A stretch of 64,000 nucleotides of DNA, from contig NZ_JAPZQK010000023.1 in the NCBI RefSeq assembly GCF_027530345.1, positions 19,767 to 83,766 of the forward strand, given 5' to 3'. This DNA is from Silanimonas sp. (lineage in GTDB: Bacteria > Pseudomonadota > Gammaproteobacteria > Xanthomonadales > Xanthomonadaceae). Below are positions 1 through 64,000 of the stretch, in pieces (position 1 is the first letter of the stretch; every line of letters starts with the position of its first letter). Below the pieces are notes generated by a model, which was given only the letters and a program-made list of their open reading frames with translations, was not told the origin of the DNA and made no database searches. Both the position numbers and the translations under genes were made by a program.

Positions 1-1
1 G

Positions 2-1003
2 CTGGCCGTGGCCGAGATGCTCCGCGGCGGCACCACCACCTGCAACGAGAACTACTTCTTCCCCGACGTGCAGGCGCAGACCTACAAGCGCCTCGGTTTC
101 CGCGCCACCGTGGGCCTGCCGGTCATCGAGTTCCCTTCGCCCTGGGCCCGGACCACGGCCGAGTACTTCGACAAGGCGCTCGAGGTCTTTGATGCCTGGC
201 GCGGCGACCCGCTGATCCGTTTCGCCTTCGCGCCGCATGCCCCGTACACCGTCTCGGACGCCAGCTTCGAACGCATCGGCATGCTCTCGGCGCAGCTCGA
301 CATCCCGATCCACTGCCATGTCCACGAGACCGCGCAGGAGATCACCGATTCGCAGGCGCAGCACGGCCAGCGCCCGCTGGCGCGGCTGGATCGGTTGGGC
401 ATCGTCGACGCTCGCTTGATCGCCGTGCACATGACCCAGCTCACCGACGGCGAAATCAAGCTCTGCGCTGAGCGCGGCGTGCACATTGCGCATTGCCCGC
501 AGTCGAACCTGAAGCTGGCCTCGGGCTTCTGCCCGGTCGAGGCCCTGCGCACCGCCGGCGTCAACGTGGCCATCGGGACCGACGGCTGCGCCAGCAACAA
601 CGACCTCGACATGTTCGAGGAAACCCGCCATGCCGCCCTGCTGGCCAAGGCCGTGGCCGGCGACGCGCGGGCGCTCGACGCGGCCTCGGCGCTCGAGGCC
701 GCGACGCTGGCCGGTGCCAAGGCCCTCGGCCGCGACGACGAGATCGGCTCGATCGAACCCGGCAAGCAGGCCGATCTGGCGCTCGTGGATCTCAGCGAAC
801 TCGAGCTTCAGCCCTGCTACCACGTGATCTCGCACCTGATCTACGTGGCCACGCGTCATCAGGTCAGCGATGTCTGGATCGCGGGGCGGCCCAAGCTCCG
901 TGATCGCCGACTGATCGACATCGACGCGGAGGCGCTGAAAGCCAAGGCCAAGCAGTGGTCGCGCCGCATCGCCGACATCCCGCGCCCCGGAGCCCAGCCA
1001 TGA
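2..1003 (+). CDS. TRZ/ATZ-family amidohydrolase (MtaD-like deaminase), 5' end outside window
   Basis: [23 protein letters not shown] and [13 protein letters not shown] amidohydrolase motifs; frame open from the window start. Confidence 0.85.
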
Positions 1004-1731
1004 GCGGCTCGTCGGCAACAGCGAACGTCAATCCCGCGGAGGTGGCGAAGTTCTCCGCGCTCGCCAACCGCTGGTGGGACCCGGACGGCCCGCAGGCGCC
1101 GCTGCACGTGCTGAATCCAGCGCGTCTCGGCTATGTGTTGGCACGCCAGCCGCTGCGCGGCGCACGCGTGCTCGACGTCGGCTGTGGCGGCGGCCTGCTC
1201 AGCGAGGCCATGGCCCGCGAGGGCGCCCGCGTCCTCGGGCTCGACCTTTCGCCCGAACTGATCGACATCGCCAAGCTGCACCGGCTGGAATCGACGCAGG
1301 GCGGGGCGATCCTCGATCTCGACTATCGCGTGCAGGCGGTCGAATCGCTCGCCGATGCGGAACCGGGAACCTTCGACGCGATCACCTGCATGGAGATGCT
1401 CGAGCACGTGCCGGAACCGGGCAGCATCCTCGAGGCCTGCGCGCGGCTGCTGAAGCCCGGTGGGCGCCTGTTCGTCTCCACCATCAACCGCACGCCGGCG
1501 GCCTTCGCGCTCGCCATCGTCGGGGCGGAGTACATCGCCGGCCTGCTGGCGAAGGGCACCCACGACTACCGCAGCTTCATCAAGCCTTCCGAAATCACGC
1601 GCGTTCTCCGCGCCGTGGGTCTCGACGTCGAGGACGCGAGCGGGCTGCACTACGACCCGCTTCGGAAGACCGCCAAGGTCGCGCCGGGGACGCGAGTGAA
1701 CTACCTCCTGTCCGCACGGAAGCCCGGATGA
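1000..1731 (+). CDS. ubiG: Ubiquinone biosynthesis O-methyltransferase UbiG
   Basis: [34 protein letters not shown] and CMEMLEHVP motifs; ATGA overlap with the upstream stop. Confidence 0.95.
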
Positions 1732-2390
1732 CGTTCCGCGCCGTGTTGTTCGACCTCGACGGGACGCTGGCCGATACCGCGCCCGACCTCATCGCCGCGG
1801 TGAACCGCATCCTCACCGAGGAATCGCGGCCGCCGCTGCCGGACTTGGCGCTGCGACCGCTGGTCTCGAAGGGCGGCCGGGCCCTGTTGGCCCGCGCCTT
1901 CGATGATCTCGCCGAGGAAGCGCGCGAGCCGCTGCTGCCGCGTTTCCTTGCCGCCTATGCCAACGCCCTCGCGGTCCATACCCGGCCCTTCGACGGCATC
2001 GAGGCCCTGCTGGAGGCGATCGAAGCCCGGGGCTGGCCCTGGGGCATCGTCACCAACAAGCCGGAAGGCCTGGCGATCGGCGTGGTCGAGGGGTTGGGCT
2101 GGTCGACGCGTTCGAAGGCCCTCGTGGGCGGCGACACGTTGCCTGTCCGCAAGCCCGCGCCCGAGCCGCTCTGGCTGGCCGCCTCGCAGCTCGGTGTCCC
2201 TCCCGACGCCTGCCTATACGTCGGCGACGATGCGCGCGACGTCGAAGCCGCGAAGGCGGCGGGCATGCCCAGCGTCGCTGCGCTGTGGGGCTATCGCGAA
2301 GCGCACGAGGACCCGCGCAGTTGGGGCGCGACCGTCGATTGTCGCGATGCCGAAGCGCTCCGCCTCTGGTTGGCCGGGCAGGGCACATGA
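1728..2390 (+). CDS. gph: HAD phosphatase (phosphoglycolate phosphatase / MupP-like)
   Basis: [19 protein letters not shown] and [11 protein letters not shown] motifs; follows ubiG with ATGA overlap. Confidence 0.85.
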
Positions 2391-3205
2391 GTCCCGCGTC
2401 GTTGGACGAGGGGTTGCGTGCCGCCTTCGCCAAGGCCGAGGCACGCGAGCCGATCCACCGCGCCGCCGCCGGCTTCGTGCCGATGGAATCGCCCGCCGTG
2501 TTCATGGCTTGGGTGGCCCTGCTCGAGGAACTGCGGGAGTGCGTGTTCGAGCTCTCGGACCCTCGCGTCACGGCGGTGAAGTCGGGATGGTGGGCCGAGG
2601 AACTCGATGGGGTCGCCCGTGGAGCGGCGCGGCACCCGCTCACCCGCGCGCTCGTGCGCAGCGGCGGCCCCTGGGGCGGCGTCGGCGGTGCGGTGCTCGC
2701 CGTGGCGAGCGACGATGCGCCAGCGGCTGATCTCGAGGGCGCCATCACTGTCCTTCGCCCGCTCGCCGAGGCACTGGTCCGCGTCGAAGCCCACCTGTTC
2801 GGCGCCGAAGCCAACATCGGGGCTCCGGCCCGCAGCCTCGCCGTGCACTGGTTGCGGCTTCGGCTCGAACGCGGCCTCGAGGCGAGCGACCGCGGCCGCG
2901 TGCCGCTCATGTTGTTCGCCCGTCATGGCCTCCGCCGTGACCAACTGGTCGGCACGGAGGCCGACGCCCTTCGTCGTGACTGGGCGATGCAGTTGCACGA
3001 TGCCTTGCCCGCCACGCCGCCGCAGGGTTGGGCGTATCCCCGCCTGATCGGGTTGCACGCCGATCGCCGCGCGCTCCGGTGCGCTGCCGAAGGTCGGGGC
3101 GCGTCGCGCGGCATCACCACGGGCTTCTTCGAGGTCTGGCAGGCGTGGCGTTGCGCCCGCAACGCTGCATTGCGGGTCCACCCTCCGGCCAACCACGCGA
3201 CTTGA
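2387..3205 (+). CDS. Squalene/phytoene synthase-like protein with degenerate aspartate motif
   Basis: SDPRVTAVKSGWWAEEL...RHPL resembles the HpnD/CrtB N-terminal helices; ATGA overlap with gph. Confidence 0.6.
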   Translation: MSPASLDEGLRAAFAKAEAREPIHRAAAGFVPMESPAVFMAWVALLEELRECVFELSDPRVTAVKSGWWAEELDGVARGAARHPLTRALVRSGGPWGGVGGAVLAVASDDAPAADLEGAITVLRPLAEALVRVEAHLFGAEANIGAPARSLAVHWLRLRLERGLEASDRGRVPLMLFARHGLRRDQLVGTEADALRRDWAMQLHDALPATPPQGWAYPRLIGLHADRRALRCAAEGRGASRGITTGFFEVWQAWRCARNAALRVHPPANHAT

Positions 3206-3260
3206 CGTACGCTGCACCCGCACCCACTTAGGGTGCCAGCCTTTACCGACCGGACCCCCC

Positions 3261-4214
3261 ATGTCCCCGACCCGCGAAAACGTCGTCCGCATCATGCCGG
3301 ACATCGCCAACGACGCCCGACCCGCAACGGCGGGCCAACTCGCTTGGGTGGGCATGGGCGAAATCGAAGCCCCCGTCCGCGTCGCTACCGCTGGCGCCGA
3401 GTCGGTCGCCGTACCGGCCCGCATCAAGGCCTTCGTCAACCTGCATCGCGCCGACGTGCGCGGCATCCACATGTCGCGCCTGTACCTGCACCTCGACCGC
3501 CATCTGGCCGCCGAACCCCTGAGTGCGAACAGCCTGCGCCGCCTGCTGCGCGATTTTCTCGATTCGCATGCCGACTTGTCGGATCGCGCGATGGTCGAGA
3601 TCCGTTTCGACCACCTGCTGCGCCGCAAGGCATTGGTGAGCGACAACACCGGCTGGAAGGCCTACCCGGTGACCCTCGTCGCCACCCTTGACCGGGCGGG
3701 TTTCGAGCTCGAACTCGGGGTGCAGGTGGCCTATTCCAGCACCTGCCCGTGCTCGGCGGCCTTGGCGCGCCAGCTCATCCAGGAGCAGTTCCGCAACGAC
3801 TTCGCCGCCGGTGGACCGGTCGATGCCGATGCGGTGCTGCGTTGGTTGGGTTCGGAACAGGGCATCGTTGCGACGCCACACAGCCAGCGCAGCCACGCCG
3901 ACGTCAAGGTGCGGCTGGCGTCGAACGTGAGCGAGCTGCCGATCGTCGACCTCGTCGACCGCATCGAAGGGTCCCTCAAGACGCCCGTGCAGACCGCCGT
4001 GAAGCGCGAGGACGAGCAGGCCTTCGCCCGACTCAACGGCCAGAACCTGATGTTCTGCGAAGACGCCGCTCGCCGGATGCAGTCGGCCCTCCAGACTGAC
4101 GAGCGCATCGCCGACTTCTGGCTGCGCGCCTCGCATTTCGAAAGCCTGCACGCCCACGATGCCGTTGCGGTGGCCGTGAAGGGCGTCGAAGGCGGCTACG
4201 GTCCCCGAGGCTGA
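3261..4214 (+). CDS. folE2: GTP cyclohydrolase FolE2
   Basis: RGIHMSRL, YSSTCPCS, TPHSQRS, VKREDEQAFA, MFCEDAAR and ESLHAHDA motifs. Confidence 0.93.
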   Translation: MSPTRENVVRIMPDIANDARPATAGQLAWVGMGEIEAPVRVATAGAESVAVPARIKAFVNLHRADVRGIHMSRLYLHLDRHLAAEPLSANSLRRLLRDFLDSHADLSDRAMVEIRFDHLLRRKALVSDNTGWKAYPVTLVATLDRAGFELELGVQVAYSSTCPCSAALARQLIQEQFRNDFAAGGPVDADAVLRWLGSEQGIVATPHSQRSHADVKVRLASNVSELPIVDLVDRIEGSLKTPVQTAVKREDEQAFARLNGQNLMFCEDAARRMQSALQTDERIADFWLRASHFESLHAHDAVAVAVKGVEGGYGPRG

Positions 4215-4244
4215 GGTTCGCGCGGGAAAACGACCCGGGGCGCC

Positions 4245-4454
4245 TCAGGGCACCGGGTCGATGCCCCCCGGATGCAGCGGGTGGCAGCGGCAGACGCGCT
4301 TCGTGCCCAACCACACCCCCTTGGCCGTGCCGTGCTTCTGCACGGCCTCGTACATGTACATGGAACACGTGGGGTGGAAGCGGCAGTGCTGGCCCAGCAA
4401 GGGGCTGATGAAGCGCTTGTAGCCGCGCAGGCTGGCGAGGACGAGGCGCTTCAA
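4245..4454 (-). CDS. yidD: Membrane protein insertion efficiency factor YidD (69 aa, TTG start)
   Basis: [22 protein letters not shown]...[14 protein letters not shown] signature at the C-terminus of the 4245..5114 ORF. Confidence 0.9.
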
Positions 4455-4479
4455 TATCGGACTTCCGCGAGTCGGCGGG

Positions 4480-4508
4480 TTGCCCCGCTGGGGCCGAAAG
4501 GCTATAAC
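4480..4508 (+). promoter_or_regulatory. Sigma70-type promoter of dksA
   Basis: TTGCCC (4480-4485), 17-nt spacer, TATAAC (4503-4508), then a GC-rich discriminator. Confidence 0.65.
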
Positions 4509-4545
4509 ACGCCGCCGCAACGGCTCAACGACCCAGAGGAACCTC

Positions 4546-5110
4546 GTGGCTGCCAAGAAACCCGCGAAAAGAGTTGCCAAGGCCCCGGCCAAGAAGAGCA
4601 GTGCGGTCGGAAAAGTGGCGAAGGCGGTCGGCAAAGTCGCCAGCGCGGTTAAGAAGGCGGTTTCGACCCCGGCGAAGAAGGCGCCCGCGAGCAAGGCCAA
4701 GCCGGCTGCAAAGCCCGCTGCCAAGCCGGCCAAGGCCGCCGTGAAGGCCCCGGCCAAGAAGGCCGCCAAGCCCGCGCCGAAGCCCGCTGCCAGCCCCGCA
4801 CCGAAAACGATCGCCAAGTCGAAGCCCGCGCCCGCCAAGGCGCCGGTGAAGGCCCCGGCCAAGGCCGCCGCGAAGCCTGTGGCCAAGCCGGCGTCCAAGG
4901 CTCCGGTGAAGGCTCCCGCGAAGCCCGCCGCCGCCCCGGTGAAAGCCACGGCTCCGGCCAAGGCGCCCGCCGCCGTCGTGAAGGCCGAGACGCCTGCGAA
5001 GGCGGCCGCCGCAACGCCCAAGGCGAACCCGGCCCCCGCACCCAAACCCACCACCCCCACGGCAACCCCGGCGAAGGCCGGCGCGCGTCCTGCGGAAACG
5101 AAGCCCAGCG
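4546..5110 (+). repeat. Low-complexity PAKK/KPAAK peptide repeats (histone H1-like)
   Basis: Repeated AAGCCCGCC/GCCAAG/CCGGCC units encoding KAPAKK, KPAAK and KAPVKAPAK. Confidence 0.85.
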
Positions 5111-5592
5111 GCAACCGCGCCGGCTACGTGAAGCCGGAGCGCCCCCGTGAAGAACCGAAGCGACCCAACCAAGTGATTGAACGCGTCACCCTCCCGGCCG
5201 GCTACAAGCCGAACCCGAAGGAGGAGTACATGAACTCCTTCCAGCTCGAGTACTTCCGCCAGAAACTCATGGGCTGGCGCCAGGAGCTGGTCGAAGAGTC
5301 CCAGCAGACCATCGAGAACCTCAAGGAAGAAGTGCGCGATGTCGGCGACGAGGCCGAGCGGGCGACCCGCGAAACCGAGAACGCCCTCGAGCTGCGTACT
5401 CGCGACCGCTACCGCAAGCTGATCAACAAGATCGACAGCACCATCCGTCGCCTTGACGAGGGCGACTATGGCTTCTGCGTCGACACCGGCGAGCCGATCG
5501 GCCTTGATCGCCTCGAAGCACGCCCGACCGCCGAGCGTACGCTCGACGCGCAAGAGCGCTGGGAGCACCTGCAGAAGCAGATGGGCGACTAG
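4546..5592 (+). CDS. dksA: DksA with a long Lys/Ala/Pro-rich N-terminal extension
   Basis: GTG start after AGAGGA; C-terminal [29 protein letters not shown] and [22 protein letters not shown]. Confidence 0.9.
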
Positions 5593-5632
5593 CCTGGAGC
5601 GGTCACCGTCCTCGTCTCCGGGCGGACAAGGC

Positions 5633-5670
5633 GAAACAGCAAGCCCCGCGAACGCGGGGCTTGCTGTTTC
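5633..5670. terminator. Bidirectional intrinsic terminator between dksA and the DUF885 gene
   Basis: Perfect 18-bp inverted repeat GAAACAGCAAGCCCCGCG-AA-CGCGGGGCTTGCTGTTTC between convergent genes. Confidence 0.85.
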
Positions 5671-5741
5671 TGGCGTCGCGAACTCGAAGATCGCGCTTCG
5701 TTGGGAGTTATGCGTTACGGAGCCTGCGCGCCGCCCGTCGC

Positions 5742-7586
5742 TCAGCGCGCGCTGGCGTTGGCCGGGTTGTCGAGGAAGCGCCAGGATTCGCCCGGCGCTT
5801 CGCCGCCCACGCGTTCGAACAGGCGCTCGCGCAGGAAACGGATCGGCATCGAGCCCTCGCGCATCACGCGGTCGTGGAATTCGCGCTCGCTCCAGCCGCC
5901 GCGGGTGACGCGCTCTTCGTGCAGGGCGCGGAACTGCCATCCGCCCACGAGGTAGGCCACTTGGTAGAGCGGGCCGTAGTCGCCGGCGATCGAGCGTCGC
6001 ACCTCGGCCTTGGCATTTTCCGGCTCGTGGCCCACGCGATCGACGAGCAGCGCCACGGCCTCGTCGGGCGTCATGCGGCCCGACTGCACGCCCAGCGAGA
6101 AGAGGATCCGCGCGGCGCGATGGCTGCGCCAGAACAGCATGCCGACACGGTCCTCGGGCGTCGCCGCGAAGCCCATGTCGTAGAGGCGTAGCTCCCAGTA
6201 GAGCGCCCAGCCTTCGGTCCAGAACGGGCTGTCGAAGCTCGACCGGTGGGTGCTGTGGCGCTGGGCGTACCAGTGCTGCAGGTGGTGGCCGGGGATCAGC
6301 TCGTGGTGGACCACGGCGCGGGAGAAATGCCGGTTGTTGCCGCGCAGCGCGTTGAGCTTGCGCTCGTGCGGCATGCCATCGGTGGGAAACGCCACCCAGA
6401 CGTCCTGGCCGCCGAGGAAGAACGGCGCCTGCAGCTGGTACTCCGGCGTGAGCATCGTCATGCGCCAGTCGCGCTTCGCACCGTCCGGAACGGTCAGCAG
6501 GTCGCGGGCTTCAAGAAAGTGCACCGCCTCGTCCGCCAGTTCGACCACGAGGCGGGGTTGTTCTCCCGGGGCGACGTGGTGCTGCTTGACGCGTTCCAGC
6601 GCCTCCCGCCAGTCGCGCGCCCCCATCTCACGGGCGGCCTTGTCCATCTCGGCCTGGCACCAGGCCAGCTCCTTCTCAGCCGCCGCCATCAGCTCCGCCG
6701 GGCTGTAGTCGACACCTTCGGCGGCCAGCGCCTCGGCGATCGCCGCGTCGCCGATCGGATCCGCACGCAGCGTTTCCGGATCAGCGGCACCGCCCAGCGT
6801 GTCGCGCAGCAGCTTGCCGTGCGCTTCGAGCTGTTTGTCGAGCGCGGCGTAGGGCGCATCGACCCACCAGCTGAACTGCGGGTCGTAGCCGGACTGGTAG
6901 GTGTGCCAATCCTCCAGCCCACGACGCAGGGCGGAGGCATGTTGCGCCGCGCGCAGCGCGAGGGTGGGCGAGACCTCGGGCGCACCGCTGGCCGCGGTGA
7001 GGCGGCTGGCGCGAGCCTCGAGGTCGCGACGCACGCGCTCAAGGACATCGGCCGTGCGGCGCGGGTCGGCCTGGCGCAGGTCGCGGCGAGCCTCCAGCAG
7101 GGCGACGAGGTCGTCGTAGCCGGGAAGCAGTCCGCGCAGGGCCTCGTAGCGCTCCTTGCCGAAGGTTTGTGCCGTCGCGTCCAAGGCGAGCTCACGCTGC
7201 AGCAACAGGCGGTCCAGGCGGTCGTCCTGGTTCAGCGTGTTCGTGTCGAGTTCGGCGAGCCGCGCCTGCCAATTGGCGACGAGCCCGGCCCGCAGCTGTG
7301 CCCGACTCGGGGCGTAGAGCGGCTCGCGTCCGTCATCGACCAGGGACCGTACGTGCTCCAAGGCCTCGCGGTCGGCCCGGTAACGGGTAATCAGCGGTCG
7401 AAGCCGCGACGCCGGCTCTTCCGGCATGGCCGAGATCGGCGGAGGCGCGAAGCGGGCCGGCTCGATGGTGATCTCAGCCGGCGTGGAAGAAGCGGGCGCC
7501 GCTTCGGCACTGCGAGCCACCACGTCGTCCAGCGGCGCCGCGCACAGCACTGCCATCACGGCGAGGGTCAAGGGGCGAAGCGTCAT
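5742..7586 (-). CDS. DUF885 family protein (secreted, metallopeptidase-like)
   Basis: Signal peptide; HHELIPGHHLQ, FWTEGWALYWE and YQVAYLVGG motifs; ATGA overlap with the sufE stop. Confidence 0.8.
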   Translation of the reverse strand: MTLRPLTLAVMAVLCAAPLDDVVARSAEAAPASSTPAEITIEPARFAPPPISAMPEEPASRLRPLITRYRADREALEHVRSLVDDGREPLYAPSRAQLRAGLVANWQARLAELDTNTLNQDDRLDRLLLQRELALDATAQTFGKERYEALRGLLPGYDDLVALLEARRDLRQADPRRTADVLERVRRDLEARASRLTAASGAPEVSPTLALRAAQHASALRRGLEDWHTYQSGYDPQFSWWVDAPYAALDKQLEAHGKLLRDTLGGAADPETLRADPIGDAAIAEALAAEGVDYSPAELMAAAEKELAWCQAEMDKAAREMGARDWREALERVKQHHVAPGEQPRLVVELADEAVHFLEARDLLTVPDGAKRDWRMTMLTPEYQLQAPFFLGGQDVWVAFPTDGMPHERKLNALRGNNRHFSRAVVHHELIPGHHLQHWYAQRHSTHRSSFDSPFWTEGWALYWELRLYDMGFAATPEDRVGMLFWRSHRAARILFSLGVQSGRMTPDEAVALLVDRVGHEPENAKAEVRRSIAGDYGPLYQVAYLVGGWQFRALHEERVTRGGWSEREFHDRVMREGSMPIRFLRERLFERVGGEAPGESWRFLDNPANASAR

Positions 7587-8050
7587 GCGGGCTCTCCAGC
7601 GCGGCGCGCGGTGTCCTGGATGAAGGCGAGCAGGGCGGCCAACCCGTTGCTGCGGGTCGGCGACAGGTGCTTTGCGAGCCCGATCGTCGCGATGTAGTCG
7701 GGCGTCGTGGCGAGGATCTCGGCCGCGCTGCGCCCTGAGTAGACGCGCAGCGCGAGGTGGATCAGCCCGGAGACGATCGAGGAATCGCTGATCGCGTGGA
7801 AGTCGAGCTTGGCGGCATTGCCTTGTGCCACGATCCAGACCTTCGACTGGCAGCCGAGCAGCCGGTGTTCCTCGGTCTTCCATGCCTCGGGCAGTTCAGG
7901 CAGCTTGCGACCGAGGTCGATCAGGTACTGGTAGCGCTCGGTCCAGTCGCCGAAGAAGCCGAACTCTTCGGCAATCGCCGCTTGGGCCTCGGCCGCGGTC
8001 GCCTCCATGGGGAAGGGCGAGATGGGTGGCGTCACGACCGGGGTGTTCAC
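7583..8050 (-). CDS. sufE: SufE family Fe-S sulfur-transfer protein
   Basis: [33 protein letters not shown] and LSPTRSNGL motifs. Confidence 0.92.
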
Positions 8051-9459
8051 GCGCGCTTCCTCGACCAGCGCACGCCCTGCGGCGTGTCCTCGAGCACGAT
8101 GCCGGCAGCGGCGAGTTCATCGCGGATGGCATCGGCGCGAGCGAAATCGCGGGCCTTCTTGGCGGCCGTCCGCTCGGCGACCAGGGCGTCGATGCGCGCG
8201 TCGTCATCGTTGGCCGAACCCTTGCCGAACCAGGCCTCCGGATGCTGCTGGAGCAGGCCCAGCGCGGCACCGGCGCCGAGCAGTTCGGCCTTGGCATCGC
8301 GAGCTTTCACGATGGCCTGCGCCACGGCGGCGTCGCCCGAGGCCTGCAGGAACTCGCGCTGCGCGGCGCGCACTTCGCCCGCGATCCGCGACAGCTCCGC
8401 CAGCGCGGCGGGCGTGTTCAGATCATCGGCGAGCGCGAACTCGACCGCCTCCGGCAACACCGGGGCCGCCTCGACGTCAGCGAGGTCGCGCAGCGTCCCG
8501 TACAGACGATCAAGGGTGTTGATGCTCTGTTCGATCAGGGCCGGAGACCAGTCCAGCGGCTGCCGGTAATGGGCGGAGAGCAGGGCGTAGCGCAGGGCCT
8601 CGGCCGGGTAGTCCTTCAGCAGCTCATGCACGGTGCGGATATTGCCGACCGACTTCGACATCTTGCTGCCGTCAAAGGTGAGCATGCCGTTGTGCAGCCA
8701 CCAACGGGCGAAGGTCGTGCCGCTGGCGCACTGGCTCTGGGCGATCTCGTTCTCGTGGTGAGGGAACTGCAGGTCCACGCCGCCAGCGTGGATGTCGATG
8801 GTGTCGCCGAAGTGCGCGTGGCACATGGCCGAGCACTCGATATGCCAGCCCGGGCGGCCGCGGCCCCAGGGCGAATCCCAGCCCGGGAGTTCCGGGGTGC
8901 TGGGCTTCCAGAGGACGAAATCACCGCCATCGCGCTTGTAGGGGGCCACCTCGACGCGGGCGCCGGCCAGCATTTCATCCGTGCTGCGGCGGGAGAGGGC
9001 GCCGTATTGGGCGTAGGTCGAGACCTGGAAGAGCACGTGGCCGTCGGCGGCGTAGGCGTGCCCCTTCGCGATCAAGCGCTCGATCATCGCGATGATGTCG
9101 GCGATGTGGTGGGTGGCATGCGGCTCGATATCCGGCAGCTTCACGCCGATCGCGCCCATGTCCTCGCGATAGATCGCGGTGAACTTCTCGGTGATGGCCG
9201 TGATCGGCACCTTCTGCTCGATGGCCGACTGGTTGATCTTGTCGTCCACGTCGGTGATGTTCCGGGCGTAGACGACCTTCGGGAAATGGCGCCGCAGCAG
9301 ATCGGCGAGCACGCCGAACACGACCGGTCCCCGGGCGTTCCCGATGTGGGCGTAGTTGTAGACCGTGGGGCCGCAGACGTACATCGTGACGCGGTCCGGA
9401 TGGGCGGGCTGGAAGTCCTCGACCTGTCGGGAAAGGCTGTTGAAGAGACGGATCGCCAC
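8047..9459 (-). CDS. cysS: Cysteine--tRNA ligase
   Basis: [15 protein letters not shown] (HIGH), [10 protein letters not shown] and KMSKS motifs; GTG start at 9459. Confidence 0.97.
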
Positions 9460-9587
9460 GGGGCCTCGGGGCTGACTGAACACGGCCTTGGAGTGTAGCA
9501 ACCGGCCCCTTCGGCTTAACGGAAATCTTAGGCCTCGGTTCAGCCGCTCGGTGCTGGAATTCGGACTGTCCGACACACCCGGAGCCC

Positions 9588-10151
9588 TTGATGATCCTCA
9601 CCCCGCGCCACGCCTTGGTTGTTGCCGTCGCTGTCGCCTCGGGCGCTGCTTCGGCCCAGTACCGCGATGACTACGCGCCGGCCTACGCCTCGGGCCAGGA
9701 GAACGTGTCGTACGCGTATGCGCAGGTCACCCGCGTCGACCCGATCTACGAAACCGTTCGCACCCGCACGCCGGAAGAGGTCTGTGGCGGCGAGGAAATC
9801 CGCGAGGTGCGCCGCTCGAACGGCGGAACCGTGGTGGGCGCGCTTGTCGGCGCCGCCCTCGGCAATACGGTGGGCAGTGGCGATGGCCGCCAGGCGGCGA
9901 CCGTGGCCGGTGCCGTGATCGGTGGCGCGATCGGCCGCAATTCCGACAAGAACAACGAACGGGTCGTCGTCCGTGACGCCGGTTGCCGCGTGGTCGACGT
10001 GGAGCGTGAGCAGCGCCGCGTCGCCTCCTACGACGTCGAGTACGTCCATCAGGGTCAGACCTACATGTCGCGCCTGCCCTACGATCCGGGTGATCGCCTG
10101 CGCGTGCGCGTGGCCGTGACGCCCGTGGACGAGGGCACGGCCTACCGCTGA
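9588..10151 (+). CDS. Glycine-zipper 2TM domain protein (YcfJ-like)
   Basis: Signal peptide; [33 protein letters not shown]; C-terminal YDVEY...[14 protein letters not shown]. Confidence 0.85.
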
Positions 10152-10174
10152 GGCCAGCCTATGCGGTCCATCGG

Positions 10175-10202
10175 AGCGCCCTTCGGGGCGCTTCGTCGTT
10201 TC
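10175..10202 (+). terminator. Intrinsic terminator of the glycine-zipper gene
   Basis: AGCGCCC-TTCG-GGGCGCT hairpin (UUCG tetraloop) followed by TCGTCGTTTT. Confidence 0.7.
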
Positions 10203-10245
10203 AGGGCTTGCGCCCGCACGCCGGCTCTGCGACCCTTCGCCCCCT

Positions 10246-10350
10246 ATGTCCACCTTCCTGCCCGCTTTCGGCGTCCTGACCTCGGCCTACATGGCCGCCG
10301 GGATGACGTCTCGTGCGCGCCGACCGGAATCCCGCCAAGCCGCTGGGTAA
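10246..10350 (+). CDS. Putative arg operon leader peptide, 34 aa: MSTFLPAFGVLTSAYMAAGMTSRARRPESRQAAG
   Basis: Translated by hand (below the ORF-track cutoff). Four Arg codons (CGT, CGC, CGA, CGC) cluster in the last 12 codons, just upstream of the hairpin preceding argF'. Confidence 0.6.
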   Translation: MSTFLPAFGVLTSAYMAAGMTSRARRPESRQAAG

Positions 10351-10413
10351 CCGGTTCGTTTCGTCGTTTTGAAACCACCAACGCCCAGCCTCGAGCTGGG
10401 CGTTGGCGTTTTG
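10342..10413 (+). promoter_or_regulatory. Putative attenuator: antiterminator strand plus terminator hairpin
   Basis: Terminator CCAACGCCCAGC-CTCGA-GCTGGGCGTTGG (10378-10406) plus CGTTTTG; GCTGGGT (10342-10348) can pair with the left arm GCCCAGC (10383-10389). Confidence 0.6.
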
Positions 10414-10454
10414 CGTCCCGTCTTTTCCCAATTGCCGCCTTTGGAGCACCACCG

Positions 10455-11465
10455 ATGAAGCACTTCCTGAACACCCAGGACTGGTCCCGCGCCGAGCTCG
10501 ACGCCGTGCTCGACGAGGCCGCGGCCTTCAAAGCCTCGAAGTTCGGCCAGCAGATGGCCGGCAAGAGCATCGCCCTGGTGTTCTTCAACCCCTCGCTGCG
10601 CACGCGGACCAGCTTCGAGATCGGCGCGACGCAGATGGGCGGCCATGCCGTGGTGCTGGCCCCGGGCAAGGACGCGTGGCCGATCGAGTTCGACCTCGGC
10701 ACGGTGATGGATGGCGACACCGAGGAGCACATCGCCGAAGTAGCGAAGGTGCTGTCGCGCTACGTCGACCTGATCGGCGTGCGCGCCTTCCCGAAGTTCG
10801 TCGACTGGTCGGTGGACCGGCAGGACAAGGTGCTGGCGGGTTTCGCGAAGTCCGCGACGGTGCCGGTGATCAACCTCGAGACCATCACCCATCCCTGCCA
10901 GGAACTGGCCCATGCGCTTGCCCTGCGCGAGCGCTTCGGCAAGGACCTCCGCGGCCGCAAGTACGTGCTGACTTGGACCTACCACCCGAAGGCGCTCAAC
11001 ACGGCCGTCGCGAACTCGGCGCTCACGATCGCCACGCGCCTCGGCATGGACGTGACCCTGCTGTGCCCGAACGAGCAGTACCTGCTGGACGAGCGCTACA
11101 TGGGCTGGGCTCAGCAGAACGTTGCCGAGAGCGGCGGTTCGCTGCAGGTGTCGCATGACATCGATGCGGCCTACCGCGACGCCGACGTCGTCTACGCGAA
11201 GAGCTGGGGCGCACTGCCCTTCTTCGGTAACTGGGCCGACGAGAAGCCCATGCGCGACGAGTACAAGCACTTCATCGTCGACGAACGGAAGATGGCGCTG
11301 ACCCGCGACGGTGGCAAGGGCCTGTTCTCGCACTGCCTGCCGCTGCGCCGCAACGTCAAGGCCACCGACGGCGTGATGGACTCGCCGAACTGCATCGCCA
11401 TCGACGAGGCCGAGAACCGCCTGCACGTGCAGAAGGCCGTGATGGCCCGCCTGCTGCGCGGTTGA
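10455..11465 (+). CDS. argF: N-acetylornithine carbamoyltransferase (ArgF')
   Basis: [48 protein letters not shown] and HCLPLRRN, typical of the Xanthomonas-type AOTCase. Confidence 0.93.
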
Positions 11466-11512
11466 GCCGCCGACCGACACGAACCCCCGTTTTCCTTTCG
11501 AGCATCCGAACC

Positions 11513-12703
11513 ATGTCCAAGAAAATCGTCCTCGCCTTCTCCGGCGGCCTCGACACCAGCTTCTGCGTGCCTTACCTGCAGGAACGCGGCTGGGAAGTGC
11601 ACACCGTGTTCGCCGACACCGGCGGCGTCGACGCCGAGGAAAAGGCGTGGATCGAAGCCCGCGCCCATGAGCTCAAGGTGGCCAGCCACGTCACCGTGGA
11701 CGGTGGCCCGGCCATCTGGGCCGGCTTCGTGAAGCCCTTCGTCTGGGCCGGCGAGCCCTACCAGGGCCAGTACCCGCTGCTGGTCTCCGACCGTTACCTG
11801 ATCGTCGAGGCCGCGCTGAAGCGCTGCGCCGAGCTGGGCACGAAGGCCATCGCGCATGGCTGCACCGGCATGGGCAATGACCAGGTGCGTTTCGACCTCG
11901 CCATCAAGGCGCTGGGCGACTACGAGATCGTGGCGCCGATCCGCGAAATCCAGAAGGAGCACAAGGAGGTTCGCGCCTACGAGCAGGCCTATCTCGAGGC
12001 GCGTGGCTTCGCGGTGCGCGCCAAGCAGAAGAGCTACACGATCAACGAGAACCTGCTCGGCGTGACTATGAGCGGCGGCGAAATCGACCGCTGGGAAGCG
12101 CCGGGCCCCGGTGCGAAGGGCTGGTGCGCGCCGCGCAGCGAGTGGCCTACCGCGCCGCTGGAGCTGACGCTGGGCTTCCAGAGCGGCGAGGCCATCACGC
12201 TCAATGGCGAGGCCCTGCCGGGCCACGTGATCCTCGCCAGGCTCAATGCGGCGCTGGCGCCCTACGGCGTGGGCCGAGGCCTGTACACCGGCGACACGAC
12301 CATCGGCCTCAAGGGCCGGATCATTTACGAAGCGCCGGGCCTGGCCGCACTGCTCACGGCGCATCGCGCGCTGGAGGAGGCCGTGCTGACGAAGAACCAG
12401 AACCGCTTCAAGCCCGAGATCGGCCGCAAGTGGACGGAACTGGTCTACGAGGGCTTCTTCCACGACCCGCTGAAGACCGACGTCGAGGCCTTCCTCGCGT
12501 CCTCGCAGCGAACCGTCAATGGCACCGTCACTCTTCGCACCGAAGGCGGCCGCGTGGACGCGGTGGCCATCCAGTCGCCGCACATCCTCAACGCCAAGGG
12601 TGCCACCTACGCGCAGGCCGCGGACTGGGGCGTGGCCGAGGCCGAGGGCTTCATTCGCCTGTATGGCATGAGCAGCACGCTGTGGGCCGAGGTGAACCGG
12701 TGA
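11513..12703 (+). CDS. argG: Argininosuccinate synthase
   Basis: [24 protein letters not shown] and YTINENLLG motifs. Confidence 0.95.
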
Positions 12704-13797
12704 GCGAGGCCCTCGCCAGCACGCTGAAGCACCTCGAGGCCCTCGTCGGCTTCGACACGCGCAACCCGCCGCGGGCCATCGGCACCGGCGGGATGTTCGA
12801 CTACCTGCAGGCGAACCTGCCGGGCTTCCGCTTCCAGCTGACCGATTTTGGCGCCGGCGCGGTGGCCCTGCTGGCCGTGCGCGGTAACCCGACGCGCGTG
12901 TTCAACGTGCACATGGACACCGTGCCGGACTCCCCGGCGTGGACGGCCAGCCCGCATGTCCTTCGGGTCACGTCGGATCGCGCCATCGGCCTCGGCGCCT
13001 GCGACATCAAGGGCGCCGCGGCCGCCATGCTGACGGCGGCGGCACGGACGACCGGCGACGCGGCCTTCCTGTTCACCACGGACGAGGAGGCGAATGACGC
13101 CCGCTGCATCGCGGGATTCCTCGCGCAGGGCCACGGCTTCACCGAAGCCGTTGTGGCCGAGCCCACGCAGTGCGAGGCCGTGCTCGCGCATCGCGGCATC
13201 GCCTCGGTGCTGATGAAGTTCCAAGGCCAGGCCGGGCACGCTTCGGCGGCGAACGCGCTGAAGCTCTCGGCGCTGCACCAGGCCATCCACTGGGGCGAGT
13301 CGGCGCTGGCCTTCGTCGAGTCGCAGTCGCACCAGCGATTCGGCGGGCTGACCGGGCTGCGCTTCAACATCGGGCGCGTCGAGGGCGGCATCAAGGCCAA
13401 CATGATCGCGCCCAGCGCCGAGGTGCGCTTCGGCTTCCGGCCGCTGCCCTCGATGGACACCTCCCAGCTGCACGCGCACTTCAAGGGCTTGGCGGATCCG
13501 GCCGCGCTGGCGCACTACGAGGCGACGTTCTTCGGACCATCGCTACCGGCGGGCGACGTCGCGCAAGCGGAAGCCAAACGGCTCGCCGCGCGCGATCTCG
13601 CCGACGAACTGGGCCTGCCGATCGGCAACGCCGTCGACTTCTGGACCGAGGCCAGCCTGTTCTCGCAGGCCGGCATGACCGCTTTCGTCTTCGGCCCTGG
13701 CGACATCGCCCAGGCCCACACCGCCGACGAGTGGGTCGCGCTCGACCAACTCGCCTCCTACACCGACCACCTGATCCGACTGTTCTCGCGGCCATGA
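12700..13797 (+). CDS. argE: Acetylornithine/acetylcitrulline deacetylase (M20 family)
   Basis: HMDTVP, GACDIKG, DEE, AEPT and [13 protein letters not shown] motifs; GTGA overlap with argG. Confidence 0.9.
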
Positions 13798-15113
13798 CCG
13801 ACCTCCGCACAACGATTGTTCGCCTCCTGTCGAATATGGCGAGCGCCAAGGAAATCCAGCAGTACCTGAAGCGCTTCAGCTCAGTGGACGCCGCGCGCTT
13901 CGCTGTCGTCAAGGTTGGCGGCGCCATCCTGCGCGACGACATGGAATCGCTGATTTCCTCGCTGTCCTTCCTGCAGCAGGTAGGCCTGACGCCGGTGGTC
14001 ATCCACGGCGCCGGCCCACAGCTGGACGAGGAGATGGCGGCGGCTGGCATCACCAAACTGACCGTCGACGGCTTGCGCGTTACTCCGCCCGAGGTGCTGG
14101 CTGTGGTGCGCCGCGTGCTGGTGCGGGAGAACCTGCGCCTCGTCGACGCCTTGCAGGAAGCCGGCGTCCGCGCGACATCGATCCAGACCGGCGTGTTCGA
14201 GGCCGAGATCGTCGACCGCGAGCGCCTCGGCCTCGTCGGCGACGTGAAGCGCGTCGAGCGCGAGGGCGTCGAGGCGGCGATCCGCGCGAACTCGATCCCG
14301 GTGATCTGTTCCCTGGGTGAGACGAAGGACGGCCAGATCGTCAACGTCAATGCCGACTGGGCGGCGAACGAGCTGGTGAAGTCGCTACAGCCCTACAAGA
14401 TCATCTTCCTCACCGGCACCGGCGGCCTGCTGGACGGGGAGGGCAAGTTGATCGACTCGATCAACCTCAGCACCGACCGCGAACGCCTGATGGCGGCGCC
14501 GTGGCTGACCGGCGGCATGCGGGTGAAGATCGAGCAGATCGCCGACCTGCTGGACGCGTTGCCGCCCTCGTCGTCGGTGTCGATCACCAAGCCCGACGAA
14601 CTCGCCAAGGAGCTGTTCACGCATCGCGGCTCGGGCACGCTCGTGCGTCGTGGTGAAGCCATCCATGTGTTCGAGCGCTGGGACCAGGTGGACCTGCCGC
14701 GCTTGAAACACCTGATCGAGTCCGGCTTCGGCCGCGCGCTCACGCTGGACTACTTCGAAACGACGACGCCGTGGCGCATCTACGTCTCCGCCAACTACCG
14801 CGCCGCGCTGGTGCTCACGGAAGAAAACGGCATCCCGCACCTCGACAAGTTCGCCGTCGCCGACGACGCCAAGGGCGAGGGCCTCGGTCGTGCCGCGTGG
14901 GACGTGATGCGCGCGGAGACGCCGCGACTGTTCTGGCGTTCGCGCACCAGCAATCCCGTCAACGACTTCTACTTCGACCAGTCGGAGGGCGCGCTCAAGG
15001 GCGACCCTTGGACGGTGTTCTGGTACGGGCTCGAGGGCTTCGAGGACATCCGCTTCGCCGTCGAGCACTGCCGCACCCGCCCGGCCACGCTGAAGCTGGG
15101 GGCCGCGGCATGA
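13794..15113 (+). CDS. argB: Acetylglutamate kinase fused to a C-terminal NAT domain (NAGS/K type)
   Basis: [14 protein letters not shown] and NVNAD kinase motifs; C-terminal HLDKFAV...GEGLG...LFWRSR NAT domain. Confidence 0.9.
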
Positions 15114-15712
15114 GCACGTGGAATGCGATACCAACGCTGAAGGGTCAGCACGTGACGCTGGAGCCGCTGTCCCGCGATCACGTGCCGGCGCTGCAGGCGG
15201 CGGTGAAGGATGGCGAACTGTGGACGCTGTGGTACACGGCGATTCCGGACCCCGAGGGCATGCTCGCCTACGTCGACAAAGCCTTGGCACTGCTCGAGAC
15301 CGGAAAGGCCATTCCGTTCGTCGTGCGCGATGCGTCCGGCGCCATCGTCGGCAGCACCCGTTTCGGCGACATCGAAGCAGCGCACCGGCGCGTGCAGATC
15401 GGCTGGACCTGGTACGCGAAGCGCGCCCAGCGCACCGGCCTCAACACGGAAGCCAAGGCCCTGCTGCTGGCCCATGCGTTCGAGGTGATGGGCTGCGGCC
15501 GCGTCGAGTTCTTCACGCACTTCATGAACCATGCCTCCCGGTCGGCGATTGCGCGGCTCGGCGCGAAGGAAGAGGGCGTCCTGCGCAACCACATGCGCAT
15601 GCCGGACGGCAGCTGGCGCGACACCGTCGTGTTCTCGATCATCGACGGCGAATGGCCGGCCGTGCGGGCCCATTTGCGCCACCTGATGGCGCGTCGGGGA
15701 GACGCCGCATGA
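15110..15712 (+). CDS. GNAT N-acetyltransferase (RimJ/RimL-like)
   Basis: [20 protein letters not shown] and [15 protein letters not shown] motifs; overlaps both neighbours by ATGA. Confidence 0.85.
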
Positions 15713-16662
15713 TCCGCTTGGGTCTTGTCGGTGCCCGCGGCCATGTCGGCACCGAGCTGATCAAGCTGCTGGCCTCGCATCCCGGATTCGATATCGCCTT
15801 CGTGTCCTCGCGCGAGCGCGACGGGCAGCGCCTCGCCGACCACGAACCCGCGTACCAGGGCGAGCTGCGCTACACGGCGCTCGACGCGGCGGGCGTGGCG
15901 GCGAGCGGCGTGGATGCCGTGGTGCTCGGCCTGCCGAATGGGTTGGCCGCGCCCTACGTCGCCGCCATCGATTCGATCGCCCCCGGCATGGCCATCGTCG
16001 ACCTGTCGGCGGATTTCCGCTTCGACGCGACGTGGACCTACGGCCTGCCCGAGCGGAACCGCGCAGCGCTCGCTGGTGCGACGCGCATCAGCAATCCCGG
16101 TTGCTACGCGACGGCGATGCAACTGGCCCTGGCGCCGGTTCTCGATCTCGTCGACGGCCCCGCGCAGTGCTTCGGTGTGTCTGGCTACAGCGGTGCCGGC
16201 ACGACGCCGAGCGACAAGAACGATCCCGCGAAGCTGCATGACAACCTGATGCCGTACTCGCTGGTGAACCATGTGCACGAGCGCGAGGTGACTCGCCACC
16301 TCGGCCATCCCGTCGAGTTCATGCCGCATGTGGCGCCGCACTTCCGCGGCATCACCATGACCGTGAACGTGCACCTCAACGACCCGGCGACGCTCGGCGC
16401 GCTCCGCGCCCGCTACGCGACGGCCTACGCCAGCGAGCCGCTGGTCCGGGTGGTCGATGGCGCCCCGTGGGTTTCGCGCATCGCGAATCGCCACGGCGTC
16501 GAAATCGGTGGCTTCGCGCTGTCGGACGACGGTCGGCGCTTGGTCGTGGTCAGCACCCTCGACAACCTGCTGAAGGGCGCCGCCACGCAGGCCCTGCAGA
16601 ACCTCAACCTCGCGTTCGGCCAGGCCGAGACGACGGGCCTCACCGTGGAGTGGGCGGCATGA
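15709..16662 (+). CDS. argC: N-acetyl-gamma-glutamyl-phosphate reductase
   Basis: [34 protein letters not shown] and [11 protein letters not shown] motifs. Confidence 0.95.
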
Positions 16663-17951
16663 GCAACGTCTTGTGGGCGAAGCCCGGCATGGACATCGAC
16701 GCAGACATCCAGCGTTTCCTCGCTGGCGACGACGTCATCCTCGATCGCGAGTTCATCCGCTACGACATCCGCGCGAGCGCCGCGCACGCGGAAGGGCTCG
16801 AGCGCATCGGCATCCTTACCGCTGACGAACGGGTCGCGATCGCCCGCGAGCTGGAGGAGCTCGATGCCGATGTCGCCGCCGGCCGGTTCGTGCTCGATGA
16901 TCGCTTCGAGGACATGCACTCCGCCATCGAAGCCCGACTGATCGAGCGCCTCGGCGACGTGGGCAAGAAGATCCACACCGGCCGCAGCCGCAACGACCAG
17001 GTGCTGGTGGCGACGCGCCTGTGGCTGAAGGACCGTCTCTCACATGCCGCGGCGCTCTGCCATACCGCCGCCGGCGTCGCGCTAGAGCGCGCCGCGAGGG
17101 AGGGCGAACTGCCGCTGCCGGGCTACACCCACTTGCAGCGCGCGATGGTGTCGAGCGCGGCGATGTGGTGGGCCGGTTGGGCCGAAGCCTTCATCGACGA
17201 CGCCGACCGCCTGCGTGGCACGGCACGCTGGATCGATGCGAACCCGCTCGGTTCAGCGGCCGGCTATGGCGTGAACCTCGCGCTCGACCGCGACCACACC
17301 ACGGCCGCGCTCGGCTTCGGCCGCCTGCAGGTCGCCGCCACGTACGCACAGCTCTCGCGCGGCAAGTTCGAACTCGCCGCCTTGGAAGCGCTGGGCTCCG
17401 CGCTGCTCGACCTTCGCCGGCTCGCGTGGGATCTATCGCTGTTCGCCAGCGCGGAATACACGTTCGTGCGCCTTCCGGCGAAGTACACGACGGGCAGCTC
17501 GCTGATGCCAAACAAGCGCAACCCCGATGTCATCGAGCTGATGCGTGGCGTGTATGCCTCCGTCGCCGCGGCCAAGATCGAAGTGGAGCAGCTGCTGTCG
17601 CTGCCTTCCGGCTACCACCGCGACCTGCAGTACTCGAAGGGCGCGATCGTGCATGGCTTCGGCCGTGGCCTCGCGGCACTGGGATTGCTGCCGGACCTGC
17701 TGCGGGCGCTGGAATGGCAGCCGGAGCGAATGCGTGCCGCCATCGAGTCTTCGATGTACGCCACCGATCTTGCCGTTGAACTTTCCGCCGGGGGCATGCC
17801 GTTCCGCGACGCCTACCAGCAGGCCGCGGATCCGAAGCAATGGGCCGAGCGTGATCCGCAGGGCAGCCTCGAGGCGCGGGTGTCGCCGGGTGCTGCGGGC
17901 GATCTCAGGCTGTCCGTTCTCGCCGCCCGCTGGTCGTCGTTGAACCGCTGA
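16659..17951 (+). CDS. argH: Argininosuccinate lyase
   Basis: [20 protein letters not shown] and [12 protein letters not shown] motifs. Confidence 0.95.
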
Positions 17952-17973
17952 GGCGAAGGCGGAGACGCCTCCC

Positions 17974-18399
17974 TCAGCGCAGCATCGTGCGGTTGGCGTC
18001 CGCCCGGCGCGATTCGAGGGCGCGGAGGACGCGATTCATCGCGTCGCCGATGCGGTCATGCGAATCGCGGGGTTCGCGCAGGCCGAGCGCACGCTCGAGG
18101 TCGGCGAAGTTGGCATCGTCCGGAAGGGCGTTGAGTGCGTCGATGATCCGGTTCACCGCGTTAAGCGTCGGCTTCAGCTCGACCGCCTTCAGGTTCGCGA
18201 GGACGAGGCTTCCTCCGAGGGCGAGGACGAGGGGGGACCAAGCCGGCTGGGCCGGGACCGCGCCGCCACCCGGATCCGACCGCAGGGCGAGGGTGTTGAC
18301 GCGTTTCTCCGCGGCGTGCCAGCCGCTGTGCGGGGCGATGCGGCCGCGCGCCGAGATGTCGAAGGCGTCAACGTGGGGAATCGGGGCGATCGCATCCAT
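17974..18399 (-). CDS. Hypothetical protein (141 aa)
   Basis: Fills the gap between argH and the DUF3999 gene; plausible composition with one hydrophobic segment; no family recognised. Confidence 0.55.
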   Translation of the reverse strand: MDAIAPIPHVDAFDISARGRIAPHSGWHAAEKRVNTLALRSDPGGGAVPAQPAWSPLVLALGGSLVLANLKAVELKPTLNAVNRIIDALNALPDDANFADLERALGLREPRDSHDRIGDAMNRVLRALESRRADANRTMLR

Positions 18400-18411
18400 G
18401 GCTCGTCCGGG

Positions 18412-18429
18412 TGTCAATAACTGTCAATA
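18412..18429. repeat. Direct repeat TGTCAATA x2 with a 10-bp period
   Basis: GTGTCAATAACTGTCAATAC in an AT-rich intergenic patch; extra TGTCA at 18439. Confidence 0.6.
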
Positions 18430-18481
18430 CGCGCAGTCTGTCACGCATTGACGCCCGTGTGTATGAGCGTTTCGTCAGAAA

Positions 18482-19843
18482 TCAGTCGGCCGGCGGGGCC
18501 GATCTCAGCAAGCGCACAGCCAACCCACCCACGATCAGGGCCCCGAGCCCCAGGACGGCCCAGAGGCCCCACCGGCCCACGTCGGTCGGTGGCACCAGGG
18601 CCTCGGCTCCCGCCAAGGTCCGGGCGGCGCCGACGCCGGCCAGCGGTGGCTGCCACTCCGCGCCCTGCCGTCGACGGATGGCCGCGAGGGCGTCGTCCAT
18701 GCCCACCGTCGGCTGGCGGCGGTGGGCGCTGCCGGCCAGCAAGCGGAAGGGCGGCGTGCCATTCGCCATCACGATGACGCGGTCTGGCGCATAGCCGAGC
18801 GCGAGGCTCGGGGGCGGTGCGGGCGTCGCCAGCTGGATCCGCAGCGGGCCCATGCCGCTGCGCCAAAGCGGCGTCGGGGCGGCTTCGAGCGTTTCGCCGC
18901 CAATGGAAAGCCGCCACGCCGTGCCGCTGGCCACCGTCTGCCAACGTTCGCCCACCTGTTCCTCGATGCGGTACTCGAGGATCCCATCCCCGTTCCCGAG
19001 GCGGACCTCGACCTGCTGGACGGGCAGTGGGCCAAAGGGAGCGAAATCGACGCTCAGACCATCCTCAGACACGGCGACGGCTTCGAGGACGCGCGAGGCC
19101 AGCGGGGCCGGCTCGGCCTCGCGCCGACGCAAGCCGTCAAGCGCGACCACGGCGGGCAGGGCCGATTCCCCGGCGACCGGGCGCAGCGCGAGGTAGCGAT
19201 GCGTGGTGCGGGCGAAGCGAAGATCGAGCCGCTCGATGCGGCGTCCGTCGCTGGACGCACGGAGCACGGGGAGGGCGGATTGCAGGTCCTCCCAATGCAC
19301 CAGGTCATCGGAGCCGCGGATGTCGACCAGTGTCCGGAAATCGGTGTCGCCCTGTGGCCGCAGGCGGAGGCCGTCGAGACCTTGTCGCGCCGCGGCGCCG
19401 ACGTCGATCAGCCATTCGTCGGGGGCGGAGCCGCTCGCGACGCCGTCCGCGCTTCGCAGGTCCAAGGCTGACAGCGTGCCTTCGGCATCGCGGCGCACAT
19501 GCAGCTCCAAGGCACCCGGCATCGACGCGGCGTCACCCGGCACCGCGATCGGCAGCGGGAGCGCGAAGGCTTCCGGCGCCTGCGGCGGGGCGGGCGGCGG
19601 TGGCCGATGCAGGCTGATCGGCTGCTCGCGCCCTTGGGCGTCCACCACCACGAGGTCGGCCAGCTCTGGGGTCGTCAGCGTCGCGTAGGCCTCGGCAGGG
19701 AGTTCGATCGCGAACACCGGCGCGTCCGCGGGCGCGTCGATGGGGAAGGCGAGCGCGAAGTCCTCTTCGCTAGCGAGCACCGGCGCGGCGGACACCGCCG
19801 CCGCCATCGCGAAAACCAAAGAGCGAACGGCATGACGCGTCAT
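18482..19843 (-). CDS. DUF3999 family protein
   Basis: Signal peptide, beta-rich body and C-terminal TM anchor (WGLWAVLGLGALIVGGLAVRLL); ATGA-coupled to the DUF2339 gene. Confidence 0.75.
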   Translation of the reverse strand: MTRHAVRSLVFAMAAAVSAAPVLASEEDFALAFPIDAPADAPVFAIELPAEAYATLTTPELADLVVVDAQGREQPISLHRPPPPAPPQAPEAFALPLPIAVPGDAASMPGALELHVRRDAEGTLSALDLRSADGVASGSAPDEWLIDVGAAARQGLDGLRLRPQGDTDFRTLVDIRGSDDLVHWEDLQSALPVLRASSDGRRIERLDLRFARTTHRYLALRPVAGESALPAVVALDGLRRREAEPAPLASRVLEAVAVSEDGLSVDFAPFGPLPVQQVEVRLGNGDGILEYRIEEQVGERWQTVASGTAWRLSIGGETLEAAPTPLWRSGMGPLRIQLATPAPPPSLALGYAPDRVIVMANGTPPFRLLAGSAHRRQPTVGMDDALAAIRRRQGAEWQPPLAGVGAARTLAGAEALVPPTDVGRWGLWAVLGLGALIVGGLAVRLLRSAPPAD

Positions 19844-22605
19844 TCGGAAGCCTCCAGACGGCTCGGGGGACGGGGCGCGAGGCGGCCGACGATCACCAGC
19901 AGGCCGCCGACGGTGAGGAAGGACACGATGCCGAGCAAGTCGCCGAGGTTCTCGCGGTCGACCAGCAGCAGCTTCAGGAGCACGGCCACCAGCAGCAGCG
20001 CGCCGAAGGTCCACAGCGGGCGGCTGCCGCGGCGCGAGCCGAGGACCCAGCACACCACGCCGGCGAGCGACCACACCACGCTCAGCGCAGCTTGCGAGAC
20101 GGTCCACGATGCGACATCCCACCAATCCACCGAGGTCATCCACGGCGTGCCTGCCAAGCCCTCGGCGCCCCAATGCCAGGACGCCCGCAGGGTCGCCATG
20201 GTCATCAACGTGAACACTGCGGCTCCCAATGCCACGGCCGCGATGGGCCGGGTCGGGGCCTGGGCGGGCAGGCCCTTCAGCCAGGCCGCCAGACCCAGCA
20301 CGCCGATCAGCTGGAACAGCTCGACCGGGTTGAGCAGCGGCACCCAAGGCAGCGGCGCCGCGGTGCCGGCCACCACCTGGGTCACGACCCAGACCGAACC
20401 AAGCACAAGCAACGCAAGGCCAAGCGCGATGCGGCGGTAGGCCTGGGCATCCGTGCCCACCGGCCATGCCGCGAGCGTCGGGCGACGCAGCAGCAACGCC
20501 GTGAGCGCGGCGAGGGGTAGCCACGGCAGGATCCAGCGCCAGCCGTCCCCGAGGGCCTCGGCGTTGATCGCCTCCAGCCCTTCGCGGATCCCGAGGCCCA
20601 GGGCCAAGGTGAGGGCCGCCAAGGCACTGATGTGGGTTGTGGCTTGTCGGCCGGTGAGGCCGCGCATCGTGGGAAGCACCGCGACCATGGCCACGGCCAG
20701 CGCGAGCTGGGTGAAACCCCGGGGCTGCGACAACCAGGACGACGATTCGAGGTAGGCCACGACGACGGCGAAAACGGCGGTCGGCATGGCCAGCGCCGGC
20801 AGCCATGCGGGTTTGCGCCAATCGGAGAGGCGACGAAGCCCGGCGGCCAGCAGTGCACTGAGTGCAACGAACAACAGCCAACCCGCGCCGAGCTCGAGAT
20901 CCGCCCCGCCAGTAGAGGCGTAGACATTGTCGAGGCGCTCCACTTCCCGCACGCCCGCCCAGAACCACCAGCCGAGGGCCGCGGCCGCGAGCAGCGCGCC
21001 ACCGGCCGAGCGCTGGTTCTCGTGCGCCCGGTCGAGCAGCCACGCGCAGGCCCCTGCACCGGCGACGAGCAGCAGCAGGTTCAGCGTGTGCGCGTTGAGC
21101 ACGGCCGTGGCGTCATGACCATGCTCGAACGAGGCGACGTAGGCCAAGCCCGCCAGCACCTGCAGGCCGACACCTGCGGCCTGCGGCCAGCGCCGCTGCT
21201 GCGTCTGCCCGAGCCACAGCAGGGCCACGCCCTGCAGCGCCCAGGTGGCCGACGTCCAACGTGCGGAAAGCGCCAGCGGCACGGCGAGGGTGGCGAAGGC
21301 GAGGCCGAGGGCCGCTGCGCTCTGGCCAAGCACGCGCAGTTTTTCCTCGCGCCGCGACCACAGGGCCAGCAGGAGGTACACCGCGGCAACCGCGAGGGCC
21401 GAGAACGCCAGGGGCATCGTTTCGCCATCGAGCAGCGCCACCTGCATCGGGAAGGCGACCAGTGGCGTACCGAACAAAAGGGTCGCGTCGACTTTGCCGG
21501 GTTCACGGCCCTTCAAGGCGTAGGCCACCGGGATGGTGACGTACATCAGGAAGAAGGCGACGAGGAACGGCTCGGTCGTGCTGAACAGTTCGGGGCGGAA
21601 GTACTTCGCGCCCCACAGCGCACCGACGCCGAAGGTGAACACGAAGCCCATCAGGTTCAGCGCACGCCACGGGCGCACCCAAGCCATGGCGAAGACGGCG
21701 CCATTGAGCAGCCCGTAGTAGCTGAAGAGCGCGACGTGGTTGCCACTGCCGGTCGAGAGCAGGATCGGCGCGAGGTAGCCGCCGAGGAATCCGATGACCG
21801 CGAGCCACACCGCGTTCTGGCGGATGGCGAGAACGGCTGCACTGGCGACCAGCACCAGCACGAGGCCGAACGCGAGGGCGGCAGGCAGCAAGTCCGGAAC
21901 GCGGAAGCTGCCGAACACCGTCAGCAGCAGGATGCCGATCGCGCCGCCCTGCAAGCTGAGCCCGAAGGCCGGGCGCTCGCGCGCCTGCTTCAATCCGTAG
22001 ACGAGCATCGCGATGGCCGCCAGCGCGATGCCCGCGTAGCGCATCGACACGGGCACGGTGAGCCAGCCCGCGCTCGCGGCATAGCGGATCAGCGCGGCGA
22101 CACCGAACAGCGACACGAGGAGGCCGAGCTTGACCGGCACGTTGCCTTCGAAAAGGAAGGCCCGCAGGCGCGCCGCGAAACGCTCGATCGCATCGGGCTC
22201 GACCGGCGGCGCGCGCGAGGCGGCAGGACGCGGGGCAGCGCGCTCGAAAGCGGGCGAGGGGCTCGGGGTGGCCGCTGGCTTCGCGTCGACCATCGAAGGA
22301 ATCGGCGGCGGGTCCTCGGGCGTCGGCGCCGGCGCCGGCGCGGGCGACGACGATTCCGCCACCGTTCGCGAGGGCTCCGGTGTCGGGGCTTCTGCCGGAC
22401 GGGCCCGCGATTCAGGCTGCGGGCCACGCCGCGCTTCAAGGTCGCGAAGTCGCGCCGTCAGCGCATCGATGCGGCTGGACTGGCGATGCAGCAAGCCGAG
22501 CGCGGCAACGATGAGGAAGCCCGCGCCGAAGCCAAACAAGGCCTCCGCCTCGGACGCCAGCAAGGCGCCCATCAGGGCCGCGGCGAATGCGAGCACCCAA
22601 ATCAT
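19840..22605 (-). CDS. DUF2339 family polytopic membrane protein
   Basis: FEGNVPVKLG, LQGGAIG, GGYLAPILLSTGSGNHVALFSY and a C-terminal KLLLVD...IVSFLTVGGLL; many TM helices. Confidence 0.85.
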   Translation of the reverse strand: MIWVLAFAAALMGALLASEAEALFGFGAGFLIVAALGLLHRQSSRIDALTARLRDLEARRGPQPESRARPAEAPTPEPSRTVAESSSPAPAPAPTPEDPPPIPSMVDAKPAATPSPSPAFERAAPRPAASRAPPVEPDAIERFAARLRAFLFEGNVPVKLGLLVSLFGVAALIRYAASAGWLTVPVSMRYAGIALAAIAMLVYGLKQARERPAFGLSLQGGAIGILLLTVFGSFRVPDLLPAALAFGLVLVLVASAAVLAIRQNAVWLAVIGFLGGYLAPILLSTGSGNHVALFSYYGLLNGAVFAMAWVRPWRALNLMGFVFTFGVGALWGAKYFRPELFSTTEPFLVAFFLMYVTIPVAYALKGREPGKVDATLLFGTPLVAFPMQVALLDGETMPLAFSALAVAAVYLLLALWSRREEKLRVLGQSAAALGLAFATLAVPLALSARWTSATWALQGVALLWLGQTQQRRWPQAAGVGLQVLAGLAYVASFEHGHDATAVLNAHTLNLLLLVAGAGACAWLLDRAHENQRSAGGALLAAAALGWWFWAGVREVERLDNVYASTGGADLELGAGWLLFVALSALLAAGLRRLSDWRKPAWLPALAMPTAVFAVVVAYLESSSWLSQPRGFTQLALAVAMVAVLPTMRGLTGRQATTHISALAALTLALGLGIREGLEAINAEALGDGWRWILPWLPLAALTALLLRRPTLAAWPVGTDAQAYRRIALGLALLVLGSVWVVTQVVAGTAAPLPWVPLLNPVELFQLIGVLGLAAWLKGLPAQAPTRPIAAVALGAAVFTLMTMATLRASWHWGAEGLAGTPWMTSVDWWDVASWTVSQAALSVVWSLAGVVCWVLGSRRGSRPLWTFGALLLVAVLLKLLLVDRENLGDLLGIVSFLTVGGLLVIVGRLAPRPPSRLEASE

Positions 22606-22777
22606 TGAACGCGTCTCCCCGCGCGTGAAGTCCGCCGCAGTTCATCCGGATTGGGGCGGGACGTCAACGACGCGTCGACGAGGTACGCATGCGTCTCGGG
22701 TGGCAGCACGCGGAAGCGCGGATTCCGCTACCTGTGGTCCGCCGCCGATCACCGCGGCGCTGCCAGGGACGAAAACG

Positions 22778-22800
22778 CAAAACCCGCCTTTCGGCGGGTT
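22778..22800 (-). terminator. Intrinsic terminator after tRNA-Pro
   Basis: AACCCGCC-TTTC-GGCGGGTT hairpin with an A-run giving a U tract on the minus strand. Confidence 0.8.
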
Positions 22801-22814
22801 CGGCTTGGAACTTT

Positions 22815-22891
<77 letters not shown>

Positions 22892-22904
22892 ACGGGAGCC
22901 GCAA

Positions 22905-22933
22905 AGAATAGAGGGATTCGCCCCTTATCGCAA
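22905..22933 (-). promoter_or_regulatory. Sigma70 promoter of tRNA-Pro
   Basis: On the minus strand: TTGCGA, 17 nt, TATTCT, then a GC-rich discriminator. Confidence 0.7.
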
Positions 22934-23067
22934 GTCCCCCGAGATGGTGACGCGGTGGCACGGCAGCCGACTCGGCCGCGGACCGTCGCGCCCCTCGGGG
23001 CCACTGCGCCGCCTTGCGGTCGATTTGCGACAATCGGCGGTCTTTCGATATCCCCCGGAGAGTCCGC

Positions 23068-24447
23068 GTGATCAAGCCCCGCACCCCGCCCGGCGTCCTG
23101 GAGCTGCTGCCTCGCGACCAGATCGCCTTCCAGCGCGTGCTCGACGTGATCCGTCGCAACTACGAGCGCTTCGGTTTCCTGCCGGTCGAGACGCCGGTAT
23201 TCGAACTCACCGATGTGCTGCTGACGAAGAGCGGCGGCGAAACCGAGCGCCAGGTGTACTTCGCCCAATCCACCGGCGCGCTGGAGAAGAAGGAGGAGGG
23301 CCTGCCGGAACTCGCCCTGCGCTTCGACCTCACGGTGCCGCTGGCGCGATACGTCGCCGAGCACGAACACGACCTCGCGTTCCCGTTCCGCCGCTATCAG
23401 ATGCAGCGCGTCTACCGCGGCGAGCGCCAGCAGCGCGGGCGCTTCCGCGAGTTCTACCAGTGCGATATCGACGTGATCGGCAAGGACGCGCTCTCGGTGC
23501 GCCATGACGCCGAAATGCCGGCAGTGATCCACGCGATCTTCGCCGAACTCGGCATCGGCAAGTTCACCATCCAGATGAACAACCGCAAGCTGATGCGCGG
23601 CTTCTTCGAGCGCCTCGGCGTGGCGGATGGCGCCCTGCAGATGTCGGTGCTGCGCGAGGTCGACAAGATCGACAAGCGTGGCGCCGACTACGTGCGCGAC
23701 ACGCTGACCGGCGAGGGCTTCGGCCTCTCTGCCGAGGCGGTGGCGCAGATCCTCGCCTTCGTCTCGGTCCGCTCGAACGGCCACGACGACGCGCTCGCGA
23801 AACTTGACGCCCTCGGCGGCGGCAACGCCACGCTGGAGCAGGGCGTCGCCGAGCTGCGCGAAGTCCTGTCGCTGGTGAAGGCGCTGGGCGTTCCTGAAGC
23901 CGACTACGCGATCAACTTCTCGATCGCGCGCGGCCTCGACTACTACACCGGCACCGTCTACGAGACGACGCTCGACGCCCACCCGCAGATCGGCTCGATC
24001 TGTTCGGGTGGCCGCTACGACAACCTCGCCAGCCACTACACGAAGTCGCACCTGCCGGGCGTCGGCATTTCCATCGGCGTCACCCGGCTGTTCTGGCAGC
24101 TGCGCGAAGCCGGGCTTGTCGCCACCGCTGAGAGCAGCGTGGAGTGCCTCGTCGCCCTGATGGACGATGCCGGCCTCGCCGATGCCCTGGCGCTCGGCAG
24201 CCGCCTGCGCACTGGCGGCATCAATGCCGAAGTTCAGCTCGAGCCGAAGAAGCTCGCCAAGCAGTTCCAGTACGCCGACCGCGCCGGCATCCGCTTCGTG
24301 CTGCTGCGTGGCGAGGACGAGCTGGCCAAGGGCACCGTCGCGGTGAAGGACCTGCGCCGCAACGAGCAGTTCGAAGTCGCGGAATCCGAGCTGGTGGCCG
24401 CGCTGAAGGTCGAACTGGCGCAGCAACGTGCGCTCGCGGGGCGCTGA
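23068..24447 (+). CDS. hisS: Histidine--tRNA ligase
   Basis: [42 protein letters not shown] and GGRYDNL motifs; GTG start after GGAG. Confidence 0.97.
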
Positions 24448-24448
24448 C

Positions 24449-26323
24449 GTGGCCGCCGCTCCCCAAGCCATCCGCCTCGACGGCGCGTCCCTCACCCGCG
24501 AACAGGTCGTGGCTGTCGCGCGCGGCGCATCGGTCGTGCTCGATGCGACGCAGCTCCGCGCCGTGCAGCGCACCGCGGATTTCCTCGCCGAGCAGGTCCG
24601 CCGGCAGGAGCCGCTCTATGGCGTTTCGACCGGTTTCGGCAGCAATGCCGATCGGCTGCTGGGCGCGCACCGCCTTCGCGGCGACGGCGATGCCGGCACC
24701 ACGCTGCACGAGGAGCTGCAGGAAAACCTGATCACCACGCATGCGGTCTGCATCGGCGAACCCTTTCCCGAGGACGTCGTGCGCGCGATGCTTGTCATCC
24801 GCATCAACACGCTGATGAAGGGCCATTCCGGCGTGCGTTCCAGCACGCTCGAGGCCTATGCCGCCATGCTCAACGCCGGCATCGTGCCGGTGGTGCCGAA
24901 GTTGGGTTCGGTGGGCGCGAGCGGCGACCTCGCCCCGCTGTCGCACCTCGCGATCGTGTTGCTGGGGCAGGGCGAAGCCTTCTTCCGTGGCGAACGGCTG
25001 CCGGGCGGCGAGGCGCTGAAGCGCGCTGGGCTCTCCCCGATCCGCCTCTCGTACAAGGAAGGCCTCGCGCTCAACAACGGTACGGCGCAGATGCTGGCTA
25101 CGGCCGTGCTCTGCGCGGCGCGCCTCGAGACGCTCGTGGACCTCGCCGACCGCTGCGCGGCCATGACGATCGACGCCTTCGCCGGTCGCCGACGGGCGTT
25201 CGATGCCCACGTGCACGCATTGCGCCCGCATCCCGGGCAGGTGGCCAGTGCGGCGAACCTGCGGACGTTGCTCGACAGCTCGACCCTCTCCGACATCGCC
25301 TACCACCTCGTGCCACGCGCGAAGCCTTGGCTACCGTCGAGCTGGCCGAATGCCTCGCTCGCCGCGCTGAGCTTCGATATCGGCTGGGACTGGGTGCCCG
25401 CCGACCAACGCCATGGCCGCGAGCGCTTCTACCAGCGCTTCAAACCCTTCCGTGGCGGCAAGAAGCACCAGCCGCAGGACAGCTACAGCCTGCGTTGCGC
25501 CCCGCAGGTGCACGGTGCGGTACGCGATGCGCTGGCCCAGTTGCAGCGGGTCGTCGATGTCGAGCTCAACGCCGTGACCGACAACCCGCTGATCTTCCCG
25601 GACCTCGAAGGCGCGAAGCACATCGAGGACCAGGTGGTCTCTGCCGGTCACTTCCATGGCATGCCGATCGCGTTGGCGATGAGTTACGTCAAGGCGGCGA
25701 TCCCCGTGCTGGCGTCGATCTCGGAGCGCCGCCTCAACAAGCTGGTCGACCCGGCCACCAACGACGGGCTGCCGGCCTTCCTGAGCGGCAACGAGGACGG
25801 CACGGATTCGGGCTACATGATCGTGCAGTACACGGCGGCGGCCATCGTCAACGACCTCGCCTCGCGCGCGCATCCGGCCACGGTGTATTCCATACCCACC
25901 AGTGCCAACGCCGAGGACCACGTCTCCATGGGCGCGAACGAAGGCCGCCACGTGCTGGACATGAGCGCGGACCTCGCCAAAGTGCTCGCACTGGAGCTGA
26001 TGACCGCGGCGCAGGCGCTGGATTTCCGCCGCGACATGATCGAAGCCGCGCGGCGCTTGGCCCGCGAAGCCGACCTGGCGACGTTCGCGTCGAAGGTCGG
26101 CAACGCTCCGCCCGATCCGCATCCGCAGCGGGCGCAGTTCCTGGCCGAGTGCGATGCCCTCCGTGCCGAACTCGCCTCGTCGCCGGGCTTTGCGCCGGGC
26201 CGAGAGGTGGCCGACCTGCACGCGGCCTTCCGAGCGAAAGTGGCCTTCCTCGGCAAGGACCGTGCCCTCGACGGCGACGTCGCCGCCGCCGTGGACTTCG
26301 TCGAGGCCTTGCTGGCGCGCTGA
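24449..26323 (+). CDS. hutH: MIO-dependent aromatic amino acid ammonia-lyase, histidase-like
   Basis: YGVSTGFG, GASGDL (ASG/MIO), KEGLALNNGT, QDSYSLRC and ANAEDHVSMG motifs. Confidence 0.8.
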   Translation: MAAAPQAIRLDGASLTREQVVAVARGASVVLDATQLRAVQRTADFLAEQVRRQEPLYGVSTGFGSNADRLLGAHRLRGDGDAGTTLHEELQENLITTHAVCIGEPFPEDVVRAMLVIRINTLMKGHSGVRSSTLEAYAAMLNAGIVPVVPKLGSVGASGDLAPLSHLAIVLLGQGEAFFRGERLPGGEALKRAGLSPIRLSYKEGLALNNGTAQMLATAVLCAARLETLVDLADRCAAMTIDAFAGRRRAFDAHVHALRPHPGQVASAANLRTLLDSSTLSDIAYHLVPRAKPWLPSSWPNASLAALSFDIGWDWVPADQRHGRERFYQRFKPFRGGKKHQPQDSYSLRCAPQVHGAVRDALAQLQRVVDVELNAVTDNPLIFPDLEGAKHIEDQVVSAGHFHGMPIALAMSYVKAAIPVLASISERRLNKLVDPATNDGLPAFLSGNEDGTDSGYMIVQYTAAAIVNDLASRAHPATVYSIPTSANAEDHVSMGANEGRHVLDMSADLAKVLALELMTAAQALDFRRDMIEAARRLAREADLATFASKVGNAPPDPHPQRAQFLAECDALRAELASSPGFAPGREVADLHAAFRAKVAFLGKDRALDGDVAAAVDFVEALLAR

Positions 26324-26324
26324 A

Positions 26325-27461
26325 TCAGCGGGCCAGCAGTTCCACCTTCGCGACCTGCCCGTTGCGGGCGTCGGTCAGGACATACAGCGCGCCGTCCGGG
26401 CCCTGGCGAACGTCACGGATGCGCTCGTTCCAGTCGTCGAGCAGCACCTCGGTGTCCGCCACGCGCTCGCCATCCAGCACCAACCGCTGGAGGTGCGTCA
26501 GCGCCAGCGAACCGACGAAGGCGTTGCCCTTCCACGCCGGGAAGCGGTCGGCCGTGTAGAACGCGAAGCCCGAGGCGCCGATCGACGGCGTCCACTGATG
26601 CAGCGGCTGCTCCATGCCGTCCTTTTCCTTGAGGCCGTCGCCGATCGTGGTGCCGTTGTAGTTGATGCCGTAGGTGATCACTGGCCAGCCGTAGTTGCGG
26701 CCGGCGCGCGGAACGTTGATCTCGTCGCCGCCGCGCGGGCCGTGCTCGTGCGTCCAGACGAGGCCGGTCTGCGGGTGCAGGGCCATGCCCTGGATGTTGC
26801 GATGGCCATAGCTGAACACGCCCGGATGCGTGCCGGCCCGTGCAGCCAGCGGTAGCGCCGTCGCGGGCGTGCCATCGTCGTTGAGCTTGAACAGCTTGCC
26901 CTGGCCGCGGGTGAGGTCCTGGGCGCTGTCCTGCATGCCGCGGTCGCCGGTGCTTACCCAGAGCTGGCCGCTGCGGTCGAACACCAGGCGCGAGCCATAG
27001 TGGAAGCCGGTGTCGACTTTCGGCGACTGCCGGAAGATCACCTGGACGTCCCGCAGGGTCTCGCCGTCGAGCCGGCCGCGCGCCACCGAGGTGCCGGCGC
27101 CGCCGCTGCCGGGCTCCGAGAAGCTCAGGTACACCAGACCGTTCTCGGCGAACTTCGGATGCAGCACGACATCGAGCAGGCCGCCCTGGCCGCGGGCCTG
27201 TACGCGCGGAACGCCCGCAATGGGGCGGGAGAGCGTGCCGTCGGCATTGACGATCCGGAGGCGGCCCGGCCGCTCCGTCACCAGCATCCGGCCATCGGGC
27301 AGGAAAGCGAGACCCCAGGGGTGCTCGAGGCCTTCGGCTACGGTCGTCACCCTGACGGGGCCGTTCTCGCTCGCGAAGTCGCGGGACTCCGCGGCGAGCG
27401 TCGACGCGGCGGGAAGGGCCAAGGCAAGGGCGAGGAAGGCTGCGAGCGGGCGTCGGGTCAT
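26325..27461 (-). CDS. PQQ-dependent sugar dehydrogenase (YliI/GSDH family), copy 1
   Basis: GLEHPWGLAFLPDG, GQGGLLDV, YGHRNIQG, HGPRGGDEIN and RIRDVRQGPDG motifs. Confidence 0.9.
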   Translation of the reverse strand: MTRRPLAAFLALALALPAASTLAAESRDFASENGPVRVTTVAEGLEHPWGLAFLPDGRMLVTERPGRLRIVNADGTLSRPIAGVPRVQARGQGGLLDVVLHPKFAENGLVYLSFSEPGSGGAGTSVARGRLDGETLRDVQVIFRQSPKVDTGFHYGSRLVFDRSGQLWVSTGDRGMQDSAQDLTRGQGKLFKLNDDGTPATALPLAARAGTHPGVFSYGHRNIQGMALHPQTGLVWTHEHGPRGGDEINVPRAGRNYGWPVITYGINYNGTTIGDGLKEKDGMEQPLHQWTPSIGASGFAFYTADRFPAWKGNAFVGSLALTHLQRLVLDGERVADTEVLLDDWNERIRDVRQGPDGALYVLTDARNGQVAKVELLAR

Positions 27462-27517
27462 GGGTGGCGGATTCAGGAAGGTCAGCGGAGTGTCACGGCG
27501 TCGGCATCAAGGGCGCG

Positions 27518-28768
27518 TCACCGGGCCTGCCGAACGGATTTAGCCGGGATTCGGTCCTCGCCGGACGGTGCCGCCGGAGGCAGGGTCACGGGGCGCTTCG
27601 CGCGCGGCGTGACCGTCGGCGGCTCGATGCGGAGCACGCGGCCGTTGCTGTCGTCGGTCAGGGCGTAGACATTGCCGTCCGCGCCGACACGCACGTCGCG
27701 GATGCGCCAGTTCAGGCCCGAGAGCAGTTGCTCCTGCGCCACGACGCGGTTATCGGCATCGAGACGGAGCCGATGGACGCTTCGCGAGACGAGCCCGCCC
27801 ACCAGCACGCTGCCCATCCACTCCGGCGATTTCGGGTGGTTGTAGAAGGCGAGGCCGCTCGTACCGATCGAGGGAACCCAGTAGTGCTGTGGTTGCTCGA
27901 GGCCGGCTGCACTGGTGCCCGTGGCTTCCGGAATCGGGCGGTCGTCGTAGCCGATGCCCCAGGTGATCGTCGGCCAGCCGTAGTTGAGGCCGCGGCCGAC
28001 GCGGTTGAGTTCGTCGCCGCCCTTCGGGCCGTGCTCGTTCATCCACAGCTGTCCGGTCACAGGATGGAAGGCCATGCCCTGCGGGCTCCGGTGGCCGGTG
28101 GACCAGATCTCCGGCAGCCACGCGCTGTTGCCGACGAAGGGATTGTCGGCGGGCACGGTACCGTCGGTACGGATGCGGAGGATCTTGCCTTGGTGCTGGT
28201 TCTGCCGCTGCGCGGTCGCATTGCTGAAGTTGTCGCCCGAGCTGACGTAGAGGAATCCATCAGGGCCGAACGCGAGGCGCGAACCGAAATGCCCCTGCGT
28301 GTTGAGCTTGGGCGTCACGCGGAAGATCACGCTGCCATTCACGAGGCCGGTGCCACCCGCGTTCAACTCGGCCCGAAACACCGCGGTGCCGGCCGTACCG
28401 TTCGTCCCCGGCTCGGCGAAGCTGAGGTAAACGCGACGGTTGGTGGCGAAGGCCGGATCGAGTGCCACGTCCAGCAGGCCGCCCTGGCCCTGGGCGAACA
28501 CCGCGGGCACGCCGGTGAGGGCGGTGGAGACACCGCCCTGCGGCGTGACGACCCTCAGGCGCCCCGGACGCTCGCTGACGAGGAAACTGCCGTCCGGCAG
28601 GAAGGCGAGGCCCCAGGCGTTCTGCAGACCCGTGGCGATGGTCGTGACGCGCACGGTGCCGAGTTGGCTGCTCGTGTTCTGGGTGTTGGCCTGCGCCGCG
28701 GCGGCCGAGGGCCAGAGAGCGGTGGCAACCAGGGAGCCGAGGGCGATGACGAGTGCAGTCCGGCGCAT
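27518..28768 (-). CDS. PQQ-dependent sugar dehydrogenase (YliI/GSDH family), copy 2
   Basis: AWGLAFLPDG, GQGGLLDV, TGHRSPQG, HGPKGGDELN and RIRDVRVGADG motifs. Confidence 0.9.
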   Translation of the reverse strand: MRRTALVIALGSLVATALWPSAAAAQANTQNTSSQLGTVRVTTIATGLQNAWGLAFLPDGSFLVSERPGRLRVVTPQGGVSTALTGVPAVFAQGQGGLLDVALDPAFATNRRVYLSFAEPGTNGTAGTAVFRAELNAGGTGLVNGSVIFRVTPKLNTQGHFGSRLAFGPDGFLYVSSGDNFSNATAQRQNQHQGKILRIRTDGTVPADNPFVGNSAWLPEIWSTGHRSPQGMAFHPVTGQLWMNEHGPKGGDELNRVGRGLNYGWPTITWGIGYDDRPIPEATGTSAAGLEQPQHYWVPSIGTSGLAFYNHPKSPEWMGSVLVGGLVSRSVHRLRLDADNRVVAQEQLLSGLNWRIRDVRVGADGNVYALTDDSNGRVLRIEPPTVTPRAKRPVTLPPAAPSGEDRIPAKSVRQAR

Positions 28769-28825
28769 GGGGATGGCCTCCGGGGGAAGGAGGCCAGAGG
28801 CTAGCGCGCCCTCGCTGCCGCGACG

Positions 28826-30091
28826 TTAACGCGGCGTTGTTGCGCCGCGACACGCCGATGCGGCGGCGCGGCCGGCCACCACCCCGCTCGCGAAGCAGGC
28901 GGTGAGCAGGTAGCCGCCGGTCGGGGCGTCCCAGTCGAGCATTTCCCCGCAGGCGAACCAGCCGGGCAGGGCGCTCAGTCCGAGCTGCGCGTCGAGCGCG
29001 CCCATGGCGAGTCCACCCGCCGTGCTGATGGCCTCGGCGATGGGCCGCGGTGCACCGAGACGCAGGGGCAGACGCTTGATGGCCTGCGCCAAACGCCCGG
29101 CGTCCGCGAGGTCGGCAGGCGGCAGCCGCTCGCGCAGCAGGGCCGCTTTTGCGCCGTCGAGCTTCAGTCGGCGGCGCAGGACCTCGCTGAGCGAGCGACC
29201 CTCGCGAGGTTTGGCCAGCGCATCGCGGACACGCTCCAGCGGTAGCCCGGGGACGAGGTCCAGCCCGATGTCCACGTAGCCGTCCCGACGCAAGGCGGCC
29301 CGCAGGTCCGGGCCGATGGCGTAGATGAGGCTGCCTTCGATGCCGTGGGCCGACAGGACGCATTCGCCCTGCAATTGGCGTTCGCGTCCACTGGCGTCCC
29401 GCCAATGCGCGATGACCGGCTTCAGTGGTGCGCCGGCGAACTTCGTGGCGATGAAGGCGCTCCACGCCACGTCGAAGCCGCAGTTGGAGGCTTCCAGCGG
29501 CACCGTGGGCACCCCGCGCTCGGCCAGCCACGGCAGCCAAGCACCGTCGGAGCCGAGTTGCGGCCAGCTGCCCCCGCCGAGGGCCAGCACCACGGCCGGG
29601 GCCTGGAGACGTCTCGGCCCGTCGGGGCCTTCGAGCAGGGCATGACCGTCGCCATCGAATCCCTTCCAGCGTTGCCGCATGTGCATGCGGACGCCGTCCT
29701 GCTTCAGGCGGGCCACCCAGGCACGCAGCAGCGGCGCGGCCTTCATGTCGTGAGGAAAAACCCGGCCGGAGGTGCCGACGAAGGTCTCGACACCGAGTTC
29801 TCGCGCCCAGGCACGGAGCTGTTCACTGTCGAAGGCGTCCAGCCAGTGTGCGACCTCGCCTGCGCCCCGGCTGTAGCGCTGCTCGAACCGGGGGCGCGGA
29901 TCGCCATGGGTGAGATTCAATCCCCCGCGTCCGGCGATGAGGAATTTCCGGCCCACCGACGGCTTGGCCTCGAACAGGTCGACTTCGACGCCCGCACGGC
30001 GGGCCACCTCCGCGGCCATGAGACCGGCCGGCCCGCCGCCGATGATGGCGACGCCGCGGCAAACCCATACCTCGGTGTTCGCGTCGCTCAC
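28826..30091 (-). CDS. TIGR03862/HI0933-like flavoprotein
   Basis: IIGGGPAGLMAAE, GRKFLIAGRGGLNLTH, ALGGGSWPQLGSDG and GEMLDWDAPTGGYLLTACFASG motifs. Confidence 0.9.
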   Translation of the reverse strand: MSDANTEVWVCRGVAIIGGGPAGLMAAEVARRAGVEVDLFEAKPSVGRKFLIAGRGGLNLTHGDPRPRFEQRYSRGAGEVAHWLDAFDSEQLRAWARELGVETFVGTSGRVFPHDMKAAPLLRAWVARLKQDGVRMHMRQRWKGFDGDGHALLEGPDGPRRLQAPAVVLALGGGSWPQLGSDGAWLPWLAERGVPTVPLEASNCGFDVAWSAFIATKFAGAPLKPVIAHWRDASGRERQLQGECVLSAHGIEGSLIYAIGPDLRAALRRDGYVDIGLDLVPGLPLERVRDALAKPREGRSLSEVLRRRLKLDGAKAALLRERLPPADLADAGRLAQAIKRLPLRLGAPRPIAEAISTAGGLAMGALDAQLGLSALPGWFACGEMLDWDAPTGGYLLTACFASGVVAGRAAASACRGATTPR

Positions 30092-30101
30092 GGAACCGCG
30101 C

Positions 30102-30551
30102 TCAACGCGCCGGCTCGACGGCCAGCAGTTCGACCTCGAAGATCAGGGGCTGGTGCGGCGGAATCACATCGCCCGCGCCGCGGCTGCCGTAGCCGAGGTC
30201 GGCCGGAATCGCGAGCTCGCGCACCTCGCCGACCTTCATGCCCACGACGCCCTCGTCCCAGCCGCGGATGACCACGCCACGCCCCAGGGGGAAGTCGAAG
30301 GCCTCGCCTCGAGGACGCGAGCTGTCGAACTCCGTGCCTTTCCGGCCGGCGACGCGCTCGTCGTAAAGCCAGCCGGTGTAGTGCACGCGGACGGTGTCAC
30401 CGCTGCGCGCCACGGCACCATCGCCTGCGCGCAGCACGGCGATCTCGAGATCAGCCGGGCTGCCGCCCGCGGGAGGTCCCTCGGGAGCGCGGCAGCCGGC
30501 GAGCAGCGCGGCCGCGAGGGCCAGCGCCGCGAAGGGCAGGAAACGGATCAT
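30102..30551 (-). CDS. FKBP-type peptidyl-prolyl isomerase, probable lipoprotein
   Basis: LAGC lipobox; VRVHYTGWL, FDSS, VIRGWDEG and LIFEVELL motifs. Confidence 0.92.
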   Translation of the reverse strand: MIRFLPFAALALAAALLAGCRAPEGPPAGGSPADLEIAVLRAGDGAVARSGDTVRVHYTGWLYDERVAGRKGTEFDSSRPRGEAFDFPLGRGVVIRGWDEGVVGMKVGEVRELAIPADLGYGSRGAGDVIPPHQPLIFEVELLAVEPAR

Positions 30552-31381
30552 TGTTCGGTCAAGGTGATCGTGTAGTTGCCGTTCTGGTTGCCGTTCGTCC
30601 CGACGAAGATCTGGTACTGGCCCGGCGCGAACATGCCGCTGATCTCCGCGTCGAGATCACCGTGGCTGTCGTCGTCGCACCAGGTGCGGTTCGGCCCGAC
30701 CACCACCATCGTGGAGTCGGTGGTGCTCTCGACGAAGATCTTCAGGTTCAACGCCGACGTCACCGTGAGGCGATGGTCGGGCGTGGTGTCGATGGTGCCC
30801 ACGCAGGCCTTGCCGAAGCTGCGCGCATCGCGTGAGCCGCCGGTTTCGCCGCGGCTGCGCTGCGGGTCCGGGGTGAAGCCCGCGCCCAGCGTGAAGTCGC
30901 GGTAGGCCTCGATGCTGCCGTCGTCGCCGGCGCCGCGGCTGGTCCCGCCGACGTTCTCGGTGAGGGTGAGCGTGTACTGGCCGGTCTGGCCAAGGTGGCC
31001 GACGTAGACCTCGTAGCGGCCGGGGCGGAGCATCGCGTTGATCTCGGCGTCGAGCTCACCGCGGCTGTCGTCGTCGCAGAACGTGCCCGAAGGACCGCGC
31101 ATCACGAGGGTCGAGTCGGTGGTGCTGGTGGTGTAGAGCTTCAAGTTGACCGCGCTGGTGACCGTGATGACGTGGTCGGGCGTGGTGTCGATGCTGCCAC
31201 TGCACTGGCCGCCGAAGGCTTGCGCGGCGTCGCGCGCGCCACCCGTGGTGCCGGTGCCGGTCTGCGGGTCGGGCGTGAAGCCGGAGCCGATGCTGAAGTT
31301 GCGATAGTCCGAGGCCGTTGCGAGACCGGCGCCAAGGGCGATGGATTGCGCGGCGGTGCGGCGGAGGGCGATGCGGTTCAT
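30548..31381 (-). CDS. Secreted protein of two tandem ~120-aa PPC-like domains
   Basis: Two copies of GFTPDP...C..IDTTPDH...STTDST...CDDDS.G.LDAEI; ATGA overlap with the FKBP start. Confidence 0.75.
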   Translation of the reverse strand: MNRIALRRTAAQSIALGAGLATASDYRNFSIGSGFTPDPQTGTGTTGGARDAAQAFGGQCSGSIDTTPDHVITVTSAVNLKLYTTSTTDSTLVMRGPSGTFCDDDSRGELDAEINAMLRPGRYEVYVGHLGQTGQYTLTLTENVGGTSRGAGDDGSIEAYRDFTLGAGFTPDPQRSRGETGGSRDARSFGKACVGTIDTTPDHRLTVTSALNLKIFVESTTDSTMVVVGPNRTWCDDDSHGDLDAEISGMFAPGQYQIFVGTNGNQNGNYTITLTEQ

Positions 31382-31511
31382 GGCGGCTCTCGTGGTGGTT
31401 GCCGGGAAGTCTGGCAACGAGAGGACCAAAGTCAAGCTGTATCGGACGCGATTGGCACGGCGATAATCCGAGGCCTCGCCAATGCCCGTTCCCGGCGACC
31501 GTCGAGCCCGC

Positions 31512-32264
31512 ATGCCTTCGATCCTCAACATCGCCGCCTACCGGTTCGTCGCGATCGACGACGCGGCAACCCTCCGCGGGCCGATCGCCGCGCGTGCCGA
31601 AGCGGCGGGCCTCAAGGGCACCGTGCTGGTGGCGCCCGAGGGGATCAATCTCTTCCTCGCCGGCGAGCCTTCGGCGCTGCGCGGCTTCCTCGCGTGGTTC
31701 GAGGACGACGCCCGGTTTGCTGGCCTGGCCGCCAAGGAGAGCTGGAGCGAGGCCGTTCCTTTCGCAAGGCTCAAGGTGAAGCTCAAGCGCGAGATCATCG
31801 CCTTCCGTCGCGATGGTATCGAGCCGATCAGAGCGCCGGCGCCTTTCGTCGATCCGTGCACGCTGAAGCGTTGGCTCGACGCGGGGCGCGACGATACGGG
31901 CCGGCCGGTCGTCCTGCTCGACACGCGCAATCGCGAGGAAGTGGCCCACGGCACCTTCGACGGTGCGCTCACCCTGCCGATCGACGACTTCGTGCAACTG
32001 CCGGAGGCGCTCGAAGCCGAACGCCATCGGTTGGCCGGTGCCACCGTGGTGAGCTTCTGTACCGGCGGCATCCGCTGCGAGAAGGCTGCGCCCTTGCTCC
32101 GTGATCTGGGCTTTGGCGACGTGCGCCAGCTTGAAGGCGGCATCCTCGGCTACTTCGAGGCGGTCGGCGGCGCGCACTGGCAGGGCGGATGCTTCGTCTT
32201 CGACGAGCGGGTCGCCTTAGGGCCGGATCTGTCGCCGGTGGGCAAGGGCGGCGAGGCCGCCTAG
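31512..32264 (+). CDS. trhO: Rhodanese-domain protein, TrhO/UPF0176 family
   Basis: AAYRF, GTVLVAPEGIN, LDTRN and FCTGGIRCEKA...LEGGILGYFE...CFVFDER motifs. Confidence 0.85.
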   Translation: MPSILNIAAYRFVAIDDAATLRGPIAARAEAAGLKGTVLVAPEGINLFLAGEPSALRGFLAWFEDDARFAGLAAKESWSEAVPFARLKVKLKREIIAFRRDGIEPIRAPAPFVDPCTLKRWLDAGRDDTGRPVVLLDTRNREEVAHGTFDGALTLPIDDFVQLPEALEAERHRLAGATVVSFCTGGIRCEKAAPLLRDLGFGDVRQLEGGILGYFEAVGGAHWQGGCFVFDERVALGPDLSPVGKGGEAA

Positions 32265-32347
32265 ACTCGGCGAGCTTCCCTGCCGCCGTGCTCCGCTCCG
32301 CTCCGGGGCGAGCCGTCACGCCCCGCCAACCCGGAACCGTCCGCCTC

Positions 32348-33853
32348 ATGACCGCCACGCCGCTGCTCATCACCTTCGGCCTCTACCTGCTGGTGATGGT
32401 GGGCATCGGCGTCTGGGCCTGGTGGCGCACCCGCAGCTTCGACGACTACATCCTCGGCGGGCGCTCGCTCGGCAGCGTGGTCACGGCGCTTTCGGCTGGC
32501 GCCTCCGACATGAGCGGCTGGCTGCTGATGGGCCTGCCCGGCGCGCTCTACATCGGCGGCGCGTCGGAGGCGTGGATCGCGATCGGCCTCGTCATCGGCG
32601 CCTGGGCGAACTGGAAGTACGTGGCCGGCCCGCTGCGCGTCTACACTGAGCGCACGAAGAACGCGCTGACGCTGCCGGACTACTTCACCCACCGCTTCGA
32701 GGACCAGGCCAAGCTGCTCCGCGTTTTCTCGGCGACGGTCATCCTCGTTTTCTTCGCCATCTACTGCGCCAGCGGCATCGTCGCCGGCGCGCGATTGTTC
32801 GAGAGCGTGTTCGGCCTGCCGTATGCCGAGGCGATCTGGTGGGGTGCGGCGGCCACCATCCTCTACACGCTGATCGGTGGCTTCCTCGCCGTGAGCTGGA
32901 CCGACACGGTGCAGGCGACGCTGATGATCTTCGCGCTGCTCCTCGTGCCGGTGATGGTGGTGCTGGGCAGCGGCGGCCTCGACGCCAGCCTCGCACTGAT
33001 CGGCGAAACCGCCCCCGCCAAGCTCGATCCGTTCAACGGCGGCGCGCTCGGCCTGGTGGGCATCGTCTCGCTGCTCGCCTGGGGCCTCGGCTACGTGGGG
33101 CAGCCGCACATCCTCGCGCGATTCATGGCCGCCGATTCGCTGAAGAGCATTCCGGCGGCGCGACGCATCGGCATGACGTGGATGGTCCTCTGCCTCGGCG
33201 GCGCGATGGCCGTTGGCTTCTTCGCCAACGCCTACTTCGCCGTTCATCCCGAGCACGTCGGCGAGGTCGCGGCGAACAGCGAGCGGGTGTTCATCCAGCT
33301 CTCGACCGTGCTTTTCAATCCATGGGTGGCCGGCGTGCTGCTCTCCGCCATCCTCGCCGCGATCATGAGCACCCTGAGCTGCCAGCTGCTGGTGTGCAGC
33401 AGCGCACTCACCGAGGATTTCTACAAGGGCTTCGTGCGGCCGCAAGCCGGGCAGGGCGAGCTGGTGTGGTTCGGACGCGCGATGGTCGCCGCTGTTTCTC
33501 TGCTGGCGATCTGGATCGCCCGCGATCCGGACAGCAAGGTGCTCGGGCTGGTGGCCTACGCGTGGGCCGGCTTCGGCGCCGCGTTCGGGCCGGTGGTGAT
33601 CCTGTCGCTGTTCTGGGGCCGCATGACCCGCAATGGCGCGTTGGCGGGCATGGTCGCAGGTGCCACGACGGTGATCCTCTGGAAGGAACTTGTCGTCGCG
33701 GGTGGCCACAGCAGCCTCTACGAGATCGTTCCGGGCTTCATCGCCGCCGCCATCGCCATCGTCGTGGTGAGTCGTTTCGGAGTGGGCCCCAGCGAGGCCA
33801 TGCGCGAGCGCCATGACGGCGTGCGCGAGACGCTGCGGGCCGAAGGCTACTGA
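32348..33853 (+). CDS. putP: Sodium/proline symporter
   Basis: DDYILGGRSLG, ALSAGASDMSGWLLMGLPG, GQPHILARFMA and AYAWAGFGAAFGP motifs. Confidence 0.95.
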   Translation: MTATPLLITFGLYLLVMVGIGVWAWWRTRSFDDYILGGRSLGSVVTALSAGASDMSGWLLMGLPGALYIGGASEAWIAIGLVIGAWANWKYVAGPLRVYTERTKNALTLPDYFTHRFEDQAKLLRVFSATVILVFFAIYCASGIVAGARLFESVFGLPYAEAIWWGAAATILYTLIGGFLAVSWTDTVQATLMIFALLLVPVMVVLGSGGLDASLALIGETAPAKLDPFNGGALGLVGIVSLLAWGLGYVGQPHILARFMAADSLKSIPAARRIGMTWMVLCLGGAMAVGFFANAYFAVHPEHVGEVAANSERVFIQLSTVLFNPWVAGVLLSAILAAIMSTLSCQLLVCSSALTEDFYKGFVRPQAGQGELVWFGRAMVAAVSLLAIWIARDPDSKVLGLVAYAWAGFGAAFGPVVILSLFWGRMTRNGALAGMVAGATTVILWKELVVAGGHSSLYEIVPGFIAAAIAIVVVSRFGVGPSEAMRERHDGVRETLRAEGY

Positions 33854-33864
33854 GGCGAGACGAG

Positions 33865-34281
33865 ATGGCCGCGAACAAGACCCAGGCAACCGCGGCCAGC
33901 GTCGAGGCCTACTTCGATGAGCGGGCGTCCGAGGCGCAGCGTCCGGACTGCGAGGCGCTGGTCGCGTTGCTGTCTCGCCTCACTGGCGAACCGGCGGTCC
34001 TGTGGGGCCCGAGCATCGTCGGGTTCGGCCGCTACCGTTACCGCTACGAGAGCGGCCGCGAGGGCGAGATGTGCCTAGCCGGCTTTGCTGTGCGCGGCAA
34101 GGAGCTGGTGGTCTACGTCGACGCGGAAAGGGAAGCGCAGCAGGCGCGCCTCGCCACGCTGGGGAAACACCGGATCGGCAAGTCCTGCCTTTACGTCAAG
34201 CGACTCGCCGATCTGGACCTGGCCGTGCTCGAAGCGCTGGTGGCGGGATCGATCGCCGAAACGCGGCGTCGGTACGGGTGA
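33865..34281 (+). CDS. DUF1801 (YdhG-like) protein
   Basis: WGPSIVGFGRYRYRYESGREG and LGKHRIGKSCLYVKRL motifs. Confidence 0.85.
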   Translation: MAANKTQATAASVEAYFDERASEAQRPDCEALVALLSRLTGEPAVLWGPSIVGFGRYRYRYESGREGEMCLAGFAVRGKELVVYVDAEREAQQARLATLGKHRIGKSCLYVKRLADLDLAVLEALVAGSIAETRRRYG

Positions 34282-34291
34282 GCCGGTGGGC

Positions 34292-34313
34292 CGGGCGCGA
34301 TGCACCGCGCCCG
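34292..34313. terminator. Hairpin between convergent DUF1801 and deaD genes
   Basis: CGGGCGCG-ATGCAC-CGCGCCCG; no clear U tract. Confidence 0.4.
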
Positions 34314-34320
34314 TGGCGGA

Positions 34321-36225
34321 TCACTCGCCGCGCGGCTTGCCCTTGAATCCCGGCTTGAAGTTGCCGCCCTTGTAGCCGCCGGGCTTGAAGCCGCCCTTCT
34401 TCGGGAAGCGCGGTGCCGCGCCTTCGAGCTCGCCGCTGTCGTCCTTCGACGGGTCGTAGGCCTTGAGCATCAGGGCCTGGCCGGCGACGCGCACCTTCTT
34501 CAGGTGGGCCATGATTTCCTTCGGCATGCCCTCCGGCAGATCGACCAGCGTGTCGTTGGTGCGGATGTTGATGCGGCCGATGTGCCCGGCTTCGAGGCCG
34601 GCCTCGTTGGCGATGGCACCGACGATGTTGCCCGGCTTCACCTGGTGGGCGTGGCCCACGGCGATCCAGTAGGTCGCGAAACCCGGCTCCGGCGCGCGCG
34701 GCGCGTCGAACTTGGCCGGACGCGGCTTCGGCGGGCCGTCCTCGCGCGGGGTGCGCATCTCGGGGCGCCAGCTCATCGGCTCGCCGCGCGGCTGGCGCGG
34801 CAACTTGTCGAAGTCCACGCGCTCGCGGCGCTCCGGACGCTCGCCGCGCTCTTCCCGCTCCATACGCGGCTCGCGGGCGTTCGGATCGAGCAGCAAGGAC
34901 GTATCGCCCTGCACCAGCCGGGCCAGCGCCGCGGCGATCTCGATGGCCGGCACGTTGTGCTCGGTCTCGTAGCGCTCGACGAGGGCGCGGAAGGGCTCGA
35001 TGCCCTCCAGCTGGCGTGCCTGGGTGATGCGGTCGAGGAAGCGGCTGATCCGCGAATCGTTGACGGCCTGCACGGAGGGCAGTGTCATCGGCTCGATCGG
35101 CTGGCGCGTGGCGCGCTCGATGGCCTTCAGCATGCCGCGCTCGCGCGGGCTGACGAACAGGATGGCTTCGCCACTGCGCCCGGCGCGGCCTGTGCGGCCG
35201 ATGCGGTGGACGTAGCTCTCGGTGTCGTAGGGGATGTCGTAGTTGAGGACGTGACTGATGCGCTCCACATCGAGGCCGCGGGCCGCGACGTCGGTGGCCA
35301 CCAGGATGTCGATCTTGCGGTCCTTGAGCTGCTGGATCGTGCGCTCGCGCTGCGCCTGCTGCACGTCGCCGTGGATGGCGGCGGCGGCCAAGCCGCGGGC
35401 GGCCAGCTTCTCGGCGAGCTCCTGCGTGGCCTGCTTGGTGCGCGCGAAGATGATCATCGCGTCGTAGGTCTCGGCCTCGAGGATGCGGGTGAGGGCATCG
35501 AGCTTGTGCAGGCCGCTGACCATCCACATCCGCTGGCGGATGTTGGTGGCCGTGGTGGTCTTGGCCTTGATGGCCACTTCCACCGGGTCCTTGAGGTAGG
35601 TCTGGGCGATGCGCTTGATCGGCGGCGGCATGGTCGCCGAGAAGAGGGCGACCTGGCGCTCGGGCGGGGTCTTCTTCAGCACCGCCTCGACGTCGTCGAT
35701 GAAGCCCATGCGCAGCATCTCGTCGGCTTCGTCGAGGACGAGCGCCTTCAGCTTCGAGAGGTCCAGCGAGCCGCGCTCAAGGTGGTCGATCACGCGGCCG
35801 GGCGTGCCGACGACAACGTGGACACCACGCTTGAGGGCGCTCAGCTGCGGCCCATAGGCCTGGCCGCCGTAGATCGGCAGCACCTGGAAGCCGGGGATGA
35901 ACGCGGCGTACTTCTGGAAGGCCTCGGCGACCTGGATCGCGAGTTCGCGGGTCGGGGCGAGCACCAGCACCTGCGGCGCGCCGGCGGCGCTGTTGCCGAT
36001 GCGAGTCAGCAGGGGCAGGGCGAAGGCGGCGGTCTTGCCGGTGCCGGTCTGCGCCTGGCCGAGGACGTCGCGGCCGTCCAGCAGCGGCGGGATGGTCGCG
36101 GCCTGGATGGGGGAGGGCGACTCGTAGCCCACGGCGGCGAGTGCCTTCATCAGGGCATCGGACAGGGCAAGGTCGGCAAAGCGCAGCGAGGGCGCTTCGT
36201 TGGAAGTTTCGGTATCGGCGCTCAT
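34321..36225 (-). CDS. deaD: DEAD-box RNA helicase DeaD/CsdA
   Basis: AQTGTGKT, PTRELA, DEAD, SAT and HRIGRTGRAG motifs, plus a DbpA-type RNA-binding domain (VKPGNIVGAIANE). Confidence 0.93.
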   Translation of the reverse strand: MSADTETSNEAPSLRFADLALSDALMKALAAVGYESPSPIQAATIPPLLDGRDVLGQAQTGTGKTAAFALPLLTRIGNSAAGAPQVLVLAPTRELAIQVAEAFQKYAAFIPGFQVLPIYGGQAYGPQLSALKRGVHVVVGTPGRVIDHLERGSLDLSKLKALVLDEADEMLRMGFIDDVEAVLKKTPPERQVALFSATMPPPIKRIAQTYLKDPVEVAIKAKTTTATNIRQRMWMVSGLHKLDALTRILEAETYDAMIIFARTKQATQELAEKLAARGLAAAAIHGDVQQAQRERTIQQLKDRKIDILVATDVAARGLDVERISHVLNYDIPYDTESYVHRIGRTGRAGRSGEAILFVSPRERGMLKAIERATRQPIEPMTLPSVQAVNDSRISRFLDRITQARQLEGIEPFRALVERYETEHNVPAIEIAAALARLVQGDTSLLLDPNAREPRMEREERGERPERRERVDFDKLPRQPRGEPMSWRPEMRTPREDGPPKPRPAKFDAPRAPEPGFATYWIAVGHAHQVKPGNIVGAIANEAGLEAGHIGRINIRTNDTLVDLPEGMPKEIMAHLKKVRVAGQALMLKAYDPSKDDSGELEGAAPRFPKKGGFKPGGYKGGNFKPGFKGKPRGE

Positions 36226-36368
36226 GGCGGCCTCGAGAGTGCCGGCTGAAGCGCCCGGCGGGAAGGGCGCGGAGTTTACCCGACCTTCGGGCCCGCCACC
36301 CCAACGGGAGCCAACCGGCGGTTTGGCCGGGCGGGGAGGCTCTGCGGCCACCGCGTAAACTGCCACCC

Positions 36369-38270
36369 ATGCCTCTGCTCACCTTGAATCGCGTCGACTA
36401 CGGCGTCGGCGGCCCGCGCCTGCTCGACGGTGTCGACCTCGCCATCGAACCCGGCGAACGCATCGCCCTGATCGGCCGTAACGGCGCCGGGAAGTCCACG
36501 CTCCTGAAACTGATCGCGGGGGAGATCGTCCCTGACGACGGTGAGCGCCGCCTCGAAGGCGGGGTGCGCGTGGCCCGACTCGAGCAGGAAGTGCCGGCGC
36601 ATCTCGACGGCTCGATCTACGACGTCGTCGCCGACGGCCTCGGCTCGGTGGGCCACGACATTGCCGAATTCCACCACCTCAGCCATGCCGACGAGATCGA
36701 CATGGACGCGCTCGGCCGGGTGCAGGCCCGCATCGACGCCGCCGACGGTTGGCGGCTCGAGGCCAAGGTCGATGCCACGCTCACGAAGCTCGGGCTCGAC
36801 GGCGAACTGCCCTTCTCCGCGCAGTCGGGCGGCCTGAAGCGCCGCGTGCTGCTGGCTCGCGCCTTCGTGGCCGAGCCGCAGATCCTGTTGCTGGACGAGC
36901 CCACCAACCACCTCGACATCGCGGCCATCGAGGCGCTGGAAGCCGCGCTGCTCGACTACAAGGGCTCGATCGTCTTCGTCACCCACGACCGGCGTTTCCT
37001 CAAGGCGCTGGCGACGCGGATCGTGGAAATCGACCGGGGCTCGTTGTCGAGCTGGCCGGGCGACTGGGCGAACTACCTTCGTCGGCAGGAAGAGCGCGCC
37101 CATTCGGAAGCGCAGGAGAACGCCAAGTTCGACAAGCTGCTGGCGCAGGAAGAGGTCTGGATCCGCCAGGGCATCAAGGCCCGCCGCACCCGCGACGAGG
37201 GCCGCGTGCGCCGCCTCGAGGCCATGCGCCGCGAGCGCGCCGAGCGCCGCGACAAGACCGGCAACGTGAAGATGGCGCTGGCGGAAGGCCAGCAGAGCGG
37301 CCGCAAGGTCATCGAGACCCAAGGACTCACTTTCGGCCACGGCGAGCGAACGCTCGTCCGCGACCTCGATCTCACGGTGATGCGCGGCGACCGCATCGGC
37401 CTGATCGGCCCGAACGGCAGCGGCAAGACCACGCTGATCAAGCTGCTGCTGGGCGACCTCCAGGCGCAAGCCGGCGAAGTGAGGCAGGGCACCGGCCTGC
37501 AGGTGGCCTACTTCGACCAGTACCGGATGGCGCTGCGAGAAGACTGGAACGCGCTCGACAACGTTTCGCAGGGTGCGGAGTTCGTCGAGGTCGGCGGGCA
37601 GCGCAAGCACGTCATGGGCTACCTGCAGGACTTCCTGTTCACGCCCGAGCGCGCCCGCGCGCCGATCCACAAGCTCAGCGGCGGCGAGCGGAATCGCCTG
37701 CTGCTGGCTCGGCTTTTTGCGCAGCCCTCGAACCTGTTGGTGATGGACGAACCCACCAACGACCTCGACGTCGAGACGCTGGAGCTGCTGGAGGAACTGC
37801 TCGGCGAGTACCCGGGCACCCTGCTGCTGGTCAGCCATGACCGCGACTTCATCGATTCGGTGGCGACTTCGACGCTGGTGATGGAAGGGAACGGCCGCGT
37901 CGGTGACTACGTCGGCGGCTACACCGACTGGCTGCGGCAGCGCCCGGCGGCGAGCGTCGCCGCGACCTCGGGGGCCGTGGCCAAGTCCGCACCGCCAGCA
38001 CCCGCGGCACGACCGGTGCCGGCACCTGAACCCGCCAAGCCCGCTGCACCGAAGCGCAAGCTCGGGTTCAAGGAGCAGCGCGAACTCGAAGCCTTGCCGG
38101 GGCGCATCGACGCCCTCGAGAACGAGATGGCGTCGCTCACTGATGCCCTGACAGCGCCGGGTTTCTACGCGAAGGATAGTGCGGCCCAAGCCGCCCACCA
38201 TTCGCGGATGGCCGCCGCGCAGGCGGAACTTGATGCCGCGTTCGCCCGCTGGAGCGAACTCGACGGCTGA
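36369..38270 (+). CDS. uup: ABC-F ATPase Uup
   Basis: Two ABC cassettes (GRNGAGKS, LLDEPTNHLD; GPNGSGKT, LSGGERNR), EEVWIRQGIKARRTR linker and a C-terminal coiled coil. Confidence 0.9.
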   Translation: MPLLTLNRVDYGVGGPRLLDGVDLAIEPGERIALIGRNGAGKSTLLKLIAGEIVPDDGERRLEGGVRVARLEQEVPAHLDGSIYDVVADGLGSVGHDIAEFHHLSHADEIDMDALGRVQARIDAADGWRLEAKVDATLTKLGLDGELPFSAQSGGLKRRVLLARAFVAEPQILLLDEPTNHLDIAAIEALEAALLDYKGSIVFVTHDRRFLKALATRIVEIDRGSLSSWPGDWANYLRRQEERAHSEAQENAKFDKLLAQEEVWIRQGIKARRTRDEGRVRRLEAMRRERAERRDKTGNVKMALAEGQQSGRKVIETQGLTFGHGERTLVRDLDLTVMRGDRIGLIGPNGSGKTTLIKLLLGDLQAQAGEVRQGTGLQVAYFDQYRMALREDWNALDNVSQGAEFVEVGGQRKHVMGYLQDFLFTPERARAPIHKLSGGERNRLLLARLFAQPSNLLVMDEPTNDLDVETLELLEELLGEYPGTLLLVSHDRDFIDSVATSTLVMEGNGRVGDYVGGYTDWLRQRPAASVAATSGAVAKSAPPAPAARPVPAPEPAKPAAPKRKLGFKEQRELEALPGRIDALENEMASLTDALTAPGFYAKDSAAQAAHHSRMAAAQAELDAAFARWSELDG

Positions 38271-38303
38271 GGCTGCCGCCGCCGTCGAGGCGGCGACGCG
38301 GGT

Positions 38304-38918
38304 TCAGGCCACGCGCTCGAGCACGAGACCAATTGAACGCGGCGGTTCGCCGCGATTGCGCAGGGCGTCGCCAAGCGAGGCCTGTTCCGAGTAGGCGTTC
38401 GCAGCGGCTTCGCGGCGGGCCAGCTCGGCCCGCGCCCGCTGCTCGATCCGGGCGCCCAGCTTGGCGATGGCCAGGTCGGCCCCCGAAGGTTCGGCTGGAG
38501 CGAGCGCGGCGGCTTGGATCCGCTCGCCTTTTTCGAGATTCGCTTCTGGATCGTCACTGGTCTCGCTGGTGTCGATCTCGACGCTGCCGCCCACCGCGTA
38601 GCGCTTGCCGTCCGGGCCGGTGATGTAGCTGTAGCTGGGGCCGGACTTCAGCAGGCCGCCGGCGGCCGCCATGTGGGCCTGTTCGTGCTGGCGCACTTCG
38701 CGGTCGCGGGCCTGGAGCTGCTGGATGGCCACCCGCGTGCGTGCGTCCTCGAGCGGGTTCCGCGGGCTGCCGGCAGTCACCGGGACGGCGGCACGAAGGG
38801 TCTGCGGCTGGGTCGATGCCGGCGCCAAGGCCACCGCCGGCAATGGCGCAGCCACCGCCTCCGTCTTGGACGGGGCGGACGCGGGGGCCGAAGGAGCGAT
38901 GGACGGGCCGATCAGCAT
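38304..38918 (-). CDS. SprA-related family protein
   Basis: LQARDREVRQHEQAH...GPDGKRYAVGGSVEID...AALAPAEPSGADLAIA. Confidence 0.85.
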   Translation of the reverse strand: MLIGPSIAPSAPASAPSKTEAVAAPLPAVALAPASTQPQTLRAAVPVTAGSPRNPLEDARTRVAIQQLQARDREVRQHEQAHMAAAGGLLKSGPSYSYITGPDGKRYAVGGSVEIDTSETSDDPEANLEKGERIQAAALAPAEPSGADLAIAKLGARIEQRARAELARREAAANAYSEQASLGDALRNRGEPPRSIGLVLERVA

Positions 38919-38999
38919 GGGCAGTCCGGTGCGCGGAACACCGGCACCTTACGCCCGCCGGAGCCCCCGTGTCGTGATGCGGCGCACGATCGGCCCGGG

Positions 39000-39377
39000 T
39001 CAGCCCCCGACCATGCAGAACGCGTTGAACTTGTTGCCGTCGAGGTCGCGGAAGTAGGCGGCGTAGAAGCCGCCGCCGCGGGGGCCGGGGGCCCCCTCGT
39101 CCGTGCCGCCGAGCGCCAGGGCCTTGGCGTGGACCGCGTCGACGTGGGCCGGATCGCGGCAGGCCAGGGCGAGCATGCTGCCGTTGCCGACCGTCGCCGG
39201 CTGGCCATCGAAGGGGTAGAGCACGCCGAAGCCGGTGCCGCCGTCCTTGCCCTCCCATGCCTTGAACTTGCCGGGCTCCTCCATGAACACCTTGGCCTCC
39301 ATCAGGACGAGCAGGGCATCGAAGAAAGCGACGGCGCGATGGATGTCGCGTGTTCCGAGGGTGGCGTAACCGATCAT
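39000..39377 (-). CDS. VOC/glyoxalase family protein
   Basis: MIGYATLGT, PFDGQPATVGNG, GGTDEGAPGPR and YFRDLDGNK motifs. Confidence 0.9.
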   Translation of the reverse strand: MIGYATLGTRDIHRAVAFFDALLVLMEAKVFMEEPGKFKAWEGKDGGTGFGVLYPFDGQPATVGNGSMLALACRDPAHVDAVHAKALALGGTDEGAPGPRGGGFYAAYFRDLDGNKFNAFCMVGG

Positions 39378-39477
39378 CGCGAGTCACCGGGCGTGGGGAG
39401 AAAGGCAGCCTAGCGCCCCGGCTTGCAGGGCACCACCGCGCGGCGCAGCATCGGGGCATCTTCCCGGGAGAGCGACG

Positions 39478-41571
39478 ATGGCGAAACGAGCGGCCAGCGC
39501 GGCGATGTGGATCGGATGGGCCCTCGTGGCGGCAGGCGCGGCCTCGGCCGCCGAAGCGTCGAATCCGCGTCGATGGGTGATCACCGTTGACAACGGCACC
39601 GTGGCCGGTGAACAGACGCTTGCCTGCGACGCCACCGGCGAATGCCGCGGACGCTTCATCTTCAAGGACAACGGCCGCGGCCCGGAGCTGGACGAGGTGT
39701 TCCGGATCGCCGACGACGGTAGCCTGCTCAGCTACCGCGCCACTGGGGCGACGACCTTCGGTTCGAAGGTGGACGAGCGCTTCGAAGTGCTGGGCCAAAA
39801 GGCGAGCTGGTCGAGCAGCACGGAGCAGGGCGAAAGCGACGCGCCGGGTGGACGCCTGTACGTGCCGTTCAGCCAAAGCGTGGCGCTCGCCGAAGTGATG
39901 TTCCAGGCCGCGGCGAGGCGCGGGAACACCCTCGACCTGCTGCCCTCGGGGCGGATGACCCAGCGAGAGATCACGCGCACCACGGTCGGCGAAGGGGCGA
40001 GCCGTCGCGAGGTCGCACTGATCGCCCAGAGCGGCTTGGGGCTCACGCCCTCGTTCGGCTGGGTCACCACCGGGGACGAACCGACCTTTTTCGGGTTCAT
40101 CGTCCCGGGTTATCTCGCCGCGCTACCCGAGGGCTACCAGGCCGACGAGAAGCGCCTCGGCGAACTCCAGCTGGCCGCGGAGGCCGAGATCCTCGGCGGA
40201 TTGAACCAGCGGCTCGCGACCCCGATGCCCGGTCTCTCGGTGATTCGAAACGCGCGGGTGTTCGACAGCGAGTCGGCCACCTTGGGCGAGGGGCTGAGCG
40301 ACGTTTATGTGCTGCGCGGCCGCATCGCCGCCGTGCTGCCCGCCGGCAGCGATGGCCGTGGCGCCGCGCGCACACTCGATGCCGAGGGGCGCGTCCTGCT
40401 GCCCGGCCTGTTTGACATGCATGGCCACGTCGGTCGCTGGGAAGGTGGCCTCAACCTCGCCGCTGGCGTCACGACGGTGCGCGACATGGGCAACGACAAC
40501 GCCACGGTGCAACGCATCATCGACGAGACCGCGCGTGGCGAGGTGTTCGGACCGCAGGTCGTACCGGCCGGTTTCCTCGAGGGCGAGAGCCCGTACTCGG
40601 CGCGGAACGGCTTCGTGGTGAGCACGCTGGAGGAAGCGAAGTCCGCCGTCGACTGGTACGCCGCCCGCGGCTATCCGCAGATCAAGGTCTACAACAGCTT
40701 CCCGCGCCAGCACCTGCGCGAAACCGTGGCTTACGCCCACTCGCGCGGCCTGCGCGTCAGCGGCCATGTGCCGGCCTTCCTGCGCGCACGCACCGTCGTC
40801 GAGTACGGCTTCGACGAGCTGAACCACGTCAACCAGGTGCTGCTCAACTTCCTCGTCAACGACAAGACCGACACGCGCACGCTGGAGCGCTTCTACCTTC
40901 CGGCGGCGCGCACTGGCGAGATCGACTTCGACAGCGCGCCGGTCCAGGACTTCATCCGGCTGCTCGTCGAGAAAAAGACCGTCGTCGATCCGACCCTCGC
41001 CACCTTCGATTTCCTGCGGCAGAAGGACGGTACGGTGTCGCCGGCCTACGCTGCGGTGGCCGACCACTTCCCGCCGAGCGTGCAGCGCGGCTTCCGCAGC
41101 GGCGGCATGGAGATTCCCGACGACGCAACGCAACAGCGCTACGAGAAGAGCTATCTGGCGATGATCGATTTCATCGGCCGCCTGCACCGGGCCGGCGTGC
41201 CGCTCGTGGCCGGCACCGACGCCATGGCCGGGTTCACCCTGCAGCGCGAGCTCGAGCTGTACACGATGGCTGGCATCCCCGCGAACGAAGTGCTGCAGAT
41301 CGCCACGCGCAACGCCGCCCGCTACAGCGGACTCGCCAGCGAGCGTGGCCGCATCGCGAAAGGCTTCGTCGCCGACCTCGCCCTCGTCGACGGCGACCCG
41401 ACCGCGGACATCACCGCACTCCGGCGTATGGTGACGGTGGTGACGCAGGGCAAGCACATCGACCCGACCGCCGTCTACCGAGAATTGGGCATCAAACCCT
41501 TCGTCGATGGCGGCCCGCGATGGGTGGAAACCGGCCCTGCGACGCCGTCGGGAGCATCGAGCGGCCGTTGA
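39478..41571 (+). CDS. Secreted amidohydrolase family protein with an extra N-terminal domain
   Basis: Signal peptide; LPGLFDMHGH, GVTTVRDMG, VAGTDA and GFVADLALVDGDP motifs. Confidence 0.85.
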   Translation: MAKRAASAAMWIGWALVAAGAASAAEASNPRRWVITVDNGTVAGEQTLACDATGECRGRFIFKDNGRGPELDEVFRIADDGSLLSYRATGATTFGSKVDERFEVLGQKASWSSSTEQGESDAPGGRLYVPFSQSVALAEVMFQAAARRGNTLDLLPSGRMTQREITRTTVGEGASRREVALIAQSGLGLTPSFGWVTTGDEPTFFGFIVPGYLAALPEGYQADEKRLGELQLAAEAEILGGLNQRLATPMPGLSVIRNARVFDSESATLGEGLSDVYVLRGRIAAVLPAGSDGRGAARTLDAEGRVLLPGLFDMHGHVGRWEGGLNLAAGVTTVRDMGNDNATVQRIIDETARGEVFGPQVVPAGFLEGESPYSARNGFVVSTLEEAKSAVDWYAARGYPQIKVYNSFPRQHLRETVAYAHSRGLRVSGHVPAFLRARTVVEYGFDELNHVNQVLLNFLVNDKTDTRTLERFYLPAARTGEIDFDSAPVQDFIRLLVEKKTVVDPTLATFDFLRQKDGTVSPAYAAVADHFPPSVQRGFRSGGMEIPDDATQQRYEKSYLAMIDFIGRLHRAGVPLVAGTDAMAGFTLQRELELYTMAGIPANEVLQIATRNAARYSGLASERGRIAKGFVADLALVDGDPTADITALRRMVTVVTQGKHIDPTAVYRELGIKPFVDGGPRWVETGPATPSGASSGR

Positions 41572-41620
41572 GACCGCGTACACTTCGAGCTTTCACTCAG
41601 TCGCTGGACCGACCGACCCC

Positions 41621-44600
41621 ATGAGCGCCTCGAACGCCGCCCCCAACCCCGAACTTTCCGCCCTGGCCACGGCTGCAGCGAACTCGGGACCTGACGGGGC
41701 GGCGCTGTCGCGCTTCGTCGAACGGTTCTACGCCCGCGTGCCGCAGGAAGATCTCGTGCTGCGCCAAGCCGAGGCCTGGTTGGCGGTAGCCCGGGACATG
41801 CTGGCCTTCGCCGAGGGTCGCGCCGCCGGCGCGCCGAAGCTCCGGATGCTGAATCCGGAGACCTCGCCGCAGGGCTTCGGCAGCTCGCCCACCGTGCTGC
41901 AGATCGCCAACGACGACATGCCCTTCCTCGTCGATTCGGTGAGCATGGCGCTGGCCGAGCGTGGCATCGGCATCCACCTGCTGGTGCACCCGGTGATCGA
42001 CGGTGAATCGTTGATGCACATCGAGATTGACCGCCAGGCGACGGAGGACTTCGCCGGCATCCAGCAGGGCATCGAAGGCGCCCTCGCCGACGTGCGCGCC
42101 TGCGTGCAGGATTGGGCGGCGATGCGCGACATCATGGTGCGTGCCGCCGACGAGATGTCGACCCGCGCGCTGCCGGTCAACGACGTCATCCGCGCGGAGT
42201 CGCAGGATTTCCTCCGCTGGGCCACGGACAACCACTTCACCTTCCTCGGCTACCGCGAATACCGCGTGTCGGGCGACGGCGCGGAGCGCATGCTCGCCCC
42301 GGTGGAGGGCAGCGGCCTCGGCCTGATGCGCCACGCCTCCGCCCAGCGCCCGCGTGCGGTCAGCGAGTTCGTTGCGCCCCGCCAGGCGGGCGAGCGCGAC
42401 GTGCTGATCCTGACCAAGACGAACGCCCGCGCGACGGTCCATCGCCCGGGTTACATGGATTACATCGGCGTGCTGGTCTACGACGAGAACGGCGTCGCCG
42501 TGGCCGAGCAGCGGTTCCTCGGCCTGTACACCTCGGGTGCCTACAACCGCCGCCCGTGGGAGATCCCGCTGGTGCGCCGCCGGCACGACCAGATCATGGA
42601 GCGTTCGGGTCTCTCCGCCGCCAGCCACAGCGGCAAGGCCCTCCGCCATATCCTCGACACGCTGCCGCGCGACGAACTGTTCCAGAGTTCGGCGGATGAG
42701 CTCTTCACCACGGTGATGGGCATCCTCGCGCTGCAGGAGCGGGTGCGCAGCCGCCTCTTCTTGCGCCGCGACCGCTACGGTCGTTTCTTCTCGGCGTTGG
42801 TGTACATCCCGCGCGACCGCTTCAGTGGCGAGGTGCGCAACCGCATCGAGACACTGCTGCGCGACGCGTTGCAGGGCGAGCGTCTCGATTCCGGCATCAG
42901 CATCGGCGAGTCCCCGCTGGCGCAGATGTACCTCGTCATCCGACCGAAGGCGGGCGCCACGGTCGCCGCCGACGCGGCCGCCCTCGAGCAGCGCATCGCC
43001 GCCATCGTCCGCAACTGGCAGGACGGCCTGCGCGATGCGCTGGTACGGGCCAAGGGCGAGAGCGACGGCCTGCGCCTGGCCCGGCGTTTCGCCAAGGGCC
43101 TGCCGCCCGGCTACATCGATGCGGTCACGCCGGAGATGGCGGCGCAGGACCTCGTCCGCGCCGACCAGCTCGCGACCGAGAAGGACCTCGCCCTCTCGCT
43201 GTACCAGGGCGATGACGGGCTCCGCTTCAAGGCCATGCGCCTCGACCGCGTGATTGCCCTCTCCGACGCGCTGCCGATGCTCGAGAACCTCGGCCTGCGC
43301 ATCCTGTCCGAACACCCCTACGAGCTCGAAGCCGACGGTCGCCTGGTGGCGATCCAGGATTTCGTGGTGCAGGCCCAGCGCCCGCTTGGCGACCTCGCCG
43401 CGGCGCGCGCCGATTTCGAACAGGCGTTCGCGCGCATCTGGTCCGGCGACGCCGAGAACGACGGCTTCAACAAGCTGGTGCTTGCCGCCGGCCTCACCTG
43501 GCGCCAGGTGGCGATGCTGCGCGGCTACGCCAAGTACCTGCTGCAGACCGGCGTGCCGTTCTCGCAGACCTACATGGAAGAGACGCTGGTGCGCTACCCG
43601 CTGGTGGCCCGTCTTCTCGCGGAGCTCTTCGAGGCGCGCTTCAACCCGGCACGCGGCGGCGCCGATGCCACCCGCAGCGCTGCAACGCGCGATTCGCTCG
43701 GCCGCGTGCTGGCCGGGCTCGCCGAGGCCGACCGCACCGCGCTCACTGCCGCCGTCGATGCCGCAGCACAGGCCACCGGACTCGATCGCAACGCCGCGAT
43801 GGCGGGGATCGAAGAAGCGATGGGCGCCGTGCTGGAGAAGGTGTCGAGCCTTGACGAGGACCGCATCCTGCGCAGCCTCAAGGCGGTCATCCAAGCCACG
43901 CTGCGCACCAGCTTCCACCAGACGAAGGGCCGCGACTACATCAGCTTCAAGTTCGACCCGTCGAAGGTGCCGGACCTGCCGAAGCCCAAGCCCTACCGCG
44001 AGATCTTCGTCTATTCGCCGTGGGTCGAAGGCGTGCACCTGCGTTTCGGTCCGGTGGCGCGTGGCGGCCTACGCTGGTCGGACCGCCGCGAGGACTTCCG
44101 CACGGAAGTGCTCGGCCTCGTCAAGGCGCAGATGGTGAAGAACACGGTCATCGTGCCGGTCGGCTCGAAGGGCGGCTTCTTCCCGAAGCGCCTGCCGTCG
44201 AGCGCTGATCGCGACGCTTGGATGGCCGAGGGCATCGCCAGCTACAAGCGCTTCATCAACGGCCTGCTGGACATCACCGACAACATCGTCGAAGGCAAGA
44301 TCGTCCCGCCGGTTGACGTCGTGCGTCATGACGCGGACGACCCGTACCTCGTCGTCGCCGCCGACAAGGGCACGGCCACGTTCTCCGACATCGCCAACGG
44401 CATCAGTGCCGAGCACGGCTTCTGGCTGGGCGACGCCTTCGCCTCGGGCGGCTCGGTCGGCTACGACCACAAGGGCATGGGCATCACCGCACGCGGTGGC
44501 TGGGAGTCGGTGAAGCGCCACTTCCGCGCCATGGGCCGCGACTCGCAGACGCAGGACTTCACCTGCGTGGGCGTGGGCGATATGTCGGGCGACGTATTCG

Positions 44601-46468
44601 GCAACGGCATGCTGCTCTCGAAGCACATCCGCCTGCTGGCGGCCTTCGACCACCGCCACATCTTCCTCGACCCGAACCCGGATTCGGCGAGGTCCTTCAT
44701 CGAGCGCGACCGCCTGTTCAAACTGCCGCGTTCGAGCTGGGACGACTACGACAAGGCGCTGATCTCGGCCGGTGGCGGCATCTATCCGCGCTCTGCGAAG
44801 CACATTCCGGTCAGCCCGGAAGTTCGCGCCGCGCTCGGCATCGAGGGCGACATCGAGCAGATGACGCCCGCCCAGCTGATGAACGCCATCCTCAAGGCGC
44901 CTGTGGACCTGCTGTGGAACGGCGGCATCGGCACCTACGTCAAGGCCAGCACCGAGACCCACGCCGACGCCGGCGACCGCGCCAACAACGTCCTCCGCGT
45001 GGACGGCCGCGAGCTGCGCTGCAAGGTGGTGGGCGAGGGCGGCAACCTCGGCATGACGCAGAAGGGCCGCATCGAGGCCTGCCTCGCCGCCGGCGTGCTG
45101 CTCAACACCGACTTCATCGACAACTCGGCCGGCGTCGACACCTCGGACCACGAGGTCAACATCAAGATCCTGCTGGGCGGAGTGATGGCGCGCGGTGGCC
45201 TGACGCTCGAGCAGCGCAACACGCTGCTGGCCGAGATGACCGACGAGGTCGGCGATCTGGTGCTGAACGACAACTACCGGCAGAACCAGGCCATCAGCCT
45301 GATGGAGCGGATGAGCATCCCGCGCCTCGGCAGCTTCCAGCACCTGATCCGCACGCTGGAATCGCAGGGCCTGCTGGACCGCGCCATCGAGTTCCTGCCG
45401 TCCGACGCGGAGTTCAGCGACCGTCGCTCGCGCGGCCTCGGCCTGACGCGGCCGGAGCTGTCGATCCTTCTCAGCTACGACAAGATCGTGATCTTCAACC
45501 AGTTGCTCGACAGCGACGTCCCGGAAGATCCCTACCTGTCGCGCGAGCTGCAGCGCTATTTCCCGAAGGCGCTGCAGGAGCGCTACGCGGCCGACATGGA
45601 AGGCCACCGCCTGCGGCGCGAGATCATCGCCACGGCGGTGACCAACTCGATGGTGAACCGCATGGGTTCCACCTTCGTGCTGCGCATGCAGGAAGACACC
45701 GGCGAGCAGCCCGCGCAGATCGCCAAGGCCTACACCATCGCCCGCGAGATCCTCGACGCGCGCCAGTGGTGGTCGGCGATCGACGCGGCGGACCTCAAGG
45801 TGCCGGAATCCGCCCAGATCGACGCGCTGATGGCGGTTTGGAACCTGCTACGCCAGTACACCCGCTGGATGCTCAACCTGCCGGGCGAGCACCTCGTGAT
45901 CGCCTCGATGGTCGATCGCTATTCGGCCAGCCTCGGCGAACTGCGCGCGGTGCTGCCGAAGTCGCTGCCGGGCGAAGCCAAGGCGCAATACGACGCCAGC
46001 ATCGACGCCTGGATCCGCAAGGGCTTCGCGCCGGCACTGGCGGCTGATTTCGCGGCGCTGCCCTTCCTCGCCTACGGCCTCGACATCGTGCAGATCGCCT
46101 TGCAGCGCAAGCTGCCGGTCGCCGACGTCGCCCGCGTGTATTTCTCGCTCTCCGACGCGCTGCACACCAAGTGGTTGATGGACCAGGTGGAGCTGCTGCC
46201 GGTCGAAGGCCGCTGGCACGCCCAGGCCCGTGGTGCGCTGCGCGACGAACTGCAGCAGCAGCAGAGCACGCTGGTCGGCCAGGTGCTGGCCGGCAAGGGC
46301 GCCGCCGATGCCGTCGGTGCGTGGCTCTCGCGGGAGGATTCGACGCTGCGCTACACGCTGGCCATGTTCGCCGACATGCGCAACCTGCGCGGTATGGACT
46401 ACGCGACGTTGCTGGTCGCGGTACGCCGCCTCGGCCAGATCGCCGCGGCCGGCGGCCGGGTCGGCTGA
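41621..46468 (+). CDS. gdhB: Large NAD-specific glutamate dehydrogenase
   Basis: [51 protein letters not shown] and [20 protein letters not shown] motifs. Confidence 0.95.
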
Positions 46469-46482
46469 CGGGGCCGGTCGGG

Positions 46483-47250
46483 ATGGCGTTCTCCCGCATC
46501 GCGTTCCTGGCGAGCCCCACGGCGGAAGCCGAGGCGGCACGCCAGGCGCTCGAGGCCGTGCACGGTCCCTGCGCGCCGGCCGACGCCGAAGTGCTCGTGG
46601 CGCTGGGCGGCGATGGCTTCATGCTGCAGACCCTGCATCGGCACGGCGGGTTGGGCCTGCCGGTCTATGGCATGAAGCTCGGTACGGTCGGGTTCCTGAT
46701 GAACCAGTACCGCGCTGACGGCCTGCATGAGCGATTGGCCCGCGCCCGCCACAACGTACTGCGTCCGCTCGAGATGGAGGCGGTGACCGAAGGCGGGCAG
46801 ACCATCAACTCCTTGGCCTACAACGAAGTTTCGCTGTTGCGGCAGACGCGCCAGACGGCGCACCTTCGCATCGCCGTGAATGGCCAGCGCAAGCTCGACG
46901 AACTGGTGTGCGACGGCATGCTGGTGGCGACGCCGGCCGGCTCCACGGCCTACAACTACTCCGCGCACGGCCCCATCCTGCCGCTCGGCTCGGAGGTGAT
47001 CGCGATGACGCCGATCGCCGCGTTCCGCCCACGCCGTTGGCGTGGTGCGTTGCTGCGCTCCGACGCCGAGATCGGCATCGAGGTGCTCGACGCGCTGAAG
47101 CGTCCAGTCAGCGCCACCGCCGATTCGCATGAGGTCCGCAACGTGGTCGAAGTGCGGATCCGCGAATCGCGCACGCACACCGTGAACCTGCTGTTCGACC
47201 CCGAGCACGACCTCGCGGACCGCATCCTCAACGAGCAGTTCGAGAGCTGA
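46483..47250 (+). CDS. nadK: NAD kinase
   Basis: [14 protein letters not shown] and [15 protein letters not shown] motifs. Confidence 0.93.
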
Positions 47251-48140
47251 TGCGTCCTCTGGTCGTCGCCATCACCGCGCGGGCGCTGTTCGACCTCGAG
47301 GACGGCCATGCGCTGTTCGAACGCGAGGGCCTCAAGGCCTATGCGGCCTATCAGCGCGAGCGTGAGGACCAACCGCTACAGCCGGGCATCGCCTTCCCGC
47401 TGGTGCGAAAGCTGCTGGCGCTGAACGCGCTGCTGCCGGCGGGCGTGCCGCCGGTCGAAGTGATCCTGCTGTCGCGAAATTCCGCCGACACCGGCCTGCG
47501 CATCTTCAACGCCATCGAGTTTTACGGTCTCGGGATCGTGCGCGCGGTGTTCACCAGCGGTGCCGACACGCACCCCTACATCCAGCCGTTCGGCGCACAG
47601 CTGTTCCTCAGCGCGAACCCCGCCAGCGTGCGCAGCGCGCTGGAACATGGCGTGGCTGCGGCGACCATCCTGCCGACCGGCCTCCCGCCGGTGGACCGCC
47701 ATCCGCAGTTGCGCATCGCCTTCGACGGCGACGCCGTGATCTTCGGCGACGAGAGCGAGCGCGTCTCGCAGGAGGAAGGGCTGCAGGCCTTCCACGACCA
47801 TGAGACGGAACGGGCGCTTGAACCGCTGTCAGGCGGCCCGTTCCGTGGGTTTCTTTCGGCGCTGCATACCTTGCAACAGGCCCTGCCGGCCGCCGATCCG
47901 CCGATCCGCATCGCCCTGGTCACAGCGCGTTCGGCACCGGCGCACAAGCGCGTGATCCTCACGCTGCGCGAGTGGGGCATCCGCCTCGACGAGGCCTTGT
48001 TCCTCGGGGGACGCCCGAAAGGGCCATTCCTCGACACCTTCGGTGCCGATATCTTCTTTGACGATTCGATGCACAACATCGAGAGCGCGATGCAGCACGT
48101 CGCCGCCGGCCACGTGCCGCACGGTGTCTCGAACGAGTAA
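47250..48140 (+). CDS. 5'-nucleotidase (cN-I-like)
   Basis: ITARALFDL, SRNSADTGLR, RIAFDGDAVIF, VTARSAPAH and IFFDD motifs; TGATG overlap with nadK. Confidence 0.9.
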   Translation: MRPLVVAITARALFDLEDGHALFEREGLKAYAAYQREREDQPLQPGIAFPLVRKLLALNALLPAGVPPVEVILLSRNSADTGLRIFNAIEFYGLGIVRAVFTSGADTHPYIQPFGAQLFLSANPASVRSALEHGVAAATILPTGLPPVDRHPQLRIAFDGDAVIFGDESERVSQEEGLQAFHDHETERALEPLSGGPFRGFLSALHTLQQALPAADPPIRIALVTARSAPAHKRVILTLREWGIRLDEALFLGGRPKGPFLDTFGADIFFDDSMHNIESAMQHVAAGHVPHGVSNE

Positions 48141-48199
48141 CGCCCGCAGCACCCCACGCGCCGACGCTGGATGCGACGGCGAACCACAGGAGGGCGCGA

Positions 48200-50263
48200 A
48201 TGGACGGGGCAGAGGGCAAGCAACCGGACATCGCTCACCTGGCGGAGCAGCGGCTTGTCGGCCACCAGGTCGATCGCCTGTACGCCGGACTGCCCGCCAT
48301 CCTGGTCAACCTCGCGGTCATGCCCGTCGTCGTCGGCGTCGCGTTCTGGGGCAGCGTGTCCCCGACGATACTCCTGCCGTGGGTGGTGGCGTCGCTGGTG
48401 GTGCTCGCGCTGCGCTATGCACTGATGAAGGCCTACCAGCGTCGGCCGCCGGGCGCGCAGGACGCGCTGCGCTAGGCGCACCGGTTCACGTTCACGTCGC
48501 TGGTCTCCGGCCTGCTCTGGGGAACCGCGGGCTGGGCCTTCTTCACCCCGGACAGCGCAGCACTGCAGGTCTTCCTCTACACCAGCCTGGTCGGGCTGGC
48601 GGCCGGCTCCATCATCGTGACGTCGTACTGGCTGCCGGCCTATTTCGCTTTCGCCGTGCCGGCCGTCGGTATCTCGGCCCTCCGCCTGCTGATGCAGGGC
48701 GGGGTCGAGTACACCAGCCTCGCCGCGCTGATGGCCATGTTCCTCGTCATCATCACCCGCGTGGCGCGCGTCCAGCACGCCGCGGGCCAATCGCTGGTTC
48801 GTCTCCGCGACGAGAACGTCGATCTCGTCGAGCGTCTCAGCGCCGAGAAATCGGCTGTGGAAGCGGCCAACCATGAGCTCGACCAACGCGTCCGCGAGCG
48901 GACTGCCGAACTGCTCGAAGAAGTCGAAGTCCGAAAGGCGGCCGAGCAGCGCCTCGAGCACCTCGCGCACCACGACCCGCTGACCGGCCTGCCCAATCGT
49001 CTGGCCTTCGGTCACCAGCTCGACCGCGCCATTGCCCAAGCCTCGCGCCGCCAGCGCCGGCTGGCCTTGCTGTTCATCGACCTCGACCGCTTCAAGGAGG
49101 TCAACGACAGCGCCGGACACAATGTCGGCGACCGGCTGCTGCAGTCCGTCGCGGAGCGACTCGCCTACAACCTCCGGCTGAGCGACAGCTTGTCGCGGCT
49201 CGGAGGCGACGAGTTCGTCTGCCTGCTCGAGGACGTGGTGGATGGCCGCGAGGCGATGCGCGTGGCGGACAAGATGCTCGCGCTGCTGGCCAGCACCTTC
49301 GACGTGGCTGGGCACGAAGTGCACCTCTCGGGCAGCATCGGCATCTGCGTCTTCCCGGAGGACGGCACCGACCGCGAGACCCTCGTGCGCAACGCCGACA
49401 CGGCCATGTTCCGTGCCAAGGCGGAAGGCCGCGGCCGGGCGCACTTCTACACACCGGCGATGACCGAGGCCGCACGCCGCCGCCTGCAGATGGACGCCGC
49501 GCTGCGGCGCGCGCGCGAGGCTGGCGAACTGTCCCTCCACTACCAGATCAAGGTGGATCGCGAGGGGAGGCCGGCCGGCGCCGAGGCGCTGCTGCGCTGG
49601 AACAGCGCCGAATTCGGTCCGGTTCCGCCGTCGCAGTTCATTCCATTGGCCGAGGACACCGGCCTCATCGTCCGCCTCGGGGAATGGGTGCTTCGGGAGG
49701 CTTGCCTGCAATCCATGCGCTGGCGCGAACACGGGCTCGACCTGCCGTCGATCGCGGTGAACCTCTCGGTGAAGCAGCTGGAGCATCCGGAATTCATGGG
49801 TCAGCTCGCCGCCGTGGTCGAAGACAGTGGCTGGCCCACCGACCGGCTCGAACTCGAAATCACCGAGTCGATGATCATGGATGGCGAGCGTGCCATCGAT
49901 TCGTTGAAGCTGCTGCGCGAAGCCGGCTTCGGCATTGCCATCGACGATTTCGGCACGGGCTATTCCTCGCTGGCCTACCTCAAGCGGCTGCCGGTGACCG
50001 CACTGAAGATCGATCGCTCGTTCGTGGACGGGATCGGCCGCGGCGGCGGCGATGAGGCGATCATCCGCACCGTCGTCGCGCTGGCGCAGCGCCCTGGCTG
50101 CACCACGGTGGCGGAAGGCGTGGAGACGGAAGAACAGCGCCGCGTGCTTCTGGATGAGGGCGTCGACCTGCTGCAGGGTTATGGCCTTGGGCGCCCCATG
50201 GGAGCCGAGGCCTTCGCTGACGACTGGCGTGCCCGTCTCGCCGCTTCAGGCCGGATGTCCTGA
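48200..50263 (+). pseudogene. Membrane GGDEF-EAL protein interrupted by one in-frame TAG (48473-48475)
   Basis: ORFs 48200..48475 and 48617..50263 share a frame; the sequence between them reads as TM helices; AGGAGG RBS at the first ATG. Confidence 0.7.
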
Positions 50264-51400
50264 CCCCGTCACTCTCGCTTGGTGGAGCACCAGCGCCGAC
50301 GCGGTGAGTGCCGCGCCCCCCAGGAAAGCCGCGACGCCGCCCTGCCACTCCCACAGCACGGCTGCGAGCAGCGCGCCGATAACGCCGCCGAGACCAGACG
50401 AGAAGCCATACAGCAGGCCTTGGCCGGCACTGGCTTCGTGGCCGGGGAACAGCGCGGCCATGCGTTGCATCAAGCAGGCATGGAAAAGCGCGAAGCCGAG
50501 GGCATGCGTCAGTTGCGCCGCGACCATCAGGGCCATCGATGCCGGGAACAGCGCGACCACGATCCAGCGGGCGACGGTCAGCCCGAGGCACAGCGCCATC
50601 AATGCATGGACACCATGGCGGCGGATCAGGCCCGGGGCCCACCAGAACAGCACGATCTCGGCGAACACCCCGACCATCCAGAGCAGGCCGACCGCGAGAC
50701 CGTCATGGCCGTTGGCCCGCAGGTGCAGGGTATAGAACACATAGAACGCACCGAACCCGGCTTGGACCAGCAAGGCGAGCAGCAGCAGAGGCCGCGTGCC
50801 GGGACGATTCCACAACTCGCGCATGGCAACGCGCACGGTTCCCGTGGCAGCGCCCGAGCGTGCTTCATTCCGGAAGGGCCAGGCCGCCCAGACCATCAAC
50901 GCGAACCACGGCAACGTGGCCCCCACGAACCAGGCCTCGCCCCAAGCGTCGAGCAGGGCGCCGTAGCTCCCGGCGACGACGAGGAAGCCGACCGATCCCC
51001 ACACGCGCAGTCGGCCATAGCCCTCCGTCTCGCCGGCGATCGCCCCGAGGGTCATGGCTTCGAACTGCGGCATCACTGCGTTGTAGAACGCGCCGAAAAA
51101 CAGCATGGCAGCGAACAAGCCGGTGACGCTCGCCACCGCGCCGAACGATGCGAAGCCCAGGCTGGCCAGCACGCAGCCGGCCAAGAGCCAAAGACCCGGC
51201 CTCGGGCTTTGCGCCACCAACCGCGACCACAGCGGGGGCGCCACGATACGCGACGCGTACCACAGGCCCAACATGCCGCCCGCCACGAGACCGCTGAAGC
51301 CGAGGTAGTCCACGAACCGAGCCACGTAGGGCGTGTACGCGCCGAGGGCCGCGTAGAAGCAGAAATAGAAGACGGCGTAGCGACGGAGCGGGGAGGGCAT
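50246..51400 (-). CDS. MFS transporter (HcaT/MFS_1-like)
   Basis: About 12 TM helices; YGRLRVWGSVGF, AGFGAFYVFYTL and GQGLLYG motifs. Confidence 0.85.
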   Translation of the reverse strand: MPSPLRRYAVFYFCFYAALGAYTPYVARFVDYLGFSGLVAGGMLGLWYASRIVAPPLWSRLVAQSPRPGLWLLAGCVLASLGFASFGAVASVTGLFAAMLFFGAFYNAVMPQFEAMTLGAIAGETEGYGRLRVWGSVGFLVVAGSYGALLDAWGEAWFVGATLPWFALMVWAAWPFRNEARSGAATGTVRVAMRELWNRPGTRPLLLLALLVQAGFGAFYVFYTLHLRANGHDGLAVGLLWMVGVFAEIVLFWWAPGLIRRHGVHALMALCLGLTVARWIVVALFPASMALMVAAQLTHALGFALFHACLMQRMAALFPGHEASAGQGLLYGFSSGLGGVIGALLAAVLWEWQGGVAAFLGGAALTASALVLHQARVTGSGHPA

Positions 51401-51494
51401 GGGCGGCGGGAGGACGACGGCCCGGGGATGATCGCACCGTCGGCCATGCCGCGGCGCGCCTTCCGCTCCCGACGGTCGCGCAGGCTTGAATATA

Positions 51495-51520
51495 CTTCCA
51501 TGGTTCTGGAATCATGGAAG
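51495..51520. promoter_or_regulatory. ArsR operator (imperfect 12-2-12 inverted repeat) over the promoter
   Basis: CTTCCATGGTTC-TG-GAATCATGGAAG; TTGAAT at 51486 and TG-G-AATCAT at 51507-51515. Confidence 0.7.
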
Positions 51521-51861
51521 CAATGAAAGCCCCCGCCGCCCTCGAGACCCTTGACGCACTGGCCCATGCCACGAGGCTGGCTGCCTTCCGCGCCCTCGTC
51601 GTGGCCGGGCCCGAGGGCTTGGCGGTCGGCGAGCTGCGCGAGGCACTGCGTGTGCCGCCCGCCACGTTGACGGCGCACCTCAACGTGTTGCGTGCGGCGA
51701 AGCTCGTGCTCGACCGCCGCGAGGGGCGAAGCATCGTGGTTCGCGCCAACTTCGCGCGGATGAACGACCTGGTCGCCTACCTCACCGAGAACTGCTGCGC
51801 CGGTGCCACTTCCTGTGGTCCCGGTGTGATCTGTCCACCAGCCCCGAGATCGTCCCCATGA
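51514..51861 (+). CDS. arsR: ArsR/SmtB repressor with C-terminal CC (alternative start at 51523)
   Basis: LAHATRLAAFRAL helix-turn-helix region and YLTENCCAGATSC. Confidence 0.88.
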   Translation: MEAMKAPAALETLDALAHATRLAAFRALVVAGPEGLAVGELREALRVPPATLTAHLNVLRAAKLVLDRREGRSIVVRANFARMNDLVAYLTENCCAGATSCGPGVICPPAPRSSP

Positions 51862-52244
51862 AGAAGCGCGTGCTGTTCGTCTGCGTCGAAAACGCCAATC
51901 GCAGCCAGATGGCCGAGGCGTTCGCCCACATCCATGGCGGTGACGCTGTTGAAGCCCTGAGCGCCGGCTCGAAGCCTTCGGGCGTCATCAACCCGAAAGC
52001 CATCCGCTTCATGGCCGAACTGGGCTACGACCTCGCCAGCCACGATTCGAAGTCCCTCGACGAGATCGACGGCGAGTTCGATGCGGTGATCACCATGGGC
52101 TGCGGCGACAACTGCCCGTGGATCCCCGCCAAGATCAGGGAGGACTGGGGCCTGCCGGATCCGAAGCACATGGACGACCCGGAGTACCGCGTGGTCCGCG
52201 ACGAGATTTCCTCGCGGGTGAAGGCCCTGCTGGATTCGCTGTGA
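51858..52244 (+). CDS. arsC: Arsenate reductase, LMW-PTPase fold
   Basis: CVENANRSQMAE, SAGSKP, ITMGCGDNCP and DWGLPDP motifs. Confidence 0.88.
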   Translation: MKKRVLFVCVENANRSQMAEAFAHIHGGDAVEALSAGSKPSGVINPKAIRFMAELGYDLASHDSKSLDEIDGEFDAVITMGCGDNCPWIPAKIREDWGLPDPKHMDDPEYRVVRDEISSRVKALLDSL

Positions 52245-52912
52245 TCCTGCTGCCTCAGCGGCTTCTGGCCGAAAGCCTCGGAACGGCGCTGCTGCTCGCG
52301 ACCGTGGTCGGGTCCGGGGTGATGGGCGTGGCGCTCGCCGACGGCAACGACGCCGTGGCGCTGCTGGCGAATGCCGGAGCGACGGCGGGGATGCTGTATG
52401 TGTTGATCACGACTCTCGGGCCGATCTCGGGGGCGCACTTCAACCCCGCGGTGACCCTGGCGATGGCGTTCCGCGGCGAATTGCCTGTGCGCGAGGCTGC
52501 GGCCTACGTGCCCTTCCAGTTGATTGGTGCGCTTGCCGGCGTGGTGCTCGCCCACGCCATGTTCGATCTCGACCTGCTGCAGCCGGGAACGCGGGTGCGC
52601 ACCGGCGCCTCGCAATGGTTGAGCGAAGGCGTGGCCACCTTCGGCCTGCTGCTCACCATCCTCCTCGGGGCACGACACCGTCTGGCGGCACTGCCCGTGC
52701 TCGTCGCCGCCTACATCTTCGCGGCCTACTGGTTCACGTCCAGCACGTCCTTCGCGAATCCCGCCGTGACGCTCGCACGCGCCCTGACGACGACCTTCGC
52801 CGGCATCCGCCCGGAGGATGTCCTCGGGTTCGTGCTGGCGCAGTTCGGCGGCGTGGTGGCGGCCTTGGCCGTGGCTCGGGTCTTGGACACCGAGGCGCAG
52901 CAAGCCGACTGA
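52241..52912 (+). CDS. MIP/aquaglyceroporin (AqpS-like arsenite channel)
   Basis: Two NPA boxes (GAHFNPAVT, SFANPAVT); GTGA overlap with arsC. Confidence 0.88.
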   Translation: MILLPQRLLAESLGTALLLATVVGSGVMGVALADGNDAVALLANAGATAGMLYVLITTLGPISGAHFNPAVTLAMAFRGELPVREAAAYVPFQLIGALAGVVLAHAMFDLDLLQPGTRVRTGASQWLSEGVATFGLLLTILLGARHRLAALPVLVAAYIFAAYWFTSSTSFANPAVTLARALTTTFAGIRPEDVLGFVLAQFGGVVAALAVARVLDTEAQQAD

Positions 52913-52978
52913 GCGCTTGGCAGGGCGGAGTCGGAAAGCGAGACTGTCGGTCCCGGATTTCCCCACCGCGTCCCTCCG

Positions 52979-53878
52979 ATGTCACTCCAAGCCTTCGCCC
53001 AACGCGTCGTCCAGGCCACGTCGTTCCATCACTTCATCACCGGCGTCATCCTGTTCGCGGCCGTCCTTGTCGGCGTGGAAACCGACAAGGCGATGGTGGC
53101 CGCACACGGCGACCTCCTGCATGCGCTCGACCGCATCGTGTTGGCGATCTTCTGCGCGGAGATCGTGCTCAAGATGGTCGCCCTCTCGCCGAAGCCATGG
53201 CACTACTTCCGCGACCCGTGGAACGTGTTCGACTTCGCCATCGTCGTGGCCTGCCTGCTGCCGCTCGGATCGCAATCGGCCACCGTCCTCAGGCTGCTTC
53301 GCCTGCTGCGCGTACTGCGCTTGGTGCACGCTCTGCCGCGACTGCAGGTGCTGGTCGGAACGCTGCTGAAGTCGCTGCCCAGCATGGGCTACGTGGGCCT
53401 GTTCCTCGCCATGCATTTCTATGTGTACGGCGTGGCCGCGGTCTTCCTGTTCGGCGAGAACGACCCGCGGAATTTCGGCAGTCTGCCGATGGCAGTGCTC
53501 ACCCTGTTCATCGTCGTCACCGGCGAGAACTGGTCGACCACCCTGTACACGCAGATGTACGGCTGCGAGAACTTCGGCTACGAGGGGATGGAAGCCCTGT
53601 GCACCGCATCCAACGCACAGCCGGTGGTGGCATCACTGTTCTTCGTCTCGTTCATCGTGCTGGGCACCATGGTGATCCTCAACCTCGTCATCGGCGTGGT
53701 GATGAACTCGATGCAGGAAGCGCAGATCGAGAACGAGCGCATGGACGAGGCCAAGCGGGGCGGCGACGAGCGCCATCCCAGCCTTGAGCACGAGCTTTTC
53801 GAACTTCGCCAGTCGATGGCCGCCACCTTGGAGCGGATGGAACGGCTCACCGAACGGGCGAAGGCGGAAGAGCGCTGA
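52979..53878 (+). CDS. Bacterial voltage-gated Na+/Ca2+ channel-like 6TM ion transporter
   Basis: WNVFDF (S3), LRLLRLLRVLRL (S4), TGENWS filter, ILNLVIGVVMNSM (S6) and a C-terminal coiled coil. Confidence 0.88.
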   Translation: MSLQAFAQRVVQATSFHHFITGVILFAAVLVGVETDKAMVAAHGDLLHALDRIVLAIFCAEIVLKMVALSPKPWHYFRDPWNVFDFAIVVACLLPLGSQSATVLRLLRLLRVLRLVHALPRLQVLVGTLLKSLPSMGYVGLFLAMHFYVYGVAAVFLFGENDPRNFGSLPMAVLTLFIVVTGENWSTTLYTQMYGCENFGYEGMEALCTASNAQPVVASLFFVSFIVLGTMVILNLVIGVVMNSMQEAQIENERMDEAKRGGDERHPSLEHELFELRQSMAATLERMERLTERAKAEER

Positions 53879-53918
53879 GCTCGGCTCCCTGCATCGGGGC
53901 CACGCGGGAATCACGGGT

Positions 53919-56057
53919 TCAGGGGAGGCGGGCGATCGCGTCGAAATCGAGGGGGCGATGGAAGAGGAAGCCTTGGAACTCCGGGGCCCCCAGCGCCACC
54001 AGCCGCGCGAACTGGCCTTCGGTTTCGACCCCTTCGGCTACCACCTGCATGTCGAGGGCCGAGCAAAGGTCGACGACGCCGGCGATGAGTCGTGCAGCGC
54101 GCGCGTCGTCGGTGACGTCCTTCACGAAACTGCGGTCCAGTTTCACTTTGTGGAAGGGCAGGGTCTGGAGGTAGCTCAAGGACGAGTACCCCGTGCCGAA
54201 GTCATCGAGCGCCAGCGTGAATCCTTCGCTGCGCAGCTGGGTGAGTAGCCGGTGGGCACTTTCGATGTCCTGCACCAGGCCGGATTCGGTCACTTCGAGC
54301 TCGATGTCTTCCGGCCTGGCGCCTCCGGCCGCCAGCTCGGAGCGCAGGATTTCGCTGAGCATCGGGTCCTGAAGTTGCTTGGCCGCGAGGTTGACGCTGA
54401 CGAGGGCCTGTCGCCCGGATCGATGCAACTGCGCAGCCAGCGTGACCGCGGCGCGGATCGCAGCGCGACCAATGCGATCGATGAGCCCGTTCTCTTCCGC
54501 CAGGGGAATGAACTGCACCGGGCTGACCCAGCCCAGTTCCGGGGAGTGCCAACGCACCAGCACTTCGTACCCGACGATACGACGTTCGGCATCGACGCGG
54601 GGCTGGGCGACGAAGCGGAAATCGTCGCGATCGCAAGCGCGACGGAGCAGGCTGACCATCGTGAGGCGCTGCAGTCCATGCTCATCGAGGCTGGGCTCGT
54701 AGGCCTCCAACCGCGCTCGTCCGCGGCGCTTGGCGTAGCGCAGCGCGGTCCCGGCGTTGAGCACCAGCACCTCCGCCGACTCACCGTCCTCGGGATACAC
54801 CGCGAGGCCGGCGCTGGCAGTGAGTGACAGTGACGTGCCCGCTACCGCCAGTGGCTCGGCCAGCGCGGCAAGAAGGGCTCGGCCCACGGAGACGCCGTGC
54901 TGGGCATCCTGCCCCGGGGGGCCGATAGCCAGAAGTTCGTCGCCGCCCCAGCGCGCCAGCAGCCAGCCGGCGGGCATCATGCCCAGTGCGCGTTCGGCGC
55001 AGTGCGCCAGCACGCCGTCTGCTTCGCGCGCGCCTAGCCCGTCGTTCACGACCTTGAATTCATCGAGGTTGAGCCAGAGCGTCGGCACCGGTCGCTCGCC
55101 GGCCTCGGCGATCCTCACCGTCAGCGCGTCGGTGGCCGCCGCCCGGTTGATGAGACCGGTCAGCGCATCGATGCGTGATGCCGTCGCCAGCTCGATCTCC
55201 AGACGCTTCGCCTCGCGAAGGTCCTTGATCGACACGATCCATTGCGCGGATCGTTGGCCGGTTCCCGGCAGCATCGTGGCCGAGACATCGACCGGAATGC
55301 TGGCGCCCGGCAGCTGCAACCGACAATCGGGCACCCATAGGTGGGTCGCCGCCGAGCCCTCGCGAACGAAGGCCTCGACGAGCGCCGGAATAGCATGGGC
55401 GATCGCGACGCGCCGCGCCGAATCATGGGTGAATCCCGAAAGGGCGTGGAACGCCGCGTTGGATTCGAGCAAGCGCCAGGATCCGTCGCACAGGACCAGC
55501 GCGTCGCGCGAGTTGGCGAACGCGTGGCCCAGGACGCGAAGGGACTCGTCCTGTTCGCGTTGGCGGGTGATGTCCTTGGTGGTGCCCACCATGCGGCGGG
55601 CGATGCCGGACGCATCGCGTTCGATGACCCGGCCGCGGCTGCGGCGCCATGACTGGCCGTCGCGCAGCCGGTACTGCATGTCGTACTCGGCTGAACTGCC
55701 GGCAAGGTGGAGCCGCCATGCCAGCACCACCGATTCCACATCGGCCGGATGGATCGCATCCAGCACGTCGATCAGGAGGGCCGAGGTCTCCTGGGGCGGG
55801 GCATCGAGGGCGACGTAGCGCGCACTGCGCACGAGATCGGTCTCGGCCTCCCACTCCCAGATCGATTCGCCGCTCGCCCACAGCGCGAGTTCGAGCCGCC
55901 GCTGTGACCGCTCGGAGGCCTGCAGCGCCTCGAAGAGTTCGAGGCTCTTGCCCTCGAGCAGCCGTTCGGCCTCCTTCCGCGCAGCGCGCTCCCGCGCCAG
56001 ACGGCGCTCGTGCAATTCGTCCGCCTTGCTGGCCTCCTCAGGGACGGGGACGGACAT
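53919..56057 (-). CDS. PAS-PAS-GGDEF(degenerate)-EAL c-di-GMP enzyme, H-NOX partner
   Basis: N-terminal ERRLARERAARKEAERLLEGKSLEL helix; PAS folds; WGGDEL; EVLVRW; LDDFGTGYSS. Confidence 0.88.
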   Translation of the reverse strand: MSVPVPEEASKADELHERRLARERAARKEAERLLEGKSLELFEALQASERSQRRLELALWASGESIWEWEAETDLVRSARYVALDAPPQETSALLIDVLDAIHPADVESVVLAWRLHLAGSSAEYDMQYRLRDGQSWRRSRGRVIERDASGIARRMVGTTKDITRQREQDESLRVLGHAFANSRDALVLCDGSWRLLESNAAFHALSGFTHDSARRVAIAHAIPALVEAFVREGSAATHLWVPDCRLQLPGASIPVDVSATMLPGTGQRSAQWIVSIKDLREAKRLEIELATASRIDALTGLINRAAATDALTVRIAEAGERPVPTLWLNLDEFKVVNDGLGAREADGVLAHCAERALGMMPAGWLLARWGGDELLAIGPPGQDAQHGVSVGRALLAALAEPLAVAGTSLSLTASAGLAVYPEDGESAEVLVLNAGTALRYAKRRGRARLEAYEPSLDEHGLQRLTMVSLLRRACDRDDFRFVAQPRVDAERRIVGYEVLVRWHSPELGWVSPVQFIPLAEENGLIDRIGRAAIRAAVTLAAQLHRSGRQALVSVNLAAKQLQDPMLSEILRSELAAGGARPEDIELEVTESGLVQDIESAHRLLTQLRSEGFTLALDDFGTGYSSLSYLQTLPFHKVKLDRSFVKDVTDDARAARLIAGVVDLCSALDMQVVAEGVETEGQFARLVALGAPEFQGFLFHRPLDFDAIARLP

Positions 56058-56583
56058 GGAACACCGAAACCGGGCGGCCTTCGTACGTTCCGTGTTCCCA
56101 ATCCACCTGCAGCGACTCACCGAAGTGCCGGATGGCGCCAACGATGAGCCCCTGGGCCAGTGCTTCCATGCCACGCGGCGACTCGTACGCCAGATGGAGC
56201 GTGTCGCCCTCGCGGGACATCACGTGGAAGCGCGGCAACCGGGCTTCCGGATAGAGCTTTCGCACGGCGACGTGGATATCGCCATCCAACTGGCACAACA
56301 AATCGATCGTGCCGCGCCGTCCATCGATCAGGGACGCGTAGCCTTGGGTGAAGCGCCCGAAGAGATGCTCGCCGAAGGCCTGCACCAGCGCCCCGGCGGG
56401 AAGGCCGGTCTGCTCGGACAACGCGACCACGAGGGCGACGATCTCCTCGTGCGGGTAGTAACCCACGGCGGTGTAGGCGCCCTGGTTGGCCGGCGCCGCT
56501 TGTTCGATGATCCGATCGAGCACATCGGGCGAGAAGCGCTCTTCCACCATTTCCATGAATTCGGTGAACACGATCCCAAGCAT
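56038..56583 (-). CDS. hnoX: H-NOX heme NO-binding protein
   Basis: MLGIVF start, YTAVGYY, proximal His in IHVAVRKLYP and a YxSxR motif (YESPR). Confidence 0.9.
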   Translation of the reverse strand: MLGIVFTEFMEMVEERFSPDVLDRIIEQAAPANQGAYTAVGYYPHEEIVALVVALSEQTGLPAGALVQAFGEHLFGRFTQGYASLIDGRRGTIDLLCQLDGDIHVAVRKLYPEARLPRFHVMSREGDTLHLAYESPRGMEALAQGLIVGAIRHFGESLQVDWEHGTYEGRPVSVFHVRPRP

Positions 56584-56595
56584 CGACGCGCCTCC

Positions 56596-58047
56596 TCAGG
56601 CAAGGGTGTCGGGAATGTCGATCCCCACTTCGGCCAGTCTCTCGCGGACCCACTGATCGGCCGCACGAAGGGCGGCATTGTCACCGGTGCCAGCGAGCAT
56701 CGCCTGCGCAGCTTCGCGTTCCGTGAGGTAGCTCGCAAGCGTGCCCTCGGCCGGCGCCGAAGCGTGAAACCGGTCACGGCGCCACGCGTCCCACGCGCGC
56801 CGCTGTTCCGTATCCAGAGACTCCGGCCAGTTCCGTGCCTGGTAGCGGAAGAGCAAGGCCTTGAGTCGGGGATCCTGCAGTTGGGCCTCGAACGCCGGCA
56901 GGCTGGCCGGTGCGGCGGTGCGGATCCGCGGAAACAGCCGGCGGTCCGCATCGCCGATGAAGCCGCCATAGAGATCGCCGTCGGCATCGGTCTCGCCGAA
57001 ATCGCGCGACTCCGAGAACAGCGACACGCAGCGCGCAATGAACTGCGGGTGGGCGGCCAGCCATCCTGCGCGCTCCTGAGCCATCGAGGCGTCCAAGTGC
57101 AGGCGCTCGAGCTCCGCCGGCCGCACGTGGGCCAAGGGCAGCACTGCCGGGCAGCGGTTGGTGTGGATCTCCTTCAGGGGCAGGCGCTGGACGCCCTCGG
57201 GCAGCTGCGCCCGTGGCGTGAATAGGCGAGCCTTCAGCGTCGCGTCGTCCAGCAGCGCGAACCCGGCGGGATCGACCCCGAGGTCGTAGGCGATCACGCG
57301 CGTGCCGATCAACGGATGCACGGCGAGCGGCGCCACAAGCGCGGCGTGCCGCTGCCCGGGCGGGAAACGCCCCGAGACGTGCAGCAGGGGGGTGTGAGCC
57401 ACGAGGTCGCAGAGGCCGCGCACGGTCTTCTTGTCGCGAAGCTTCAGCACGTAATCCCAGAAACGGGGCTGCGCGTCTTTCAACTTCCGGGCGAGGCCGA
57501 TCAGCGCGCGGACGTCGCTGAGCGCCTCGTGGGCCAAGCCTTCGCGGACGCCATTGGCGTTGGCGAGTTCCTCGAGCTTGAAGCTCGCGTGCCCATCCTC
57601 GCGAAGCGGCCATTCGAGGCCTTCGGGCCGCAGCGCCCGGGCGAGACGCAGCACGTCCAGCAGGTCCCAACGGCTGTTGCCGTTTCGCCACTCGCGCTCG
57701 TAGGCGTCGTAGAAATTGCGATACAGCCCGAAACGGATGAATTCGTCGTCGAATCGAAGGCTGTTGTAGCCCACGGCGCAGGTGCCCGGTTCGGCCATCA
57801 GCTCGTGGACACGGGCGAAGAACTCGGCTTCGAGAAGGCCCTCCGCCATGGCGCGCTGCGGCGCGATGCCGGTGATCGCCGTGGCGACCGGTGAGGGCAG
57901 CACGTCGCCGGCCGGTTGGCAGAACAATGAAACGGGCGTATCGACCTCGCGGAGGTCGTCGTCGGTGCGGATCGCGGCGAACTGCGCGATGCGCGAGCGG
58001 CGCGGATCGCGGCCGAAGGTCTCGAGGTCGTACCAGAGGAAGCTCAA
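56596..58047 (-). CDS. sbcB: Exodeoxyribonuclease I
   Basis: WYDLETFG, GYNSLRFDDE, SFKLEEL and AHEALSDV motifs; TTG start overlapping the kmo stop. Confidence 0.95.
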   Translation of the reverse strand: MSFLWYDLETFGRDPRRSRIAQFAAIRTDDDLREVDTPVSLFCQPAGDVLPSPVATAITGIAPQRAMAEGLLEAEFFARVHELMAEPGTCAVGYNSLRFDDEFIRFGLYRNFYDAYEREWRNGNSRWDLLDVLRLARALRPEGLEWPLREDGHASFKLEELANANGVREGLAHEALSDVRALIGLARKLKDAQPRFWDYVLKLRDKKTVRGLCDLVAHTPLLHVSGRFPPGQRHAALVAPLAVHPLIGTRVIAYDLGVDPAGFALLDDATLKARLFTPRAQLPEGVQRLPLKEIHTNRCPAVLPLAHVRPAELERLHLDASMAQERAGWLAAHPQFIARCVSLFSESRDFGETDADGDLYGGFIGDADRRLFPRIRTAAPASLPAFEAQLQDPRLKALLFRYQARNWPESLDTEQRRAWDAWRRDRFHASAPAEGTLASYLTEREAAQAMLAGTGDNAALRAADQWVRERLAEVGIDIPDTLA

Positions 58048-59417
58048 CGCGCCAGCTCCAGCCAGTCCTCCGGCAAGGGGGCGAGGCCATCGACGATGCG
58101 CGCATCGAGCGCCGTGAGGTCGATCGAGGAAAGGTCGTCGATGCCGCGGGTTGCCTCCACCAGCAGCTCGCGCTGCCAGCGGCCGCGCTCCAGCGCAACG
58201 GCATAGGGCGTGCGGGTGAAGCTCACCATCGAGTAGCGCGGGACGAAGCGGCCGGGATGGCGCTCGGCGAGCTGCAGTTCCAGCGCCCGCTGGCGCCGCC
58301 AGTCCGGGTTGTCCACGGAATCGCGCATCTCGACGTAGTTTTCCAGCGCCATGGCCTGGATCGCCTCGGCATTCGGGCGACGGTCCGCCTCGAAGGCCGC
58401 GAAGGCATCGACGCTGTCCTCGTGCTCAGCCATCAGTCGGTCCAGCGCCGCCACGTCCTCGAAGGCGCAGTTCATGCCTTGGCCGTGGAAGGGCACCATG
58501 GCGTGGGCCGCATCGCCAATGAGCACGGCGCGCCCGTCGAGATGCCAGCGCCGCAAGCGCAACGTGGCGAGGCCACTGGTGGGGTTGTCGGCCCAATCGG
58601 CGGCCAGACCCGGCATCAGCGCCAGCGCATCAGGGAACTCGCGTTCGAAGAAATCCCGCGCTGCGGCCGCATCGGGCAGTTGCTCGAAGTTCGGGGTGCC
58701 GTCGCGGTGGGCGAGGAAGAGCGTCGCGGTGAACGTGCCCTCGGTGTTCGGCAGCGCGATCAGCATGTAGCCGCCGCGCGGCCAGATGTGCAGCGCGTCG
58801 CGGGCGATGCGGAAGCCGCCATCTTCGAGCGGCGGGATCTCCAGTTCCTTGTAGCCGTGGCCCAGCGGCTCGAAGTGCTCGTGGAGGTCGACATGGCGTT
58901 GCATCGCGGCGCGCAGCGCGCTGCCGGCGCCGTCGGCGCCGATCAGTGCATCGAAATCGATCCACTGCACGCTGCGGTCGTGGTCGTTGACCAGTTCGGC
59001 GCGACGTGCGGCGAAGTCGACGTAGTTCAAGCGCTGGTGGAAATGCAGGCGTGCTCCGGCACGTTCGGCCGCGTCGAGCAGCAGGAGGTTGAGATTGCCC
59101 CGATGCACCGACCAGATGCATTCGCGATCAACCCGGCCATACGGCTGGAAGTTGATCTGCCCTTCGCGCGGATGGACCATGCGACCGCGCATCGCCACCG
59201 CCTGCGCCAGCACGGCGTCACCAAGGCCGGCTTCGCGCAGTACGGCAAGGCCACGCGCCGCGAGCGCCAGGTTGATCGAGCGCCCGCCCTCGTAGCCGCG
59301 CAGCCGCGCGTCCGGCCGGCGCTCGAACACATCGACCCGGTGGCCGCGACGGGCGAGCAGGGCGGCGAGCAGCGCACCGGCCAGTCCGCCGCCAACGATC
59401 GTGTAGGCGCGGCTCAT
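58044..59417 (-). CDS. kmo: Kynurenine 3-monooxygenase
   Basis: IVGGGLAG, GRSINLALAARG, HIWPRG and GDAAHAMVPFHGQGMNCAFED motifs. Confidence 0.93.
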   Translation of the reverse strand: MSRAYTIVGGGLAGALLAALLARRGHRVDVFERRPDARLRGYEGGRSINLALAARGLAVLREAGLGDAVLAQAVAMRGRMVHPREGQINFQPYGRVDRECIWSVHRGNLNLLLLDAAERAGARLHFHQRLNYVDFAARRAELVNDHDRSVQWIDFDALIGADGAGSALRAAMQRHVDLHEHFEPLGHGYKELEIPPLEDGGFRIARDALHIWPRGGYMLIALPNTEGTFTATLFLAHRDGTPNFEQLPDAAAARDFFEREFPDALALMPGLAADWADNPTSGLATLRLRRWHLDGRAVLIGDAAHAMVPFHGQGMNCAFEDVAALDRLMAEHEDSVDAFAAFEADRRPNAEAIQAMALENYVEMRDSVDNPDWRRQRALELQLAERHPGRFVPRYSMVSFTRTPYAVALERGRWQRELLVEATRGIDDLSSIDLTALDARIVDGLAPLPEDWLELAR

Positions 59418-60691
59418 GACGGGCGCCAGTCGCGCACGGCGCGGACGAAGGCGAGGACGTCGGTGAAGCGGTTGTAGAGCGGCGCCGGGCTGATGCGGAT
59501 GACGTCCGGCTCGCGCCAGTCGCCGAGCACGCCGTTCGCGGCCAGATGCTCGAACAGCGCCCGGCCCATGGCACGGCCCCCGACCACGCGCAGCGACAGC
59601 TGGCAGCCGCGGCGCGCGGGATTAGCAGGCGTGAGGATCTCGATGCGCCCTGCGAGATGCGCGTTGACCAGGGCTTCGAGGTAGCCCGTGAGCTTCAGCG
59701 ACTTCGCCCGCAGGGCCGGCATCGTGGCCGCGTCGAACAGTTCGAGCGAGGCCCGGATCGGTGCCATCGCGAGGATCGGCGGGTTGCTCATCTGCCAGCC
59801 TTCGGCGCCCTCCGCGGGTTCGAACTGCGGCGCCATCAGGAATCGCGTGTCGGCGCGATGCCCCCACCAGCCCGCGAGTCGCGGCAGGTCGCTGCGGCGG
59901 CCGTGACGCTCGTGGACGAAGGCACCGGCGACCGCGCCCGGCCCGCTGTTGAGGTACTTGTAGGTGCACCAGGCCGCGAAATCGGCGCCGCTGTCGTGCA
60001 GGGCGAGCGGCAGGTTGCCAGCGGCATGGGCGAGGTCGAAACCCACGGCGCAGCCCTGCGCCTTGGCCAGGGCAGTGATCGCCGCGAGGTCGAAGGCTTG
60101 GCCCGTGCGGTACTGCACCCCCGGCCACAGCACCAGCGCGATGCGGGAGCCGTGCTCGGCCAGCACGCGCTCGATGGCCGCCATGCTGATCAGGCCGTTC
60201 GGCTCGTCGCCCTCGAGCTCGATCAGGTCGGTGGCGGGATCGAAGCCGTGGAAGCGGATCTGCGACTCGACGGCGTGGCGGTCCGACGGAAACGCGCCGG
60301 CTTCGATGAGGATGGCCGGCCGTTCGCGCGTGGGCCGGTAGAAGCTCGCCATCAACAGGTGCAGGTTGACGGTGAGGGTGTTCATCACCACCACTTCGGA
60401 GGGCAGCGCCCCGACGACGCGCGCCATCGGTTCGCGGAGCGTGGCGTGGTAATGCATCCACGGACGGTCCCCGCGGAAATGCCCTTCCACCGCATTCGTC
60501 GCCCAGCTCGCCAGTTCCTCGGCGATGGCCGTGGCCGCGGCGCGAGGCTGCAGTCCCAGCGAATTGCCGACGAAGTAGTGCAGGTCGCGCCCCTCGTGCT
60601 GGGGCACGTGGAAGGCCGCGCGATGTCGCGCCAAGGGGTCGGCGGCATCCTGGGCGAGGGCCCAGGCGTCGTGGTCGAGCGAAAGATCCAT
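59414..60691 (-). CDS. kynU: Kynureninase
   Basis: YFVGNSLGLQP, MNTLTVNLHL, FDLAHAAGN, WCTYKYLNSGPG and GWWGH motifs. Confidence 0.95.
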   Translation of the reverse strand: MDLSLDHDAWALAQDAADPLARHRAAFHVPQHEGRDLHYFVGNSLGLQPRAAATAIAEELASWATNAVEGHFRGDRPWMHYHATLREPMARVVGALPSEVVVMNTLTVNLHLLMASFYRPTRERPAILIEAGAFPSDRHAVESQIRFHGFDPATDLIELEGDEPNGLISMAAIERVLAEHGSRIALVLWPGVQYRTGQAFDLAAITALAKAQGCAVGFDLAHAAGNLPLALHDSGADFAAWCTYKYLNSGPGAVAGAFVHERHGRRSDLPRLAGWWGHRADTRFLMAPQFEPAEGAEGWQMSNPPILAMAPIRASLELFDAATMPALRAKSLKLTGYLEALVNAHLAGRIEILTPANPARRGCQLSLRVVGGRAMGRALFEHLAANGVLGDWREPDVIRISPAPLYNRFTDVLAFVRAVRDWRPS

Positions 60692-60699
60692 CGAAATCC

Positions 60700-61710
60700 T
60701 CAAGCGAATCGTGACGCCGGCAGGCCGAGCCAACGCAGGGCCGTGCCGTGGAAGAGTTGGGCCTGCTCGGCCTCGGAAAGCCCGAGCGCGGCGATGCCCG
60801 AGCCGGGCTCCTGCTCGCCGAGCGGGAAGGGGTAGTCGGTGCCCAGCATGACGGTGTCGGCACCGGCGACGTCGATCAGGTAGCGCAGCGCGCGCGGGTC
60901 GTGCACGCAGGAGTCGAAGAACAGGCGGCCGAAGTAGTCACGCGGATTCCGCGGGTTGTCGGTGGCGACGAGGTCGGGCCGCATGTGGAAGCCATGCTCG
61001 ATGCGCCCGATCGTGTACGGGAAACTGCCGCCGCCGTGGGCGAGGCAGACGCGCAGGCGCGGATGGCGTTCGAGCACGCCGCCGAAGATCAGCGCACAGG
61101 CGGCGCGGGACTGCTCGGCCGGCATGCCCACCAGCCACGGCATCCAGTACTTGGGCATCGATTCCGCGCCCATCATGTCCCACGGGTGCACGAGGATCGC
61201 CGCGCCGAGGTCTTCGGCCGCCTGCCAGAACTCGGTGAGTTCCGGTGCATCGAGATTCCACTCGTTGATGTGGGAGCCGATCTGCACGCCTTGCAGGTCG
61301 AGGCCATCCATGCAGCGCTCCAGCTCGCGCACGGCGAGGCTGGGCGACTGCAGCGGCACCACGCCGAGCCCCGCGTAGTGGCGCGGATGCTCGCGGCAGG
61401 CCTCGGCGATGTGGTCGTTCAGCGCGACATGCAGCTCCAGCGCCTGGTGGCCCTTCGCCCAGTAGCTGAACATCACCGGCACCGTGCTGATCACCTGCAC
61501 CTGCACGTCGAAGCGGGCGTAATCGGCGATGCGGATCGCCGGGTCCCAGGTCTTCGGCCAGATCTCGCGGAAGAACTTGCCGTCCTTGTAGATGCGGCAG
61601 CGCCCGTCGTCACCGTGGTGGATCACCGGGAAACGGGCATCGCCGTACTTGGCCGCGAGGTCGGGCCAGCGGTCCGGAAGGTAGTGCGCGTGGGTGTCGA
61701 TCTTCAGCAT
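60700..61710 (-). CDS. nbaD: ACMS decarboxylase (amidohydrolase fold)
   Basis: KIDTHAH, QVISTVPVMFSYW, LVHPWDM, WLVGMPAE, AHGGGSFP and LGTDYPFPLGE motifs. Confidence 0.88.
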   Translation of the reverse strand: MLKIDTHAHYLPDRWPDLAAKYGDARFPVIHHGDDGRCRIYKDGKFFREIWPKTWDPAIRIADYARFDVQVQVISTVPVMFSYWAKGHQALELHVALNDHIAEACREHPRHYAGLGVVPLQSPSLAVRELERCMDGLDLQGVQIGSHINEWNLDAPELTEFWQAAEDLGAAILVHPWDMMGAESMPKYWMPWLVGMPAEQSRAACALIFGGVLERHPRLRVCLAHGGGSFPYTIGRIEHGFHMRPDLVATDNPRNPRDYFGRLFFDSCVHDPRALRYLIDVAGADTVMLGTDYPFPLGEQEPGSGIAALGLSEAEQAQLFHGTALRWLGLPASRFA

Positions 61711-61711
61711 G

Positions 61712-62671
61712 TCAGGCCCCGAGCCAGGCGGCGAACGCGAAGTAGATCGGAATGCCGATCGCAAGGTTGAACGGGAAGGTGATGCCGAGCGCCGCGGTGA
61801 TGCAGCGCCCGACGTTGGCTTCCGGCAGCGAGGCGCGGACCGACGCCGGCGCGGCGATATAGGACGCGCTGGCCGTCATCGTGCCGAACACGGCCGCACC
61901 CGCGGGGGAAAGGCCCGCCCAGTGTCCGAGCGCGGTGCCGATGATCCCGTGCAGCAACGGCAGGGAAACCCCGTAGACCGCCAACCGGAAGGCGCCCCGG
62001 CCGATGCCGCGCAGCTGCGCGGCGGCCACCATGCCCATGTCGAGCATGAACAGCATCAGCGTGCCCTGGAACAGCTGGCCATACATCAGGTTCACCGCGT
62101 CCGTGCCGTGCTTGGTGGCGATGGCGCCGATGACCATGCCGCCGATCAGCAGCAGCGCCGTCTTGCCGACCAGCACCTCGCGCACCTGGTGCCACTGCAG
62201 GCCGGCGTCGCGTTTGGCCAGCGTCAGGCCGAGCAGGATGGCCGGGATCTCCAACGCCACGACCAGGGCCACTAGCACGCCTTCCGGGGCTTGGCCGCTG
62301 CGCTCGCCGAATTGCTGCGCGGCGATGAAGGTGACGGCCGAGACGGAGCCGAAATGCGCGGCGATGGCACCGGCTTCGAGCGGGCCGTCCTTCAACCACA
62401 GCCGCGCCATCGCGTAGGCCGACGCGCAGGTGACGATACCCGCGACGATGGTGACGCCGAGCAGGATCGCCACGTCGCCGAAGGAGGTGCTGCGCAGGGC
62501 CACGCCGCCCTTCAGGCCGATGGCCAGCAGCAGGAAGATCGACAGGTAGCTCTGGATCGCCGGAGGGATGGTGAGATCACTGCGCAACGCGCGGGCGATC
62601 AGGCCCAGCGCGAAGGCCAGCACCACCGGGGAGAGCAGGTTGCTGACGAGCAGTTCGGGGGAGAGGATCAC
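61712..62671 (-). CDS. sbtA: Sodium-dependent bicarbonate transporter SbtA family permease
   Basis: [40 protein letters not shown] and [14 protein letters not shown] motifs. Confidence 0.85.
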
Positions 62672-63198
62672 GCCGCCTCCCCGCTGTAGCGCGCCGGCGC
62701 GGGGTTCACGTGGCCGCACTGGCCGCAGCTCCGATTCGCGAGGGAGCGGTAGTAGCGGTCGAAGACCGCGCCGAACTGCGTTTCGATGTTGTCCAGCACG
62801 AAGAACTCCTCGTAGACGGCGTGGTTGCAGGCGGCGCAATACCAGCGCAGCCCATCGAGTTCACCGGCCGTGCGCTTGCGCTCGATGACGAGGCCAACGG
62901 ACCCGGGCTTGCGCTGCGGCGAGTGCGGCACGCGCGGCGGCAGGTAGAAGCACTCGCCAGCACGGATCGCGATGTCACGCACGCGGCCGTCCTCCTGCAC
63001 GCGCAGCACCATCTCGCCCTCGAGCTGCTGGAACCACTCGGGGCCCTCCTCGATGTGGAAATCGTCGCGCTCGTTGGGCCCGCCGACGATCATCACGATG
63101 TAGTCCCCGGCGACGATGCACTTGTTGCCCACCGGCGGCTTCAGCAGGTGGCGGTGTTCGTCGATCCAGGCCTGGAGGTTGAAGGCGTTGCCGAGCAT
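62668..63198 (-). CDS. nbaC: 3-hydroxyanthranilate 3,4-dioxygenase
   Basis: [34 protein letters not shown] and two CxxC pairs. Confidence 0.95.
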
Positions 63199-63223
63199 CG
63201 GGGCCTCGGGAAGGGAAGGGGAT

Positions 63224-63649
63224 TCAGCGTCGAAGCGCGGCGACGCACTTCAGTTCGATGGCGATCGGCGTGGGCAGCGCGGTGATGCCGAGCGTCGTCC
63301 GGCAGGGCGCGGTGTCGACATCGGGGAAACACTCGGCCCACACCGCGTTGTAGGCCGGAAAGTCGCGCGCCATGTCGGTGAGGTAGACGGTGACATCGAC
63401 GAGGTCCTCCCAGCGCGCCCCGCTGGCTTCGAGCACGGAACGCACATTCGCGAACACCGAGTGGCACTGGGCGACAATGTCGTACGTCACTAAGCGCCCA
63501 TCCGCATCCAGCACGTTGCCTGGCACGCCGTTCGTGGCCGGATCGCGCGGCCCGATGCCGGAGAGGAACAGCAGGTCGCCCACGCGCCGCGCATGCGGAT
63601 AGCGGCCGACGGCCTTCGGCGCCGCACTGGCGTGCACCGCCCCGCTCAC
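63224..63649 (-). CDS. RidA family protein, probable 2-aminomuconate deaminase
   Basis: [32 protein letters not shown] and IELK motifs; operon context. Confidence 0.8.
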
Positions 63650-64000
63650 GCCAGAACCTCGCGCTTCTGCAGGCGGGCGATGGCTTCGGCGTAGGTGGGC
63701 TCGACCGCGTCGCTGCTGCGCACGTCCATCGCGAGCTCGCGCACCCGGCCGTCATGGAGGCTGTACACCCAGCCGTGCACGGAGAGGTTCTGCCCGCGCG
63801 CCCAAGCGTCCTGAACGATCGTCGTCAGGCAGACGTTGCGGGTCTGCTCGATCACGTTCAGTTCGCAGAGCCGCGCATGGCGCAGGGATTCGAGCTCGCA
63901 CTGGGCCAGGCTGCCCGCATGCTTGTCGGCGACGTCGCCGACATGGCGGATCCAGTTGTCCGCGAGCCCGAAACGCTGGCCCTTGAGCGCGGCATGCACG
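63646..64000 (-). CDS. can: Beta-class carbonic anhydrase, 5' part outside window
   Basis: DNWIRHV, LCELNVIEQ and IVQDAWARGQNLSVHGWVYSLHDG motifs. Confidence 0.9.
   Translation of the reverse strand, partial: VHAALKGQRFGLADNWIRHVGDVADKHAGSLAQCELESLRHARLCELNVIEQTRNVCLTTIVQDAWARGQNLSVHGWVYSLHDGRVRELAMDVRSSDAVEPTYAEAIARLQKREVLA

What the first reader, a model, noticed from the sequence alone, without database searches (positions are those of the whole stretch)
10246..10413. Candidate arginine-sensing leader peptide and attenuator upstream of the arg operon
Seen: a 34-codon ORF (MSTFLPAFGVLTSAYMAAGMTSRARRPESRQAAG*) with all four Arg codons, including CGA, clustered at 10312-10335. A 12-bp terminator hairpin with a T run follows (10378-10413), 41 nt before the argF' ATG. 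GCTGGGT at the leader's end (10342-10348) can pair with the terminator's left arm, with a nested GTTTC/GAAAC helix between them. The upstream gene has its own UUCG terminator at 10175, so this hairpin belongs to the arg leader. Inference: a ribosome stalled on the Arg codons leaves 10342-10348 free to form the antiterminator, while a ribosome reaching the stop covers it and allows termination. Established: ribosome-mediated attenuation is classic for trp/his/thr/ilv/leu/phe, whereas arg genes are usually controlled by ArgR; I know of no described attenuator for this arg operon. Caveat: the leader has no Shine-Dalgarno sequence, so it may be leaderless or start at ATG 10291 or 10303.
Basis: partly seen in the sequence, partly recalled or inferred. 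Interest (0 to 1): 0.85.

Follow-up and report, generated by a model that had tools for sequence, protein, structure and literature searches.

The report
Arginine leader-peptide attenuator before argF'
A short conserved reading frame with three arginine codons, followed by a terminator hairpin that an alternative pairing can block, most likely lets these bacteria raise arginine-synthesis gene expression when charged arginine tRNA runs low; until now this RNA was catalogued only as a small RNA of unknown function (Xoo5).

Summary
Window 10244-10370 matches Rfam RF02242 (Xoo5, "Xanthomonadaceae sRNA") above its gathering score.

In 80 Lysobacteraceae genomes and 99 metagenome contigs the element always lies directly upstream of argF', on the same strand.

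- **Coding signal:** the ORF core A-x-G-M-T-S-R-A-R-R is invariant while third codon positions vary (entropy 0.18/0.07/0.72 bits). The last Arg codon is the rare CGA in 76 of 77.
- **Leaderless start:** a conserved -35/extended -10 promoter sits 4-10 nt before an ATG that is in frame with the Arg codons in 75 of 75 cases. 5'RACE in X. oryzae puts the RNA start 2 nt before that AUG. A more distant group uses a Shine-Dalgarno sequence before the same start.
- **RNA switch:** the terminator covaries. Segment 2 (GCUGGGU or GCCGGGU) covaries three ways with both terminator arms, and the stop codon is within 8 nt of the start of segment 2 in the genome set.

No arginine response has been measured. 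Xanthomonas RNA-seq shows the main 3' end 7 nt before the terminator stem, not at the U-run, and a published leader deletion had no growth phenotype.

Verdict: a new member of the classical leader-peptide attenuators, confidence about 0.75.

The parts
10173..10194 (+). 9-bp hairpin with UUCG loop after the upstream ycfJ-like lipoprotein gene (9588-10151). Probably that gene's terminator or 3' stabiliser; it separates that gene from the leader promoter.
   Evidence: Read. The gene was identified (PRK11280). The terminator scan did not list the hairpin because its T-run is weak.
10208..10213 (+). -35 element TTGCGC of the leader promoter
   Evidence: TTG[CT] lies at this position relative to the -10 in 75 of 75 scorable relatives.
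10228..10236 (+). Extended -10 element TGcGACCCT (TG 10228-29, hexamer GACCCT 10231-36), 9 nt before the leader ATG
   Evidence: The motif TGn[G/C]Ann[A/C/T]T is followed by an ATG within 4-10 nt in 75 of 81 sequences. The simple sigma-70 scan found nothing here, so this rests on conservation only.
10244..10244 (+). Predicted transcription start, 2 nt before the AUG, which makes the leader mRNA leaderless
   Evidence: Position 1 of the Rfam Xoo5 model aligns here. That position is the 5'RACE end CTATGCAAGC... in X. oryzae. Inferred by homology, not measured in this organism.
10246..10350 (+). Leader ORF, 34 codons plus TAA
   Evidence: The start is in frame with the Arg core in 75 of 75 relatives, across six different lengths that are all multiples of 3.
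10279..10326 (+). Conserved peptide core T-S-A-Y-M-A-A-G-M-T-S-R-A-R-R-P
   Evidence: Entropy by codon position is 0.175/0.071/0.719 bits, and A-x-G-M-T-S-R-A-R-R is invariant in 77 distinct leaders. The flanking T-S-A-[RY]-M-A-[AS] is also kept in metagenome relatives.
10312..10323 (+). Regulatory codons CGT-GCG-CGC-CGA (Arg-Ala-Arg-Arg)
   Evidence: The codons are CGY, CGY and CGA in 77, 77 and 76 of 77 leaders. CGA makes up only 1.5% of Arg codons in 80 argF' genes.
10324..10334 (+). Segment 1 (CCGGAAUCCCG), the 5' half of the 1:2 helix. A ribosome stalled at the Arg codons would cover it.
   Evidence: 87.4% of cells pair, against 22-61% for slid controls. The helix is -11.9 kcal/mol in the window.
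10342..10354 (+). Segment 2 (GCUGGGUAACCGG). It pairs either with segment 1 or with the left terminator arm, and it contains the stop codon.
10358..10375 (+). Nested hairpin GUUUC(G)...(U)GAAAC inside the antiterminator loop
   Evidence: Relatives have a hairpin at this position with a different sequence.
10378..10413 (+). Intrinsic terminator: segment 3 at 10378-89, loop 10390-94, segment 4 at 10395-10406, then CGUUUUG
   Evidence: The stem is -23.8 kcal/mol. 95.4% of cells pair, 6 pairs show compensatory change, and 0 of 500 shuffles reach the observed value. RNAalifold predicts it independently.
10443..10457 (+). Shine-Dalgarno GGAG and ATG of argF'
10455..17951 (+). The controlled operon: argF' (N-acetylornithine carbamoyltransferase), argG, argE, argB (kinase/synthase type), a GNAT acetyltransferase, argC, argH
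   Evidence: NCBIfam equivalog matches.

Best explanation
This is a ribosome-mediated (leader-peptide) transcription attenuator that most likely senses charged tRNA-Arg and controls the argF'-argG-argE-argB-GNAT-argC-argH operon.

**Transcription and translation start.** Transcription starts about 2 nt before the AUG at 10246, so a ribosome can load on the 5'-terminal AUG as soon as the RNA emerges and follow the polymerase closely.

**When Arg-tRNA is scarce.** The ribosome stalls on CGY-GCN-CGY-CGA (10312-10323). All three Arg codons are read by the inosine-containing tRNA-Arg(ICG). The stalled ribosome covers segment 1 (10324-10334). Segment 2 (10342-10354) is therefore free when segment 3 (10378-10389) emerges. 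Segments 2 and 3 pair to form the antiterminator, the terminator cannot form, and the polymerase reads into argF'.

**When Arg-tRNA is plentiful.** The ribosome runs on to the stop codon (10348-50), which lies inside segment 2. It masks segment 2, the 3:4 terminator forms, and transcription stops near 10410.

**Without a ribosome.** The full leader folds into 1:2 plus 3:4, which is the terminating form.

**What is shown.** Conservation, the coding signature, the promoter/start geometry, and the pairing potential and covariation of the three helices are shown here. The 5' end and the existence of a short leader RNA are shown in X. oryzae.

**What is inferred.** Translation of the ORF, stalling, termination at the U-run, and any response to arginine.
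For: 1. **Position.** The element lies directly upstream of argF', on the same strand, in 80 of 80 genomes from at least 11 genera. It does so in 99 of the 100 metagenome contigs that carry the other leader features and enough downstream sequence.
2. **Coding.** A-x-G-M-T-S-R-A-R-R is invariant while third codon positions vary freely (entropy 0.175/0.071/0.719 bits).
3. **Codon choice.** The three Arg codons are CGY, CGY and CGA. CGA is used in 76 of 77 leaders but makes up 1.5% of Arg codons in argF'.
4. **Start.** A conserved -35 and extended -10 is followed by an ATG within 4-10 nt in 75 of 81 sequences. That ATG is in frame with the Arg core in 75 of 75, across six lengths that are all multiples of 3. 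5'RACE clones in X. oryzae begin CTATG. A more distant group has GGAG or GGAA 5-8 nt before the same start instead.
5. **Terminator.** 95.4% of cells pair, 69 cells show compensatory change, and 0 of 500 shuffles reach this. RNAalifold finds it unaided.
6. **Antiterminator.** 97.2% of cells pair, against 26-51% when slid. In the metagenome set, 42 sequences have C in segment 2 with G in the left arm, 37 have U with A, 9 have a U.G wobble, and only 3 of 91 are incompatible.
7. **Stop codon.** It lies within 8 nt of the start of segment 2 in the genome set, in three configurations: GCU GGG UAA, UAG-CUGGGU, and UGA-N(2-4)-GCCGG.
8. **Occlusion folding of 80 leaders.** With a ribosome at CGA, the left arm pairs upstream with probability 0.86 and the antiterminator is -16 to -30 kcal/mol. 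With a ribosome at the stop codon the probability is 0.41 and the energy -0 to -11 kcal/mol.
9. **Energies in the window.** 1:2 is -11.9, 2:3 is -19.2 and 3:4 is -23.8 kcal/mol. The full-leader minimum-energy fold is 1:2 plus the terminator.
10. **Short RNAs.** Leader RNAs are seen on Northern blots in X. oryzae and do not depend on Hfq.
11. **No operator.** No ARG-box operator occurs in the window.
Against: - **No functional data.** No experiment links the element to arginine.
- **3' ends in RNA-seq.** In stranded RNA-seq of a Xanthomonas about 99% identical to L080, the prominent sense 3' end is at TSS+126, 7 nt before the terminator stem. That matches the cloned Xoo5 3' ends at about +121 to +124 (counted from the mapped 5' end). 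It is not at the U-run; only 4 chimeric reads end there. Depth over argF' (130-190) exceeds depth over the leader (50-120), and RNA also enters from the upstream gene.
- **Northern sizes.** The bands of about 130 and 100 nt are shorter than the roughly 160 nt expected for a terminated transcript.
- **Deletion mutant.** The published delta-sRNA-Xoo5 mutant grew normally in minimal medium. From its primers, the deletion keeps the -35 and rebuilds the -10. It removes the ORF and segments 1 and 2 but keeps the terminator. So in Xanthomonas the operon must have another input or a leaky terminator.
- **Antiterminator covariation.** It is weak within the genome set alone (5 cells, 66 of 500 shuffles), and the events are phylogenetically clustered.
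- **Equilibrium folding without a ribosome.** It often predicts the antiterminator too (mean probability 0.65), so the switch depends on kinetics.
- **Weak U-run.** The window's own U-run is weak.
- **CGA invariance.** The invariant A of CGA and G of TCG could instead reflect a small never-varying hairpin.
Confidence: 0.75

Rival explanations
1. It is only what Rfam calls it: an independent trans-acting small RNA (Xoo5). On this view its reading frame and its position before argF' are incidental.
For: - The region matches Rfam RF02242.
- Discrete RNAs of about 130 and 100 nt appear on Northern blots, and the 5' end is mapped.
- A defined 3' end at TSS+126, before the terminator, appears in RNA-seq.
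- One metagenome contig (L162) carries a complete leader plus terminator with no argF' within 856 nt.
- Attenuator-derived RNAs can act in trans, as rnTrpL does in Sinorhizobium (PMC6614838, listed).
Against: - The period-3 substitution pattern and the in-frame start in 75 of 75 cases show selection on translation.
- Linkage to argF' holds in 179 of 180 informative loci.
- The terminator/antiterminator/stop-codon geometry has no role in a pure sRNA.
- The RNA is Hfq-independent and its deletion has no phenotype.

A secondary trans role is not excluded.
Confidence: 0.05
2. The conserved 16-residue nascent peptide itself is the sensor or an essential co-sensor. Inside the ribosome exit tunnel it arrests or slows the ribosome, possibly in response to free arginine or a pathway intermediate, as TnaC, SpeFL and the fungal arginine attenuator peptide do. 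The RNA switch then reads out ribosome position.
For: - Conservation extends well beyond the Arg codons: T-S-A-[RY]-M-A-[AS]-G-M-T-S-R-A-R-R-P with free synonymous change. Classical leader peptides conserve little beyond the regulatory codons (own knowledge).
- The Rfam 5' hairpin that could explain nucleotide conservation is not kept outside Xanthomonas (mismatches marked; sequences).
- R-A-R is a '+x+' motif of the kind that slows peptide-bond formation (R-L-R is discussed in PMC8632094).
- A Pro codon follows the Arg cluster in 68 of 77 leaders.
Against: - Codon starvation alone explains the geometry.
- Use of the rare CGA, and of codons read by one tRNA, points to tRNA sensing.
- A stall at R-R-P induced by high arginine would antiterminate, which is the wrong sign for a biosynthetic operon.
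- The peptide matches no Pfam or NCBIfam family.
- Part of the conservation (CCG GAA) is segment 1 RNA.
Confidence: 0.12
3. The hairpin is a constitutive or protein-controlled terminator, or simply an RNA processing/stability element. On this view arginine control, if any, comes from a DNA-binding regulator or a second promoter, and the ORF is conserved for another reason, for example as a small protein.
For: - The delta-Xoo5 mutant has no growth phenotype in minimal medium.
- The RNA-seq 3' end lies before the terminator, depth rises again downstream of it, and there is read-through from the upstream gene.
- A conserved AAAGTTTCAACCGCAAG element lies between the terminator and argF' in the Xanthomonas clade.
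Against: - It does not explain the three-way covariation of segment 2 with both terminator arms.
- It does not explain the stop codon tracking segment 2, or an Arg cluster placed exactly one ribosome footprint upstream of segment 1.
- No ARG box is present.
- The window's clade has only 41-54 nt between terminator and argF' and lacks the extra element.
Confidence: 0.06

Closest known systems
Classical leader-peptide attenuators of enterobacterial amino-acid operons (trpL, hisL, leuL, thrL, ilvL, pheL)
   Same: Both have a short ORF with clustered cognate codons, and a 1:2 / 2:3 / 3:4 set of alternative helices with an intrinsic terminator. The stop codon lies in or next to segment 2. A rare or starvation-sensitive codon is used (CUA in leuL, own knowledge; CGA here). 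The full-length fold is the terminating one.
   Different: The cognate amino acid is arginine. I found no described bacterial leader-peptide attenuator of a biosynthetic operon for arginine. The mRNA is leaderless rather than led by a Shine-Dalgarno sequence. There are only three regulatory codons. The peptide is conserved over 16 residues. No experimental test exists.
Rfam RF02242, sRNA-Xoo5 of Xanthomonas oryzae (Liang et al. 2011, PMC3039613)
   Same: It is the same RNA: 59.4 bits, model positions 1-124 aligned to window 10244-10370. The published 5' end and the cloned sequence are the leader ORF itself.
   Different: It was described as a small non-coding RNA of unknown function. The paper does not mention arginine, argF or a leader peptide. 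The Rfam model stops before the terminator.
Leaderless leader-peptide attenuators: polycysteine short ORFs of mycobacteria (bioRxiv 10.1101/834739) and the 14 leaderless leader peptides of Deinococcus deserti (PMC4007540)
   Same: The leader peptide is translated from a 5'-terminal AUG, and cognate-codon clusters lie upstream of biosynthesis or tRNA-synthetase genes.
   Different: The phylum and the amino acid differ. Here the same ORF is Shine-Dalgarno-led in a sister group. The mycobacterial Cys elements are described in the abstract only as attenuators of operonic gene expression; I did not read the mechanism.
speF leader ORF (orf34/SpeFL) of Salmonella and E. coli
   Same: Consecutive Arg codons in a leader ORF make ribosome position sensitive to arginine supply (PMC6386406, abstract). 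SpeFL also has a conserved peptide containing R-R (own knowledge).
   Different: It controls polyamine synthesis, not arginine synthesis. It acts through Rho and mRNA conformation and through ornithine sensing by the nascent chain. No sequence similarity was found.
Fungal arginine attenuator peptide (uORF of arg-2/CPA1)
   Same: An upstream ORF lowers expression of an arginine-pathway gene when arginine is high (own knowledge).
   Different: It is eukaryotic and translational. It senses free arginine through the nascent peptide and stalls at the stop codon. It has no Arg-codon cluster and no terminator.
Sinorhizobium trp attenuator products rnTrpL and peTrpL (PMC6614838, PMC7298713)
   Same: The terminated leader RNA accumulates as a small RNA. 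The precedent shows that the sRNA and attenuator labels are compatible.
   Different: Trans functions are demonstrated there and are untested here.

Membership tests
Ribosome-mediated (leader-peptide) transcription attenuators | Short ORF upstream of, and co-oriented with, an amino-acid biosynthetic operon | tested here: met
   Leader ORF at 10246-10350 before argF'. The arrangement is the same in 80 genomes and 99 metagenome contigs.
Ribosome-mediated (leader-peptide) transcription attenuators | Cluster of codons for the cognate amino acid, conserved in relatives | tested here: met
   R-A-R-R is present in 81 of 81 genome-derived sequences. In 77 distinct leaders the codons are CGY, CGY and CGA (76 of 77).
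Ribosome-mediated (leader-peptide) transcription attenuators | Intrinsic terminator between the leader ORF and the first structural gene | tested here: met
   The U-run is weak in the window's clade.
Ribosome-mediated (leader-peptide) transcription attenuators | Mutually exclusive antiterminator that uses the terminator's 5' arm | tested here: met
   97.2% of cells pair. Three-way covariation is seen in the metagenome set. The antiterminator is -19.2 against -23.8 kcal/mol for the terminator in the window.
Ribosome-mediated (leader-peptide) transcription attenuators | Geometry in which a ribosome stalled at the regulatory codons frees segment 2 and a ribosome at the stop codon masks it | tested here: met
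   CGA is immediately followed by segment 1. The stop codon lies within 8 nt of the start of segment 2 in the genome set. Occlusion folding of 80 leaders agrees.
Ribosome-mediated (leader-peptide) transcription attenuators | The leader ORF is translated | tested here: inconclusive
   There is strong indirect support from the period-3 conservation and the in-frame start. No ribosome profiling or peptide data were available.
Ribosome-mediated (leader-peptide) transcription attenuators | Transcripts end at the terminator in vivo | tested here: inconclusive
   In Xanthomonas RNA-seq the main 3' end is at TSS+126, before the stem. Only 4 chimeric reads end in the U-run. Standard libraries under-sample RNAs of about 160 nt.
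Ribosome-mediated (leader-peptide) transcription attenuators | Read-through responds to supply of the cognate amino acid or charged tRNA | not testable with these tools
   No runs with and without arginine could be identified.
Rfam RF02242 (Xoo5) | Covariance-model score above the family's gathering threshold | tested here: met
   59.4 bits against 50, full-length match.
Trans-acting Hfq-type sRNA | Hfq dependence, or target regulation in trans | not tested
   Not tested here. The literature reports Xoo5 levels unchanged in delta-hfq, and no targets were sought.
Leaderless mRNAs | Transcription start at, or within a few nucleotides of, the start codon | tested here: inconclusive
   This is shown by 5'RACE only in X. 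oryzae. In the window it is inferred from the conserved -10 lying 9 nt before the ATG.
Ligand-sensing arrest peptides (TnaC, SpeFL, fungal AAP) | Conserved nascent peptide that stalls the ribosome in response to a small molecule | not testable with these tools
   Peptide conservation is met. Stalling cannot be tested. No family match was found.
ArgR-repressed arg promoters | ARG box operator(s) overlapping the promoter | tested here: not met
   No match to TNTGAATWWWWATTCANW with up to 3 mismatches anywhere in the 64-kb window. Whether an argR gene is present in the genome was not tested.

The most novel reading that the evidence does not exclude
The 16-residue conserved nascent peptide (T-S-A-R/Y-M-A-A/S-G-M-T-S-R-A-R-R-P) acts inside the ribosome tunnel. 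It would serve either as an arginine- or intermediate-binding arrest peptide, or as a built-in brake that makes three Arg codons sufficient. The element would then be a hybrid of codon-starvation sensing and nascent-chain sensing. Its processed 5' fragment (Xoo5, ending at TSS+126) might additionally act in trans.
Probability: 0.12. Interest if true: 0.85.

Novelty: new member of a known kind. Interest (0 to 1): 0.6.

Why it matters
- **A gap in the textbook picture.** Arginine biosynthesis is the standard example of repressor (ArgR) control. The leader-peptide attenuators usually listed cover Trp, His, Leu, Thr, Ile/Val and Phe. A conserved arginine attenuator across Lysobacteraceae would add arginine to that list. 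The family includes the crop pathogens Xanthomonas, as well as Stenotrophomonas and Lysobacter.
- **How these bacteria regulate arg genes.** It would explain how they control an arg operon that has no ARG box.
- **Reassigning an Rfam family.** It would turn an Rfam "sRNA" family into a cis-regulatory leader.
- **A comparison for translation biology.** The same leader ORF is leaderless in one clade and Shine-Dalgarno-led in another. That gives a natural comparison for asking how initiation mode affects transcription-translation coupling.
- **A route to testing peptide effects.** The unusually conserved peptide offers a tractable test of whether nascent-chain effects tune classical attenuators.

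All of these points can be tested directly with reporter fusions.

Tried and rejected
- **RNA evidence for the window's own organism.** Only lake and freshwater metagenome DNA runs hold the sequence.
- **Xanthomonas RNA runs kept as assembled contigs.** Their depth is flat and uninformative.
- **Raw RNA-seq of a Xanthomonas.** It was informative about 3' ends, but the conditions are unknown and the libraries are not suited to short RNAs, so it neither confirms nor refutes termination.
- **Start at the internal ATGs (10291, 10303).** Rejected. The conserved promoter, or a Shine-Dalgarno sequence in the distant group, always precedes the first ATG 51-72 nt upstream, and it is always in frame.
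- **The Rfam 5' hairpin as the cause of nucleotide conservation.** Its pairs are mismatched outside Xanthomonas.
- **The same leader before other genes.** The core motif is unique in the window. In metagenomes, 9 non-argF' hits were chance matches without promoter, segment 2 or terminator, and 1 was an orphan copy.
- **ARG box search.** No hits.
- **Family scans of the peptide.** No Pfam or NCBIfam hits. Public annotations call it only "hypothetical protein".
- **Literature searches for a prior description of an arginine attenuator in this group.** Eight searches found none. Subscription-only papers were not searchable.
- **Presence of ArgR in the genome.** Not resolved.
Full report
**1. What is in the window**

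- A 34-codon ORF runs from ATG 10246 to TAA 10348-50. Its Arg codons are at 10312-14, 10318-20, 10321-23 (CGA) and 10333-35.
- GCTGGGT lies at 10342-48 and overlaps the stop codon.
- A small GTTTC/GAAAC helix lies at 10358-75.
- A 12-bp G+C-rich hairpin at 10378-10406 is followed by CGTTTTG, and the terminator scan finds it independently.
- GGAG at 10443-46 and the argF' ATG at 10455 follow.

The downstream genes are argF' (N-acetylornithine carbamoyltransferase, 602 bits to the equivalog model), argG, argE, argB, a GNAT acetyltransferase, argC and argH. The upstream gene is a ycfJ-like glycine-zipper lipoprotein, followed by a 9-bp hairpin with a UUCG loop at 10173-94. A 34-codon ORF alone is not evidence in DNA this G+C-rich: an unrelated 434-codon ORF crosses the same region in another frame.

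**2. The RNA is already catalogued, under another label**

Window 10244-10370 matches Rfam RF02242, "Xanthomonadaceae sRNA Xoo5", full length, at 59.4 bits (gathering score 50, E 1.4e-11). Liang et al. 2011 found sRNA-Xoo5 in X. oryzae by cDNA cloning, 5'RACE and Northern blots (about 130 and 100 nt). Its level is unchanged in a delta-hfq mutant.

The paper never mentions arginine, argF or a leader. Its 5'RACE clones read CTATGCAAGCAAAC...GCTGGGTAA. So the RNA begins 2 nt before the AUG of the homologous ORF, and the "sRNA" is the leader ORF itself.

Eight full-text searches found no description of an arginine attenuator in this group. Neither Pfam nor NCBIfam has a model for the peptide. Where the peptide is annotated at all, it is called "hypothetical protein".

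**3. Comparative evidence that the ORF is translated**

A protein-guided scan returned 80 species-level genomes from Silanimonas, Luteimonas, Lysobacter, Pseudoxanthomonas, Stenotrophomonas, Thermomonas, Xanthomonas and others. The window is closest to Silanimonas lenta (ArgF' 95% identical).
- All 80, plus the window, carry ATGACnTCnCGnGCnCGnCGA upstream of argF'.
- In an alignment of 77 distinct leaders, entropy by codon position over 11 codons is 0.175, 0.071 and 0.719 bits. A-x-G-M-T-S-R-A-R-R is invariant, while Thr and Ala use all four codons.
- The Arg codons are CGY, CGY and CGA. CGA is used in 76 of 77 leaders, although it accounts for only 22 of 1452 Arg codons in the 80 argF' genes. 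By standard decoding rules all three codons are read by tRNA-Arg(ICG) (own knowledge).
- RNAalifold also finds a small never-varying hairpin, UCGCG...CG(Y)CGA, that could equally fix the third positions of TCG and CGA. Codon rarity is therefore suggestive, not proven.

**4. Start of translation**

- A conserved -35 (TTGCGC) and an extended -10 (TGnGAnnAT) precede the first ATG.
- In a search that did not assume a reading frame, 75 of 81 sequences have this -10 followed by an ATG within 4-10 nt.
- All 75 of these ATGs are in frame with the Arg core, although the distance takes six values (51, 54, 57, 63, 66, 72), all multiples of three.
- In the window these elements are -35 at 10208-13, TG at 10228-29, -10 GACCCT at 10231-36, and ATG at 10246.
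- Together with the X. oryzae 5'RACE result, this indicates a leaderless mRNA.

A metagenome scan with the core motif added 99 argF'-linked leaders. In the more distant ones (ArgF' about 70-79% identical) the promoter differs. There, a 5'UTR of about 25 nt carries GGAG or GGAA 5-8 nt before the same start codon. The ORF is thus kept while the mode of initiation changes.

**5. The RNA switch**

- **Terminator.** It is present in essentially all leaders. 95.4% of cells pair, six pairs show compensatory change, and no shuffle reaches the observed covariation.
- **Antiterminator.** Segment 2 (alignment columns 57-63) can pair with the left terminator arm in 97.2% of cells, against 26-51% when the partner is slid. 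Within the genome set this helix is conserved rather than covarying (5 compensatory cells, 66 of 500 shuffles).
- **Covariation in the metagenome set.** Counting the third base of segment 2 against its partner in the left arm: 42 leaders have C with G (36 of them the exact triple GCCGGGU / ACCCGGC / GCCGGGU), 37 have U with A (GCUGGGU / (A|G)CCCAGC / GCUGGG(U|C)), 9 have a U.G wobble, and only 3 of 91 are incompatible. Both GCU GGG and GCC GGG encode Ala-Gly, so the peptide's C-terminus is a by-product of the RNA element.
- **Stop codon.** It tracks segment 2 in three configurations: GCU GGG UAA, UAG-CUGGGU, and UGA-N(2-4)-GCCGG. It lies within 8 nt of the start of segment 2 in the genome set.
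- **Helix 1:2.** It is kept in 87.4% of cells, against 22-61% for slid controls.

**6. Folding with ribosome occlusion**

For 80 leaders I folded the nascent RNA up to the terminator loop.
- With a ribosome's A site on CGA (13 nt masked downstream), the left arm pairs upstream with mean probability 0.86, and the antiterminator is worth -16 to -30 kcal/mol.
- With the A site on the stop codon, the probability is 0.41 and the remaining structures are worth only -0 to -11 kcal/mol.
- Without a ribosome the probability is 0.65.

In the window, 1:2 is -11.9, 2:3 is -19.2 and 3:4 is -23.8 kcal/mol. The full-leader minimum-energy structure is 1:2, the nested hairpin and the terminator. As in trp, the antiterminator can only win kinetically, by forming before segment 4 is made.

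**7. In-vivo data, and where they do not fit neatly**

Stranded raw RNA-seq of a Xanthomonas about 99% identical to L080 (X. vasicola) shows sense transcription across the leader into argF'.
- The sharp feature is a 3' end at L080 1357, which is TSS+126. It lies 2 nt after the nested hairpin and 7 nt before the terminator stem. In two of three runs, 18 and 26 molecules end there.
- This agrees with the cloned Xoo5 3' ends at about +121 to +124, counted from the mapped 5' end, and with the band of about 130 nt. A transcript ending at the U-run would be about 160 nt.
- Only four chimeric reads end in the U-run.
- Depth recovers gradually downstream to a level above that of the leader, and RNA also enters from the upstream gene.

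The published delta-sRNA-Xoo5 mutant grew normally in minimal medium. From its primers I infer the junction ...GCGTGCGA-GGATCC-GACGTTGAAGACCCAGCC. This keeps the -35 and rebuilds the -10 (GAGGAT). It deletes the ORF and segments 1 and 2 but keeps the terminator. Under the model this should super-attenuate. The lack of an arginine growth defect therefore implies a second input or a leaky terminator in Xanthomonas.

A conserved element, AAAGTTTCAACCGCAAG, lies between the terminator and argF' in Xanthomonas, Stenotrophomonas and Pseudoxanthomonas. It may be that second input. The window's clade lacks it and has only 41-54 nt there. These data show that Xoo5 is a processed or trimmed leader fragment. 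They neither demonstrate nor exclude regulated termination.

**8. Interpretation**

The best explanation is a classical ribosome-mediated attenuator that senses charged tRNA-Arg, with a leaderless start. Rivals fare as follows.
- **Purely trans-acting sRNA.** This does not explain the coding signature or the geometry. A secondary trans role remains possible.
- **Nascent-peptide sensing.** This is the most interesting open alternative, because 16 residues are conserved (T-S-A-[RY]-M-A-[AS]-G-M-T-S-R-A-R-R-P), far more than the Arg codons require. However, a stall at R-R-P induced by arginine would have the wrong regulatory sign.
- **ArgR control.** No E. coli-type ARG box exists in the window. 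Whether the genome encodes ArgR was not testable.

**9. Novelty and score**

The mechanism is a known kind. The amino acid (arginine), the taxon-wide distribution, the leaderless/Shine-Dalgarno-led dichotomy and the reassignment of an Rfam sRNA family appear to be new.

I rate it a new member of a known kind, interest 0.6, and confidence 0.75 in the mechanism. The missing piece is any measurement of an arginine response.

Noticed in passing
L080:1336-1360 (homologous to window ~10355-10377): In two of three raw RNA-seq runs of a Xanthomonas, many sense-strand molecules have their 3' end exactly at L080 1357 (TSS+126). That is 2 nt after the nested hairpin and 7 nt before the terminator stem. 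It matches the cloned 3' ends of sRNA-Xoo5 (about +121 to +124), so Xoo5 looks like a processed or trimmed leader fragment rather than a transcript ended at the U-run.
   Followed up: partly
L080:1404-1425 and homologous positions in L016, L018, L032, L035, L058, L067, L071 and others: A conserved element (G/A)AAAGTTTCA(A/C)C(C/T)GCAAG lies 15-25 nt after the terminator U-run in Xanthomonas, Stenotrophomonas and Pseudoxanthomonas. It sits within a 100-115 nt spacer that the window's clade lacks. RNA-seq depth climbs from about this point to above the leader's level. It may be a second promoter, a processing site or a regulator site, and it could explain why the Xoo5 deletion has no phenotype.
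   Followed up: partly
L162:806-967 (minus strand): A 1079-nt metagenome contig carries a complete leader: promoter, ORF MTKPRASADILTSARMAAGMTSRARRPEPHSRAG, segment 2 and terminator. It is followed by a convergent type II secretion pseudopilin-like ORF (288-731, +) instead of argF'. This is either an orphan copy or a chimeric assembly.
   Followed up: partly
L111, L104, L163, L122, L184, L117, L153 (metagenome loci), about 60-85 nt upstream of the Arg core: In a more distant group (ArgF' 70-79% identical to the window's) the same leader ORF has a different promoter (TTGCAT-17 nt-CATGAT). A 5'UTR of about 25 nt carries GGAG or GGAA 5-8 nt before the start, which is sometimes GTG. The ORF is therefore Shine-Dalgarno-led there and leaderless in Lysobacteraceae.
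   Followed up: partly
window 10309-10323 (alignment A1 columns 22-36): RNAalifold finds a never-varying mini-hairpin, UCGCG-loop-CG(Y)CGA, that contains the Arg codons. It offers an alternative reason for the invariant third positions of TCG and CGA. CGA is also followed by CCG in 68 of 77 leaders.
   Followed up: partly
L080:1195-1260: Sense RNA-seq depth is as high upstream of the mapped leader TSS as over the leader, which means read-through from the ycfJ-like gene; Xanthomonas has no hairpin there. In one run (X69), 3' ends pile up at 1254 and 1259, inside the first codons of the leader ORF.
   Followed up: no
window 10161-11465: An ORF of 434 codons in the argF' frame extends 98 codons upstream of the real argF' start, with no stop codon, across the terminator and the leader. 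It is a G+C-content artefact that could mislead gene callers.
   Followed up: yes
window 14771-15712: A GNAT-type acetyltransferase ORF sits between argB and argC inside the operon. This is the arrangement once noted as puzzling in Xanthomonas (PMC1382215). argB itself is of the long kinase/synthase type (PRK04531).
   Followed up: no
window 8047-9576 (minus strand): cysS (cysteine-tRNA ligase) lies upstream on the minus strand. It is unrelated to the arg leader.
   Followed up: no

Follow-up and report, generated by a model that had tools for sequence, protein, structure and literature searches.

Proteins of the SbtA family are, to our knowledge, studied almost solely in the carbon-concentrating mechanisms of autotrophs and as candidates for crop engineering. 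Why, then, does a gene of this family lie inside a kynurenine operon, and what does its product carry there? The case comes from a window of 64,000 nucleotides (the whole stretch of DNA that was analysed) on contig NZ_JAPZQK010000023.1 of a Silanimonas (Lysobacteraceae), a genus whose strains have been described as alkaliphilic heterotrophs (PMC7824716). The original prediction took the permease and a nearby carbonic anhydrase (CA) together as a module that recaptures or exports the CO2 released by 2-amino-3-carboxymuconate semialdehyde decarboxylase (ACMSD), or that tunes the split between NAD synthesis and catabolism, and offered transport of a pathway acid as its alternative. Literature searches for kynurenine or ACMSD together with a bicarbonate transporter, or for Xanthomonadales together with carbonic anhydrase, found no description of this arrangement in the papers covered.

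The kynurenine operon of Silanimonas

All of the genes concerned lie on the minus strand, in the order beta-CA, RidA, nbaC, Sbt_1 permease, ACMSD, kynureninase, KMO, sbcB:

63646..64000, minus strand: beta-carbonic anhydrase (Can-type), 3' part, cut at the window edge (PF00484)
63649..64287 in window-equivalent positions, minus strand: the whole beta-CA gene, which extends past the window edge and was found on the continuing contig
63224..63649, minus strand: RidA/L-PSP protein (PF01042, E 4.9e-27; TIGR00004 match under its cut-off)
62668..63198, minus strand: nbaC, 3-hydroxyanthranilate 3,4-dioxygenase (PF06052, E 1.3e-64; TIGR03037 and NF009763 above their cut-offs)
61712..62671, minus strand: Sbt_1 (SbtA-family) permease, 319 aa (PF05982, E 3.6e-91)
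60700..61710, minus strand: ACMS decarboxylase, nbaD-type, Amidohydro_2 (PF04909, E 3.4e-42)
about 59414..60733, minus strand: kynureninase (TIGR01814, 459.3 bits against a cut-off of 246.4)
58044..59417, minus strand: KMO-like FAD monooxygenase (PF01494)
56596..58047, minus strand: exonuclease I, sbcB (PF08411 and PF00929)

Read from the sequence, the GTG start of RidA overlaps the stop of the beta-CA. The permease begins with a GTG at 62671, which has a Shine-Dalgarno GGAGG 4 nt upstream and shares a 4-nt overlap (GTGA) with the TGA of nbaC, and a single nucleotide separates its own TGA from the ATG of ACMSD at 61710. The mechanically listed ORF of 375 aa runs too far, into nbaC; the 319-aa form is the full length of the homologs, and those of 318–320 aa cover it to 99–100%. 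Profile matches and sequence together bear out the placing of an SbtA-family gene between nbaC and ACMSD. The beta-CA is indeed two genes upstream, with RidA and nbaC in between, and there is indeed no adjacent sbtB, the flanks being nbaC and ACMSD and the single P-II family gene of the genome lying on another contig (C63). The start listed for the kynureninase ORF falls inside the 3' end of ACMSD, and the true start may be a few codons downstream.

The gene identities differ in how they are anchored. nbaC reaches 229.6 bits on the curated equivalog model TIGR03037 (cut-off 145.95), and an ortholog of the beta-CA (locus L002, 96% identical) reaches 271.7 bits on NCBIfam NF007756 (cut-off 251). 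For ACMSD (Amidohydro_2), KMO (FAD_binding_3), the aldehyde dehydrogenase ALDH (Aldedh) and RidA the matches are at superfamily level, and these assignments come from the conserved context; the best match of ALDH is 2-hydroxymuconic semialdehyde dehydrogenase, under its cut-off as in the case of RidA, and the NCBIfam search gave no model naming the permease or ACMSD. ACMSD orthologs are 75–92% identical and keep the same position throughout the family. The monooxygenase is taken to be KMO from its place after kynU, which is constant in all loci, and the RidA/L-PSP protein probably serves the catabolic branch as its 2-aminomuconate deaminase. Exonuclease I is the constant tail gene of the syntenic block, found downstream in most loci, with a function unrelated to the pathway.

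A genome search found nadC present and nadA absent, and since nadA is absent the kynurenine operon is the de novo NAD route of this Silanimonas. The same combination characterises the Xanthomonadales kynurenine route to NAD (Lima et al. 2009, as cited in PMC10907753). The conserved operon, ALDH-can-ridA-nbaC-(sbt)-ACMSD-kynU-kmo-sbcB, would then serve both this route and a catabolic branch in a host that has no nadA; a DmpG-type aldolase of the lower meta-cleavage pathway was not found in this genome. The enzymes (KMO, kynureninase, 3-HAO, ACMSD, semialdehyde dehydrogenase and RidA-type deaminase) are those of the nbaC-nbaD clusters for tryptophan or 2-nitrobenzoate in Pseudomonas and Burkholderia. 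Unlike those clusters, the operon here has a CA interleaved and, in a minority of genera, an SbtA-family permease.

Family, fold and pocket of the permease

By profile and by predicted fold the permease is a genuine secondary transporter of the SbtA family (Sbt_1, TC 2.A.83). It scores 306.1 bits on PF05982 (cut-off 27), covering profile positions 1–307 of 308, and phmmer matches it to Synechocystis SbtA with an E-value of 2e-23. The AlphaFold2 model (pLDDT 95.7, pTM 0.93) was compared with known structures by Foldseek, and the five best matches are all SbtA entries (TM 0.85–0.89), followed by the ASBT bile-acid symporters at a TM of about 0.6. Against SbtA chain 7EGL_A the TM values are 0.88/0.84, with an rmsd of 2.7 Å. 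In the model, ten helices form a 5+5 inverted repeat, with a predicted Na+ site at the TM4a/TM9a crossover in the core domain and a predicted anion site with two conserved serines; the mechanism is probably an elevator movement.

The nearest well-described system is cyanobacterial SbtA1 (Synechocystis Slr1512; PDB 7CYE, 7CYF, 7EGK, 7EGL). At 27–30% identity, the two share PF05982, the positions of the Na+ site, two of the four HCO3- ligands, both of them serines, and the fold over the whole chain (TM 0.85–0.89, rmsd 2.3–3.4 Å). In contrast to SbtA1, the permease (319 aa against 374 aa) has no large cytoplasmic loop between TM5 and TM6, which in Synechocystis spans residues 156–211 or thereabouts (about 55 residues); the match splits here, at 152/160 of the query and 155/212 of the chain. 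It also differs in having neither an sbtB partner nor a low-carbon LysR regulator, and in belonging to a tryptophan/NAD operon of a heterotroph that has no carbon-concentrating mechanism.

In the alignment, the Na+-site positions F110, G111, A112, A320 and S322 of Synechocystis correspond to F107, G108, S109, T266 and S268 of the permease. Among 66 aligned sequences G108 never varies, and conservation is at least 90% at S109 and S268, although the Na+ ligands are backbone atoms, so that sequence speaks to them indirectly. For bicarbonate, docking and mutagenesis have pointed to S114, Y140, S324 and S327 as the hydrogen-bonding residues of Synechocystis SbtA (PMC8352866). S114 and S324 are retained as S111 and S270, and the other two docked ligands are changed (Y140 to V137, S327 to A273), as is D325 (to Y271). 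The replacement of Y140 and S327 is common to the whole proteobacterial short-form Sbt_1 subfamily, and in view of these lost ligands the whole subfamily may differ from cyanobacterial SbtA1, a point that counts against bicarbonate as the substrate.

Within the short forms, the closest comparison is with Sbt_1 proteins that have a P-II (SbtB-like) partner. These occur in Pseudomonadota, including paralogs in Lysobacteraceae itself (L164–L175), and share the length class (313–335 aa), the motif YGSxS...SxSYxA and the invariant residues. The Lysobacteraceae paralogs are 38–44% identical to the permease and fall in a different major clade of the tree, and in 9 of 12 loci they are followed by a P-II gene of roughly 100 aa; they are never near nbaC, whereas the kynurenine-linked clade has no P-II partner. 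A recent duplication of the sbtA-sbtB paralog of the family is rejected by the placement of the two in different major clades. The crossover motif of the permease clade, [F/Y]GSxS...SxSYxA, is identical in homologs with a P-II gene directly downstream or a divergent LysR upstream. All family-invariant residues are retained, and only two substitutions (M265, S277) and one short insert set the clade apart from 180 other family members.

Distribution, conservation and expression

The permease clade is monophyletic, restricted to Lysobacteraceae, and without SbtB. A survey of neighbourhoods shows the insertion to be neither chance nor peculiar to this genome: the arrangement recurs in 80 of 80 loci that were retrieved with the permease as similarity query, and at least 13 genera have it. 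Culturable carriers are Silanimonas lenta DSM 16282, Arenimonas donghaensis DSM 18148, A. metalli CF5-1 and Lysobacter brunescens. The permease adjoins nbaC in 75 of the 78 informative loci, on either side (order A in 51 loci, order B in 27), and in all 17 of the ortholog-bearing genomes in a sample of 150 from the family. In the 80 orthologous loci, where the flanks were mapped with the proteins of the cluster itself, no P-II gene adjoining the permease was noticed. One of the nearest relatives from outside the clade (P0126) has DUF1800 and IMPDH as neighbours and no kynurenine genes.

Within the family the permease is an accessory gene. nbaC is present in 139 of the 150 genomes, this permease in 17, and any Sbt_1 in 31. 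Its distribution is uneven, with carriers in 13 of the 64 genera sampled, and no fewer than 11 gains or losses are needed to explain this on the cluster tree, which was built from nbaC, KynU and KMO with FastTree and midpoint rooting on a sample biased towards carriers. Loss takes the form of a clean deletion with no pseudogene remnant, as in L122, where 30 nt remain between nbaC and ACMSD. Recent horizontal spread of the permease alone between genera is disfavoured, as its intergeneric identity of 62–73% parallels that of kynU, KMO and nbaC, and carriers cluster on the tree.

Where present, the gene is under purifying selection, with a dN/dS of 0.03–0.21 that is as low as or lower than that of nbaC and KMO, and the matches in all 80 loci have 62–100% identity and full length, except where a locus or contig ends. 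No promoter-like or terminator-like site was seen within 56000–64000. RNA-library contigs from two studies span the sbt/ACMSD junction, these being assembled metatranscriptome contigs with possible DNA carry-over, from which strand, transcript ends and level are not readable; none of the RNA-library contigs listed spans the nbaC/sbt junction. Taken together, the dN/dS values, the promoter and terminator scan and the RNA contigs make the permease appear functional and expressed with its neighbours, and it would be read through as part of the operon.

Carbonic anhydrase and Sbt_1

The inorganic-carbon inventory of the genome consists of one Sbt_1 and one beta-CA, which is that of the operon and the only PF00484 match; there is no DabA and no SulP. 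The link between CA and nbaC is family-wide and independent of both Sbt and ACMSD: CA adjoins nbaC in 38 of 40 loci that have no Sbt, including 11 NAD-only clusters without ACMSD, RidA and ALDH. Because CA and nbaC are themselves linked across the family, proximity to CA and proximity to nbaC are inseparable from the position of the permease.

Beta-CA is absent from only 2 of 127 high-quality genomes of the family, and both have Sbt_1. A third CA-less Silanimonas, reached via locus L007, has Sbt_1 too. In Silanimonas lenta DSM 16282 the order is ALDH-RidA-nbaC-Sbt-ACMSD, with CA cleanly missing. It is worth noting that this complementarity comes from three genomes of a single genus, whose kinship keeps them from counting as independent cases, and that the CA survey covered the beta class.

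What the permease may carry

The best reading, on which we would place about half of our confidence, is that the permease takes up bicarbonate with Na+ as a housekeeping supply of inorganic carbon. Such uptake would supplement, and could replace, the Can-type CA of the operon, would keep cytoplasmic bicarbonate available for biosynthetic carboxylations, and would help in the alkaline, CO2-poor waters that Silanimonas inhabits. Two companions of its relatives, the PII-like SbtB and the LysR regulator, have been lost from the clade. On this bicarbonate reading the permease would lie where it does because the only beta-CA of the genome already heads an operon that is needed steadily, and not because of the CO2 from ACMSD. 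The fold, the pocket motif shared with the PII-linked homologs and the complementarity of CA and Sbt_1 speak for it. The relatives support it too: of 49 Sbt_1 loci from Pseudomonadota that are not orthologs, 16 have a P-II gene immediately downstream, 20 a divergent LysR, and one is a CA-Sbt-PII cluster, and such neighbours are hallmarks of inorganic-carbon uptake modules. SbtA-family HCO3- transporters are present in autotrophic Pseudomonadota, and sbtA of Thiomicrospira pelophila is up 280-fold at low inorganic carbon (PMC10880623; PMC12628692). Against it, besides the two changed ligands, stands the argument that with a cytoplasmic CA and a bicarbonate importer together the accumulated inorganic carbon leaks as CO2 (PMC10880623), and also the fact that in L007 and S. 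lenta the permease remains beside nbaC despite the loss of CA.

A possible, if rather improbable, alternative is that the SbtA family was recruited here to a new substrate, an organic anion from the pathway, with the permease either taking up 3-hydroxyanthranilate or a kynurenine-derived acid for nbaC and NAD, or handling quinolinate or picolinate. It would account for the constant company of nbaC, with translational coupling in this genome, which persists in L007 even though CA, RidA, ALDH and ACMSD are all absent there. The loss of the SbtB and LysR partners of relatives regulated by inorganic carbon fits as well, and ASBT and PIN, which are among its structural neighbours, carry organic anions. 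However, taking an aromatic or pyridine carboxylate in place of bicarbonate would be expected to remodel the pocket, and crossover motif and invariant residues are the same as in the PII-linked paralogs, with those two clade-specific substitutions only; an obviously remodelled pocket relative to the PII-linked homologs is rejected, as there is essentially no divergence at the site. The retention of Sbt_1 in CA-less genomes fits a role in inorganic carbon, and none of the 49 other Sbt_1 loci is near aromatic-catabolism or kynurenine genes.

A narrower form of the same idea comes from other Lysobacteraceae, in which a protein of the FUSC/YccS/aromatic-acid-exporter type follows nbaC. FUSC/YccS-type proteins are generally annotated as organic-acid efflux proteins. 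They are unrelated to the permease in fold and family (PF13515, PF04632; about 700–750 aa), but they occupy its slot and strand in 5 of the 40 Sbt-less clusters, are mutually exclusive with it in the loci examined, and never co-occur with Sbt in the 80 Sbt-bearing loci. Their presence in this slot speaks for a pathway acid and against bicarbonate. The place right after nbaC could thus be a transporter slot, filled by an SbtA-family permease or a FUSC-type exporter according to genus, both handling a reactive pathway anion (3-hydroxyanthranilate, quinolinate or picolinate). We regard this as doubtful, and the coincidence amounts to 5 loci in related genera. If it were true, the SbtA family would have in this clade its first member to handle an organic substrate, and its cargo would not be limited to bicarbonate.

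The pathway-specific module for CO2, HCO3- or pH is unlikely. ACMSD and NadC both release CO2, the CA and permease genes are embedded among those of the pathway and apparently read through with them, and the NAD of the host depends on the cyclisation of ACMS, all of which would suit such a module. But we know of no reported effect of bicarbonate on 3-HAO, ACMSD or ACMS cyclisation. Recapture or export of the CO2 from ACMSD is not supported either: CA is beside nbaC in the 11 decarboxylase-free NAD-only clusters, four clusters without ACMSD keep the permease (L005, L007, L026, L073), at least 24 sampled clusters have ACMSD and no permease, only 17 of the 139 nbaC-bearing genomes have the permease, and S. 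lenta keeps ACMSD and Sbt without CA. Since the permease is kept without ACMSD and ACMSD clusters occur without the permease, it tracks nbaC and the operon, not the decarboxylase, and a role in tuning the split between NAD and catabolism likewise finds no support. Of the original prediction, then, the gene identities, the tight coupling and the absence of SbtB stand, its refuting case of an insertion confined to one genome does not apply, and the logic built on decarboxylation CO2 and the NAD split is not supported.

That the permease is a passenger with no present role, an insertion kept by inherited synteny, is disfavoured and very improbable, for although its patchy distribution and the unrelated housekeeping genes sbcB and can in the same block would fit, the full-length matches across 80 loci, the low dN/dS, the retention of every invariant family residue and the clean deletions without remnants argue against it.

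Implications

The analysis marks out a clade of the SbtA family that has dispensed with its PII valve and that its heterotrophic hosts express from a tryptophan/NAD operon. Around it, the sole Can-type CA gene is welded to an NAD-biosynthesis operon across a whole bacterial family. Should the permease carry a pathway acid, the SbtA family would gain a wider range of substrates. If it is a bicarbonate transporter, it would be of practical interest as a naturally unregulated SbtA, and it would be a clean case of a CA and a bicarbonate importer replacing each other in a heterotroph; Silanimonas lenta, without beta-CA, would then be a ready test organism.

Operon layout and host genome

An unbroken run of minus-strand genes occupies the final 7.5 kb of the window, with an SbtA-family permease between nbaC and the gene for the ACMS decarboxylase (ACMSD).

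Genes of the run (window positions, strand, product)
63646..64000, minus, beta-carbonic anhydrase (CA), 3' part (PF00484)
63224..63649, minus, RidA/L-PSP protein
62668..63198, minus, nbaC, 3-hydroxyanthranilate 3,4-dioxygenase (TIGR03037, above cut-off)
61712..62671, minus, Sbt_1-family permease, start at 62671 (PF05982, E 3.6e-91)
60700..61710, minus, ACMSD-type amidohydrolase
directly after the ACMSD gene, minus, kynureninase (KynU; TIGR01814)
after kynureninase, minus, kynurenine 3-monooxygenase-like (KMO) flavoprotein
last gene, after KMO, minus, exonuclease I (sbcB)

On reading the sequence, the permease start codon is the GTG at 62671, which overlaps the nbaC stop (GTGA) and is preceded by GGAGG. 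This start gives a protein of 319 aa, the same length as full-length homologs, and one base separates its stop from the ACMSD ATG. The CA gene is cut by the window end; the contig runs on, and a Nei/Fpg-like gene and an aldehyde dehydrogenase (ALDH) gene precede the whole CA. The CA ortholog matches the curated Can-type equivalog, and the top family match of ALDH is 2-hydroxymuconic semialdehyde dehydrogenase. The gene order is the same in a near-identical public genome (L002). Profile matches, sequence reading and contig extension show the gene identities and junctions of the original prediction to be right in all details. No promoter-like or terminator-like site was found within 56000-64000, and metatranscriptome-library contigs from two studies span the sbt/ACMSD junction (61572-61909; 61402-61797), which fits read-through transcription without proving it. 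Further metatranscriptome contigs cover the permease. Downstream, sbcB overlaps KMO by 4 nt and is conserved after the cluster family-wide; in this genome the minus-strand run extends past sbcB into an H-NOX / GGDEF-EAL pair (window 53919-58047, minus strand).

By similarity search the host is a Silanimonas (Lysobacteraceae), and its genome is 99.96% complete. NadC is present, NadA was not found, and no DmpG-type 4-hydroxy-2-oxovalerate aldolase was found in the whole genome despite the presence of ACMSD, ALDH and RidA. From this inventory, the kynurenine operon serves de novo NAD synthesis in this cell and includes part of a catabolic branch, in agreement with the description of Xanthomonadales in PMC10907753, where aspartate oxidase and quinolinate synthetase are missing. 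Tryptophan dioxygenase is encoded elsewhere in the genome, and the one canonical P-II gene is on a different contig from the operon. The operon's beta-CA is the only one in the genome, where neither DabA nor a SulP transporter was found.

Distribution of the permease

All of the 80 best genome matches to the permease (62-100% identity) are located in a kynurenine cluster. The genera represented are Silanimonas, Arenimonas, Pseudomarimonas, Pseudoxanthomonas, Luteimonas, Lysobacter, Cognatilysobacter and Alkalisalibacterium. nbaC is visible in 78 of these loci, and in 75 of them it is ≤150 nt from the permease. The gene order is CA-RidA-nbaC-Sbt-ACMSD in 51 loci and CA-RidA-Sbt-nbaC-...-ACMSD in 27.

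In an evenly drawn family sample of 150 genomes from 64 genera, nbaC is found in 139 genomes and any Sbt_1 in only 31. The permease ortholog is present in 17 (13 genera), each time beside nbaC, and in a 401-genome sample of the phylum none was found outside the family, where the top match is 48% identical. Within Lysobacteraceae, then, the insertion is old and conserved, yet accessory. A paralog of about 41-44% identity occurs in 13 of the 150 genomes, never near nbaC; one of these (G084) is unpublished and is used solely in the 150-genome tallies. In a concatenated nbaC+KynU+KMO tree the carriers group strongly and the gene changes state 11 times or more, and permease divergence runs parallel to that of the neighbouring genes. 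This clustering and parallel divergence are compatible with vertical inheritance and repeated clean loss. Permease dN/dS against close relatives is 0.03-0.21, equal to or below nbaC and KMO.

Two other features of these clusters were seen. An Amidohydro_1 gene of ~447 aa with an N-terminal extension lies between nbaC and ACMSD in several Lysobacter-type clusters, namely L072 (10249-11592, plus strand), L057, L064, L069, L075, L080, L095 and L035. A contig labelled 'MAG: Chitinophaga pinensis' (L065, CALRWS020000020.1) bears a typical Lysobacteraceae kynurenine cluster that groups within Lysobacter-type clusters, and is probably mis-binned or mislabelled.

Relatives and substrate site

The permease model (AF2, pLDDT 95.7) superimposes on HCO3--bound Synechocystis SbtA (7EGL) with a TM of 0.88, followed by bile-acid symporters at about 0.6. 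The cyanobacterial protein has a cytoplasmic loop of ~55 residues that the permease lacks, and the alignment splits there. Of the residues named in PMC8352866, the Na+-site positions and two HCO3- ligands (S111, S270) are retained, whereas two other ligands are changed (Y140 to V137, S327 to A273). A 202-sequence alignment has the motif [F/Y]GSxS...SxSYxA in essentially all short-form proteobacterial homologs, and the ligand differences are not peculiar to the kynurenine-linked clade, which is set apart only by M265, S277 and a short insert.

That clade is monophyletic (support 100) and distinct from the PII-linked paralogs of the family; its sister sequences are metagenomic. Neighbouring genes were called and clustered for 49 non-orthologous Sbt_1 genes, and no kynurenine genes were found among them. 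Of the 49, 16 are immediately followed by a P-II (SbtB-like) gene of ~100 aa, among them 9 of the 12 Lysobacteraceae paralogs; 20 have a divergent LysR gene upstream, and one has the order CA-Sbt-PII. Given the shared motif, the few clade-specific residues and these contexts, the permease is an unexceptional representative of its subfamily, whose gene neighbourhoods parallel the cyanobacterial sbtA-sbtB/LysR inorganic-carbon module. What is unusual is the operon that holds it and its loss of both regulators. According to reviews, SbtA-family bicarbonate transporters are present in autotrophic Pseudomonadota (PMC10880623; PMC12628692). Two Lysobacteraceae genomes have, immediately upstream of the PII-linked paralog, an ORF of 371 aa that matches Amidohydro_2 weakly (E 5e-5; L168:2526-3638, L170:6980-8095, both minus strand).

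Clusters without the permease

From 40 genera without the permease, 40 nbaC loci were mapped (L084-L123). The order ALDH-CA-RidA-nbaC-ACMSD-KynU-KMO(-SbcB) is found in 24, its first four genes in 3 more, and a short NAD-only form, CA-nbaC-KynU-KMO-SbcB, without ACMSD, RidA and ALDH, in 11. A Can-type CA adjoins nbaC in 38, so CA is fixed beside nbaC regardless of decarboxylase or permease: a housekeeping CA is linked to NAD biosynthesis family-wide.

In 5 of the 40 loci a FUSC/YccS-type membrane protein of 700-750 aa (PF13515, PF04632), of the aromatic-acid-exporter kind, directly follows nbaC on the same strand.

FUSC/YccS-type genes
L086:6828-9005, minus
L091:9488-11737, plus
L098:9722-11923, plus
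also in L112 and L118

This protein was never found together with the permease among the 80 Sbt-bearing loci. A protein of this kind in the same slot keeps alive the main alternative, that the permease carries a kynurenine-pathway anion, which we regard as possible but rather unlikely. The original prediction, a module to recapture the CO2 of decarboxylation or to tune how ACMS is divided between NAD and catabolism, is partly supported: its gene facts and tight coupling hold, but its ACMSD-centred part is weakened by the locus comparisons and now looks improbable: the permease persists in four ACMSD-less clusters (L005, L007, L026, L073), most ACMSD-bearing clusters manage without it, and CA lies beside nbaC even in the 11 NAD-only clusters. 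The occurrence of the permease goes with nbaC and the operon rather than with the step that releases CO2.

Proposed role in bicarbonate supply

The best explanation, to which we give roughly even chances, is that the permease would be a regulator-less SbtA-family Na+/bicarbonate importer for general bicarbonate supply, carried in an operon that already holds the genome's only Can-type CA. Beta-CA is absent from three Silanimonas genomes (G014, G125, G547), which are S. lenta DSM 16282 and the genome of locus L007 besides G125; in the family sample it is missing from only 2 of 127 high-quality genomes. The S. lenta cluster is ALDH-RidA-nbaC-Sbt-ACMSD, with CA cleanly gone between ALDH and RidA (L006 5565-7459). 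All three CA-less genomes have an Sbt_1, either the kynurenine-linked form or the PII-linked paralog. They conform to the known 'one or the other' pattern of heterotroph bicarbonate supply discussed in PMC10880623 (compare MpsAB, PMC6689103). This case is small, a single genus with perhaps two loss events. CO2 is scarce at high pH, and taking up bicarbonate makes sense there. Silanimonas strains have been described as alkaliphilic (PMC7824716).
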